Shown here: in pieces, positions 1 to 64,000 of the stretch
How the letters are laid out: each line of letters opens with the position of its first letter
Numbering within the stretch: the stretch's first letter is position 1
Assembly: GCF_000372725.1 (NCBI RefSeq)
Contig: NW_005201392.1
Span: 1,121,184 to 1,185,183 of the forward strand
DNA: 64,000 bases
Direction: 5' to 3'
Source: Emiliania huxleyi CCMP1516
Taxonomy: Eukaryota
Notes under the pieces: generated by a model
What the model saw: only the letters and a program-made list of their open reading frames with translations
Database searches by the model: none
Told to the model about the DNA's origin: nothing
Position numbers and translations under genes: made by a program

Positions 1-753
1 GCGACCCTTTGCATTTTTGCCCTGTGAGGAATCCACAACGAAGTCGAAGTCGTTGCTGAAGTCGTAAAACTTGCCATCCGAGTGGAGGAAGCTAGGCTGC
101 GCCCAAAGCCCGTAAGTCGTTCCATCCGTGTGAATGCTGAGTAGAACTTTGGCGTAGACTCCACCAGCGCTATCGATGAGGCTTATGTAAAGCTTGTCAA
201 ACGACACGTACTCATACGTTCTCCCATTGCCAATTGTCACTGGACTCAGCGTTGCACTTGGTAGTGGAGGCGCAACAGGGTTCGGTTTTGGAGAATCTTT
301 TATCCACTGCCCTGCGCCGTTGGTGATCCGGAAGGAGTACTCGCAGAGATTTGTCCAACTCATTACAAATGCTTCTGTGTAGACTCCAGTATGGACATAA
401 TTCACGGAATCGTCCACCGGGATCTGCGCGAAGGTCGTGCCGCGCGAGTTTGGCAAAAGGGGTTCCTGCGTACGGACACTATGGTGTAAGCGGCAAGAAG
501 GGTGTGGTTGGGCGCGCCCTGCGGCGGCTGCGGCCGAGGCAGTGGCAGTGAGGAGCCGCTGTGGCGGCTGTTGCCGAGGCAGTGGTAGTGAGGGGCCGGA
601 CGACCGCTCCTGGCTATGCAGGTCTGGCTCCGGCTGAAGCTCGTCCTCAACGCCCCGGATTGTCGTGACCTCGTAGTTCATCGGACTGCCAGAGACGACG
701 TTGTGCACCGCCAGAGCAAGGATCAGCGAGTGCGAAACCGCCGCGTGCTTCAT
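1..753 (-). CDS. Putative secreted protein of unknown function; runs off the window start
   Basis: Stop-free frame from ATG 753 to base 1 (MKHAAVSHSLILALAVHNVVSGSP...GKFYDFSNDFDFVVDSSQGKNAKGR). Signal-peptide-like N-terminus. Absent from the ORF track because no stop lies in the window. Confidence 0.6.
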   Translation of the reverse strand, partial: MKHAAVSHSLILALAVHNVVSGSPMNYEVTTIRGVEDELQPEPDLHSQERSSGPSLPLPRQQPPQRLLTATASAAAAAGRAQPHPSCRLHHSVRTQEPLLPNSRGTTFAQIPVDDSVNYVHTGVYTEAFVMSWTNLCEYSFRITNGAGQWIKDSPKPNPVAPPLPSATLSPVTIGNGRTYEYVSFDKLYISLIDSAGGVYAKVLLSIHTDGTTYGLWAQPSFLHSDGKFYDFSNDFDFVVDSSQGKNAKGR

Positions 754-1125
754 GGCGATGTCAGCCTCGACTAGTTGCACCCTCCTGGAGTTTGGGGCGC
801 CCGCTGTCGCTGTCCGAGCCGCATCTCATTTTTTTCTAGCTGCCTCGTGTGACAATTTTTGTCAGTGACCACATTACATGCACATGTAATCGGAGAGGTA
901 CTAGTAAAGTGCGTGCGTCTTGTCCAGCGGCAGCCCGTGTTCCCTTGTGGTGGTAGCGAGCAAGAAAATCGAAGGCGCCCACGGCGGAGGAGCCCGCCCA
1001 CCCACCAACCATTCATTGGCATTGATTGCCCGCTGCGCCAACCAACCAAGCTCCAAGGGACCAAGCCAGGCCCTGCAGCAGGCAAAAGCCTGCCTGCGCC
1101 ATGCTCGGAGGATGTTAGCGTGGCT

Positions 1126-1256
1126 AGAGGTGCGAGCGAGAGGGCGGCCCGAGCCCGAAAGGGCGGTAAGGGCCCGCCCTCGGTCTTGCTCTACATGGTA
1201 ACGGATAAGAGGAGAAACACCACGAGATATGGACCGGGACACGCTGTGGTTCAGAC
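1126..1256 (-). repeat. Dispersed ~115-130 bp repeat, copy 1 (others 38434-38566, 41369-41495)
   Basis: Reverse complement of GTCTGAACCACAGCGTGTCCCGGTCCATA...TTATCCGTTACCATGTAGAGCAAG...CTTTCGGGCTCGGGCCGCCCTCTCGC. Confidence 0.85.
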
Positions 1257-1487
1257 ACGGTTAGCTGCCGAGCCGCCGCGTGGCGCGTGCCGCCCCGCCA
1301 GGCCGCAACAGTTGACCTTGTGTCTGACTTCTCTCTGGGCTCTGGGCCAAACGAGAGATAGAGGCAGCGGCGGGGGAAGGAAGTGGGAACGGAGGCGTGC
1401 GGGGAGCGAGCAGGGGCTGGCAAGGGAGGAGGAGGGGTCGCCTGCCCGCGCACGAGCACATCTTGACATGAGCTAGTTCATTCTAGG

Positions 1488-2548
1488 TCATTCTTTCTCT
1501 AGTCCACGGGAGGAGGAGGGGCTCGCCTGTCCGCGCACGAGCATCTTTGCGCACCCAAAGTCAATCAGCTTGAGCCGCCGCCGCGCCGGGTCGACCAGGA
1601 AGTTGTCGGGCTGCGCGCGGGGGTGGGGCGGGGTGCTGGGGGGCTGGGACGGAGGGAGGGGAGGGGAGGGGAGGGGAGGGGAGGGGAGGGGAGGGGAGGG
1701 GAGGGGAAAGGGAGGAGAGAGGGGGAGGGAAAGGGGAAGGCAGGAGAGGGGCAAGGAGAGGCAGAGAGGGCGCTGTCACCTTGAGGTCGCGGTGACAGAT
1801 CCGCAGGCCTAAGAGGGGAGGGGGGGGGGAGGGGGGGAGAGGGGGTTGAGGTGTAGAGAGTCCAAACTCGTGCCGCGCGTTCGAGAAGGCCGCGCAGGAG
1901 GGGCGCGGCTCACGGGTGGAGAGCGTGCGAGAGAGGTGCGGCGGAGATCGGGAGGCGGGCGGTGGAGGAGACGACTGCCCGCACGCGTTGGCGCATCTAG
2001 ATCCGCTGGCCATGGACGTACTCTAGCGCCCGGAGGGCCTGGTACAGGTAGACGCTCACGTCGTCCGCCGGGAAGTGGACGCGCTGCTTCTGGAAGCTCA
2101 TCGCGACCGACCGGATCGTGTCGGGCATCTGTCCGGAGCATGACGGGTGAACACCGCAGAGTCGGCGGGATCGCGAGCGAGAGGTGGCGGCGGGAGAGGG
2201 CCCGGCCGCGGCGCGAGGGCGGGGGCGAGCCGACGCGGGGCCGGGAGGAGAGGAGGAGCGCACATAGTCCATGACGAGGTGGAGGCATGTCTCGTCGGGC
2301 TTGCGGCCCGTCTTTTCGAAATGGTTGAGCAGCTTGATGACGCAGTCGTGGTCGAGCTGCCGCATCATCTCAAGCTCGCGGTTGTGGTAGCGCCGGTCCA
2401 GGATCACCTTCTTGATGGCCACCTGCATTCCCGACTCGAGGTCCTTTGCACGCCAGACGATGCCAAAGGCGCCGTTGCCGACGACCTTCTCCATGCGGTA
2501 GCGCTTCCCGCCGCCCTCCCAGACCTCACCCTCAGCGTGGCTCGACAT
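1488..2548 (-). pseudogene. GSK3: GSK3/shaggy-like kinase, truncated after the DFG motif
   Basis: Exons encode VVGNGAFGIV, VAIKKV..DRRYHNRELEMM, HLVMDY|MPDT, ICHRDLK|PDNFLVD, LKLIDFGCAKMLVRGQ. The expected PNVSYICSRYYRAPE exon and the C-lobe are not found downstream. Confidence 0.75.
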
Positions 2549-3745
2549 GTCGTCCTCGATGCTGTCTCAGCGGGGCGCCGGGGCGGCAAGGGCTGCAACT
2601 CGCTTGCACAACTGCGCTTGCTGGGTTCCAACTTTTTCCGGGGTATGGGATGGTGCGCGCGGCCCAAAGGGTGGGGGGGCACGGTCCTGACCGCCCGAGG
2701 CCGGCAGCCGGGAGGCTGGGTCTGTCAGCAGGCGGGGCATGGTCTCGAGGTGGGTTGCGCGATCGTACCATACCATACCCCGCAAAAAGTCTGAACCCTG
2801 TCTCTCCGCAGCCCGCTTCACAGCTGCTCCTCAGGGAAGAGACCCAGGGAGGAGCAGCGCGCAAGACCCGAGCCCCCGCGAGGTATCCAGACAGGCGCTT
2901 TTCTGCCAGGCCGAGCAGTAGAAGAAAAACGCGGCGGAAGCACGCCTCCGCCTCCACCGCGTCACCGCCGCCCTCGCCGCCGCCATCAGCCCATCACCGC
3001 CGCCGCCGTCGCCATCCCCATCACCGCCGCCCTCGCCGCCGCCACCTCCCCCCCCTCCGCCCTCACCTCCGCCGCCCTCGCCGCCGCCACCTTCGCCCCC
3101 GCCACCCTCACCGCCGCCACCGTCTCCTCCTCCTCCGCCCGGAAAACCGCCATCGCCAGTCTCGTACAGGCCAACCGACGACGCGCTCGATCGAGATGGA
3201 GATCCTTTAGCATTTCTAAGTCTTGAAGCGCCAGGTCTGCGAGAGGCATCGCGCAGGTCTGAGAGCTGGGCTTGTGGCGCTCAGCTAGGTCATGCACAGC
3301 CGATGATCCCAAATCACTGTGAGAGTCGTGATTTCTTGTTGGTTTTCTAAAATCTCGCTCCCTCAGGGCGGAGCCGAGCGGAGCCGAGCGGAGCCGAGCG
3401 GAGCCGAGTGGAGCCGAGCGGAGCGAGTGGAGCCGAACAGAGCTCAGAGGTCAGAGCTGCCACCGATGAACACGCCAGAGAGGGAGATGAACACGCCAGA
3501 GAGGGAGGGCGAGACGATCGAGGGGTCCCGTACCACGCGGAATCGACCCTATCCAGTGCTCAAGTGCTCAAGCTGCCACCGCACCATCTGGCGCTTAAGA
3601 CTTAGAAACGCAAGGGATCTGAGCGGCGATTTCTCGCGTGCTTTGAGGAGGCGCTCGGCGATCGGCTGCCAGAGATGGGCACGGATGCTGCAGCCGGGCG
3701 AGAGAGAACGCTTCGTCGCGTTTCTTCTTCGGCGCAGCAGGGCTT

Positions 3746-5400
3746 TTGTACTACATGCCCTCTCATTGTGGACTCGCGCGTGGCCTCGCGCTCGTGTTGG
3801 CGCTCTCCGTTGCGCCTTCGCCGGCCGAGGCGCTCTCGCGGCCGCTGCTCGTCGGCGCCCGGCTGCCGCCGCTCCGCGCCGCGCCGTGCCGCGCCGCGCC
3901 GCCTGCTGCGAACGCGGCATACGGCTACGACGACGACGTGCTGCCTGCGGTGGTGCCGGAACGCCCCCCCGAGCGGCAGAAGAGTGGCGGCGGGCTTACG
4001 CTTGCGGTGGGCGGGCTGCTCGCCACCCTCCTCGCCTCCGCCTCCGCACTGTCGATGACGGGCTTGGTCGCTACGGTCGCGGCGAGCGCGGCGGGCCTCT
4101 TCAGCTTCAAGGTGTCAAAAGAGCTGAACAGGCGCGGCTATGACCGCCGCGCGCTCTCCAAGGCGCGGGGAGCGGCGCGCCCGCCGGGCTGCCTCGCGCC
4201 CCTGCCTACCCGCCCCCACGCCCTGCCTGGACAGGCCGGGAACGGGGTCGTGTGGCGGTTTGCGGCTCTCGTCATCTACTCGCTCGCCTCCGTGGTCTCC
4301 TTCGGCGCCCCCCCCCCCNNNNNNNNNNNNNNNNNNNNNNNNNNNNNNNNNNNNNNNNNNNNNNNNNNNNNNNNNNNNNNNNNNNNNNNNNNNNNNNNNN
4401 NNNNNNNNNNNNNNNNNNTCCCTCCCCTTCCCTTTGGCAGTGGCCTTCTTGGTTCAGCATCTCTGGGGCGCGCGGTGGTCGGTTCCCGGCGAGAACAGCG
4501 TCGCCCCCTGTGCAACGCGCTGTCAGGGGTTCCCGGCCGACCGGGGCGGCCGGCTTATTTTTCTTTCGCGCCCGTCTCGCTCCCGCTCGGAACCGATGCA
4601 GGCGCGCCGCCGCACGGCCGCATCGATGCACCGCAGACTGCAGCACCAGCCCCACCCCACCCACCCCAGCCACCCACGCCCACCCGGCCCCCTCCAACCC
4701 CCCTCCACCCCCCCTCCACCCCCCACCCAGCACCACCTCCACCCCAGGTGGCAGAGCAGGGCGCTCCCGCCCCGGCGGGGGCGCGCTTGGCGGTGGCGGC
4801 CCCGCCTCCGTCGGCCGAGGAGGGAAGCGACGAGTCCATCGGCCGCTCGCTCGCGATCCAGCAGATGCTGCAGCGCTCCGCGTCCGCCGCGGCCAACGCG
4901 AAGCGCATCGAGTCTGAGCGCGGCGCCATCCTCAAGCAGAAGCAGTCCGAGGCCGTCGCCCGCGCGCTGAGCGAGTCGCGCCGCGCGCGCTCGCAGCCGC
5001 TGCAGCAGGCCGCCCCCGCCTCTCTCCCTCCGAAGACGGCCTCGGCGCAGGCCACCCCCGCGGTGGCCCGACGCGCCGAGGCGGCAAAGGCCTCCCCTCT
5101 CTTCAACATCTCGCCCAAGCCGCCCGCTGCTGCGGCGCCGCCGCCGCCGGCGTCACCGCCGCCGCCGCCGCAACCGCCGGGGGCGCCGCCGACAGCGGGC
5201 GGGCCGTCAGGCAGCGCTCGACCGGCCGCGCTGCCCGCCCTCTGCCTCCCGTGCTGAGCTCCCCCGTCCCACGCTCGCGCGTCAGGCGCCGTGGACGGCG
5301 TCAAGACGGCCTTCGGCGTGCCTACCGCGTCGAAGAGCCCGTCGCTGGCGTCGATGGCAGCGACCCCTAGAAGCGGAAGACGCACTCGTGTATCCCAACA
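3746..5400 (+). CDS. Unknown protein with signal/transit-like presequence and hydrophobic segments; spliced, spans a gap; 3' end approximate
   Basis: GLALVLALSVAPSPAEALSRP...RAAPPAA presequence, TM-like LTLAVGGLLATLLA and VVWRFAALVIYSLASVVSF segments, Ala/Pro-rich tail. Confidence 0.5.
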
Positions 5401-6770
5401 AGCGCTCGAGAGGACACGTACTCAGCTGTCTTCAGCCTATATTCAGCTGTATTCCCTGCGTCCGTTGTATTCACGCGGTGCTCTGAATACGCATGCACAA
5501 CACCGTCTTCCCGCCCTGAAGTTGGCGTATTCAGCGCGTAGGGCGGCGACCCACACGCGGTCCGTCTTTCTTTTTGACGCGTGCGTGTTTCTTGCTTTAG
5601 GCGCGAAGCTCCGCCGGACCCACCTCGGCCCGGCCGCGCCCGTCAGCAGCCAGCCCCGGCACGCCGCGCGCGACAGCCGCCCCGCCCCTCCCCGTACGAC
5701 ACCTCACCACCGCACCGCGCCCCGCGAGCACAGGCAAGCTCGACGTCTCCCTCGCCGCGCGCGCAAAGTCGGCTCCCTCGCCCGGCGCGCCGAACCCCTG
5801 GCTGCCGCGGTCGGTATCGACGCCGCCCACCGCCGCCGCCGCCGCCGCCGCCGCGCCGCCTTCAGCGCCCGCCACGCCACCGCCACCGCCACCGCCGGCC
5901 GCTGCGCCGGCCGCGGCGCCGACGCCGGCGCCTGCGGCGGCAGCAAAGGGCGGCGGGGCGCCCAACCCGTGGCTGCCGCGTGGCTACGCGTCCAAGGCTT
6001 AGCGGCTCTCCGCCACATCCGACGTGCGGGGTCAGCTTGGAGAAGTGTACATGCCGTGCCAGCGTCCCCGCACACTTGGCCCTCCTCTAGACCCGAACCG
6101 GAAGGGAGGTGGGCGAAGAGGGTCGAGCCTCTCTCTCCCTTACCTAGTCTTCGGCCCTTGTCACACCCGAATCCCGACGTGCATGTGTGTCCGCCTCGCT
6201 TCTTTGCCTCCCCGCGCAGCCGCCGCCTAGCGGCAACAGGACAGAGCCTCCCCCCGCCCCGCCCCTCGCTTGCCTCAGACACACCGCCCCCACGCCCCGA
6301 GACGCGAGGCCTTCCGTGATTATTTTTTTATTGGCGTGGGCTCCATGATCTGAACGGGCATGCTTACGAGCGGACGGCGATCGAGCGCGCTGGCTCGCGA
6401 GACCTAAAAGAAATACAAATAGGCAAAAAGCCTAAGCCGACGGCGAGCGTGCGCGCCCCCCCCCCCCCCGGGTCGGGGTCGGTCCATTTTTTGTGTGCCG
6501 ATTTTCTTTTCAGAGGCCAGTCCCGTGCCCAGTGTTGTGCGAGGGAGTTTTGTTGTAAAATTCTTTTCAGAGGATGCAGTGGCGGAGGCGGCGGTGGCGG
6601 AAGAGGAGGAGGAGGAGAGTGAGGGGGAGGCGGAGGCGGAGGCACCTGTGACGGCCCCCTACAAGCAAGAAGGGCGACTACCGGTTCGCGCGGGAGAAGA
6701 ATTGCGACCTGCGTTTGCTTGACTTCGAGACGTTCCTTCGGCGGCTTCGGACACGGCGTCCGCCGTCTTC

Positions 6771-8805
6771 TCGGAGATAGCCGCGCAGCGGCTATGTAGG
6801 TTATCCAACAACGTGAGGAGAGGGGAACAGCAAGCATATCACGTAAACGCCGAAAGCGCGTCGCCGTCGGCTCGCAGCTTTGGGCCGCTTGCTCAACCCC
6901 ATCGTCCGAGTCGTGCGCAATCTCGCGTGATGACATCTCGCCCTGATCCCACGCCAGTGGGGCAGGTGCATCATATCGTCGGCGATGGGGGCCTTTCGAG
7001 CCGACGTTCCGCCGCACCGGCAGACGTTCCGTCACAATGCCGCCGCATGCCGCCGCAATGTCGATTGCAATGCAGGCAGCGCAGGAACCGTACTGGTGCG
7101 GCAAGGAAGAGGCCGGCCCACATGGGCAGACCTCCACTGGGGCCACGTGCAAGACAGTATGCAACGTGACGCCCAGAGAGACAGCTCCCCAACCCGCCGC
7201 CGCCAAGGCATTGGGCCTGAGGTGGAGCTGTCCGAGGACGGATGACCGAGTCCTCCAGAGGCAAGCCAGAGGCATGCCAATAGCAAGCCAAAGGTAAGCT
7301 GCTGGCGTCCACAGTTGGCGACCTCAGTGTCGACCACAAGGGGCGAGATCACGACGTGGCGTCCCGACACAAGGGTGCCGACCGGGCGAGAACGCCAGGC
7401 GAGCCCCACAGTGGCGTCCATGGCGTGAGGCCAAGGCCGCGCCATGGCGTCCACACAGTCGGGCGTCCACAATGTGTGACGACCCCATCGTGGCGAACAC
7501 AAAGAGGCGACTGCTGTGGCGACCAGCGGTACGCCAAAGGGTGCTAGAGGCGTGTCTGGGTAAGCCGAGGCTTGACAGCCACCTTCGAGGCCTCGTGGCC
7601 ACCTGTGAGGCTTGTGAGCCATCTCGAGCGAACCTACATGGGCGGTGGGCGCGAGGAGGCAATGGACCTCTGACGCATCACAGAGCTCGAGATGACAAGC
7701 GTGGCGGAGCTGAGCAGCGCAGCCTGTACAGGCGCTCGCACTGCCAGCCCGCCCTGCCCTCGCCCCGCCCCCCCGCCCGCCCGCCGGTGGCGGGCCCGTC
7801 CTGGCTGTTCCCTTGCAGGAATTGGCACTGGACGAGAGCTGGGGTGGCGTGAACGTGACATACCTGAGCTGGGGCGGCGTGAACCTAACAAGGTGCACCC
7901 AGTTACCGCTGAGCCGCGAGGCGAAGGCAACATGTTCTGGGGTGGGGGCAGGGTCGACCGGGCTCCCCACACCAGACATGGGTACCAAGGTGCACCGCAT
8001 CCCCTGCTGCTCCTCTGATTTTCGAGGATTTGTCCCGGCCGGTTCCCCCAGTCTCTCGACCATGAGAGGAAAGACGTCCGGCGGGCCACATGCGATGGGA
8101 TCGATGTGCGATTGGAGCAGCAACTACACGCCCGGGGCAGCTACGGCCGCCACCTCCTACCGGGCGGCGACCCCAATTTGTCGATGGGTCTTTATGAGAC
8201 AACCTGGGACTCTCCACTCCGGCAGCCGGCGCGATGGGCCTGTTTGAGCGCCGACGCCGGGGTCGTGTGGCGATGTGCCTCGGGAGCTCCAGACGCAGCT
8301 CTCGGGGCACGCCAACCCAGGAGATTTAAAGGACCAATCAACAAATACAACCAACGATCAGCTGGAGAACTCGGACGCGATGGATAATCGGAGATAGCCG
8401 CGCAGCGGCTATGTAGGTTATCCAACAACGTGAGGAGAGGGGAACAGCAAGCATATCACGTAAACGCCGAAAGCGCGTCGCCGTCGGCTCGCAGCTTCGG
8501 GCTGCTTGCTCAACCCCATCGTCCGAGTCGTGCGCAATCTCGCGTGACCCACCCTCCTCTTCCCTTGCACGCGAGTGTTCTCTGATTGTATGTGTGGACA
8601 GGGAGTGTCCTGTCCTCACGGCGTCGGCGCATGTGTGTGTGGTTCCCAGTGTGGGGCCTGTTTGAGCGCCGACGCCGGGGTCGTGTGGCGATGTGCCTCG
8701 GGAGCTCCAGACGCAGCTCTCGGGGCACGCCAACCCAGGAGATTTAAAGGACCAATCAACAAATACAACCAACGATCAGCTGGAGAACTCGGACGCGGTG
8801 GATAA
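6771..8805 (+). mobile_element. Non-autonomous split-direct-repeat (PAT/Ngaro-like, DIRS-order) element
   Basis: A1 6771-6930 = A2 8388-8547 (160 bp, 2 mismatches). B1 8236-8387 = B2 8654-8805 (152 bp, 1 mismatch). B1 and A2 abut. No recognisable RT or recombinase ORF inside. Confidence 0.8.
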
Positions 8806-10782
8806 TTCGGCAGGCGGCGGACCAGCTGAGTAACAAACTTTCGCACGCTCAGCACCTCGATGAGGTCACATGGACATGGACCACCAAGAACTGGCACGGG
8901 CTGCAGTCTGCAGATGCAGCGCTTGTCTGTCGTTCTCCACGCCGCCGTGGCGTGGCAGACGGTGAACGAGCTAGCGTGCGGGGAGAGCGGCATTGTGCAC
9001 GGAGCTAAGTGCATTGCCGTTCTTAGCGGAGTCGCTTAGGCGGCTCCGGTGGTGTGCCTGGAGCGGCCGCACATTGCTCGGTACCCCCCCTGCACTTCTA
9101 AGCCCGTCCCTGCTGCTAGGGGGGGGGGGGGTCTGACCCCCCCAGCAGCAGAGAACACTCTGGACCCAGCTCTCCCGTCTCTTCGCCGCCGCCGCCCCCC
9201 TGGCTGGTCCATCGCGAACCCACTATGATTATCGGAAGCTCTCCTCCAGCAGCAGAGCCAGAGATGTGGGTGTCTTCCGACAAATCAAGCAGCCCGACCG
9301 CCGCGAAGCGTGAACATAGCGAGAGGTGTACTCCGCGACGTTGAGCGCTGCACGCGGTACTCGGCGGTGTCGCAGCGTCGAGCAACACTCGGTGTCAGCG
9401 GAGCGTCGCGCCTACATCAGTAGTCTCATCGCCGAGTGATTGCTGGCCTGTGGCATATGACCTCGCGCGGATATCACCAACAACGAGCATGCGAAGATAG
9501 GGAACCATATCTGATTGATGGACTTGTACCGCCCGCTGTGCTCTCCGCTGTGCCACAGCTCGTGCGAGCGCCGTATCTTCCCTCCTTGAAGCAGAGGCGG
9601 GCCGCGAGGCACGAGAGGCGTAGAAGAGGCTGGCGTGCCCCGCACACCGCCCGGCTGGCAGTAGGAGGGCCCGCCGGTGAGACCACTGACTGATTTTGGT
9701 GCCCCGAGCATACGCTTTAAATTCTCGCCACTTGGAACGCATGCTACTTATTGCAATACAGCTGTCTGCACAGAGATGCCAGCACCCCCCACAGGCAGAG
9801 CTCTGCTGCTAGGGGGGGGGGGGGGTCTGACCCCCCCACACGCCGCCACCACGCAGGGATTTTAAGGAGATGAGTGTCGCCCTCATCACCCGCAGGGGTT
9901 GTGCACGACGCAATGCAGCAGGCTGTGATGCAATATGGCTATGACGACGAGCTCTACCAGGCATGGAGGGACGGCGAGATAGGCGAAAAGGACTTGCCGG
10001 AGGAGGTGTCTGATGGCTATGACTTTGGACCTTTGCGAGAGGTGGCGAGCGGAGCAAGCGCGGTGTAGGCGCGCCCACGCGGCGCAGCGGCTCTCCCGCG
10101 ACCATAGCCCCTCCCGCAGCCGCAGCCGTAGCCGCAGCCCCAACTCTTGCTGCTCTTCTAGTGTCGGGTAGTGACCAGGGGTGAGGGGACGGATTGAAGA
10201 TCCCTACCCTCACACCAAGATCGTGCAGGGCGGGGACACATGTCCCTAAATCCCATCTCGTCTCAGAGTTTGGCCTTTTTATTTATTTATTCATCACCCG
10301 CGTGACCTCGTCTCTATAGGAACACCACAAGAGTCGTAACCGGGTCTTCTTTCTAGGTGGAGGAGGGCTCCTGGTCGGCTCGGCTCGGCTCGGCCCTCCC
10401 TCGGGCTTGTACCGTCGGCCGCACCTCCATCGCCTCTGCTCCTCCATCGCCCGAGGCTTGTGCATTCTTCATGGCACTCCCCCGTCGTGCTCCTGTCGGT
10501 TGCTGGTTCCGCTGTACTGTCGGTTGCTGGTTCCGCTGTATGAGGTCCCGGGTCCCGCAGCTCCTCCGCAACGATCGCTCGGTGTCCGCGCTGTCACCTT
10601 CTCTGCCTCACGCCTGTCCGATCCCGATTTCTTTGCGTCACAGGTGGCCCGGCGCCCCACATCTTACCCGCACCGCAGCGCGGGCCCGCCTCGACGTCCG
10701 ACCTGTCGCACCGCGCTCCGACGTGCGCGCCGTCCGGCTCCGTCTTCAGGACCACCGACCGCACCAACTCCATCCACGAATC

Positions 10783-13337
10783 ATGGCGGACGCGGAGCTC
10801 AACGACGACGACCTTGTCGATTACGAGGAGGTGAGCGGCGCCCACGCCACAGCGGGCGGCCCTACGCCGCGCCTCGGAAGGCGGCGAGTCGCCATCGCGC
10901 GCGCCCTTCGCGCGCGCCACCTCCCCCCCCGCCAAATAGCCGCCGCCCTCGACCCGCTGCGCGCCCTGCGCGCGCGCCTGTAGGAGGAGGCTGAGGAGAC
11001 CAAGCCGCAAGAGGAAGTCAAGAAGTGAGTCGCTGCACGCAATCTATCTCGGGATACCGCCCTCCACAAGCGGCACGTCGCTGTCGCCGCGTGGCCACCG
11101 GAGTCTTAGACGACGTCTCCACTCTCTCGCTGCCACGCGCTGGCGTCCATCGCGCCTTGCAAGCCCCTCCCCCGAGCGCGCGCGCGCGCGCGCCGTTCAC
11201 CGCGTGCCCCACCGCCCCGCCTGCCTGCCGCCGCCGCCTCCTCCTCCTCCCCGCCGCCGCCGCTCCGCCCCTGGCCGCGCGGCCGCCGCCGCCCACGCAC
11301 AACGCCCGCCGAGGGCCTCTGCGCGCGAGAAAGAGATCTCTCTCCCGTACGTGCGGCCGTCGTCAGCCGGTCCGTCGTCAGCGGGTCTCGATCTGCCGGC
11401 GGCGGGCGGACGGCGGACCCTCCGGAGGCGGGCCGCAGCGACGGCGGCGCGCTCGATTACCCCCACCACCGCTCTGCGCTCGGGCTCCTTGGGGCCGATG
11501 CTCCTCCTCCTGCTCCGCCTCTCGTCCTCCAAAATACGCTTTGGGGGCGCGGGGCGCGTGGCTCTGCTGATCGGCGTTCCTGCGCTCCGGCTCCTCCTCC
11601 TTCACTCAGGGGCGGCACCTACTCTGGCATCCACGCCTCCGGCTTCCGCGACTTTCTGCTCAAGCCCGAGCTGCTGCGCGCCGTCGTCGACTGCGGCTTC
11701 GAGCACCCCTCCGAAGTGCAGCACGAGTGCATCCCGCAGGCGCGCGCCTCCCCCCGCCCGCCCCGCCACCCCCTCCACCGCCTCCCCGCTTTCCGCCGCC
11801 GCCGCTGTGGTCCCCCCTCCCCCCTCCCCCGGCACCGGGTTCCGGCCCTACACACTCCCGTGGCGGCAGCCTACTGACCCTCCCTGTGCGCCGCCTCCCC
11901 CTAGGCCATCCTCGGCATGGACGTGATCTGCCAGGCCAAGTCGGGCATGGGCAAGACGGCCGTGTTCGTGCTCGCGACGCTCCACCAGCTGGAGGCCAAG
12001 GAGAACACCGTCTGCTGTCTCGGTGCGCCGTAGCCCACGCCCGCCACCCCCGTCCCCCCCGTCCCCCCTCCCAAGCTCCACGCGCACGGCGCACCCGCCG
12101 ACCTCGTCCGCGACCCCTCCGCAGTCCTCTGCCATGCGCGCGAGCTCGCGTACCAGATCTGCAACGAGTTCGAGCGCTTCTCGCGCTACTTGCCCGACGT
12201 CAAGACTAAGGCCACCCCCCTCCCCCCCCTCCCCCGCATCCCCTTCTCTCACCACNNNNNNNNNNNNNNNNNNNNNNNNNNNNNNNNNNNNNNNNNNNNN
12301 NNNNNNNNNNNNNNNNNNNNNNNNNNNNNNNNNNNNNNNNNNNNNNNNNNNNNNNNNNNNNNNNNNNNNNNNNNNNNNNNNNNNCTCCTTCCTCCCGCTC
12401 CCGCTCTCACTGCCCCCCCCCCCCCTCCCTCCCCTCCCTACCACCGCAGGTGATGATGTTCTCCGCCACCCTCTCGACGGACATGCGCGCCGTCTGCAAG
12501 AAGTTCATGCAGGACCCGATGGAGATCTACGTCGACGACTCCAAGCTGACGCTGCACGGCCTGCAGCAGCACTACGTCAAGCTCGCCGAGAACGAGAAGA
12601 ACCGAAAGCTCAATGAGCTCCTCGACGCGCTCGAGTTCAACCAGGCGCCAAGCCAGCGGCGTTCCCGCCCCCCCTCCCCTCCCGCTTGTCCCGCCAGCCC
12701 CACCGCTGCCGCCTCGCGCCGCCGCCCGCCGCCGCCGGCTCTCGCCCCGCCGGATCGACCGCAAGCGGCGACCCCCCTCCCCCACCTCTGTCTCAGGTGG
12801 TAGTCTTCGTCAAGTCCGTCTCGCGGGCGAACGCGCTCGACAAGCTGCTGCAGGAGTGCAACTTCCCGTCGGTGGCCATCCACGGGTCGATGAAGCAGGA
12901 GGAGCGCATCAAGCTCTACCAAAACTTCAAGGACTTCAAGCACCGCATCCTCGTCTCGACCGACATCTGGGGCCGCGGCATCGACATCGAGCGGGTCAAC
13001 ATCGTCGTCAACTACGACATGCCCGACTCGTCGGACACCTACCTGCACCGCGTCGGCCGCGCGGGCCGCTTCGGCACAAAGGGCCTCGCGATCACCTTCG
13101 CCTCCACCGACGAGGACGCGAAGATCCTCGAGGACGTGCAGTCGCGCTTCGAGGCTTGCCGCCGCCCCCCCCCCCCCGCCGCCCTCGCCGCCCTCCCCCG
13201 CCGCTCACCTCGTTGCCACCCCTCACCTCGTTGCCCTCGCTGCCACCCCTCACCTCGCCTTCGCCGCCCCTCCCCCTCAGGTGTCCATCACGCAGCTGCC
13301 AGAGACGATCGACGTCACCTCCTACATGACCGCATGA
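10783..13337 (+). CDS. UAP56: DEAD/DECD-box RNA helicase UAP56/SUB2/DDX39 (multi-exon; motif II region lost in gap 12256-12384)
   Basis: [122 protein letters not shown]. Confidence 0.97.
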
Positions 13338-14102
13338 GCCCTGTTAATCTCCGCGCGCGCACACAGCGCACGCCCTGCGCGCCTCGCGCCGCCGAGAAAC
13401 GTGTGCGTTCCGGCGGCGGTCGGGCGGGCGATCTACCGGGAGGGCGGACGCGCTGTGTGGGGGGCGACACGTCCCCGGAGGAGCCGCGCTCGCTGCGACA
13501 CCTCAAGAGTGAGCCGTGTGTTTGTGTTCTGCGAGGGCGGGCGCTTCTTTTTGCGTAATGTCTGTTTTCGTATATATTGTGGGTTATATACGGTGACGCG
13601 GTGTGTCTTTGTGTGTCGTGTGTGAGACAGTCTGAGTCTCCCGCGTCCCGGACGCCGGACAAGGCGGCTGCGCCGGGCTCCCACGCACCTCGGTCCTCGC
13701 ACCTCGCACGGCGTGTGAGGTGTGTGTACTCTGTACACACCGCGCAGATCACAGTGTAAAGAGTACGTGCGTGGCGACAGAGCTAAAGTTTTCCCCCTCT
13801 ACGTATACGATGCTCTGATCTGGCTCTGATAGTCTAAAGCCACACGAGCTACGACGTACGAGAGCGTCGAGAGCCGCGCAGGGCCGATGCGAGCATGCTC
13901 CATGCACTTGCAGGTGCGCGAGTCCCTAGGCGAGTCCGGTCTCGGCGGGCACACTCCGGACTCCAGGGTGTGCGGTCGGACCGGTCGGAGTCTGCATCCG
14001 CACGCCGACTTCGACTCCACGCGGTCGCGCGGACTCCGCTCTCCGGAAACCAGACGAAACCCAGACGGCGGCTAGTCATCTCGTCGCTTGCGGGTCGACC
14101 GG

Positions 14103-16726
14103 TCAGCATCGCTGCGCCTGCTCGAGGAGCGCCGTGCCGTGCAGGCTCCAGCGCGCAATGTCCGAGGGCTCGATCGTGTACGCCAGCCCGGGCGGCGCGT
14201 ACCTGCGCACAGACACGCCGGGGGAAGGATGGGCGGCGTGCGAATCGACTACGGCGCGACGGGGTTTGGGAAGGGGGGGGGTTGACTCCCCAGCGCACCC
14301 CGGCCCCTTGAGCGTGAAGAAGTAGAATGGGCGGTCGGCGGGAGCGGTGTTTGCCGATCCGCGATGCAGCAAATGGAGCGCGTACACCGCCACTGACCCG
14401 GCCGGAAGAGCGAGCCGTAGCCTCGGCCCGCCGACCGCCGCCGCCGCGCCGCCCGCGGTGGCGCTGCCGCCTGCCGCGACGCGCCGGTCGAACGAGGTTG
14501 TCTCAGGCGCCGCGGGGTCGAAGCGGTGCGAGCCGGGGCTCACCTAAAGGGCAAGGCCAGAGGCCAGGTAGCCGTCGCTCTCCGCGGCTCTTGCATCTCC
14601 ACACCCAGGGGCAAGCCAGGCAGGAGCTGCCACGGCATCCAGAGTGCAAGCCCCGGGGGGAGAGTCGCACCTCCAGCACGCCCTGCTCGGCGCAAGTGTC
14701 GACCAGCGCGACCTGCAGCGAGGCCGCGAGCGACGACGCCGAGACGACGCCGGGCGCCACGTCACGGTGGAAAGCCTGCGCCTCTGCGCCCGGTCGCGTC
14801 ACCATAAAGCCCGACTCCATCAGCGCGAGAGCGCCGCCGCCGCCCAGCGCCGCCGAGAGGAAGGGGCCGATGCGCTGCGCAACCTCGCCGAGCGCCTCTC
14901 TCGCCGCGCTCACGGGCAGCGCCTTGTGGCTGCGCGTGCCGCGCTTGGCGTTGCGCGTGACGAGGGTGTAGTCGGTGGCGCCTAGTACCATACCTCCAGA
15001 GCATCGAATCCAGTGTGGGTTCAGTACCATGGGTGGTGTGGTAGCAGTCAGTGGCGCCGTCGTCTGCCTCGGCCGCTCGGACGGCGGAGAGCAGCGCCTC
15101 CGTCGCGTGCGGCGTGAGAAGCTTCTCAAAGACAACCACGCCGTTCCGCCGCCACAGAGAAAGCGCCGCGTCCGCCGCCGCCGCCACCTCCGCCTCGCTC
15201 GCCCCCGGCGGCGGCAGCGGCGCGATCAGCGCGGCGACGCTCTCGCCCGGCGGCGCGTCCGCCTCCCCAAACGTACCTGCCTGCGGCGCGGGGCCGCCCT
15301 CGGGCACGGCCCCGTCGTAGGCGGCGTGCGTGGCGGCGTTTGTGTTGTCCGGCGCCAGCTGCAGCACCGCGCGGTAAAAGTCGATCGCGCTGCGCCCGCC
15401 CAGCTCGGGGCACGGCCCGTGCTCGCCCCACATGTGCAGCCCCTCGGCGACGGCGAGGTTCGCACCGACATGCTCCGGGCTCAACTTGAGCGCCTCGCCG
15501 TACGTGCGCGCGAGGAACGCGGCGTAGTGGCGCCGCTGCGCCTCGGAGCCGGCGCCGCCCGCCGGCGCGGTGTACGCCTTGGGAGGGTCCCCGAGCTCAT
15601 TACCCGAGAGCACCCGGCATTGCGCGCCGCCCGACCGGCGCGGCACACGCCTTCCCCATCCCTATGTGCGCGTCTACGCTCCGCGGATTCAGCGCGAGCG
15701 CAGCGGCGTACGCGTCCCGCGACTCGCGCATCCGGTTGAGCCGGCGCAGCATCGAGCCGAGGTTGCAGTACACGCCGTCGTCTGGCGCCTAACCTCGGGT
15801 GGTCTCGATCTCGCGTGATCTCGTGTATCTCCCTGCAGTGCACGCCGCCGCGCCAGCTGCAGCGACCGCTTCCAGTGCGTCTCCGCCGCCTCGTACTCGC
15901 CCCTCTCCTCGGCGCAGTTGCCCGAGGAGGCCCACGTCAGCGCGTGCTCCGGCCTCAGCTTGCGCGAGACGGCGTAGCTCGCCTGCGCCATGGAGACACC
16001 AGAGTCGGGGCGTGATCGCGGTGTGTGTGCAGCGTGTTCCGCAGGCTTCGTGTACGACGAGTGTGCAGCGGAGTGCCGTGGAGTGCCGTGGAGTCAAGGA
16101 CATGTATTCAGCATGTAGCGGCTCGCCTCCGCCTCCTCGGGGCGCCCGAGCCGCATGTTGCAGTCCGCCACGCCCAGGTGCGCCTTTGCGTCCTGCGGAG
16201 ACAGCCGCACCGCCGCCTCCATGCAAGGCAGCGCGCCCTTGGCGTCGCCACGCGTCAACCTCAGCGCGCCGCGGTTGTAGTGGGCGCCGCCGTCGTCCGG
16301 CACCAGAGCGAGACACGCCCCGTACGCCGCGTCGGCCTCGTCTGGCTGACTCGCGTCGGTCAGCGCGTTGGCGAGGTTGAATTGCGAATCTGCCTTCGCC
16401 TTGTCGTCCGGTGCCAGCTCGACAGCCTTCCGGAAGGCGTCCGCAGCCTTGGCCGGGTCGGAGGGCTGCAAAGAGAGACCGTAATTGGTTAGCACCGGCC
16501 AGGCGCCCTGCAGTGGTGGGTGCAGCTCCATCGCCATCCGGTACAGCTCGGCAGCCTCGCCAAGCTGATCTCGCTGCTGCGCCTCGACTGCAGCCTGCAA
16601 ACGCTTTTTCCACACATCAGAGAGCTCGCCAGGGCTCTGTCCGCCACGCAGCCGGAGGAGCTGAGTTGGATGAGCGAGGCAGGCGCGGCGCGGCGACGAG
16701 AGGGCGAGCAGCCATAGCATGCACAT
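14103..16726 (-). CDS. Signal-peptide TPR-repeat protein with C-terminal PhyH-like 2OG-Fe(II) dioxygenase domain (multi-exon)
   Basis: TPR consensus segments (AFRKAVELAPD, QFNLANAL, AHYNRGAL); W..NGVVVFEKLL, PGAEAQAFHRD (HxD), LQVALVD, G.LEV.PGSH, AGSVAVY..HLLHRGSAN. Confidence 0.85.
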
Positions 16727-16848
16727 CGCTATGAAAAGAATTTAACGTTTCTCCCGGCCCAGTGGGGATTTTGGCCTACTCAGTGACGTCTAGGGGCCCT
16801 AAATGGCCTGCAATGCCATATCTTTTGTGCCTAGCTTGTAGAGCACCT

Positions 16849-17017
16849 TAAAAAAGTACTTTGTCTTGGAGTGAAAAGTTTTTCGATGAGGTGGGGATCC
16901 GTGGTGAGCCGATTCCCAGATTCTCCAGATTCCCCCTCGAAAACCGCGCCTTTTAATTCACTGCGGCCGCGGGCTTTCTCGGACTACTTTTCACTCGAAG
17001 ACAAAGTAGTTTTTTAA
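16849..17017. repeat. AT-rich imperfect inverted repeat (MITE-like remnant)
   Basis: AAAAAAGTACTTTGTCTTGGAGTGAAAAGT pairs with ACTTTTCACTCGAAGACAAAGTAGTTTTTT (~30 bp, 2 mismatches). Confidence 0.6.
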
Positions 17018-17546
17018 TATTACGGTACCTACAAAAAATATCCGAGATCATATGGAGCTCACCACAGGGTTTGCGGCGGTCATTGTCCTACCAGCGGGCA
17101 CAGTGGGCCGCGGACACCCGTGAATGACCTTAAGCGAAAAGTCTGCCACGTTGCCTCGTACGCGGCCCGATGGGGAGGTTGGGGGACTACGGGGACGGCG
17201 TCTTACACAACTGTTGGGAGTGTGAATACCCCACTCGTGTATACAGAGAGATGTCCCTGTTGGGTACTGTCCGAGAGTCGAGATGACTCGCAAGCTGACT
17301 AAAAAGACTATTGGGACGACGGTCGACGCGTGCCGCAGCAGCACACTGATTCACGCCAGCAGATCCGGCCAGGCTTCGGTCTCCTCCTGAACAAGTTCCT
17401 CTTGTAGCTCGATCGGTCACACACCGCCATCGCCGTCGGGGAGAGGGGGGACGACACTGCTCCAGCAGCGTGCACCTCGATCCTGTACCGTGTTTGTTAT
17501 GACCCCCCCCAATGAACACACCAGTGAGGGAGGGCGAGACGATCGA

Positions 17547-17825
17547 GGGGTCCCGTACCATGCGGAATCGACCCTATCCAGTGCTCAAGTGCTCAAGATG
17601 TATGTGGCGGCATGAGCAGCATGCTTGGGGGTGGGACCAGGAGAGGGATTGTGTGGGCCCTGCGGTGCGCTGCCGCGCGCGGGCACCCCCCCGCGAACGC
17701 GGGCGCACCGCAGGCAGGGAGGGATGGCTCTCGCGCTTCGCCGCAGCGAACGTACGTCCTCAACGACGTGAACAGTCCCTGGAATCCAATGTCCATAGGG
17801 TCGATTCCGCATGGTACGGGACCCC
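17547..17825. mobile_element. 279 bp segment bounded by perfect 31 bp inverted repeats
   Basis: GGGGTCCCGTACCATGCGGAATCGACCCTAT at 17547-17577 and its exact reverse complement at 17795-17825. A partial copy lies at 3487-3572. Confidence 0.7.
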
Positions 17826-17970
17826 ATGAACACCCCAGTGCACATGCCGTCCGCCACACGGGCTGCCATCGGCATGCACAAGGCGCAAGCTCACCGAACG
17901 GTGGGAGGTGTACGCGACCCATAGAAGAAATCGGGCCGTGTCGTTCCCTCCGCTGGAGAGAGGTCCATCA

Positions 17971-19505
17971 CATAGTCTGAGGGTATCCTAAAAGTTCGGC
18001 CGATTTGGGTCAAAACGCTAAAAGCACCCACGTGGGTAGATTTGGGGCAAAACGACAAAAGTGGTGAAAGTCGCACTATGCTTTCGTGCAGCCGGGGATT
18101 TAGCCAAAGTGACCCATTGCGCAGCACATGACGACCGCCCACCGCTTGTGCAAGCGTGATCACTCGCTGCTGCACTGGCTGCTGCTGCTGCACTGGCTGC
18201 TGCTGCTGTGCACTGGCTGCTGCTGCACCTGACCCAGCGCGTGAAGGCACTTGCCGAGGCTGCTGTACGCGTCTGCACGTTTGGCCGCGTATCTTGGCTA
18301 AGATACGCGCCGGCACAGAATGACACTTATTAGGCCCCGCCCGCCGAGCTCGATGCGCGGCAGCGGGTGAGGGCGGCTATTCTCCCACGAGGCAGCCAAG
18401 GATACACAGTCCCTCGTGTCGCGCGTGTAAGTCCCGGTTGCCGTGCGCGCCAGCGCGTGTGGCCCTGTGGCCGCGTACCTTAGCTAAGATACGCGCGCAC
18501 GGGCGTGGGTGGGTAAAAACGGGTCACTTTGCGGGGTTTGCCCTTACGAGGAGAACAGGGAGATCTCTCTCTCTCTCTCTCTCGTACGTACGCTCTCTAG
18601 TAAGCTTAAAAGTACGTACGCTAAGTCCTAAGAAGTACAACTGACTGAGAGAGAGAGCTAAAGAGGGCCAGAAGATCGACCATGCGCAGTAGTGGTGTAC
18701 AGTGTACAGCTGTGTTACTGTACACACACAAGTGTTATACAAGTGTCACACACAGAAGGTCAAGGTGGACGCTTGTGTACAGCTAGCTGTGCACAGACAC
18801 GCCCTTCAACTCCAAACGTTCTAGCTTCTACGTACTATACGTGACAGGCGGACACCTGATCAGGGGGGTCGCAAGATAAGCGCGCTGTTTGTCGGTGTGC
18901 AGGGGGGGGTACCGAGCAGTGTGCGGCCGCTCTTTAGCATTTCTCAAAAACTTCCTCGGCGCTGGCGGCGCGCCGGGACCCGGGGGGGGGGGGGGGGAGG
19001 GGGGTGCCTAAAGGGTGCCTCGTGCTGGGCTGGGCTGGGGCGCGCCAGCGACACAAGGCACAGGGCTCAGGGGACCGTTCTAAACTAATCAAAATTCGCT
19101 CAAACCGGACGACCTTTGGCAAAGGGGCTGGGAATGCTGCTGTAGTAAGTAGTAGCTATCGTCCCGCAAAGTAGTCCCGCACACTATGCTCTATGGCTAG
19201 GAGCGTGGCGAGGCCCTCTCGGGCAACTCGCAGTGAAGGCGTGGCTGCGCCGCCGGCTGCACGCCGCTATAGTGAGCGAGTATTTGTGGAGAGAGCGGCC
19301 GCGGGCGCCGCCGGAGAGGAAGAATCAATGTCCAAAATTTTCGCGCGCCTGCGGCGCGCGACTTTTTTTACCACTTTGCCCGGGCGCCAGCTTTTGTCAG
19401 TTTTGTCGTTTTCTCGAGGTCGTTTTGCCCCAAGTCTACTGCGCGCAGTGCTTTTTAGCGTTTTGACCCAAATCGGCCGAACTTTGAGCATACCCTCAGA
19501 CTATG
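17971..19505. mobile_element. Non-autonomous DNA transposon-like element with ~85 bp imperfect TIRs beginning CATAG
   Basis: CATAGTCTGAGGGTAT..AAAGTTCGGCCGATTTGGGTCAAAACGCTAAAA..TTGGGGCAAAACGAC at both ends in inverted orientation. No coding content and no clear TSD. Confidence 0.7.
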
Positions 19506-20099
19506 GTTTTCGTAAACCGATTTTTATAGATTATAGTATGATATTAAAGTGAAAACAACCGGCGCCAGATATCGGGCGCGAACACCGCGATGTCGCTGCT
19601 GAGATCGCTCACGTCCGGCACAATGCTCGTGTCGCCAGGCAAGCTCTACCTCGGCAGCATCGATGCTGCAAGGCTGACTCGTCGACACGGCTCAGCGCAC
19701 GGTCGTCGGCTGCGGCGCCGTCAGCTACGAGACCATCAAGTCGGACGAGCGTCCCCGACCACCACACAGAGACCAAATGTCCACGAAGGGCTCGGTCAAA
19801 CCCCCCTCTCCCCTTGAGCTAGTCAGTGTGGCGGGGGGGCTGGTACAGCCGCTGCCTTGTCGCCGTCTGCCGCACGACGCTCCCGCTCTCGGCGGCGCGG
19901 AAGGCACGAGCCTGGGAGATGGGAAGGTGACGTGTAAACTTGCCGCTTGGGGCGCATGGGCGGTCTTGCGCGCTGTTGTTTCGCGCCGAGTCGGACCTCT
20001 CCTTGGACTGGTGAGTAGGCGTGCGGCCTCCGTTTTGAGCCTGCGCGCCGGCGGACGGCACTTGAGGAGCAGGGGGGGCGTGGAGGATGGAGGTGTCGA

Positions 20100-20970
20100 C
20101 ACGTTCGCTGCGCCTCAGGGATGCCGAGACAAGCGCAGCAGACAACTGCCGCCGCGGCCACGCCGAGCACACCGAAGGCAAGGAGACCGAGACCGCCCCG
20201 CGTGTGGCCCGGAGGGTGCGCGTCGATGTGCCCAGCGATAAGCTGCTGCCTGCGGCGGTTCCGGCCCTCGCCTCGTCAAGAGGCGCGCGCCGCGCGCGCG
20301 ACGTGCGGGGATGGCAGCCGGGGTGGGGGGAGCGGCGATTAAGATGGGTCCCCAGGATCCTCGCGATTGAGATGGGTCCACAGGATCCTCGCGATTGAGA
20401 TGGGTCCACAGGATCCTCGCGAAGTGATGTCTGTCTGGCAGGTGTGTTTCGGCCCCTCGCGCGCCGGTAGCTGCAAGTCAGGTTGGCGCAGTACTCGTGC
20501 TCCAGCTGGGCAAACAGGGGCCCAAAGGCGCACGAGTGCATGAGCGCCGCGCAGTGCTCGCGCCGCACGGCGAGTGCGCCCTCAGTGCACGCGGCGGCCG
20601 CGTCGCCCAGCCGCTTGACCCACGACGGGCAGCGCAGCAGGTCGCACTCGTCGGCGAGGCACGAGGTGGCGCCGGCGGGAGAGGCGTCGGCGTGCTTGCG
20701 GTGCATATGCAGGTCGAGGTGGCGCTCGGACCGGAACTGCTTGCCGCAGAGCCCGCACTTCCACACCGCGCCGCTCAGCCGCCGCTTGGCTGCCTCGTGC
20801 GCCGCGAGCACGTCGTTGTGTGGCGAGAGCGGGCACGACGGGGCCAGCTCGCCGTGGCCAGCCTCCTCAGAGAGCGTGACGATATGCGTCTGGACGATGC
20901 GCCGCGCCTCGCGCGACTCGGGGCGGCTGCACGGCGTGTTCTCGTCCGGATGCGGCGAGGACCCGACCAT
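20100..20970 (-). CDS. Cys-rich C2H2 zinc-finger protein (3' end approximate)
   Basis: CSRPESREARRI, CPL...ND, WKCGLCGKQFRSERHLDLHMHRKH, CLADECDLLRC. Intron with a ~29 bp tandem repeat at ~20333-20420. Confidence 0.7.
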
Positions 20971-21099
20971 CGTAGCCGACTATTTGGGCAGCCTCGCGAG
21001 CCAAAAATTCAGTGCGCCGCACGTGTGTGTGTGTGTTTGTGTTTTGTGTGTGTACGTACGTACTTTTAGCTTACTGGGAGAAAAGAGAGAGGGGGTTGT

Positions 21100-21104
<5 letters not shown>

Positions 21105-21166
<62 letters not shown>
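21105..21166. repeat. (TG)n microsatellite
   Basis: About 30 uninterrupted TG units. Confidence 0.95.
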
Positions 21167-21169
<3 letters not shown>

Positions 21170-21489
21170 TCGCCGACTAAAGCGCCGAGCACGCCCCTGA
21201 TGGCTCGCACAAGGTCGAGAACCTCGTGGCGCGCGTCGTGGGCGGCCCCCCCACCGCGCTCGACGGCGTCCTTTTCGGTGGTGTGCTTGCGAGCTTTTTT
21301 TTCGCACGGGAAGCATTTTTAGTAGTCGGAAACGTGAATTGCGCGACTAGGCCGGGTGCACCAATACTACCGCTTTTTACTTCCGATCAAGTCTACACAT
21401 CAACGTCCCCTCGACCACCGCGCTCCCGGTCCCCAGTCCCGGTCCCGGGGTAGACCTAGAACGCTCTCTACCGGCCCCCAGGGCCGACT

Positions 21490-23676
21490 ATGTCTGTCAC
21501 TCAGGGTCGGCATGGCCAAGGGAAATGCGCCGCCTCGCGGCTTGATTTTGACGCGATTCAGCAGCAGCTGCGGCACTCTGTGCGGGAAAGGGGAGGCAAG
21601 CAAACGTTCGACAGCCAGCTCGACCTCCTCGAGTTCGTCTGTGTTGACCAGGAGACCATCATCGTGTACGACCCGCGTAAGCTCAAGGAGACGGGGCGAG
21701 GGACCGCTGCTGACCGTCCCTCCCTACCGGCCTTAGCGCCTTACTCCAAAAGCTATCCCGATGGCACCACCTTTTCACACCGCGAGCTTTGAACAGGAAC
21801 TCGACTTTTCAGACCTGCTCTACTACTTCCGGCCGGCGTCCGTACGCGCGGCGCACGAGTCCCTTGGCACTAAGTCGCCGCTCTCCCTCCAAGCACACGC
21901 TGGGACGCCCACGTCGCTCGTGATGGGCCGGCTTCTCAAGTCCCCCGAGGTCCATGGCTTGGACATCCGACTGGCGAGCCCTCAGGAGGTGGAGGGGAAA
22001 GTAAACTTTACGGCATGCACAGTGCCCATCCTGATCGCATCGATGTGGCCGAATACGCTTTGCGAGTTCTTCGCCCGCGTCCCGCCCGCGTATAACCACT
22101 ACCTACAAAAGGGCGTCCTCTCGCGCGACCTTTCCATTGTGCTGTGGTCGCCGCTCAAGCTACCGCTAACGCAGTTCAACCGCGGCATCATGCGGGCCTT
22201 CTCTCACTTCGAGCCAACCGACTTCGCCGATTTCTCGGCTCGCAAGCCTCCGGACGCGCCGAGCACGAGCACGTACGAGGGGAGGCACGTCCGCTGCTTC
22301 CGCCGTCTGCTTGTCTGGAAGACGAACCGCGACTTCAAGGCAATGCTGCCCAGGACGGGAAAGGAGGCGGACGCGTTGCATAGCAGCGTTTCTACCGACC
22401 CCCATAAATCTTCAGTGATCTCCCCATCTCCTCGCCCAGGTAATGCGCTACTACCTGCCTATGCTGAAGCATGTCCCGCCCTTCTGGGCGGTGCTACCCC
22501 CGGGCTGATACGATTCAAGATGTGGACGGCGTCGCTTTCCACCATCCACCCGCGAATAGGTGGATCCACCGGCGGCTCGCCCACTGCGCGTCCTCATCGA
22601 GCAGCGCTCTGCCGCCGCAACGAGGCAGCTACTGCGCTTCGACGCGCTGCTCGAGAACTGCGATCGTGCCCGCGCCGTCAGCTTCCCCGCAGGCATTTCG
22701 GACTGCACCTCTTCCCTACGTTTGCTTCTTCTCAGACAGATCGTCCATCCCCATGCAGGGCTGACGGGGGCGACCGGCGGTCAGCCCGTGGAGTGCCGCC
22801 CCTACAGCTTCGGTTCGCGCCCCTTTGCGCATGACCTGGCCGTGCTCAAGGACACTGATGTGATGGTCGGCACGCACGGGTCCCCGATGCATGCTCCGGA
22901 AGTCTCACGCAGTGAGTGAATAGCGTCTCCTCACGGGTGCAGCAGTGAACAGGTCCGCCGAGATGAATGCCGTGTTCACGCGGGTCGGCACCTCCGTCGT
23001 CGAGGTGAGAGGCAACAACGCCACGAAGTCGTACGCCAACAACTGGCACCCTGCGGTTTCGCGCTTCTCGGGCTTCGACTACTTTTGGTGGGGAATCATC
23101 GTGCAGGACCCGAGCATGGTCAGCGTCTCGCGGCTCGAGTCGAAGGGCGGCTTCTACGCTGACTCGAGCAGCTCTTGGAAGTCGGCCATGTTCCGAAAGC
23201 GGGATCAGAACGTCGAGCTAAGAGGCGGGCTTGAGAATTTTCCCTGGGCAGTTCTCTTACCTGGGGCGCGTGAATAGGTCGAGCTTCGATGGGAGCACCT
23301 CGCGCCGGTCCTCGGGGAGATCGCCTCCATCGGTAGAAACGCGAAGGCCTACAGCAAGCTCTTCGGCACCGACATGGAGTTCTTTGGCAGCGCGCAGCAC
23401 CGAGGCGTCGTCTTCGAGGTGATGCCCGGCGGTCGCTTGCGGCGACACAAGGGCTACGACAAGAGCGACATGGCGCCCGACACGGAGCCCGAAGGGGGAT
23501 GGGCGGCAGGGGCAGCCACCCGTCAACCCAAGCGCCCCAAGCTGCAGCCCATGCGATGGCCCACGCCAAACACGCCACAGCCAGCTTCGCCGAAGCCAGC
23601 GCCAAAGGCAAAGCCCAAGCCTGCTTCGAAGTCCGCGCCGAAGCCAAAGCCAACGGCGCGCAGTACACATGCTTGA
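21490..23676 (+). CDS. Glycosyltransferase family 61-like protein (multi-exon; true start may be upstream)
   Basis: FVCVDQETIIVYD, RCFRRLLV, PLRVLIEQR..RQLL..DALLE.C, DL.VL..TDVMVGTHG|SAEMNAVF...GTSVVEV, RDQN|VELRWE. Confidence 0.75.
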
Positions 23677-23819
23677 CGGGGCATGCGTTGCCTGCCGTTG
23701 TCGTGCATTTTTCGCGTGGAGGCTAGAGCGAGGATATACTAAGTAGGGTTTTGGTAGGTTTCTTTTCTGATGGTAATAAAATTCTTTGTTTAGGCGCCGC
23801 CCAAGCTCGTGCGCGTCCA

Positions 23820-24625
23820 ATGAGCGAGACCTATCAGCGTGCGCCGCCGGCTGAGCTTCCCGTGGCGCCGGGCGACCCACGCACGCTCGGATACGGCACC
23901 GACCAAGCGCGCTGGCTCAAGGAAGAGATGAAGCGCAAGGCGCAGAGCGGTGCCGCTGCAAACCCGTTCAGGTGTGTGCATGGCCGCGGCGCAGCCCGAA
24001 AATGCCCCTGATCGCCCACCCGCTCCTTGCGCCGCAGGGCGCACGCGTCCACCGCGCCGCAGCCCACTGCTGCTGCGCCGGCGCCGCAGCCGCGCCTCTC
24101 GTCGGGCCAAGCGCCAGCGCCGCCGCCGCACGAGCAGCTCGGGCAGCTGCAGCTGCAGCCTCGGGCGCCGCAGGCGCAGCAGGCGCACTCTTCGCCGCAC
24201 ATGAACCGGCTCGCCTCTGTGCCGGGCCAACCCACGCTTCGCAAGCCGTCGCCTCAGCCGCAGATGCAGCCGTCGCAGCGGCAGATGCAGCCGTCGCCTC
24301 AGCCGCAGATGCAGCGGCAGGTGCAGCCGCAGATGCAGCCGAGGGCGGGGCAGCCCTTCGCGCCCAGCCCGCATCAGACCGCCTCCTCGCTGGCGCGCTC
24401 GCCGATGCCGCCACAGCCGCAGCGCTCGCCGATGCCGGCGCAGCATGCCGCGCCGCAGCCGCGACCGCAGGTGGAACCCTCCCCCCCCCCCCCCCCGCCC
24501 GCCGGCTCTCGCTTTGGACCGCCTCGCAGCCTACTCTCGCGGGAAGGCGGCGACCCACGCGCGCGCCCTGCATTGCGCTCCCCCCGCCCCCCAAACCACC
24601 ACCACCACCACACGCACGCGCGCAC

Positions 24626-24679
<54 letters not shown>

Positions 24680-24850
24680 ACACACACACACGCCTCATGC
24701 CCGCTCTGGTTGACCCGCAGCTGCGACCCGCCGCCCCCGTCGGCCGGAGCCCGGGAGGGCCGCTAGCCAGCCCGGCTGGCACGGCCGCGCCCGCGACGTG
24801 GGGTCCGCAGCTCGCTGCCGCGCAGCCGGCGCCGCGGCACCCTAGAAGCT
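23820..24850 (+). CDS. Pro/Gln-rich low-complexity protein (5' part; may join the WW exons beyond the gap)
   Basis: MSETYQRAPP...QARWLKEEMKRKAQ exon followed by QPQMQPS repeats, with plausible splice sites. Confidence 0.5.
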
Positions 24851-25901
24851 GAATATCTCCCCATATCTCCCCATATCTCCCCATATCTCGGGCCCTAGAA
24901 GCTGAACACGTGTTCTTGTATTCCGACCAGCGCACGAGAGGAGCCGTGCACGTACTCCACTGTCTTCACCCGCACCCGGCTGTGTCCGCTGCACTCGTAT
25001 CCCCTCGTGTTCCGCGCGCTGCTCCGACTGCCCTGCACGAGACCGTCACCACCGCCCTCACCTCGGCGGTCTGTCCCGGACGCAGGCGCCGCACGCGCCG
25101 CCGCAACGAGCGGCGCCGCCGCAGCTGTCCCCCGCTGCGCGCCCCGCGCCGCCCGCCTTCCAGTACTCCCCCGTGCTGGCCTCGCCGGCCCAGCCAGCGG
25201 CCAGCCAGCCAGCGGCGGGGAGGCCGACACCGTCCGCGGCGGCAGCGGCGCGAGACTCGTACCAGCGGTCTGCGCCGACAGAGGCGTCCGCCCCTCACCC
25301 TCGAGCTGGATGCCGGCCGCCGGTGACAAGCTCGTGCTCAAGCTCTCTCCTCCGCCGACGTCGCTTGCTGACAAGCAGGCTTGTGCTTTCGCGCACGTGA
25401 CAATGCGCTCCCACCTGCAAGATGTATCCTCTGGCCTTCTGGCTGACACAGGCGTCGCTGGCGGGTAACACGACCGTCAACGCTGCCGGAGGCGAGGCCG
25501 CCGGCATCCCGTCCGAGGGCAAGCCCGCTTCGCTCGAGGACGTCATCCCGTCCGAGCAGGGCAAGCCCGCTTCGCTCGAGTACGTCGGCGTCATGTTTGC
25601 GGCGTCGGTAGGCGCATCGTTCNNNNNNNNNNNNNNNNNNNNNNNNNNNNNNNNNNNNNNNNNNNNNNNNNNNNNNNNNNNNNNNNNNNNNNNNNNNNNN
25701 NNNNNNNNNNNNNNNNNNNNNNNNNNNNNNNNNNNNNNNNNNNNNNNNNNNNNNNNNNNNNNNNNNNNNNNNNNNNNNNNNNNNNNNNNNNNNNNNNNNN
25801 NNNNNNNNNNNNNNNNNNNNNNNNNNNNNNNNNNNNNNNNNNNNNNNNNNNNNNNNNNNNNNNNNNNNNNNNNNNNNNNNNNNNNNNNNNNNNNNNNNNN
25901 N

Positions 25902-26474
25902 GGGGGGGGGGGGTTGGCTGCGTCGAACCCGCCCGCCGCCGGTGGGGTGGTGGCTTAGCGCCCCCAGACCTCAGGCGGCCCTCCCTCCCCCGGGGCTCTC
26001 AGGGCGGGCCCCGGCGGGACTCGGGAGTAGCATGGCGAGGAGCCCGGGCTGAGCGCCGCAGCCCCCCCGCATGCGCAGGAGAGCGGCGAGTCGAGCACGA
26101 ACCAGTTCCGCATGTACAAGCCGGCGGCGGCGGCGGCGGCGGCGGCGGTGACTGGGGCGGCGCCGCCGCCGCCGCCGGCGCAAGGACTGCCAGCCGGCTG
26201 GGAGGTGGCCACCATCCTTGATTCGTGACGACCCTACCACACACACACACACCCGCCTGACTCCTTCGCACCTTCCTTCCGCCGCCTCGGCGCACCTCGG
26301 CCGAGCCGCCCGCCCTCCCTCAATCTACAGGGGGTTGCGGAGAGGCCAACATGCACCCCCCCCCCCCCACACCCCCCCTCCTTTCCTCAAACTCGCTCAC
26401 AGGAGATGCAGCACGAAGGCCACGCCTACTTCCTGCACACCTCGTCCGGACACACGCAGTGGGAGAGGCCGTGA
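25902..26474 (+). CDS. 3' exons encoding a C-terminal WW domain
   Basis: GLPAGWE|EMQHEGHAYFLHTSSGHTQWERP* across a GT-AG intron. Confidence 0.75.
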
Positions 26475-27392
26475 GGCGCAGCCAGGGCAGCGGGCGCCGA
26501 CAGGCTCCGAGACGCACGCGCCACACGCGCGAGGAGCCACACAACACAACACCGCCATCCGTGGTGGCCAGTCCGGCTGGTGGCTCAGTGGGCGGCGGCT
26601 CGCGGAGGTGTGATGCTGCAGGGGCGCGCGAGATAGGTAGAGGAGGGCCTCTGTGACCTGAGACGAGCGGTGTACTCACACACACGCCGCCGACGCACGT
26701 GTGTGTGTGTGTGTGAGTGTGTACGTGTGTGCGTGCGTTTTTGAGAGGAGAGTGTGATATGTGTTTCAGTGTTGCATCATGCAACCATGCTTGCAACTTT
26801 TGCATTATTATTATAATTAATGATTGTTTTCGTTTATGAATCCATTATCCCGTGTCGTAAAAACATAAAACAAAAACGAAAATAAGGTTAAATCTTAAAA
26901 AGCCCGCGTACGCGACACACACAAGAGTGTGAAGAGAAAAGGTGCACCGCCACAGTACGCGACGAGAGCGCCGCTCTCAGGCCTCAGGCCTCAGGGCCTC
27001 ACGGTCCACAGTCGTCAGGCATGTCGTCAGGCCATCGCAGCACGGCGCGCGCAGGCACGGGAGCCAGAGGACGCAGCGCGTGCCACTGCCAGCGGCGGCG
27101 CGCAGCCGCCCTGTTGGCAAGCAGCCGCAGGCCAGCTCAAAAAAAAGACAAAAAACGAATACGTGTAACGTGTAATAACGAGACGAATAACGATGATGAT
27201 AACGTGTCCGTACATCGCTCCAGAGAATCGCTCCTAGCATCTGCGTCAGGCGATCTGCGGGAACAGGTCCTGTCTTGTGTACGTATCGTGGCCCCCTCTC
27301 TCGCTACGCCCCGCGGGGAACTATGTCCTGGGTGGGCCGCAAGGTCCGTCGGCCGCCTCTGTTCGCGGCGACGCGCGCTGTCCGCGCGGCGC

Positions 27393-28505
27393 CTAGCCAT
27401 AGACGATCTTGTCGATGAGCGAGTAGAGCAGGACGCCGCCGATGCCGATGGCGCAGCCGAGCAGCTTGATGGGCGCGAGCGACTCGCCGAGCACGAGCGC
27501 GACACCGACGATGACGATGACACGCTTGGCGGTGTTTGCAACCGATTGGGTGACGGCGTTCGTCTTCTTGATGGTGAGGGTTGCGAGCTCGTTGTAGAGG
27601 TAGAAGTAGAGCCCCGAGGTGAAGAGGTTGGTCGAGATGACGCTGTTGGAGCGGAAGAGCGACACAAACTCGGACCACTTGTGCCCCTCGCGCGCGAGAA
27701 GCAGCGGCAGGCCGAAGAGGAAGGAGAGGATGGTTGTGAGGGCGAACTGGTTGCCCACCGACCCGATCCGGTCCTTGAGGCCGGGCGTCTCCATCAGCTT
27801 CTTGTTCTCGTTCGCTTTGAAGGCGGCGAAGAGATTGGCGGTGCACGCGGCGATGAGCGCCGACCACGCAAAGTCAAGCTCCTTGACAGAGGCGAGCACG
27901 ACGCCGCCGATGACGGGGATGAGTGCGAGCCACTTGGCCGTCGAGATGGACTTGCCGTACACGGCCGTCGAGACGACGGCGGCGAAGGCGGGCTCCGCCG
28001 CCTTCACGATCTGCCCGAACGAGACGGCGCCGGCGGAGAGAGCAAAGACGCTGAAGCAGTGGGCGCCCATCGCGCAAAAGCCGACGGGGAGCATCTTGAC
28101 GAGGTCGTCCTTGGTCACTGACGGCACCGACCGCGAGTCCGGCGCGGCCCACATGTACAGCGCGTACAGCACGCCCACGCCGAGCTGCAGCACGCCAATC
28201 GTCATCGGGAAGCCTGCCGCGCCGCCGGCCGCCTTGAGGCACTGCTTGTTTGCGATGTTGTAGTAGTAGTTGCCGAGGTACCAGAAGGCAAAGTAGCTCA
28301 GCAGCGGGACGTCGACCTTGCTCATCACGCCAGACGGCACACCGCCGCCACGGGTGGAGAGGCAGCGAGACGCAGGCGTGAGCCCAGACTCGGCCACGAC
28401 GGCGGAAGACTTGGTGGTCGTGCCGCCGCGAAGACGCAGCGCCGGCGCGGACGCACCATGCGCAGTCGTGGCGAGGAGGGCGAGGGCGACGAACCGCATA
28501 GACAT
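27393..28505 (-). CDS. TPT: Plastid triose-phosphate/phosphate translocator (single exon, bipartite presequence)
   Basis: YFAFWYLGNYYYNIANK, GAVSFGQIVKAAEPAF, SGLYFYLYNELA, VTQSVANTAKRVIVIV. Signal peptide MSMRFVALALLATTAHG. Confidence 0.95.
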   Translation of the reverse strand: MSMRFVALALLATTAHGASAPALRLRGGTTTKSSAVVAESGLTPASRCLSTRGGGVPSGVMSKVDVPLLSYFAFWYLGNYYYNIANKQCLKAAGGAAGFPMTIGVLQLGVGVLYALYMWAAPDSRSVPSVTKDDLVKMLPVGFCAMGAHCFSVFALSAGAVSFGQIVKAAEPAFAAVVSTAVYGKSISTAKWLALIPVIGGVVLASVKELDFAWSALIAACTANLFAAFKANENKKLMETPGLKDRIGSVGNQFALTTILSFLFGLPLLLAREGHKWSEFVSLFRSNSVISTNLFTSGLYFYLYNELATLTIKKTNAVTQSVANTAKRVIVIVGVALVLGESLAPIKLLGCAIGIGGVLLYSLIDKIVYG

Positions 28506-29093
28506 GCGTGAACTGACCTGCACCTGTGGACGAGCTGTGGCGGTGGCCGGCACGATTGGGCACTCTTCGGCGCGAAGTTCTTTTTTTGAGCTTAGCCTTC
28601 GATGTATGAAAACAACGCAAGGCGGACATGGCATATCGCTCTCGGGCTCACAGACATCCCTCACACCCGCGCACACCCGCCGCCCCCGCGCGCGCCCCAC
28701 CCCGGCCGGGAGAAAGGGGAGTGACAGTTTGGGATTGCAAGCCCGAGTATGTTGAGTCCTGGCTCAACAACAGTTCTTTTTTTACTTTTTTCGTTGCTTC
28801 TAGTTGACCGCCATAAAAACAGTATGGCGGTGGTTGGCGCGAATTTCTTTTCTTACTTTTCGTTATTGCTCCCTTTGTCTGCCATCTGCGGCAGGAGCGT
28901 GGACGCGGCTGAGCACTCGGTGCGAGTGTACCGCCCACGATCAAGGCGCGGCACTGAAAGAGCCCGCAGAATGCTCGCAGCTGCTCGCCGTCGTCGCACA
29001 ACAGCGAAGTCTCACACAGCCTTCAACCCACAGCAGCTTGCCCGCTGCGCCGCAGCCTCTAACCGCGCGCCCTCTCCCCGCCGCGACGCGCAG

Positions 29094-30345
29094 CTGGTGC
29101 TGGTTGGCGACGGCGGCGTTGGCAAAACCACCTTTGTCAAGCGCCACCAGACCGGCGAGTTTGAGAAGAAGTATGTCGGTGCGCCTCGCCCGCCGCGGGC
29201 CGCTCTCCCCTCTGGCTCTGGCGCCCGCAGAGCAGCAAGGAGGCGTCAGGGGGCGACGCCCTCCGCTCGCCGTGGCGTTGAGAGCTGCCCGCGCCCTCGC
29301 CCCTCGCCCGCGCGTGAACCCGCTCGCCGCCCTCCCTCCCGCAGCGACGCTCGGTGTGGAGGTGCACCCGCTCCGATTCCACACGAACCGCGGCGAGCTG
29401 GTCTTCAACGTGTGGGACACGGCGGGGCAGGAGAAGTTTGGCGGGTTGCGCGACGGGTACTACATCCAGGGCCAGTGCGCCATCATGATGTTTGACGTCA
29501 CCTCGCGCATCACCTACAAGAATGTTCCCAACTGGCACCGGGACCTGGCGAGCTGCCGCCCCACCCAAGGGGAGAGCGGCGGGCGGCGGCGGCGGAGGGA
29601 GCGGAGGGAGGGGCGGCGGGGCGCTCTGCTCTGCACCGCCGGAACGGACGGGGACGCGCGTGCCCTCGGCGTCTCGCCGCGCCACCCCCAGCCCCCGGGA
29701 CGCGATGCGGCGCGACGGCTCTCCGTATTGACGCCGACATGCGTGGCGCCGGTCAGGTGCGCGTGTGCGACAACATTCCGATCGTGCTTGTGGGCAACAA
29801 GGTGGACGTGAAGGAGCGCAAGGTGAAGGCGAAGCAGATCACCTTCCACCGCAAGAAGAACCTGCAGTACTACGACATATCCGCAAAGTCAAACTACAAC
29901 TTCGAGAAGCCCTTCCTCTGGCTTGCGCGGAAGCTCTGCGGTGGGCACCCCTGCCCCCGCCACATCCTTCCCCCCGCCACACCCTCCCCCCGCGCCCCTC
30001 GCCAACCATCACCACCCGCCCGCCATCGCCCCTCGCCATCTCCCGCCATACCCGCCCGCCGCCGCCACCCGCCCGCCGCTGCCGCCGCCGCCTCGCCGCC
30101 CGCCCGCCACCTCCTCCCCCGCAACCTCCCCGCCGCCGCCCCCTCGCGCCCCTCGCCGCCGCCTCCGGAGCGACCCGCCCTGCCCGTGCTACCCGCCCGC
30201 AGGCGACCCGCAGCTCGTCTTTGTCGAGTCGCCAGCGCTCGCGCCGCCGGAGATCCAGATCGACCAGCAGGTCGCGCAGCAGTACCAGCAGGAGCTCGAC
30301 GCCGCCGCCATGGCGCCGCTCCCCGACGAGGACGAGGACTTGTAG
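29094..30345 (+). CDS. RAN: Ran GTPase (multi-exon; first short exon and start codon not resolved)
   Basis: [69 protein letters not shown], acidic PLPDEDEDL tail. Confidence 0.97.
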
Positions 30346-30909
30346 ACGCGCCGCCGCCGCGGCCGCAGCGGCGCTGCGGACCGCACCACTGCACCACTTA
30401 CCTGACGTGCCCGGGCACGACCGTACATGGGGGAGTCGGGGGGGAGGGGGGGGGTCTCTGGGCTCCGCAAAGCGCGCCGAAGCCCACGGAGGGTTGGTCA
30501 AGGTTGGTCGGCACGGGCGAGAGGTATAGTCTCAGGAGGGGTAGAGCGGGGGGCAGTGAGAGCGGGACGTGGTGTCTTTGTGCTGCTCCTCTTTCTTTTT
30601 TTACGTTGAGTTGCTCCGAGCTCCGTCCTCTTTTACTCACACCGCTCACCGGTACGTCCGAGCGCAGCCGGGACAAAACATGACAAAAGCCGTGCCGGGA
30701 CCCCCGCGCACTCCACCGAACGCGCGACGCCGCTGCAGGGGGGCTGAGAAGGGGGGGGGGCGGGTGCGATCACCCCCCATGGGTGCCCTCTTTCTAGTCA
30801 TTCTAGTGAATGAATTGACTCGTCCCAGTGGATGTGTCCGATTTCCGACGTCCCTGTCAAAATGTGCGTGACGTCCGATCCTTTGTAATCGTCTAGAGAC
30901 GCTGGATAC

Positions 30910-31887
30910 ATGAGCACGGAGCCGGCCGCTCCCGGCCCCACGCTGCGCCCACGGCCCGCGCGGCCGGCGCAGCCGCCCGGGAGCTCAGGCGCTACCGCTC
31001 CGCTTGCGCATGGTAGCGGCCTACGGTCCGCATCCTGCCGTCCGGACAACCGAGCCCAACAATCGGCGCCGGACAACCGAGCCCAACACCCTCCGCCCAG
31101 CCCGGCCCAGGGGTCGCCGTCCGAGGCACCAGCCGCGACACCATCCGCCGGTGCCGCCGAGGCCGGTGCACTCAGCCCCAGCGGGCAGGCGCTTGCCGCC
31201 GCAGAGCTGGCGTCGCACCAGAGGCAGTGCGCAAGCGCGCAGCCTTTGCCTTTCGTGCAGGTGCAGAACCCTGGAGTGCAGCCGCAAATGTACCTGCCGC
31301 CCTCGTCTGGCCTCGCCGACCAGTGGGCCTTCTGCGCGTCGATGGCCATGCCTTCGCAAGCCTCCGGTTTCGGCTGGCCTGCCGCGCCTGCTCTCATGGA
31401 CCCCGCTTGGGTGCAGAGCCCGCATGGCTGCTGCGCGCCCGCCTTCCACGGCTGGGGGATGGGGCAGGTGCAGCCCTCTTGCGGCTCCTACCTCCACACT
31501 GGCGCGCAGCAGCTCTACCCCTGCGGCGGCGAAGCGTGGTCGCCCTTTACGCAGCAGCACCAGGTGCAGCAGCAGATGCAGCAGCAGCAGATGCAGCAGC
31601 AGCAGCAGCACGCCGCCTTTCAACCCGGGTTCCCTGCGCCTGGCGCTTCGGCTGCCGCCATTGGCGCTGGCCAGGCCGCCTCCGCCGCCCGAGGGCAAGC
31701 CGGAGTCGGTGAGCGCGACCCTCAGGTCGAGGGCCTCGCCTCTCTCCTCGCCCATAGCCGGCGCGCTCCGCGCGGGTGTCCAGCTAGCGCGCTCCGCGCG
31801 TATGTCCAGCTAGCGCGCTCCGCGCGCACCATAATCTCAGTGCCTATGCTTATAGCCACTAAAAGCTCGTTTCTGCAGCTTGGATAA
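30910..31887 (+). CDS. Pro/Gln/Ala-rich hypothetical protein
   Basis: 325 aa ORF with poly-Q tract and no recognisable domain; 3' end may be spliced. Confidence 0.4.
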   Translation: MSTEPAAPGPTLRPRPARPAQPPGSSGATAPLAHGSGLRSASCRPDNRAQQSAPDNRAQHPPPSPAQGSPSEAPAATPSAGAAEAGALSPSGQALAAAELASHQRQCASAQPLPFVQVQNPGVQPQMYLPPSSGLADQWAFCASMAMPSQASGFGWPAAPALMDPAWVQSPHGCCAPAFHGWGMGQVQPSCGSYLHTGAQQLYPCGGEAWSPFTQQHQVQQQMQQQQMQQQQQHAAFQPGFPAPGASAAAIGAGQAASAARGQAGVGERDPQVEGLASLLAHSRRAPRGCPASALRAYVQLARSARTIISVPMLIATKSSFLQLG

Positions 31888-31953
31888 CAAAAGGGTGTGG
31901 TCCCTTGTCGCAGTCACACACACACACTCACACACATAGCACATAGGTCATAG

Positions 31954-32079
<126 letters not shown>

Positions 32080-32234
32080 CGCACCGCACCGCGTGTCAGG
32101 GCGATTTGTTTTTATTTTGCCGCTGAATTTGAGAGGGACGCGGCCGAAACGACCAAGACGTGTCGTCCCGGGGCCGGCAGTCGATCTGCCTGTGGGTGCG
32201 GGTGGTCAGGGTTGATTTTACAAAGCAATAAGGC

Positions 32235-33881
32235 ATGGAAAACGCGGGCCGCAATGCTCTCCTGGTCGAGATTCGCGCCCACCGAGTGCGCCAACTCCTT
32301 GCGCCCCGACAGCCTCCCGAGGCGGCGCAGCTTCCCTCGAGTCGAGTCGTCGGAGGTTACATCAAGAGCACGTGCTCCGCATGCCTTGTCGCCACGTGCT
32401 GGCGCAAGGCATCGGAGGACGAGCCGCAAACTGTCACGTGTGGCGCCTGTGTGAAGCTCGGCCCGCTGGATATGGAGTGCGGCATCTGTGGCTCTCTGAG
32501 TGCACGCCTCCACGTGCCCGCTTGCCACAACGACTTCTGCATGGGATGCCTCGGCAAGTGGATATGCGTGCAGATCGAAGACGGCATCGCGCACCCGAGC
32601 TGCCCGATGCCCGGCTGCGGCGAAGCGCTTTCGGAGCCCGTCATCAAGCACCTTGGAAAGCGCGGCCTCCTCAGCGACGGGCACCAGAGGCGGCTCCAGG
32701 AGCTCCGCAACGCTGGAAAGCGGGACGTGTTGCGGCACGTGCTCAGCGGGGAGGACCCGGCCCTCACGGAGTGGGCGATGACGTCCACACAGGCGTGCCC
32801 ACACTGCTTCGCGCTCGTGCAAAAGTCGACTGGCTGCAACCACATCACGTGCTCGTGCAAGGGCGGGCGGCTCTTAGAGGGATCTCTCTTGCTCTCTGTA
32901 TGCAAGACACACACGCGCTCTCGTGTTATGGCCCGCCACTGCACCAGGCCTCGCATCGCGAACGTATGTCGCTCGCCACAGCCCCGCGACCCCATTGCCA
33001 GGCGAGTTCTGCTACATCTGCGGCGTCGCGTACCCGCTGCCTCGCGGCCACCCCAACCACGACCGCGCCGAGGGGCCGACCCTCAACCCGCAGGGCGTGC
33101 CGGTACCCGACCGCCTGCTCCTCGGCGAAGGCGGCGCGGAGGCGAGCGCCGTGGGCATCGTGACCTTCTCCACGACCGACCCGCTGCCGCGCACCACAGA
33201 GGAGGCACGCGCACGCCTCTCGGAGCTGCAGACGCTGCGCTGCCCGCGCTGCGACCGCGGTGAGGGTGTAGCAATAATGGCGCAGCATCCATTGTGCGTG
33301 TCCCGTGTCGCCCCTAGCCAGCTAGGGCCTTTGGTGCGTGTTGCCCTAGCTAGCCCCCCTCCGTCTGCCTCACGCTGCAACCCCGCCCCGCTAGGCGTCC
33401 ACATGGAGCGCTCCTTCGACGCGTGCTTCGCTCTGCGCTGCCCCAGCTGCCCGGCAGCGACCATAACGCAGGTGGGTCTCTTGTATCTCTCTCCTCGAAG
33501 CGAAGGTCTCGTCGAGCGTGTAGGCCCACTTTTGCGCGTGGTGCCTCCGCCCTGCGGCGCCAGGCGAGGATCTGCACAGCCACGTCCTCGACTGCACGGA
33601 GGCGCCCCCCGGCATCTCGGCTACATAGCGGCCGACACCTCGGCCAGATCTCGACTCGACTCTGCACACAGGCGCCCGCCGATATGCGCGGCAGCGCTCT
33701 CTACCTGCACGACTCGAACGGCGGCCCGCATGTTCCTCCCCACCCGCACACGAAGTTTATGGCACACTGGCGGAGCGCGAATCGCCGCCGCGCGATGCGT
33801 CTCATCGGGAGCCTGCCGGAGGATGGTTCCATCGACAAGCCGCTGCTGGTGCGCGAGCTGGACTCGCACCTCTGCGACTAG
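32235..33881 (+). CDS. RBR-type (RING/IBR-Rcat) E3 ubiquitin ligase-like protein (multi-exon)
   Basis: CGIC..ACHNDFCMGC..CPMPGC RING; CPHC..VQKSTGCNHITC.C|..FCYIC; a further CPRC..FDACFALRCPSC...FCAWC module. Confidence 0.8.
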
Positions 33882-34223
33882 CACTCTCGGGTGTGCTCCC
33901 TACCTACCTACCTGCCTGGAAACTTGCTTGGCTGGCTCAAGCCAGAGTAATGAAACCCAAGGGGTAGTCTGTCAGTCTGCAGTCAGACACCTTCTCAATG
34001 CGTTAGACCGTACTAGAATATTTGTCAGCGAGGTTGGCGAGCAGAAAGGCTACTTGTGCGCAATGTCCCCTAACCGGCCGACGACGTTCGCAATACACTA
34101 TCCCCCCCGATCGCCCCGATCCAACGACGTCCCGGGGCATTCAGCGTCGGTGTGGGGGCGGCGCCGCGCAGCCCGCAAGAACGCTGCAGCGCAACTTGTC
34201 GCGTCTGTTCGTAGGGCCGCGTC

Positions 34224-34826
34224 ATGATTCAGACCGAGGCCCCGGACGACACTGCCCGCCGCACCGCCATCAAGCCGGTCACGCTGGTCGTCTCGATTAT
34301 CGGCGTGCCGCCGTCCCCAGCCCGGCCGCATGGCCCCGGCCCTGCGGCGTGGCTGTCACGTCCGTACCCTTGAGTGGCACTGCCACCCTCACCGGTTGTC
34401 ATTCACTCCGCTTCCTCTCGCTCGCGCCAGCTCGCCCCATTGCCACTCTCCTCGGACTCGCCTTGCGCATCGTGCCCCAAGCTCAGCAAGCCGTTTGCTG
34501 GCGACCCTGCAGGTGCCCTGGCACTCGTCGGCTCGCTCAGCACGGGCGCTGCCACCCGCGAGGCATCGCTCGATTTGGACTTGGGGGCTGTCGAGAAGGA
34601 ATTGCCATTCACAGAGATGCACAGAATGGTCAAGAATGAATTGGAAGCGACGGAAGCGCTCTACAAAGTTGCGGAGGACAATGACAAAAATGGCCTTGCA
34701 TCCGCTCCCCAAAACTTCACCGAAGAGCAATCTAAGGAGGTGGGCAAAATAGTGAAAGAGGAGGACCGGGAAATCCAGAATATCCAGAATATCCCAGGCG
34801 GAGCCTCCGCCTTAGGGCTGGGATAG
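34224..34826 (+). CDS. Small hypothetical protein
   Basis: Acidic, protein-like 3' exon (DLDLGAVEKELPFTEMHRMVKNELE...GGASALGLG*); 5' structure uncertain. Confidence 0.35.
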
Positions 34827-35241
34827 ATGGGTCTGCTCGAGGAGCAGCTGTGCGAGCAGCATCCAGTCCGTGCGATCTCGTTCTCTGCGTTGTACACATG
34901 ATACGACGATTGCGGCAGGTTCTGGAGCGGTCGAGCTGGAGAGACAGAGAGGGGAGGACGCTGCTAATAGCTACGGCTTTGAACCATAGCAGCTATGTTG
35001 TATGTAGCTGGGCACTTCCGTAACGCGTAACTCGTAGCTGGTGCTGCTACTTTACAGGATGAACGACGATGTTTGTGTTCCCCCCCCCCCGCGGCCCCGC
35101 GCGTACGAGAAGTAGGCGAAATATCAAATAAAAGATACACGCGGACAACGCGCAAAAAGTTTGGACGAGGAGGTGTGGGTTGATACATACACCGCAAGCG
35201 AGCGCAGCCCGCACGGCAACGGGTGCCGAAAGAAACACTGG

Positions 35242-36935
35242 CTACCTCGCCAGCCGCTTCTTTGCATAGTCGTTGACGGAGAAGCCGATCGCCGACTGCA
35301 GCGGCCCCTTGAGCAGCGCGAGCGAGAGGCCCTTGAAGAGCCCGTTCGCGACGCCCTCCGCCGCGTAGATGGAGCGCAGCGCGTGCGCCACGCCGTGGTA
35401 CCCGCCGCCGCCCACCCCGACCTGCATCCGCCGCCGCACCACCGTGAGCGGATAGGTGACGGTCTGGGCGATCGCGCCGGCGGCGCCGCCCGCGAGCAGC
35501 CGCTGCGTCCCCGTCAGCGGCGGCAGTGGGTCGTCTGCAGTGCCGCCTGCGGAGGCGCGCAGTCGGGCACGGGCTTGCAAGCCGGTGTGGGGGAGGGACA
35601 AGGCGTGGGCCTCTGAGGTGTAGTGGGCCGAGGAGGAGGAGGGTACGGCCGAGCCTCGAGGCGCAAAACTCGGCTATCTCTCGGCTGTCTCTCGGCTGTC
35701 TCTCGGCTGTCTCTCGGCCTGCTCTGGTGCGGGAGGAGTCCCTCAGGTGGGCCTTGAGCGTCTCAAAGGCGGAGAAAGAGAGCCCCGAGTACGGCACGAT
35801 CCCGAGGATGGTTGGGCGGAGGCCGGCGTACAGCCCGCGCGGGCCCTCGCTCCTGCGCCACGAGCACACCAGCGTCAGGGCGAGGAGTGCGGCCTCGTGC
35901 CGTGTAGTCGGAGCCTCGCGTGAGTACAAGGGCCACGAAGGCAAGCCGAGTGCAGCCGAGTCCGAGTCCTCGCGAGCGCGTGTGAGTACACGGGTGGGTA
36001 CTAGGGGTGGGCTCCTCCAGAGGTGGCGTACGCCGCTCATGTACCTGGCGGCGGAGTGGGCGGGAGATGGCGGCGGTGAGGCTAGGCGGAGGGCGGTGGT
36101 GAGGGCGAGGGCAGAGGCGAGGGCGAGGTGGAGAGCGGCGGTGACGGCAAGGCAGACGGCGGTGGCGAGGGCGAGGTGGAGGGAGGGCAACGTTGAGGGC
36201 GGTGGTGAGCGCGAGAAGTTGGCGGGCTGGTGTGTGCGGGCGGCGCAGATCTGTGGCGGCGCCGGCGTGAGGCGGCGCTGTCGACCTTCCGCGTATGCGT
36301 CCTTCGACTGTCCGTGTGCGATCTGCGCCCCGGGGTTGCGCTGTTGTGAGGCGGGCGCTGGCGCACCCGTGGTGGTGCGAGCGAGAGTCGGCGGCAAGGC
36401 GGGCGCGCATCACGTCGAGCGGGTAGGTGAGGAAGGTGGCGGTGGCCCCCGCCGCCGAGCCCGCCACCAGCCGCGACCAGACCGACCCTCCGCTCGCGGC
36501 GCCAGACGTGACGCCCGACGCCTTGAGAACGGCGTCCTCGTACATGGCGTACGAAGCAAACACTATGGAGGCGTAGGGCACGTCCCGCGCGACCGCAGCG
36601 GAGTTCCCTCGCCAGAGCGCCAGCACTCCGGACTGGAGCACAATGCTGCTCGCCGTCGAGAAGCCGCGCCGCAGAGTAAAGGCATGGCGCGGGTCCGTGT
36701 TGACTTGGTAGATAATCTTAATGCGGTCGATTGGAGCGGTGAGCAGCTTCGACACGCCGCCAGAGATGGCTCCCGCGGCCAGCAGCGTCGACGTCTTTGA
36801 CGGCCCTTCGTCGGGCATCAGCACTGGACCGTGATGGCTGGCGTCAACCCGGTCAGAGACGCGGTGGATAAGCTTCTCGGTCGAGACGCGTCGCAACTTC
36901 TCGCGTCTCTCCTGCTCCACCATCGCGGGGAGCAT
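35242..36935 (-). CDS. Mitochondrial carrier protein, SLC25A42/CoA-carrier-like (multi-exon)
   Basis: Three carrier repeats: TAPIDRIKIIYQ...ALWRGNSA, TYPLDVMRARLA...GLYAGLRPTILGIVPYSG, TYPLTVVRRRMQ...GLFKGLSL..LKGP. Confidence 0.9.
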
Positions 36936-37046
36936 GGCGTGACCTCCTCGCCGCCAATACACAGCTGCCTAGGCTCTGTGCGATGTGAGCGGTTTCCGAC
37001 GTTGGTAAAAAAGAAAAACGCTTCACCCGCTGTCAGTCAACCCGGG

Positions 37047-38138
37047 CTAGGAGCCGTCCGAGTCCGAGTTGTACGCACCCAATAGGTTGAGCCCGCCCGA
37101 CGGGGGCGCTGGCTGCACCAGGCCCGAAAAGTTGTAGTCGGGTGCCGCCTCCGTCGGCGGCAACGGCGGGGGAGGGCGCGCCGCCGCGGGCCTGGAGCGA
37201 GAGGCGACGAACTCGAGCGCCGCGGCCTTGCGCTGCAGCAGCTCCTGCGCTCGAGCCACGGCGCGCGCGGTGCCGGAGAGGGTCGCGACGCCGCCCTGCA
37301 GCAGCACCTGCGCGCCCGAGTCGGCCTGCAGCTGGGAGACGCCGGCGCGGCGCTTCGCCGTGAGGGACGCCGTGAGGGCGGGCGAGAGGGGCACGGTCGC
37401 CGAGACGGCGGTCGCGGCAGTCGGCCTCTCCCAGCTCGAGGTTTGCGTCGGCGAGTGGAAGTAGTACGCGTACCCCTCGGGAGATGTGCCCTCCACCCAC
37501 CCCTCTGGCAGCGGCGGTGGCGCGGCCTCGTCGTGCGCCGCTGGGTCGGGGCCGTCAGCGTAGTAGCCGACCCCTTGCTCGCCCGCCTTGAAGACGTAGC
37601 CAGGCCGTGCGCCCGCAAACGTTGCCGCCGCCTCGAACCGCGGAGCGCCGAAAGGCGGAAGGCGGAAGGCGGCGGCGCCGTTTGCGCTCCCTGCGCCGCT
37701 CGTCGCCGCCGCCGCGGCGGCGGCCTCCCTCGCGAAGCGCGCGGTCGCCGCCGCGAGCCGATCCGAGTGAATCCGTGCATACGTGCGCGCGGCGTCGTCG
37801 ACGTGGACAGAGATCACGCCGAGGTCGAGGAGCTCCTCCGGAACGAGGTGGTGCTTCCCGAGGTCGCCCGGCCAGCCAGTCACTGTCGAGCGGCCCGGCG
37901 GCTCCTTGAAGACCTGGCCTCCGGTCCGAAGCTTCTCCGACAGGAAGCGGAGCGCACCGCGCCGCCACACTGTGTGCAGACGGTGCTGCTCCCGCTGGCC
38001 GTAGCCTTCGCCGCCGCCCTCGACGAGGTCGGCGCGGTCGTGATCGTTGCCGTAAAGGAGCTTCCGCTTCTTGGAGAAGACGTGCGCCGAGTCCGAGCCC
38101 TGGCGCTTGTCCCATGGGCCGGGCTCGAAGAGGCTCAT
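37047..38138 (-). CDS. WW + KH-like domain protein (single exon)
   Basis: LPEGWVEGTSPEGYAYYFHSPTQTSSWERP (WW); SLTAKRRAGVSQLQADSGAQV..ATLSGT..AVARA (degenerate KH); FAGARPGYVFKAGEQGVGYYAD motif. Confidence 0.8.
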   Translation of the reverse strand: MSLFEPGPWDKRQGSDSAHVFSKKRKLLYGNDHDRADLVEGGGEGYGQREQHRLHTVWRRGALRFLSEKLRTGGQVFKEPPGRSTVTGWPGDLGKHHLVPEELLDLGVISVHVDDAARTYARIHSDRLAAATARFAREAAAAAAATSGAGSANGAAAFRLPPFGAPRFEAAATFAGARPGYVFKAGEQGVGYYADGPDPAAHDEAAPPPLPEGWVEGTSPEGYAYYFHSPTQTSSWERPTAATAVSATVPLSPALTASLTAKRRAGVSQLQADSGAQVLLQGGVATLSGTARAVARAQELLQRKAAALEFVASRSRPAAARPPPPLPPTEAAPDYNFSGLVQPAPPSGGLNLLGAYNSDSDGS

Positions 38139-38433
38139 GAAAGCGACTCTGAAAGCACCTCGGCGTGCGCGATCGCGCTTACTTCCTCCACACCCCAGTC
38201 AGTGCCCAAATCCACACTTTTCAATGTACTTTTAGCTTACTGGGAGAAAAGGGAGAGGGGGTTGTGTTCTCTAGGCCCCTAAGGGCCCTACGCGCGGCGT
38301 GAGAGCTCGGAAGCGAGCTTTGCAGGGCGATCGCGAGGATGGCGCGGTCGGTTCACCCCCTTCACCGAAGCGATGGAGATGCGTTCCGCGTGGTGTGACA
38401 CAAATGAGAGGCGGGAGTGGGGAGGGTACGCGC

Positions 38434-38566
38434 GTCTGAACCACAGCGTGTCCCGGTCCATAGTTTCTCTTCTTATCCGTTACCATGTAGAGCAAGGCCG
38501 AGGGCGGGCCCTTTCGGGCTCGGGCCGCCCTCTCGCCCGCACCTCTGGCTCTGCGGGGCTTGCACG
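38434..38566 (+). repeat. Dispersed repeat, copy 2
   Basis: Near-identical to 41369-41495. Confidence 0.85.
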
Positions 38567-41368
38567 TGGCAGCGGCGGCTCAAGATCCCAGCGATCTCGA
38601 GTTCTTCACGCTATCCACTGCGCCGCGGCTTCGCCGCGCCCATCCAAGCCCAGGGCTTGGTTTGCTGATACCCGCATCTCGCTCTGCGCATCTCTGAGGC
38701 TACCCGCGCGCTGACTGCTACGCGCGCGGCGAGAGGCGCACCCCATCGGGGACAGGATTGAGGCCCCTGTACAAGCTCGGCAACGCCGCCGTCGTTGCCC
38801 TCCCGAGCCCTCAACACGATGCCGCACATTGCGCAAGCCGTTCTGCGCACATGCGGCTCCGGCTCAGTCAGGTCAGGAGGGCCCAGCCACTCGAGGGTCC
38901 TGTGTAAACGGGCATCCCCGAGTGTCTTCAAACCAAAAAGGGTGTGAATAGAGCTGTCTTGATGGTGCTGAGGACGAAGACACCTCAAACTTTGTTGAAG
39001 CCGAGAGTTATAGTTTTCATTAGCTCTGGCGAGGTACTTCCAGCCTGCTGTGGGAACAGCTGGACGCAGTCTCGCCGAGGCTCGCCCCAGCAGGCGTGAC
39101 CTGCCTCAGCAGTGCCAGGTCGGCCAGACTCAGCGCTCGATTGAGCCTCCGAGGCCCGGCATCTGGCCAGTGGGTGCACTGGACAGACTCGTGGAGGTGG
39201 TGGCAAAAAGTCCGACGCGACGCGTCCACCCGACTGCGCGGCTTGACGGCTGTCGTGCTGCGGGCACGACAGCCGTCAAGCTCTTGCCGCCGTACCGGTC
39301 GGCTGGAGACGCGCGCGCGCGACTCCCAGGGCAGTCTTTGGCATGGCCTCGCCTGCCTGCGCACCCGTGCGTGGCATGTCGCGCGCAAACATGGTCCTGC
39401 GCGTTGGCGCTGCCCACCATTGCGCCATTGCGCGCATGTGGACACGACCGTCGGTGACCACAGCAGCGTGTGCGTCTTGTGCTGTCCATGTCTTTTAGCT
39501 GTAAAACTCGCCCGGCGAATACCGACAGCGAGAGAGGGATCGCACGCGCGCGGCGCGCCAGCAGCAGCCCCGGGGGGCGCGCGCGCTCTCTCTGCCTCTG
39601 CGCAGAGCTCTGGGCAAGTGCGTGTGTGGCGCGCAGAGCGCGCGTCCGTTGCACGGTCCGACTAGGGCACCAATCGGCGCCGAACGCGCGCGCCAGAGCG
39701 GGCTGGGGTCGCTCGGTACATGCCCTGGCGCGCGCCAGGACGGCTGCCGAGGGCCTGCGGCAGGGGGCGAGGGTGAGCTTCAAGGACCAGAAAGGACCTC
39801 ACCGCCTGGGGGGATCTGCTCTGGGGTGACAGGGGATGGTTGGGTATGCGTGGCTACGTGTGCTATTGTGTGCTACTGGAGATCTGGGACCCTTCTCGGG
39901 CCCTCTCGAGCTCTGGCGCAGCGCCGCGCTGCAGGCTGTGCGAGTGGTGTGACGGCGCGCCTCTCGGTGGTTGGGCGTAGGTCGTGCCGTTGGAGGCCCG
40001 GAGCCGCGGCGGCGAGTCGCGCATATTCGTCGCCGGCGCGCGCGCCGGCTGTGAACAAACGTAGTCGAGAGGGGGACGCACGCACGCGCCCCTTGAACGA
40101 GGCTCGGCCGTCCCACAGACTTGACGAGGCGAGACTCGCCTCTCGGGTTGACTCGGCCAGACAAAAACCCCGAGAGGCGTGGGAGTACCTCGCCAGCATT
40201 AGCTGTGAATGGTTTATGCGCCCGCCGCAGACCGCCCTATTCCACTGGGACGCGCCACGGGCCACGAGAGCCCTGGTAGAGCCCAGCTGGCATGTTCTAT
40301 CGCCCGGGTGTCGGGCTGTCTGCATACAGACGTCTCGTCGCCGTGGCCGACGCGTGGTCCGACGTGTGGAGGAGTTTGACCTCAGCCAGGCCGTCGGTGT
40401 CGGCGGGCTGACGGCGGCCGCCGGAATCGCGATTCGCTCTGCCAGCTGCCAGCAGCCTCGCGTCGCCGCTCTCGTTGGCGCAGCAGCAGCGATTGGCCTT
40501 TGCGCCGTCGCTCGACGGCGTCACCGCCCATCCGACCTGCGCAGCTCCTGCAGCTCCTACAGCTCCTGCTGTCAGTTTTCCGCTCTCACGCAACTCACTC
40601 GCCGCGCGCGGATTGTGCGCCGCGCCAAGAAGGACACATGCTCATGCAAACAGTGCGAGAACTTGGTTGCGCCGCTTAGTGGCGGCGCTGCTTTAGAGGA
40701 AGCGGCAGCGTGGGAAGCAAAGCAGATGGAGGCGGCGCGGCATGCCAAGGAGCCGCTGCTGGCGGAGGTTGAGCGGCTAAGTGCAGCAAGGGCCAAGGGC
40801 AAGAAGGGCAAGAAGAAGAAGAAGAATGTGGGCGTGGGCGATGCGGGCGCCGCTAGGCTCAACGAGGAGGTGCTGTGCAGTTAGAGAGCTCGTAGTGAGC
40901 TCGATTTTGTGATGATAATTTGATGAGAAATATCTCAATTTTGAGCAAAAAACGGCCAAAAAATCGGCGCCTGCGGCGGGCCAGCCTCCGGCGGCGCCTG
41001 CGGCGGGCCACTGGGGCTGCCGCCCCAGACCCCGTTTACACATGAGCTATGCCCCACGACCTGAGCCGGAGCCTGCCGCAGGGAGGAGTTTTCACTCTTC
41101 CGTCTGAGTTTCTCCTTCCTGCAGGGCGAGAGACATCAGCCTCTCTACTTCCAGGGGAACATCTATGCCACACGCTATCCCTGGGACGGTCCACAACCCA
41201 CACTCTCGCTGCAGTCGATCCAGCCCTCGCACTCCCCACTGGAGATCTAGCCGAGGCCCCCAGGCTGGGACAGGATTGGAGCCCCTGTGCTGCGTCTGTG
41301 GTGATATGTGGGGGACACTTTCTCCTCCCTATTCATGTGAGTCACTCGACTGCGTCGAGGGGGGGGAC

Positions 41369-41495
41369 GTCTGAACCACAGCGTGTCCCGGTCCATAGTT
41401 TCTCTTCTTATCCGTTACCATGTAGAGCAAGGCCGAGGGCGGGCCCTTTCGGGCTCGGGCCGCCCTCTCGCCCGCACCTCTGCGGGGCTTGCACG
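41369..41495 (+). repeat. Dispersed repeat, copy 3
   Basis: Near-identical to 38434-38566. Confidence 0.85.
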
Positions 41496-43193
41496 ACGGC
41501 GGTGCGGTCAACGCCCGAGCGTTGAGCCTTGCGCGCAAGGCGGTTGATTTTTGTTTGTTTGCAAGGCGGGCGCGCTCTTCGGTGTTGCCGAAGGCGAACT
41601 TGTCTCCAACGGAGCCGGGGTTGCCTCCGGTGGCGGTGCGGCCGACCCCAAACGGGCAAGCCACCCCGGAGGGGGGTCCAAAGTTTGGGCTCAGGACATT
41701 GCTAGTCGGCTCCGCGACGCAGGACGGCGAGCCGCTGGGGCTTTTTCCTTCCCAGCAGCTCGTGGTGGCAGTAAACTGAAAAAGAATTCTTGCCCACCTT
41801 CATACCACCCAAGACAGCTTGGAGAGCTCCCGGTGACGCAACATTTCGTAACGATCGTCGCTATTGGCCATCTGCCTCCTGCAGCCTCTGTTGGGGCGGA
41901 ATGCGCGGGGTTTTCGGCGCGATGCCTCCGGCTAGTACACGGTACTGCTCTGCCGCAAACTCTCCTGCGCTCGCGTGACGTGTGGGGCGCACGCACTGCG
42001 CTCGAAAGTTGCGATTTGGCAATAGGCGCTCGAGCCGGCGCGCAGTGGAGGGGGCGCCGCGCAGGGGGATCGGGGGGGGGTGCGAGAGGGGGCGTGGGTC
42101 GGGCGCGCACCGGCCGGCTCCGGGAGCGGCCGTCACGTCGAAGAGGGGACCTGGTGCTGCTCGAATGACGACGCATGCCGCTCTGCTGCGCCGCCGATAG
42201 CCCCTCTTCCGAGCCGGCGCGTGGCGGCGAGCCGCGGCCAGTATCGCTGGTGCGGTGGAGGCGGCAGCTTGCATCGGCCGGCAGCGGGTGCGGCCATCAC
42301 GTCGATGAGGGGGGGTTGTCGGCGACTCGTGTGGCTCGAGGCCTACGCTGCGCCGCCCAAGCCCTACTGCCGATCCAGCGCCTGGCGTTTGGGGCGAGCC
42401 GCGGTCGTCGTCGCTGATGGTATATGGCGGCGGCGGCGGCGGCTCGCCCTTCCCTCCGGCCGCAATTCCGATCCCGCCGCGCTCGCGGGAGGTGGCGCGC
42501 CCACCGCAACACGGCCGTGGCTGCGCATACGTGGCTGGGTCCACAGCGATTGTAGGAAATTTGGGGGACCACTTGACGGTCGCGGCCTTCCGACTCGCGC
42601 CTCCGCCTCACTGGCACTATTGTAGCCCTGGCCGGTGCGCGTGCTCAGTTGAAGTTCCGGAGTAAAAATTCGAACGCGTTCTCTCACGGTGACCAAAAAA
42701 GTCCACCTCAGAGGCACCTCTGGAGGCAGGCCGCCGCACGCCGGCGACACAGCTCCAGCTGTCGAACTGACCCGCAGCTCCTCTCAGAGCGGGAACTGTG
42801 ACGAAAGTTGACTGAGGCGGTTGTCAGGAACCATCATACGGATCACATGGTGGCTCTCTCATGACGGGAGACCGCCCGACCACTCCTGGGTGGCACTGCC
42901 ACCGGTGTCGCTCGACGTCCTGTCGACAGCGTGCCGACAGCGACACAGACCATGTGGGACGCGTCGAGTATCGACCTCTACTGCTTACCCAGTCTTCGAG
43001 TGTATCCTGCCTGTGGTCCCACACCCACTGGTGTCCATCTCAGAGACCGCAGGAGGTCATGAGGGTCGATGGGAGTGCCAACCCCACAATGCCTAAAGAC
43101 CCAGCCCAGTACACCTTACGCCCTTTCTCCTCAACGGCTATCCGTGCTTGCTGTGCCCCTGCGTGGTGTGTTTCAAGTTCTTACAACCCAAGG

Positions 43194-43288
43194 TGATAGA
43201 GGGCAAAAAGATCGATTGCGCTCTTGCCGATCCGCACCTACCTAGGCTCTTGGGTGGCGCGCCCCAGCTCTTCACAACGAACCTGGTT
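43194..43288 (+). repeat. 95 bp dispersed repeat (second copy 55933-56027)
   Basis: TGATAGAGGGCAAAAAGATCGATTGCGCTCTTGCCGATCCG...CTTCACAACGAA(C/A)CTGGTT, one mismatch between copies. Confidence 0.9.
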
Positions 43289-43390
43289 GTCGGACGAGGT
43301 GCTCTCACCTGCTCACACAACCCTGCTCCCTCTTCCGGCTGTCGTGGCACCAGCCGTGCACTTCTGCAAAATCAAAACACACACCGTGCA

Positions 43391-44600
43391 ATGCGCAAAG
43401 TACTCTTCCAGCCGGACTACTTCATGAGCCCGCAGTTCGCGGGCCTCGCCGTGGCGCTTCGCACCGGGAGGTGCGTCTCGGCCTCAACCACTCCTCCACC
43501 TCTGTCTCCCACCCGTCGCCGCGACCTCCGGCAGGTACGCTCGCCGCGGCATCGAGCTGGACATCCTCCCTCTGGGCGGCGCCGGCGAGCGTGCCGAGGA
43601 GGTCTCAATCGTGGCGCGTGCCAAGGCTGACTCTCCCCTGCTCGTCGGCTCGACCGAGCAGTACATCCTGACCCAGGCCCTCCGCGACGGCACGCCCGGC
43701 GAGAGCGGGGTCCGCGCGGTCGCCGCCATGTTCGGCCGCTCGCCGCTAGCCCTGGCGGCGCTGCCCGGCCGCGAGCTGACAGGGCTCACGCAGGCCGCAG
43801 CCGAAGAGCTGCGCGTCGGCGTGCACGAGGACACGGTGGGCCTGGTCTCGCGGCTGCTGCCCTCCGCGGTGGTCGTGCCGGTCGGGCGGGACGACAAGAT
43901 GGAGCTCCTCCGCAGCGGTCAGATCGACGCGGCACAGGCGCGGCGTGTCTTCAGTCGAGACGGAGCCGGGCGCGCGTATCTCGCGCCAATCTCGCGCATG
44001 CGCCTCGCAGGTGTACGACGTGACCGAGACGCTGAAGATGGAGGCGGACCTGGGGGCCGCGCCCGCCCTCCTCCCACTCGAGGGCCTCGGAGGCGCGCGG
44101 CTCGGTTACGCGCAAGTCCTCTTTGCGGCGCACGCGCAGCTGCGTGAGCAGGACCAAGTCGCAACGCTGCAGGCGGTCCTCGCCCCCTCCCCCTCCCCCT
44201 CCCCCTCCCCCTCCCCGACGCGTCCCACCCGCCTCCAACGCCAGGACTTCCTCGCTGCAACCTTCGACGGGTGGGCGGCCGCGAAGAGCGACCCGCGCGC
44301 CGCCGCCGATGCGGTGATGGCCTTGATGGCAAACCAGCCCGCGCCTTCGGACCACTGGGACCACTCCCTCCCCTTCCACCAAGCGTCGGTGCGGCCGCTC
44401 GGACGGGGCAGCCGCCGAGGGTGCTCGCTCGACCCTGCCCCAAAGACGCGCCTCCTCCTCCTCCCTCCAAGGTCGAGCGCTGCTGGGACTATGTCCGGCG
44501 GGCGCGATGCGCCGGCAAGCTGGGCGCGATCGACGGGCGGCGCTGGGCCGAGGCGACGGAGTGGCTCGGCGGCAGCGGCGGCGTGCAGTCGCTGGATCCC
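43391..44600 (+). CDS. NMT1/THI5-like (periplasmic-binding fold) domain; N-terminal part of a fusion gene
   Basis: MRKVLFQPDYFMSPQFAGLAVALRTG|RYARRGIELDILP, VGSTEQ..L, VRAVAAMFGRSPLAL, LRSGQIDAAQ|VYDVTE, YAQVLFA, FLAATFDGW..A..DP..AA. Confidence 0.7.
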
Positions 44601-47390
44601 GCCGTGTGGACGTCGGACCCGCTGCTAGGGGACGGAGACTCGCTGGCCGCCTCCATCCTCGACAAGGCGCGAGGAGGGGGGGGGGGGGGGGCCTTTCTTT
44701 TTTCTTCTCCATTTTTCCTTCCCTCTTCCCTCTTCCCTTTCCTTTCTTTCCTCTTGTTTCCCCCGCTCCTTTCTCCCTTTGTTTTTTTCACTTGCCTTCC
44801 CCTTCTTCCCCCCTCCGTTCTCTCTTTTTTTTTTCTCTCCCTTCTTTTTTTTCCTCCTCTTTCCCCCCGCTTTTTTTTTGCTCCTTTTTTTTTTTTCTCT
44901 TCTTCCTTTTCCTTTCTCTCCGTCCAATGCACCGGTTAGCAGTTTTTTTTTCNNNNNNNNNNNNNNNNNNNNNNNNNNNNNNNNNNNNNNNNNNNNNNNN
45001 NNNNNNNNNNNNNNNNNNNNNNNNNNNNNNNNNNNNNNNNNNNNNNNNNNNNCATGGGAAAAGCTCCAGGGGCTTGGACTAAGCCCACCTCTTCTCCAAG
45101 AAGCGGAAGAGTGCTTTGAGGCAACGATCACGACCGCGCCGACCTTCTCCACTCCGGCGGCGAAGGCTACGGCCCCCGGGAGCACCACCATATGCTCACA
45201 GTGTCGCGCGGGGTGGAGGGGGCGCGTGGCTGGGAGGGTCCACCCGCCACCGCCACACCCCGCCACCCCGCCAGCCTCTGCTCACCCCTCCCCGGCCCCT
45301 CCTTGCGCACTGCGCTCAGGTGGCTGCAAAGGCAGCCGCCGTCCGCAGCGAGCGAGGCCAGCCCCCTCGCCTCGGCCTCGTCACTGTCGGCGAGCCTTCC
45401 TAGACACGTCCCAGACCCTACCTCGCCTCGGCCTCGTCACTGGCGGAGAAGGGGGGGGGGGGTCGCAAGGAACCAACTCGGAACCTTCCTGGAGCTGCCC
45501 CTGCAGGAGAGCTTGCCGAGGGGCACACCAGCGCTGGCGCTTCCTCGCGCGAGGCCATCGCACCGGCGAGATATAGCCGAGATATAGCCGAGATATAGCC
45601 GAGATATAGCCACCGTTCCGCACATCCACGACGCGTTCCCGCCCGCCGCCAGGCGGGCTATATCTCGGCTATATCTCGGCCATATCTCGGCTACATCTCG
45701 GCTACATCTCGGCTACATCTCGGCGAGATCTCCCCGCCTGGCGGCAGGCGGGCCAGAGCTGGTTCAACAAGGCGGGCCTTCTCGCTAGTGGAGCAGCTGA
45801 CTGGCTCACTCTCGCTCACTCGCCGCGGAGCGTCGCAACACAGGCGGCGGCCGGAGAGAAGCACGGCGTCCTCGTCGAGGAGCTCGACTTGCCGTACTCC
45901 ACCGCCACGCCCGACCTCCTCGCCGCCCTCGCCGCCCTTTCCCGCCGCTGCGACGGCGAGCCCTTCCGATGCGAAGACTCGCCTCCGCCGGGGCCTCCTC
46001 CAAGCCCCCCCCCCCCCCGCGCAGGCATCCAGCTGATGTGGCCTCTCCCCGCCCACGTCGACGCCGTCGCTGCCTACGGGGCGGTGCCGCCCCACCTGGA
46101 CGTCGACGGCGAGACCTAGCCGCGACCTAGCCTCGCCCAGACCTTAGCCTCGCCCAGACCTTAGCCTCGCCCAGACCTAGCGCCCACGCCTGGCGCCTCC
46201 CCCCCCCTGACCCCCACCCCCACCCTGACCCCGCCCCCCCAACCCTGACCCCCCCACCCCACCCCACCCTGACCCCGCCCTCCAGGCGCGCACTTCGTCT
46301 CGCGCTCCGAGTACAGCGGCTCAGATCTCCCCAGATCTCCCCATACCTCCCCACATCTCGCGCTCCGAGTAAGCGAACCGCTCCTGTGGTCTCCCCATAC
46401 CCCCCCCCCCCCTTCTCTCTCCCCGCAGGTACAATGGCGGCTCTTGCGTCGGCCGCACGAGCCGCGACCCTCGTCCGGGCCTGCGCGGCTGCCTGCCGGT
46501 CACTCCAGAGGGGGGGAGGGGGTTGGGGGGCGGTGCCGCGCGACTCTTCACACGTCTGCCTGCGAGCAGGTCACCCCCGAGGCCGTGCTGCAGCTGCTGC
46601 AGCAGCGAGGCGTCGCCCTCGCGGGAAGCCACGCGCTCGTCATCGGCCGCTCTCGCATCGTCGGCAGCCCGCTCGCGGCGGCGCTCCTCGCCGCAGACGC
46701 GACGGTGAGCGTGGCGCACAGCCGCACCAAGGGCCTCGCCTCCCTCTGCCGCTCCGCCGACGTGATTGTCTCGTGCGCCGGCTACCCTGGGCTGGTGCGC
46801 GGCGCGTGGGTCAAGGATGGCGCAGCCGTGGTGAGCGTCGGCACCACCTTCGCGGGCGAGCGTCTCCTCTCCGACCTCGAGGAAGCCGAGAGATGGCCGA
46901 GAGATGGCCGAGAGATGGTCGAGAGATCGCCGAGAGGGAGCCGAGAGGGAGCCGAGAGGGAGCCGAGAGATGGCGAGCGCCTCCTCTCCGAGGAAAGCGC
47001 GCAGCGGAGACGCAGCCGAGGCGAGCCGAGATGTGGCCGAGATGAGCCCCCGACATCGGTGTACGTTACTGTCAACGGCGTAGCCTTGCCCGGTTCGGCC
47101 TGGAGAGCAGCTCAGGCCCCCCTTTAGAATACGGGCCCCCCCCCCCCCCCTCTCCCACTCCCCCCCCCCACACACACACACCTTTCCCACCTCTCCCGCA
47201 GGAGGACTTGGAGGCCTTCCGCCACGCCGGCCTCGCCGCCGCCTCGCTTGTGGGACATGTCTCGCACGTGACCGTGGACGTGTCCCCGACATGTCCGAAG
47301 GCCTCGTCGTCACGTCGCCCGGCGGGGTGGGGCCCCTCTCGCTCGCGCTCCTCCTCCGCAACGTCGCCGACTCCGCCGCCCGCCGAGCGA
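44601..47390 (+). CDS. folD: FolD-like (methylene-THF dehydrogenase/cyclohydrolase) domains, many short exons; part of a fusion gene
   Basis: LLGDGDSLAASILDK|VAAK..PRLGLVTVG, SWFNK|AAAGEKHGV, GIQLMWPLPAHVD, HLDVDG.H, VTPEAVLQLL, VIGRSRIVGSPLA, DATVSVAHSRT, ADVIVSCAG, PGGVGPLSLALLLRN. Confidence 0.85.
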
Positions 47391-47997
47391 GCGACGGTGC
47401 AGTCGGAGGCGCCGACGAGCGCACCCCGCCCGCGAGCGCCGCCGCCGTCGACGCCTTCCTGCGCGCGAACAAGCACTGGGCGATGCTGCCCAAGCGCGGC
47501 GACGGACCCGGGCCGTCCGCGCAGAGGGCGCTAGTGCGCGAGGTGCGCGTGCCGTCGCACCGCGCGGCCGCCGACTTGCTCGATGCGGCGGCGGAGCTCG
47601 GCGGCCGGCTCTCGTCCACGAGCCGTTTCCCCCCGCAGGACCCGTCCACGAACCATCCTCTCGGCACCTTTTTGCAGGCGACCGGCTCGACCACCACGTC
47701 GCCCTCAGCGCCGTCGAGCATCGCTGCGAGGCAACTGCTAACTAGCTGCAAATGAACTGCTCATATGAACTGCTAATCAACCACGAGTCACCGCTGCGAG
47801 GCCTATTCACACCTCCTATTCACGCCTCCTATTCACGCCTCCTATTCACGCCTCCTATTCACCGCTGCGAGGCCGGGGTGCAGCTCACGCTCCACGCCTA
47901 CACCACCTCCACCGGCGACGTCACCGCCCACGACCTCGCGCTCGCCGCCGAGATCGAGCAGCTCTGCGAGCGCCCTTTTGTGCGGCAGCAGCTCTGA
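47391..47997 (+). CDS. Pterin-4a-carbinolamine dehydratase-like domain, in frame with FolD
   Basis: FL...KHW...ALVREVRVPSHRAAADLLDAAAEL|GDRLDHH...YTTSTGDVTAHDLALAAEIE. Confidence 0.7.
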
Positions 47998-50121
47998 GCC
48001 TGCGTAAGTCCCCCCGCACTTCGCCGCCGCCGCCGCCCGGCATCGGCGAGCTCTCCACGGAGCGCTTCCGGTGCGAGCCGCCAGACACGCTCGGGTCGAG
48101 TCCTGGCCACGCTCACCCCAACCCCCACCCCTCCCCCCCCCCCCAACCTCCGGCGCCAGGTACGCCCTGCCCGCCTCCCTCATCGCGTCGCACCCGGCAG
48201 AGCCGCGCGGCTCCTCGCGCCTCCTCCTGCACCTGCCAGCGCGTGCCGCCGCACCGCGCCTCGCCGACGAGGTGCGCGGCGGCGCGGAGCGGCGGGTGGC
48301 CGGCCGAGGGGGCGGCGGCGGCCTGCTTCCGTCGGGCGGTTGTGCCGTCGACTTGGCGTTCGCCGACCTGCCGGCGCTGCTGCCACGCGGCGCGCCTCTC
48401 CTCGCGCCAGTCCCGAGGGCGTCCGGCCCGTCGGCACGCCCACGACGCAGCGTGCCGGCCGCACGCCCCGCAGGCGCGCACCTCGTCTTCAACCAGTCGC
48501 GCGTCTTTGCCGCGCGGGTGCACGCCTCGCTGCTCGGTGCGGGAGCGGGGAGGGGCACGCCCGCGGAGGAGGCCGCCGCCCGCGCCGTCGAGGTGCTCTT
48601 CCTCGCGCCGCTCTCGCACGCCGACCCGAGCGGCGCCCTCTCGAGCCCCGCGCCGGGGCAGCTGTGGCGCGCCATGGCGCGAGAGGTAGCCGAGAGAGAA
48701 GCCGAGGTGTAGCCGGGGTGAAGCCGAGGTGTAGCCGAGAGGTGTAGCCGAGAGGTGTAGCCGAGAGGTGTAGCCGAGAGGTGTAGCCGAGAGGTGTAGC
48801 CGAGAGGTGTAGCCGAGAGGTGTAGCCGAGAGGTGTAGCCGAGAGGTGTCGAGAGGTAGCCGAGGCGACCTCTCCTCGACACGTCCACGACATGTCCATG
48901 GCAGGTGCGTGCGCCGCTCGAGGTGAGCGGCGCGCGGCTCACAGTCGCGCCGCCGGGCGCCGCGGCCTCGCTCGATCTCGAGGTGGAGGCGGTCCTCGCC
49001 CCTTGGATCGAGCAGGGCGAGCGGGACGGAGTCGAGGCTGCCGTGCGGCTGTCGCTGCCTCCGGACAGCCACCCCGCCACCCCGTCGCCGCCGCTCTCGT
49101 CGCTGCCGCTCTCATCGCTGCCGCTCTCGTCGCTGCTCGGCTTGCTCGGAGAGACGCCGCTGCCGCCGTACCTCCAGCGCGAGGCGACGCCGCAGGACGA
49201 GGAGAGCTACCAGACCGTGTACGCACAGAGCGAGCAGACGGGCTCCGTCGCCGCGCCGACGGCCGGCCTGCACTTCACCGAGCCGTTGCTCGAGGAGTTG
49301 CGCGCGCGCGGCGTGTGCAGCTCCTCGCTGACACTGCATGTCGGCGCCGGTGCCTTCCGAGCACGCGGCGGCGGACGCCCCGCCGCTCGCTCTTCCACCC
49401 CCCCCCCCCCCCTTCCCTCCCCACCTCACAGGAACCTTCAAGCCGGTGACGGCGCCAACCCTGGCGGGGCACGACATGCACGCAGAGCCCTTCTCCATCA
49501 GGTGCAGGCTATAGCTCGGCTCAATCTCGGCTGCCTCTCGGCCGTCCTCACGCCCCCGAGCCCTTCTCCACCAGCGCGGACGCGCTCGGCGCGCTCGCCC
49601 TGTCCGCGGCGGAGGGCCGCCCGATCGTGCCGGTCGGGACGACGAGCGTGCGCGTGCTCGAGTCCGCCTACTGGCTCGCCGCCAGAGCCGCGCCCGACCC
49701 CAAACCCAGCGGCGCTACACTCGACGGCGCCTCGCAGCGCGCAGCGCCGCTCTGCTCACACGCCTCGCCCGCGCGAGTAGGCGATTTGGGCCGCCTCGGG
49801 CAGTGGGACGCATACAACTTGTCCGCCGCCGCGCCGCCCCCGTCCCGCCTCGAGGCGCTGACGACTCTGCACGGGCTAGCCGAGGCGGCGGGCGGCCGCC
49901 TCTACGGCGCGACTTCGCTGTGCATCGCGCCGGGCTACCGGTTCGCCCTCTGCGACGGGATGGTGACCAACTTCCACGCGCCCGACTCGACGCTGATGCT
50001 GCTCGTCTCGGCCCTCCTCGGCGGGGCCGACAACGCCCGCGAGGTGTACGAGCACGCCGTCCGCCGCGAGTACCGATTCCTCTCGTACGGCGACTCGTCT
50101 CTCCTCCTGCGCGCGCGTTGA
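47992..50121 (+). CDS. queA: S-adenosylmethionine:tRNA ribosyltransferase-isomerase (QueA), multi-exon, no own ATG
   Basis: [127 protein letters not shown]. Confidence 0.93.
48690..48862. repeat. Intronic 13 bp tandem repeat (GCCGAGAGGTGTA)n
   Basis: About 10 perfect units plus degenerate flanking units inside a QueA intron. Confidence 0.95.
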
Positions 50122-50345
50122 TGCTCTCGAAATCGCATGCGCGAGAGAGGTGCCCTCGCATTCGATCTTTTCCATGCGACAACAAGCGGAGAGCCGCGCT
50201 GCGGTTGTGCGCCGGAGACTCACAGTACACAGACTCAACGAAGGAGAAAGAAGGCTTGTTAGAAGGGCGGCGTACGGGGAACGGGGTGTGGAGGGTGAGT
50301 ACTGAGTTGGGACCAGGATTCGACCCCTTTTTACGGGGTAACTTA

Positions 50346-50893
50346 GGGGGTGCACAGCGCCCCAAAATCCACCAGTGTGGGATTTCGCGCAATCGCTTGA
50401 CTCTGAATAGCTCGCTATGTACCTTTCTGAGCGCTGTGATCGCCGCAGACTGGCTCCGACTTGACGGCGGCATGGAGACGTGATGCCTCCATGCCGCCGT
50501 CAAGTCGAAATCGACATGCAGCTCGATGGTTTGCCCGAAAAGGTACATAGCGGCGTTTGGTCGACAAACAGCGCTGCGACCGCGAAGTGGCGGTGGACAT
50601 GCTCCCATGTTGCCGACGCGGCGCCGGAGTGGCCGGCGCTGCTCGCCGCGACCACGACGGCTACTCTGATGCTCCGGGCCGACCCGTCCTACCCGACGGT
50701 GGCACTCTTCCACGTCTCGCTCACGCTGAGAAAAATTCTGAAACGGCGTGCAGCAGAGTCACCGACGAGTCGGTCCGCGTGACTCCTCGTGTCCCGTACC
50801 GTTCTCACACATCCATAAACTCACTTTGGCCTCACTGAAGCGATGCCTCAATCCTGAATCCTCAGATTTTAGATTGGGACGCTGTGCACCCCC
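50346..50893. mobile_element. MITE with ~20 bp TIRs flanked by TA and an internal perfect hairpin
   Basis: ta|GGGGGTGCACAGCGCCCCAA ... TTGGGACGCTGTGCACCCCC|ta. Internal 21 bp inverted repeat at 50457-50507. Confidence 0.8.
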
Positions 50894-51630
50894 TACGCGG
50901 GTAAGGTACATGGTAAGGTCACGGCCAAAAGGGTGGGGGGGGCGGTGAGGCGGCCTGCTCGACGGGTGTGGGGGGGTATGGTCAATCGCTAGGGGTAGGT
51001 AGGTAGAAAGAAGAACAGACAGGAATCGCTGCAGCCGCCGTACACTCTACACAGCCGCGGCGACGATGCCGACGCTCGAGCGCCGCTTCAATACTGTCGC
51101 GGGCCTTCTCGCCGCGACGCCGCCTCGACTTCGGCTCCTGGACAGCTCGCTGCCAGACGACGCCGAGCGCGCCGCTGAGCGCTGTGCGCAGCTGCTGCGC
51201 TGGTACGCTTGCGTCGTGCATCGCACAGCTCGAACCTAACACGACGGTTACTGTACGCGCTCGTGTGGTGGGGTGGGGGGTGGGGCGCGGCTAGATTTCA
51301 TGGCGGGCCGCCTAGGCCCTGGGGTCGGAGTCAGATTCGGTTGGGTGGCCGCGCAGGGCGCGGGCTTCGCTGCTTTCGGGGGCGGTCAGGGAGGGGTCGG
51401 GGCGCTGCGGGGGAGCGCGAGGCGGTTCGGGCCTCCTGGGCCACCCGAGAGGCTTCAGCATCTGGGTGCGGCGGCGGCGGGAGCTCGGGCAGGTTGCGGT
51501 CGGTAGGAGCTGGGAGGCATTCGCGAGGCGGTGGCAGCCGCGCGAGAAGGGCCGGCGGGGAGCTCGGCCCCCCACACGGCCATCGCGGAGTCTCGCCCGA
51601 TCGCGGGAGCAAAAGCTGATCGGGTGAAGC

Positions 51631-53793
51631 ATGCCGGACGATCTGCCCGCCGTCGTCAAGTGGGGAAAGCAGCGCTTCACCGGCGTCCGCCTCCGTGGAG
51701 GGATGCCGGTCGCAGAGCTCAAGCGGGCGCTGCAAGCGTTGAGCGGCGTTCCGCCCGAGCGCCAGAAGCTCCATGGAAGGGAGCTCTCCCAGACAGCGGC
51801 GTGCTCGGCGAGGTTCTCGCTCTCAAGCCTGGGCAGACCGCGCTGACGATCATGCTCGTGGGCGCCGCCGACGAGGCTCCAGCCGCTCCAGCTGAGCCGA
51901 CAACTTTCACAGAGGACCTGACGCCTGCGGAAGCCGAGGCGGCTGGTGCGGCCGCTGAGGCGGCCGCCATGGCTGCCGCGGAGGGCATGATCACCGCGCT
52001 GCAGCTGCCGCCCTCCGAGCGCGCCGAGAGCGTGGGCGCGCCGATGTCGAGCCTGCCGGTCAAGTACAGCTTTCTTGTGCACGGGCTCGCGCAGGATCAG
52101 ATCGAGGAGTCGCTGCGCAGGAGGCGCGGGTCGCGGGGCGGCGCCCTCCTCGACGTGTGCGCGATGACCCTCGGCCACGAACTCGGCAAGGCGTACGTCA
52201 ACGCGATCGCGACCCTCGCGGACGGCACCCTTGCGAGCGGCCTCGACAACGGCCGCATCGCGCTCTGGAGGCACGGCCGGCGGGTCAAGGAGGCGGTGCA
52301 CGCCTCGCCGAGCGCACCCTCCCCTAGATGCTGACTCCAGGGCTCGCAGCCCTCGTCTCCGCGTGTGGCGCTCTGAGTACACTGCCGTATTCACGCGCGC
52401 GCGCCCTTGACGCCGGCTCTGGTGCGCACACGACGCCAGCTCTGGTGCGCCCATGACGCAGGCGCTCCTCGGCGGGCGGCCTGAGCCGGTGACGTGCCTC
52501 GTCGCGCTGCCGCGGGGCTGCAGCCGCGGCGCCGACCTCGCCTCGGGGTCGGAGGGCAGCGTGAGGCTGTGGGCGGCCGGCGAGTGTGTCGGGACCATCG
52601 TGGCGCCGCCTGGCACGGCACCCGCCTGCATGGCCGCGCTGCCCGCCGCTGCGGCGGGCGCTGGGCCCTCGTCTGGACCCTGCCTGGCGGTCGCCTTTCA
52701 CCAGGCTCGCCCCTTCGACCCGGCCGCGTTTCGGCTCGTGCCGCAGGGCGAGGAGCAGCGGCGGCGGCGCGCAGAGGCGCTCGCCGCGCAAGCTGCGCAG
52801 GCGGCCGCGTTTGAGCGAGTCGCGGCCTCGGTCACCGTTGCCAGTCTGCGAGCCGAGAGCCCGGGAGCCGTACAGCCATCGGTGTCGGTGCTGGGGCTTG
52901 CGGGCGGCGCCGCCCGCGTCACGGCGTTCGGATGTCTCCCGCGCGCACCTCCAGCGGCCGACGGACTGGCCTGCGGAACAGCGGACGGAGCGCTCAGGGT
53001 CTGGGTTAGGACAGGCGGCGGCGGCGACGACGCAGTCTGGCGGTGCGAGGAGCATCTCGCTCTGCGATTCGGCGGCGGCGCAGCTGCTACGATCGCGTGC
53101 GTGGAGCCGCTCACCGCGCAGCTTGGCCTGCTCTCCTAGATGCATGATCGATCCAGACGTCCCGGGTATCGCTCGTGAAATCTCCCACTCGAGATTCCTC
53201 CCTGGTATACAGATCCGTGTATTCCAACCTGCACTCGAGGAAGACACGCGTTCAGCTGTGCTCAGCCGTACTCACCGTCTTCGTAGCCCTTCTTTTCGGT
53301 GCTCTACGTGACACATGACGTTGGTGTGTTCAGTGCAGGCTTGCTCGCCGTCTCCTGCCTCCACGACGAAGGGGGGAGTGCGGGGGAGGGTGTGGAGCCG
53401 CACGGCAGTGGCGCGTCGCTCCTGCGGGTTCCTCTCCCTGCGCACGGCGGCGCGGTGGCTATCCTCGACGTGGCGAGGAGTGCAGTCCTGGCGACGCTTG
53501 ACGCGCATACCGACGTGGTGCGCTGCATGTGCGCACTGCCGGACGGGGGCCTGGCGACAGGGGGAGGCCCACAGGATCGCAGCGTGCGTGTGTGGGCGAG
53601 GTCGCAGTGGGAGGACCAGCCGCGGGAGGAGCGGGGCGGCGACGCGGTGCCCGTGCGGCGTGAGGCGACGCAGACCCTCTCCGCCCCGGGCTACGTGTTC
53701 GCCCTGGCGGCGCTGCCGGACGCCAACCCCGGAGGATCGAAGCTCTTTGCGCTGGCGTGCGCGAGGTACAACACAGTTAGGATCTGCTTGTGA
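51631..53793 (+). CDS. Ubiquitin-like domain (UBP6/USP14-type N-terminus) + WD40-repeat protein; apparent frameshift near 51770
   Basis: VVKWGKQRF..LSGVPPERQKL / WKGAL..TIMLVG..EPTTFTEDLT; WD40s VNAIATLADGTLASGLDNGRIALW, LACGTADGALRVW, AHTDVVRCMCALPDGGLATGGG..DRSVRVW. Confidence 0.75.
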
Positions 53794-55932
53794 GGCGTTG
53801 TGCATATTTCTTTTTTGCTCGACAAAGATCTCGCCGATCGTGGCGTAGCCCAAGCTGCAGAACATGTGCAGGGGCCAGCGCCTACACTTTATGAGTGTAT
53901 GTGAGACGTGCGCTCAAGGAGTGAGGCGCGGAGCGCGCCCCGAAGGAAACTTTGAGGGTTGTGGAGGCGGAGGGCTAGATGCGATTTCTATTAAGAGTTT
54001 GACTCACACGCTGGAACCACTCGACTCACACGCTGGAACCACTCGGCCCACCCACAGGCCCAATCTCAAGTGGTGGCGCTCCGCACCTACCCAGCGGCGC
54101 GCTCTGCGCGTGTGCTTTCCAGCGGCGCGCTCCGCGCGTGCTCTGCGGCAGTGCTACTGCATCTTCCGCAGCTCCAGCAGGTATCCAGCAGTGAGTTCAC
54201 CGCCAGTTATCTGCGCCTCCGTTCGTCGCTCTCGTGCTTGATCGTCAGGCCGTGCTCTCACGTCCGCCGGAGCTACCTCGGCTATCGGCCACCATTTTGA
54301 CCGCGCAAGATATAAAGGGTGGCCTAAGGGCTCTGCTCGCAAGGCGCCCGCGTCGCAGACGCGGTACCATTGACAAATCTGGCATATCCGCGGTCCACAA
54401 GTTTCTCCGAGACCTCGGGAGGGGCAGGTATTCACACCTCGGCAGTGTGGTTTGGGCAGGGCAGGGCAGTGTGGGTTTCACACCCGGGGCAGGTAGGGGA
54501 TCGGGCAGGGCAGTTGTGCGGCAGTGTGCGGGCAGGGCAGTACGGTAGGGCAGGGCAGGGCAGTTGGGGTCATAATTGCAGGACTGAGATTCGGGATCTC
54601 AGGTGGTGAAAAAAAAGGGGAGACAATTGCTGTGAACATGCAATTTAGATAACAATCTCAATGAGATGTGTGAATAGGACGGCCGATCGACGAATTACAC
54701 GCGCGAGCTTGCGAGCTCATCTGCATCTCAATCGAATCTCAGGGGGGCGCCGTGTGTATAAGGGTCGCGTGACACTGCGGTTTATCTATGCCAACTACTG
54801 TACACGAGTGGATTGCCGAAACGGACTTGGTGTTCTTCATACCCGGCTTCAGGGTTGACACTTGCCGGTAGAAAACCGTCCTCTTGGCGGAGTCCTCGCC
54901 CGTTCGGCCGGTATTAGACTTGCGAGGACGTGGATTTCCCCAAGGTCGCTACGCACTTCGATGACAAATATGATACCGCCCTCGCTCGCATTCGGGCCCT
55001 CGAGGTCAAGATGCATGAGCTCGAGACAGAGGTTCATCAGCCTGTGGAGTGGCCCGAATTCACCCGCAAGCGCAAGGCGGTGCGCAAGTGATTAGGGCAT
55101 CGGCCGTCTCTCGCCCGCCTAGTAATCGTCCCAATTCACAAAGCCATAGATCATCTGCTCTGTCCACACCTCGAGTGCGTGTAATACTTTAAAGAAGAGA
55201 TCCTTTGGCATCCCGCCCGCCATTTGTCTATCATACACAGTTAGCATAAGGGTTAGGGTTGTAATCAGAACATACGTACGTCCCTTTCTCATCTGTGAAT
55301 AAGCGAGATAAGTTTAGGGTTACAGTGTCGGAGCTATCAGGATGGGGGCTTGGATTAGGGTTACACACTGGTGACAAGCCGTGTCAGGGGGGTATGACAC
55401 TGGATGCGCCTGGACGTGTCCCGGACACCCCCCTCCCCGAGACGTGTCCAGGACAGGACCGTGCCCGGGCCTGACCTGTCCGGTCGTACGCATATCCCCC
55501 CACACGAGCAAATAGCAAAATCCGAATACCGTGCAGAAACCATGTGATCTGCGCCGTGCAAGCCTTCAGCTGGTGCCAAGACGTTTTACGGGAGCACTGC
55601 AGCAACCAACCAGCCGGGGGCTATTGCAACATATATGGAGAGCCTCCTGCGTGACCTCCGGGACGCGCGCGACGCCTGCAACAAGCTAGCTGCCTTTTGA
55701 CGATGCGCTGCGCGACAAGATAGCTGCCGAACTGGATCGCATCGAGGCTGGGGCAGGGGCGGCTCAGGATCACAGACATCCCTCTCAGGATCACAGCACC
55801 GGCGGGGGCGCGCCTCAGGATCAAGCACCCACGGCAGGGTCTGTGAGGATCAGCAGACCTGGAGGGGGCGCGCTGAGGATCATAGGCCTGAGAGGGGTGC
55901 TGTCAAGATCACAGGGCTGCAAAGGGTGGCAC

Positions 55933-56027
55933 TGATAGAGGGCAAAAAGATCGATTGCGCTCTTGCCGATCCGCACCTACCTAGGCTCTTGGGTGGCGCG
56001 CCCCAGCTCTTCACAACGAAACTGGTT
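55933..56027 (+). repeat. 95 bp dispersed repeat, copy 2
   Basis: Matches 43194-43288. Confidence 0.9.
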
Positions 56028-56044
56028 ACCTCCCCAACCCACCG

Positions 56045-56845
56045 ATGATAGGCCACGCACTCCGGCACGCCGCTGCAGCGTGCTTTCTGCTGCCGCTGCT
56101 GCTAACTCTCCTCTTGACGAGCCCAGAGCAGCTATCTGCCATTAACGACACCGATCGTGCTGCCGTTGCGCTCTTCAACTACATCGGCGACGCCTCCTTC
56201 GCATTGACTGGCGCGCTTGCCGCGGGCGAGGAGGGAATGGATCTCATGGGCTGCCTTGTCGTCGGCTTCGTCACAGCGCTCGGAGGCGGCACCTTTCGAG
56301 ACATTGTGCTCGGGCGGACACCAGTCTTCTGGCTCACCGCGTGGGACGAGGCCGCACTAGCGCCCATGGTGAGCGGCCTCGCTTTTTTCTGCTGGCCGGC
56401 CGTTGCCCGCCGGTTGCGCTTGACCACTGAGGACGAGTGGCTCTTCTGGACCGACACCGTCGGGCTCGGCGCATTTGCGGCGAACGGCGCCTACGTCGGG
56501 AGCAGCGTCAGCCCTCGGAGCCCGCACGTCGGCGGCGCGGCGCTGTGTGGCATGTTCACCGCCACCTTTGGCGGCCTGACACGCGACGTCCTCCTCCGCC
56601 GCCCCGTGCGGATCCTGCACTCGCACGCCGAGATCTACGCCGCGCCGGCCCTCCTCGGCGGTGCCGCGACCGCCCTCTGGCTCTCGGCGGCCCCGACGCA
56701 GGTCGAGCAGGCGCTGCTCCTAGGCCTGTGGCTGACGATACAGGTGCGGGTGCTCGCTCTCAACCGCGGTCTCGCGCTGCCAACCTTCGCCGCCCGGGGT
56801 ACGAGCACTCTTCCGCTCTCACCAGCGCCGTACGACTCTGCTTAA
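56045..56845 (+). CDS. TRIC/UPF0126 (YadS-like, glycine-transporter family) membrane protein, intronless
   Basis: IGDASFALTGAL.A...MDL.G.LVVGFVTALGGGTFRD.VLG..PVFW; DTVGLGAFA..G; TATFGGLTRDVL....P.IL...EIYA. Confidence 0.9.
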   Translation: MIGHALRHAAAACFLLPLLLTLLLTSPEQLSAINDTDRAAVALFNYIGDASFALTGALAAGEEGMDLMGCLVVGFVTALGGGTFRDIVLGRTPVFWLTAWDEAALAPMVSGLAFFCWPAVARRLRLTTEDEWLFWTDTVGLGAFAANGAYVGSSVSPRSPHVGGAALCGMFTATFGGLTRDVLLRRPVRILHSHAEIYAAPALLGGAATALWLSAAPTQVEQALLLGLWLTIQVRVLALNRGLALPTFAARGTSTLPLSPAPYDSA

Positions 56846-59800
56846 CCCTTTCAGGACACGTGCTCCACACGTGGAACAGCGCACTTCAGTCCCCAGGAGC
56901 CCCTGTCGGTGTGCTCAGATTGGGCTGCCAGCCGCTCGAGAGTTCTCGTCCTGAAAGTTACTCTCTGCAGTTTGTGTGGAAGCCAAGAGAGCGCCTCGAC
57001 TTGGCTTCACCCCAGTCCGCGCGCACTCGCGCCGCTCAGCGCTCTCCGCGCCCCACTCGCGTCGCACGTGCCCATCCCCATGTCTCCCTCAGCCTCTCAC
57101 CCTGTGGCTCAGGCTAGTTCCATTTCACTGTGATAAGGAGGACGTCCGAAATTCGGCGCACAATGCTCATTCCGACGCCCGCCACATGACGCCCACCGCA
57201 GCCGCGTTGGTCGGCGCGCGCCGCCGCCGACCATCACCACCGACCGACAGCTCGCACGGCCGTGCGGTGAGCAAAAATTTGGGTCGCTGCGCGCCTGCCG
57301 GATGCTCTGCGACGTCTGGACGCTCGCCAGAAACGCCAGGAAGCTTGCCTTCCACCCCTGGGCCCGAGGGCGAACGGCAGTGGTCGGCAGCCTCTGCGAC
57401 GCTCCGATCGGCTCCTCGACCTCATCGCTTGCGACGAGCCAGCATGGCTCGTCGCTCGACGGCAGCCTGCCCAGTATGCTCTTGGCATTCTGTACAGCCT
57501 CGCCAGGCTCTCTGAGACGGCCTGCAGGGCCGGCGCGGACCGCCTCGGGCGCGATGGCCCTCCTCAGTACCTACCTCTTCGATGCCTGTCGGCTCTCCAA
57601 TCTCGTCGCCGACGGCAGGCCCGCATGGCGCGCTGCTCGATGGCAGCCTGCTCAGTACGCCTTGGACAGTGACTTCTGCCTCGCTGCTCCTACTGCAGCC
57701 GCCTCCGGGGCCGGCGCCAGCCGCCTCGCTTCGCCAGTGCTGTCTACGCCGGCGACACGCGTGTCGGCTCGCCGCCCGCGTCGCCCGCGGCGGGCCCGCA
57801 TGGCGCGCCGCTCGTCGGGAGCGTGCCCAGCAGGCTGTGCAGGGCAGTCTGCCTCACTCAGGGCGCCGCCACCGCTGCGCGGGGCCGCCACCGGCGCTGC
57901 TGCCGTGAACACTGCCGCCGTACGTCACCATCGCCTCTCTTCATCGCCGATCTCGCCGACGCCGCTCGCCGCTCGCCGCCGCCCTGCCCTGCCCCGCCTA
58001 GCCCTCGCACAAACAAACACACACACACACACACACACACATACAGACACACATACAGACACACATACAGACACACAAAACACACCCTGCCCCAACCTCG
58101 AGCGCCCCGCGCCCTCCCGCCCAACGCCCTGCGCCTCACGCCGCGCGTCCCACGCACGCCCCGCGCCCCGCGCCCCGCGCCCCCTCACCTCGCGCCTCAC
58201 GCCTCCCTCCCCACCCTCTCAGGCATTTCTCCTCCCTGCTGCTCGCCGACTCCTCCTCCCCCCGCATGACCGACGACTACCCGTCCTTCGGCGACTCCTC
58301 CCTCCTCGGCACCAACGTCTACTACCCGTTCGCGGCCCGGTGAGGGGCGGGAGCGCAGCCATTCCAACGGCTGGGAAAGTTTCTGAACGGCCGCGCATGC
58401 GCCTGCATGCCGGCTTACTAAGGAGGTCCCTCGCTCCGGCTCCTCTCTCGGAAGACGCGCGCCGGCCTGGGGGACTCGCTTGCGATCCCGCTCCAGCCAG
58501 AGGCCGCGTGAGGCGTGTGGGACGGTGTACGCTGGGGCTTGGCCCCAAGTGCACTGGCCTCGCGTCTCGAGGGGAGGGCGGCTCGTAACTGAGGTCCGCC
58601 GTCAGAGACAGTCGTCCTCCCCTCAACCCGACGAGAGTGGGCGGGCAGTCCCCGTGGCTGCAGTCGCGCTTCCGAGCCGACTCCGCCCCTCTCTCCACCC
58701 GGCCATTCCAACGGCCAGGCCGCTCGCTTAAGGCTGATTGGCTAGACGAGTGGCCTACCTCCATGGGGCTGTCTGGGAACGCGTGGATCCGGCCCGCCCC
58801 CCGGCGGGTTACGGTTTAGCGCTGACAGTCACCCCATGGGCAGTCTGGATCACGGGGGATGACATCCTGCCTACCGGCGCGCCGGGAGGAGGTGGGTGCT
58901 CCGCCGCCGGACCGCCCCCTCCATCACCCTCGCCCAGGGATCTACAACGCTGTCTCAAGGTCCGACAGGTTCGGCACCGGGCACCGCCTCGGTATACAAA
59001 ATGCGCCTGCGGGCGGACCCTCACAGATCACAGATCACTGTGGCACAGCTCGCGTTACAAAACCTTGATTTTGACCATTGCGCGAAAAAGGTACATCTCG
59101 GTGCCTTCCAGAGGCAGCTGCGACCCCGCCGAGTAGACGGCGTCACACAGCAGGTGGCGCGGTGTGACGCCGTCCACTCACCCCGGTCGCAGCTGCCTCT
59201 GCGCGTCCTGTGGATGTACCTTTGTCGCGCGCCGGAGACGACTCGACGCCGCTGAGATCGGAGATTCAAGCTCTGACAGGTCGCACGTCGCTCCTTTGAC
59301 GCCGACGTGACTCACCCGTGCAGATCACATCAGGACACGGTCTCGACACGCTCGGTACGACGCCTGCGACCCGTCTTGGGTCAAGTGGCACGACGCTCAT
59401 CGCGCCTACCAGCGCTGCCGTGCAGGCTGCCAAGTCGAGGTCGAGCACGCTTCTATACGCTCGCCCAGCCTCCCTTTCCATCCCATTAGGCAGCATGGGA
59501 ACGGTGGCGAGCAGAGGCAAAGCCTACGAGGGGTGGTGGAACCACATGTCGCGGCTACTGCCGGCTCGACCCCACGATAGCCTCCGAAGGCTGACTTTGA
59601 GGCACCATCATCGGACGATGTCGACGAGTTGGGTCGCTCTCGCGGTAGCCAGGTAGCCCCCCATACTAGTAGCACCGGCCATGGCCGCAGGAAGCTCGGG
59701 GGAGGGCGCTGGGAGCAACACGGAGCTCCGTTGGACGCGTTTTCAAGATTAGCGTGTCAGAGTGAATTGGAACTAGCCTGTGCGGGCCGTCGTTGACACA

Positions 59801-60006
59801 CATGACAGGGGCTGTACACGCGCCATATAAGATATTAAAAAGCAACCGCGCTTAGTCTCTCGCGCGCGGTTGGTCGGTCAGGTCCGGCGACACGGACAGG
59901 CGGCCGGATAGGATCCGACATCGCGCGCGGAGCTCTTAAGAGGGCGTGCATGGCCTCGCGGCGAGAGCGCTGCCGGCCGGCGCGCCGGCGCCGCGGCCGG
60001 GTAATT

Positions 60007-60977
<971 letters not shown>

Positions 60978-62291
60978 GGACGCTGAAGGACTCCGGGGCC
61001 TCGCGTGAGACAAGGGCCCGACCGCTCGTCAGCCGGTTGGTTCGTTACCTCTTTGGATTTAGAGTCTTCGCCTACTATTCAATTCACGGTCTAGACAGTC
61101 TGAAACAGTCTGGCGCAGTCTGATGCAGTCTGGCGCAGTCTGACGTCTGATGCAGTCTGGCGCGACCACTTGACCAGTGCCGCGACCACTTGCTTGACCT
61201 TGCACTGCCTGCCTGCTGACCCGGTGCAAAGTCCAAAGAATCTGCGTCTCAGCTCTTCGGCGCATTGATTGTGCATGATTGCTCGAGTGGCTCGAATTGG
61301 CAATCCACCGCAATGCGAACATGACTGGAGAACATATGCAACACGGACGCAGGCTTGCCGTTGGCGACGTCGGTTATCAGAGGGGTCAGGTCATAGTGTT
61401 AGTGACGCGCTCGATGGGTTGCTGCATTGACGCACACAGGAAAAGCATCGTAGCGGAGACCTTCTCGCACCATGCGGCAGTACGGACACCAGGTGCGCGA
61501 AATTAAGAGCCATGTTTGATTCCGTGGTTTTGGCACTGTCTACCAACTTTGGTACAAATCGACTTGGTCTGGGCACAGCTGAGCCCTGCGCTGCGTTTTT
61601 GCCTCCATTCTGAAAGTGTAGTAGGGAAGGCAGCATGCCAGGCTTGCGAGAACTCCGCTGTGCGCCGAAAAGCGGTATGGCGCCGAGGGGAGGCCACTTT
61701 CCTATTACAAAAGGCTGTCGACATCCTCATCCAAAATTTTCTCGCTGCGCGCCCAACCATGGTGGGCACGCACTCGCAGCGCGCGGGCGGCGCCTGGCGG
61801 CGCCCATTTTGTGAAATGTCTGCCACTCACCTAAGCTGATCTCAGAAACTCTCGTGCGGCTGCGCATTTTATGTTCCCTTCTCTACGGGGGAGCTCTGAT
61901 CGCCGTACTCACCGGGACGCTGGTGAGGTAGGTGACGGTGGGAGGGCACCCCCCCAGACAGCCCCTCCCGAACGGGGACGCCATCACCCTCGCCCAGGGA
62001 TCTACAATGCTGTCTTAAGGTCCGACAGGTTCGGCACCGGGCACCGCCTCGGTATACAAAATCACGTTCGGATCGCTCCTCATCGCAAACCCTGTCAGCA
62101 GTTCACCTACGGGTATGTTCGTAAGAGCTACATACACTGAATGAAAATGCGCCTGCGGGCGGACCCTCACAGATCACAGATCACAGATCACTAACCGCCG
62201 AGTTTTTGGCGCGCGTTCGGACGCTGCTCAAGTAGTAGTTGCACTTGTTTGCGTACAGTTGTAATAGATCGCGCCGGTGCTGCTGGCATGC

Positions 62292-64000
62292 AATGACGCG
62301 GGGGCGTCGTGGCCCGAGCGGCAGTGGCCGCGCAGTGCAGGCCGCCAGCTTTGCCCTGCTACTGTCGGCGGCACCAGCAACGGCGCAGGACCCTTGTGTT
62401 GACGCTGTGGTCAACAAGGACCCGCATCTCCACTTTGCGCATGGTGGCACTGCAGACTTTCGGGGGCAAGACGGGCGCTACTACAGCATGTTGTCGGCGC
62501 CTGGACTGGCAGTCAATATAAAGACTGAGGACGCCCGCTTCCTGCTTCGCGGCGGCAGGTTGACGGTCGACGGCTCCTTCATCACCGAGGCTCACATGTC
62601 GGCGCGCTTAGGTGACGGGGGTAAGAGAGCTGTCGCATCCTTCTGGGCATCCGAGCTGAACGAAGAGAACTGGGGCTGGGGAATAATCAACGGCTCGTGC
62701 TTTTTGCGAGCCGACATCCCACGGCCCTTCGTGCTTGGCAAGCATGGGTCGAGGGAGTGCCTAGGGTTCTCGATTGATGTGAGCATGTCGAGCGCCTACT
62801 TCAGCCTGCGCAACTGGACGGTGATCGTGCGGGGCAATCATGTCTACGACTGGATTTCTGGCCCAAAGCACCGACTGGACGTAAGCTTCAGCGCGAGAGG
62901 CGATGCAGCCGCGCGAGACCTCCCACACGGTCTCATCGGCCAGAGCTTTGCGTCGACGGCTCCGCGCTTTGGCATGGTGGACGAGTACCCTGAGGCAGGG
63001 CACTTTACAACCAGTGCGATGGCGGAAGGCGCGATCGAGGGAGAGGCCATGCAGTACGAGGTCGCCTCGCCGTATGCCACCGACTTTGCCTTCTCGCGCT
63101 TCCTCGCAAGCGAGGAGGCTGCCCTCAGATCGGATCTCCGAGCCATGCTCGATGCATCAACCTCGGAGCGAGTGGCTTCATACACGCCACGGAAGCATGC
63201 TGAGCTGCGACGACTCTCAGAAAGCTATCCTCCCTGCTTGCCCCCGTCGCCATCGCTGCCCCCCCCTCCCTGGGGGTCCCAGGGCATGGATCCCGAGGTG
63301 TTTTGGGATCAACCGGGCATCCCAAATTTGGACAGGTTGGGGGGCCCCCCCCCCCCCCCCCCCGCGCCCCGCATCTTCTGCCGAGATTGAGAGGCACGCT
63401 GTCAGATTGACAGGAGCCGTCACACCCATGCGCGTGCTCTTAGGTGACAACCGCCGACGACGGGACTTGCTGCGCGCAGAGCAACGCCGATGAGAGCATC
63501 TGCGGTTTCGAAGTAAAGGCTGAGCAGTGCCTGCTCTTTTCCGGATCCAGCTGCACCATCACCTACACCGAACGCCGCCGAAGACTTCAACTTGGAGCCT
63601 CCCCCGACATCTTCACGGATCCAGATGCCACGTACCTCAAAGCCCGAACGATAACGTTTGACACCAAACCCCCTCCGTCACCAATTCCCTACCCGCCCAC
63701 CAAGGCGCCAAGCCCGCCGCCCTCGCCGCCGCCGTACCCGCCCACCAAGGCGCCCTCGCCGCCGCCCTCGCCGCCGCCGTACCCGCCCACCAAGGCGCCC
63801 TCGCCGCCGCCCTCGCCGCCGCCCTACCCGCCCACCAAGGCGCCCTCGCCGCCGCCCTCGCCGCCGCCGTACCCGCCTGCCAAGGCGCCCTCGCCGCCGC
63901 CCTACCCGCCGCCCTACCCGCCCACCAAGGCGCCCTCGCCGCCTCCCTCGCCGCCGCCCTACCCGCCCACCAAGGCGCCCTCGCCGCCGCCCTCGCCGCC
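62292..64000 (+). CDS. Secreted protein with DPH-initiated VWD/root-cap-like beta domain and extensin-like SPPP repeats; runs off the window end
   Basis: Signal-like ASFALLLSAAPATA; DPHLHFAHGGTADFRGQDGRYYSMLS, HRLDV, PHGLIGQSF, AMAEGAIEG...Y; Pro-rich tail. Splicing between 63250 and 63500 not resolved. Confidence 0.75.
63688..64000 (+). repeat. 45 bp coding tandem repeat (YPPTKAPSPPPSPPP)n
   Basis: About 7 units of TACCCGCCCACCAAGGCGCCCTCGCCGCCGCCCTCGCCGCCGCCG. Confidence 0.9.

Follow-up and report, generated by a model that had tools for sequence, protein, structure and literature searches.

An NMT1-FolD-PCD core followed by an intact, out-of-frame QueA in Emiliania huxleyi, with in-frame four-domain fusions in diatoms and dinoflagellates

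In a 64,000-nt stretch of the Emiliania huxleyi CCMP1516 genome (contig NW_005201392.1, positions 1,121,184 to 1,185,183; hereafter the window), one plus-strand locus encodes an NMT1/ThiY-like binding domain, a FolD-like oxidoreductase domain, a PCD-like domain and the bacterial-type queuosine enzyme QueA (Table 1). A sequence-only reading had taken the four for a single polypeptide. Assembled RNA instead carries a three-domain protein of 748 aa followed by an out-of-frame QueA. The best explanation, which we hold tentatively and at a little below an even chance, is that the locus makes the 748-aa protein and that its intact QueA is reached mostly by −1 slippage at the heptamer C CCU UUU. Judged from the sequences of other organisms, the four domains together do form a genuine protein family, and apparently an undescribed one: no published description of the fusion or the junction was found in the literature searched (most subscription papers lay outside its scope), in keeping with the earlier remark that none was known.

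Table 1. Features of the locus (positions in the window; -1 is relative to the upstream frame)
Feature	Position	Strand	Remarks
Transcribed unit	43277..50341	+	23 exons, 22 introns, ~4,080 nt spliced
NMT1/ThiY-like solute-binding domain	43391..44612	+	aa 1-310, exons 1-5, without N-terminal presequence
FolD-like NAD(P)-binding oxidoreductase domain	44616..47392	+	aa 312-620; Pfam E 1e-31; fold Z 31.6
Assembly gap	44953..45052	.	within intron 5 (44667-45319)
PCD-like domain	47426..47976	+	aa 632-742; fold Z 14.2, rmsd 1.7 to 2ebb
-1-frame codon, stop in divergent allele	47967..47969	+	P0121 ends there
In-register slippery heptamer (C CCT TTT)	47973..47979	+	candidate -1 site (inferred)
QueA reading frame	47979..50121	+	-1 relative to upstream frame; exons 17-23
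Retained segment; splice-like sites are weak (donor positions: after 47979, 47984)	47980..48062	+	unspliced in records
TGA stop of the NMT1-FolD-PCD frame	47995..47997	+	same C-terminus in P0166, P0220-P0224

Transcripts were analyzed in four runs from four studies (one recorded as RNA, three presumed to be), with spliced joints in all of them; 14 of the 17 listed runs contain the stretch. Runs X1, X8 and X11 each gave one contig of 3,937–4,048 nt reaching from the first exons to ~50,310–50,341, and the fourth gave three pieces, one of which spans the PCD–QueA junction. Fifteen of 29 joints were displayed, the remaining introns being placed via record offsets and transcript-derived proteins, and the resulting 23-exon model agrees with the X8 record offsets at 7/7 checked points. 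Its introns comprise 14 GC-AG, 7 GT-AG and one GA-AG. NMT1-FolD-PCD and QueA likely, though not provably, lie on one mRNA: single ~4 kb contigs in 3/4 runs speak for it, but assembled contigs may fuse overlapping transcripts and lose rare isoforms. A misjoin across the assembly gap is ruled out, the gap being intronic and 44666 spliced to 45320 in 4/4 runs.

The domain order read from the letters alone is confirmed by Pfam and fold matches, and the ATG at 43391 is indeed the start of the NMT1-like domain (PF09084 on P0166). The FolD start motif shares exon 44472–44666 with the end of that domain, and exon 47301–47600 carries FolD on into the PCD-like domain in the same frame; FolD, PCD and QueA are each recognized by Pfam in single exons. 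The three-domain core was predicted from 74 sequences as a single compact unit (pLDDT 91, pTM 0.87) in which the FolD part packs tightly against the binding domain, the latter being modeled as nearer ThiY than THI5. Prediction from 9 sequences was poor (pTM 0.42), and its Foldseek list contained FolD only. For the first domain, the ESM Atlas returned NMT1 clusters (0.97), and for the remainder only weak FolD leads.

The segment containing the TGA (47872–48070) is kept in spliced RNA, and the 748-aa protein that ends there is independently recorded (P0166 on 6 contigs, P0220 on 14). Of the 22 QueA-cluster members 15 are listed, and in no listed member is this part joined to QueA in frame; one member is named Emiliania huxleyi in UniRef. 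The stop and the −1 offset of QueA rule out a simple in-frame four-domain fusion at this locus; both stand in the assembled RNA, so that only recoding or infrequent splicing could yield a four-domain chain, and then in small amounts. QueA is also reached in five transcriptome records (973 aa) via a shadow frame opened at 44507, which we reject as a real product because its upstream part is junk and it meets a stop codon in a divergent allele. P0121, read in the shadow frame, and P0223, read in the upstream frame, both fit that one allele, which carries 26 changes across 681 nt. Its −1-frame stop confines the frame change to 47970–47994, and it retains the TGA, so that the break is shared. The break accounts for the junk or truncated gene-caller models here.

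QueA itself appears complete. Pfam PF02547 covers P0002 from model position 2 to 322 (E 7e-83), all main motifs are present in alignments to 1yy3 (E 2e-51) and 1vky, and 86/86 conserved columns, defined on 59 relatives, are retained (135/143 in the upstream frame; one further QueA column was set aside as an alignment-edge artefact). Scores fall below the NCBIfam QueA equivalog cut-offs (286 vs 324, 241 vs 267), as do those of four other eukaryote-type QueA tested. As noticed before, QueA lacks an ATG start: the first in-frame ATG, at 48674, comes after 167 codons with none, and a start there was rejected since it would lose 13 conserved columns. Across 227 upstream codons, the divergent allele has 13 codon changes that are synonymous and 12 that alter the residue. 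In P0123, from the same transcript as P0121, 6/325 QueA residues differ where the upstream synonymous rate predicts ~52 under neutrality, and all 325 codons are free of stop or frameshift. All five transcript-derived 973-aa records differ upstream yet have an unchanged QueA, and ahead of its first ATG the four runs vary by three synonymous changes and one conservative change. From this pattern of substitution we conclude that QueA is under purifying selection despite the frame break, with recombination between alleles as the loophole, and that the intact frame behind the stop is likely still translated.

Slippage would provide such a route. An in-register X XXY YYZ heptamer, as −1 frameshifting calls for, lies inside the overlap of both frames; among 1,247 codons no other slippery heptamer is in register, and C CCU UUU is situated 15 nt ahead of the stop and falls within the 25-nt interval 47970–47994. 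Its codons are rare upstream (CCT 7/41, TTT 2/14), and Pro-Phe is preserved with the stop in the divergent allele, one allele of the same species. Base composition gives an old frame break at 47980 or earlier a posterior of 0.01. This places the break downstream of the heptamer, which is thus more than the mere remnant of a slipped run. We propose that the domains were ancestrally fused in frame, often together with QueH, that a one-base change near 47981–48009 would have disrupted this fusion, and that a fraction of ribosomes may slip back one base at C CCU UUU, so that QueA would now be delivered as a minor product. The chain would have 1,248 aa and a 47-aa linker, the linkers of four sister-clade fusions measuring 37–47. 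Nuclear genes rarely use programmed −1 shifts. Downstream of the heptamer, where a stimulatory structure would be expected at 5–9 nt, hairpins did not exceed shuffles (z-scores −0.6 to 0.8) and the best H-type pseudoknot candidate was equalled by 71,000 of 97,710 shuffles; 11% of codon shuffles with the protein fixed also create a heptamer in that place. A riboswitch or known RNA was rejected for lack of an Rfam match, and leaky scanning to QueA is unlikely given 15 upstream AUGs.

The main rival to slippage, in our estimate rather unlikely, is a minor splice isoform that joins the frames, the retained form giving the 748-aa protein. All three candidate junctions found by enumeration restore the frame: a GC donor after 47984 paired with the usual 48160 acceptor (1,219 aa), and a GT donor after 47979 joined to 48051 or 48063 (1,224 or 1,220 aa). 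The former donor scores 3.1, within the range of true donors, but its use deletes a conserved Phe two residues ahead of the QueA Tyr. The GTGCGG donor at 47980 resembles true GT donors, 71 nt is the most frequent intron size, and splicing of 47980–48050 would leave a 23-aa linker matching six diatom-type rows; the composition of 47998–48048 is also intron-like (−3.6, against −5.9 to 1.5 in true introns and a coding 5th percentile of −0.5). Yet the internal candidates score −1.6 and 3.9, under 21/22 true introns, and the internal candidate is matched by 16/43 control windows, which is chance level. A spliced form was absent from the 15 QueA-cluster members listed (of 22), from all six records in the 748-aa cluster and from the four runs analyzed.

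An improbable alternative is a separate QueA chain begun at a near-cognate start, by reinitiation or on a shorter transcript. The candidate codons, CUG at 47994 (overlapping the stop) and CUG/UUG at 48000, are in the QueA frame ahead of all conserved motifs, and the close haptophyte-like relatives P0003 and P0005 have a QueA with its own Met. However, position 48000 varies between CUG and UUG, reinitiation behind a long frame is inefficient in eukaryotes, and the contigs show no second start, though contigs could not reveal one. Quite improbable, finally, is a recently silenced QueA relic, with only the 748-aa protein made and another QueA–QueH gene doing the job: haptophytes have a second QueA–QueH clade (Chrysochromulina parva P0290) and repeated fission is frequent in the fusion family (5 changes), but 6 QueA changes in place of ~52, the 325 unbroken codons of the divergent allele and an unchanged QueA in the 973-aa records would demand recombination between alleles.

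Outside Emiliania, all four domains occur in one frame in 40/337 cluster representatives, 36 with four domains (12 of them with a partial QueA) and 4 with QueH added. A further 17 representatives are QueA–QueH, 19 three-domain and 33 two-domain proteins, some short ones probably intron-cut. Named members come from Pyrodinium, Polarella glacialis, Pseudo-nitzschia multistriata and Amphora coffeaeformis, the in-frame fusions occur in diatoms and dinoflagellates, and QueA–QueH is present in Chrysochromulina parva. Diatom-type members carry Arg-rich, acid-poor presequences that the Emiliania and dinoflagellate-type proteins do not have. UniRef names some of the fusions after the PCD domain, and databases list fusions under single-domain names. 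In a QueA tree of 49 rows picked from the hits, with most bacterial-length rows omitted, eukaryote-type rows stand apart from ten bacterial-length rows (100/99), and Emiliania QueA clusters with eight rows, half of them unfused and half fused in frame (99/97). A single clade of fused rows was rejected (p-AU 0.0007), and the unfused relative P0005 opens with a remnant of the NMT1 N-terminus (14/21 identical). An ancestral fusion with repeated splitting would fit these rows best. No compatible pair emerged when PCD ends of relatives were checked for overlap with QueA starts, a metagenome scan for their junctions was swamped by bacterial FolD (1/80 loci was a family member, ending before the junction), and no relative was found on viral contigs. 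Of related literature, the accessible part of a transporter-fusion survey is silent on NMT1/THI5 (PMC11130926), and a diatom NMT1 knock-out study, by its accessible part, concerns signal-peptide proteins (10.1101/2022.01.04.474978).

The FolD part earned its earlier name through its fold, substrate Asp and NADP motifs, but it is not canonical. Asp444, equivalent to Asp121, occurs in 72/72 rows, and the GRS, HS, NADP-binding and GGVGP motifs are kept; the cyclohydrolase Gln98 is found in none of the 72 (Met 66, Ala 4, other 2). The Tyr50 equivalent is Trp in an alignment to 4a5o and the Lys is present in 66/71 rows, while 10/10 canonical FolD hits retain Y-x3-K. Scores lie far under every NCBIfam FolD cut-off, and the family has its own invariants (Arg366, Ser375, Trp376, Trp422) together with an insertion at the folate-tail site. 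In E. coli FolD, according to the accessible part of the mutant study, K54N has no cyclohydrolase activity and Q98H about 1%, with 8% of the dehydrogenase activity kept (PMC5688156). Given the replaced Gln98 and Tyr50 and the analogy with these mutants, the domain has likely lost cyclohydrolase activity.

The NMT1/THI5, FolD and PCD folds bind 2-aminopyrimidine-type rings in known members, and preQ1 has such a ring. From sequence and predicted structure, the core is likely a heterocycle-capturing NADP(H) oxidoreductase serving a QueA–QueH route: it would bind a pterin- or deazaguanine-type heterocycle and reduce or oxidize it with NADP(H), feeding or tidying the queuosine pathway, while QueA, with QueH or a QueG encoded elsewhere, would complete queuosine on tRNA that had received bacterial preQ1. 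Eukaryotic TGT accepts preQ1 derivatives, as the accessible part of one report states (PMC9561289). The fusion family is best read as a putative eukaryotic preQ1-salvage system that has been split in Emiliania. Of the two roles floated at the outset, preQ1 salvage gains from the QueH fused in four representatives, which supports a preQ1-to-queuosine function, and vitamin sensing found no support. Cores without QueA are common (the 33 two-domain and 19 three-domain rows above), which means that the core need not serve queuosine. On function alone, we regard as possible, if on the unlikely side, an ordinary one-carbon or pterin-recycling enzyme, specified as a methylene-THF dehydrogenase without cyclohydrolase, to which QueA was fused merely for shared targeting and expression. 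The retained Asp and NADP-binding motifs, the residual dehydrogenase activity of Q98H, the QueA-free cores and the diatom presequences would suit such an enzyme; the invariant Arg, Ser and two Trp with the folate-tail-site insertion, the low FolD scores and the predicted packing against the binding domain would not.

The conserved residues of the binding domain are common to unstudied bacterial proteins, near which 8-oxoguanine-, PRK12393- or PRK07583-type deaminase genes occur in 6/55 loci; these families presumably include pterin deaminases. A deaminase review names none of the three models in its accessible part (PMC13197243). Neither queA, queH, folD nor PCD genes lay near the binding-protein relatives (0/55 loci, 34 of at least 9 kb, exported subgroup only), and 79 bacterial FolD loci held no partner genes; a bacterial operon as the source of the fusion was rejected on these two surveys.

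Eukaryotes are taught to obtain only queuine from bacteria. A distinctly unlikely but encompassing account is that diatoms, dinoflagellates and haptophytes possess an enzyme of up to five domains that would capture a bacterial deazaguanine or pterin, convert it with a repurposed FolD and finish queuosine with QueA and QueH, a programmed −1 shift setting the dose of the QueA form in Emiliania. If the QueA–QueH fusion is widespread in major phytoplankton, preQ1 would be a traded micronutrient of the ocean. In addition, the family contains a rebuilt active site on a FolD fold, for which the substrate can be sought by assay. An intact QueA that is out of frame yet under selection makes this locus a candidate in which −1 frameshifting, rare in nuclear genes, or almost complete retention of an intron could be tested.

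Each part of the locus resembles a known system and departs from it. The NMT1-like domain has the fold of ThiY (3ix1, Z 29.2), the C. difficile thiamine-binding protein (4nmy, 28.2) and THI5 (4h65, 23.2), but identity is ≤18%, and it differs from ThiY-type ABC binding proteins in that it begins at residue 2, has no export signal and is fused to enzymes. Its conserved motifs are instead those of the bacterial proteins near deaminase genes, and the stretch that we take to hold the PLP-Lys and substrate His of THI5 reads EQN in the fusion family. FolD/MTHFD enzymes share the fold and the Asp121, NADP-binding and GGVGP motifs, but not the replaced Gln98 and Tyr50 or the added insertion. The PCD-like domain has the PCD/DCoH fold and His-His pair; the family adds an invariant His-x-Cys (HH, HxC, G and D in 53/53 rows at each position), and where PCD presumably has its downstream catalytic His and aromatic residue it has Thr, Ser, Phe or Tyr. 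In bacterial QueA (PF02547; represented by 1yy3 of B. subtilis and 1vky of T. maritima) the main motifs are the same, but the algal gene is nuclear and intron-rich, lacks its own start codon, has longer insertions and scores under the NCBIfam cut-offs, and among its relatives QueA is joined either to QueH or to three further domains. West Nile virus uses the identical heptamer in the identical register and requires a pseudoknot, according to the accessible part of that work (PMC11507841); the Emiliania site is in a cellular nuclear mRNA, with no pseudoknot or significant hairpin detected. The nearest precedent is Chloropicon, for which the accessible part of a 2025 study reports a bacterial-type QueA in a eukaryotic alga, with preQ1 salvage proposed (PMC12301720). 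The earlier label of QueA as bacterial thus holds for the type of enzyme, but not as a restriction to bacteria. Chloropicon has separate genes for mitochondrial BL-TGT, QueA, QueG and YhhQ, with red algae as nearest relatives (PMC12301720), whereas the family described here forms multi-domain fusions with QueH, the nearest named bacterial hits of Emiliania QueA are Bacteroidota, and the Emiliania protein carries no presequence.

The stand-alone, haptophyte-like QueA recorded as P0005 and P0257 carries a degenerate NMT1 N-terminus at residues 2-22, as would be expected had it arisen from the fusion through an internal deletion. The Prymnesium parvum gene model P0004 is annotated as QueA and carries ~200 junk N-terminal residues with no convincing start; therefore, the junction problem of Emiliania huxleyi, where QueA lies behind an upstream stop, in another frame and without its own ATG, may exist there too. 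The C-terminal half of P0001 matches Emiliania huxleyi QueA and its N-terminal half comes from a different QueA, so that this record looks like an assembly chimera.

Within the fusion gene, 14/22 introns are GC-AG and one is GA-AG, and G occupies donor position -1 in 21/22. An identical 33-nt stretch lies directly 5' of the gene and again at the opening of another long open frame; because many RNA contigs match the first copy, it is likely a dispersed repeat. The translation of part of intron 5 is similar to a minus-strand stretch, and the two likely form one repeat family. None of the four neighbouring frames, named tentatively from their translations, is queuosine-related.

Window coordinates of introns, repeats and neighbouring frames
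Feature	Position	Strand
GSK3-like kinase (presumed)	2000-2566	-
DEAD-box helicase-like (presumed)	12617-13555	+
Mitochondrial carrier-like (presumed)	35245-35673	-
Stretch similar to intron 5	37050-38198	-
33-nt stretch, first copy	43249-43281	
Intron 5 segment	45053-45220	
GA-AG intron	46882-47201	
Small membrane protein-like (presumed)	55985-56842	+
33-nt stretch, second copy	55988-56020	

At bacterial loci L093, L104, L112-L116, L127 and L128, exported NMT1-like binding proteins have as neighbours TonB receptors as well as deaminases of nucleobase or pterin type. Together these form a candidate system by which marine bacteria would take up and degrade some heterocycle. Eukaryote-type QueA-QueH fusions (P0010, P0013, P0018, the Chrysochromulina parva protein P0290 and 13 more), several with mitochondrial-like presequences, represent a putative second route for finishing queuosine in haptophyte-like algae.
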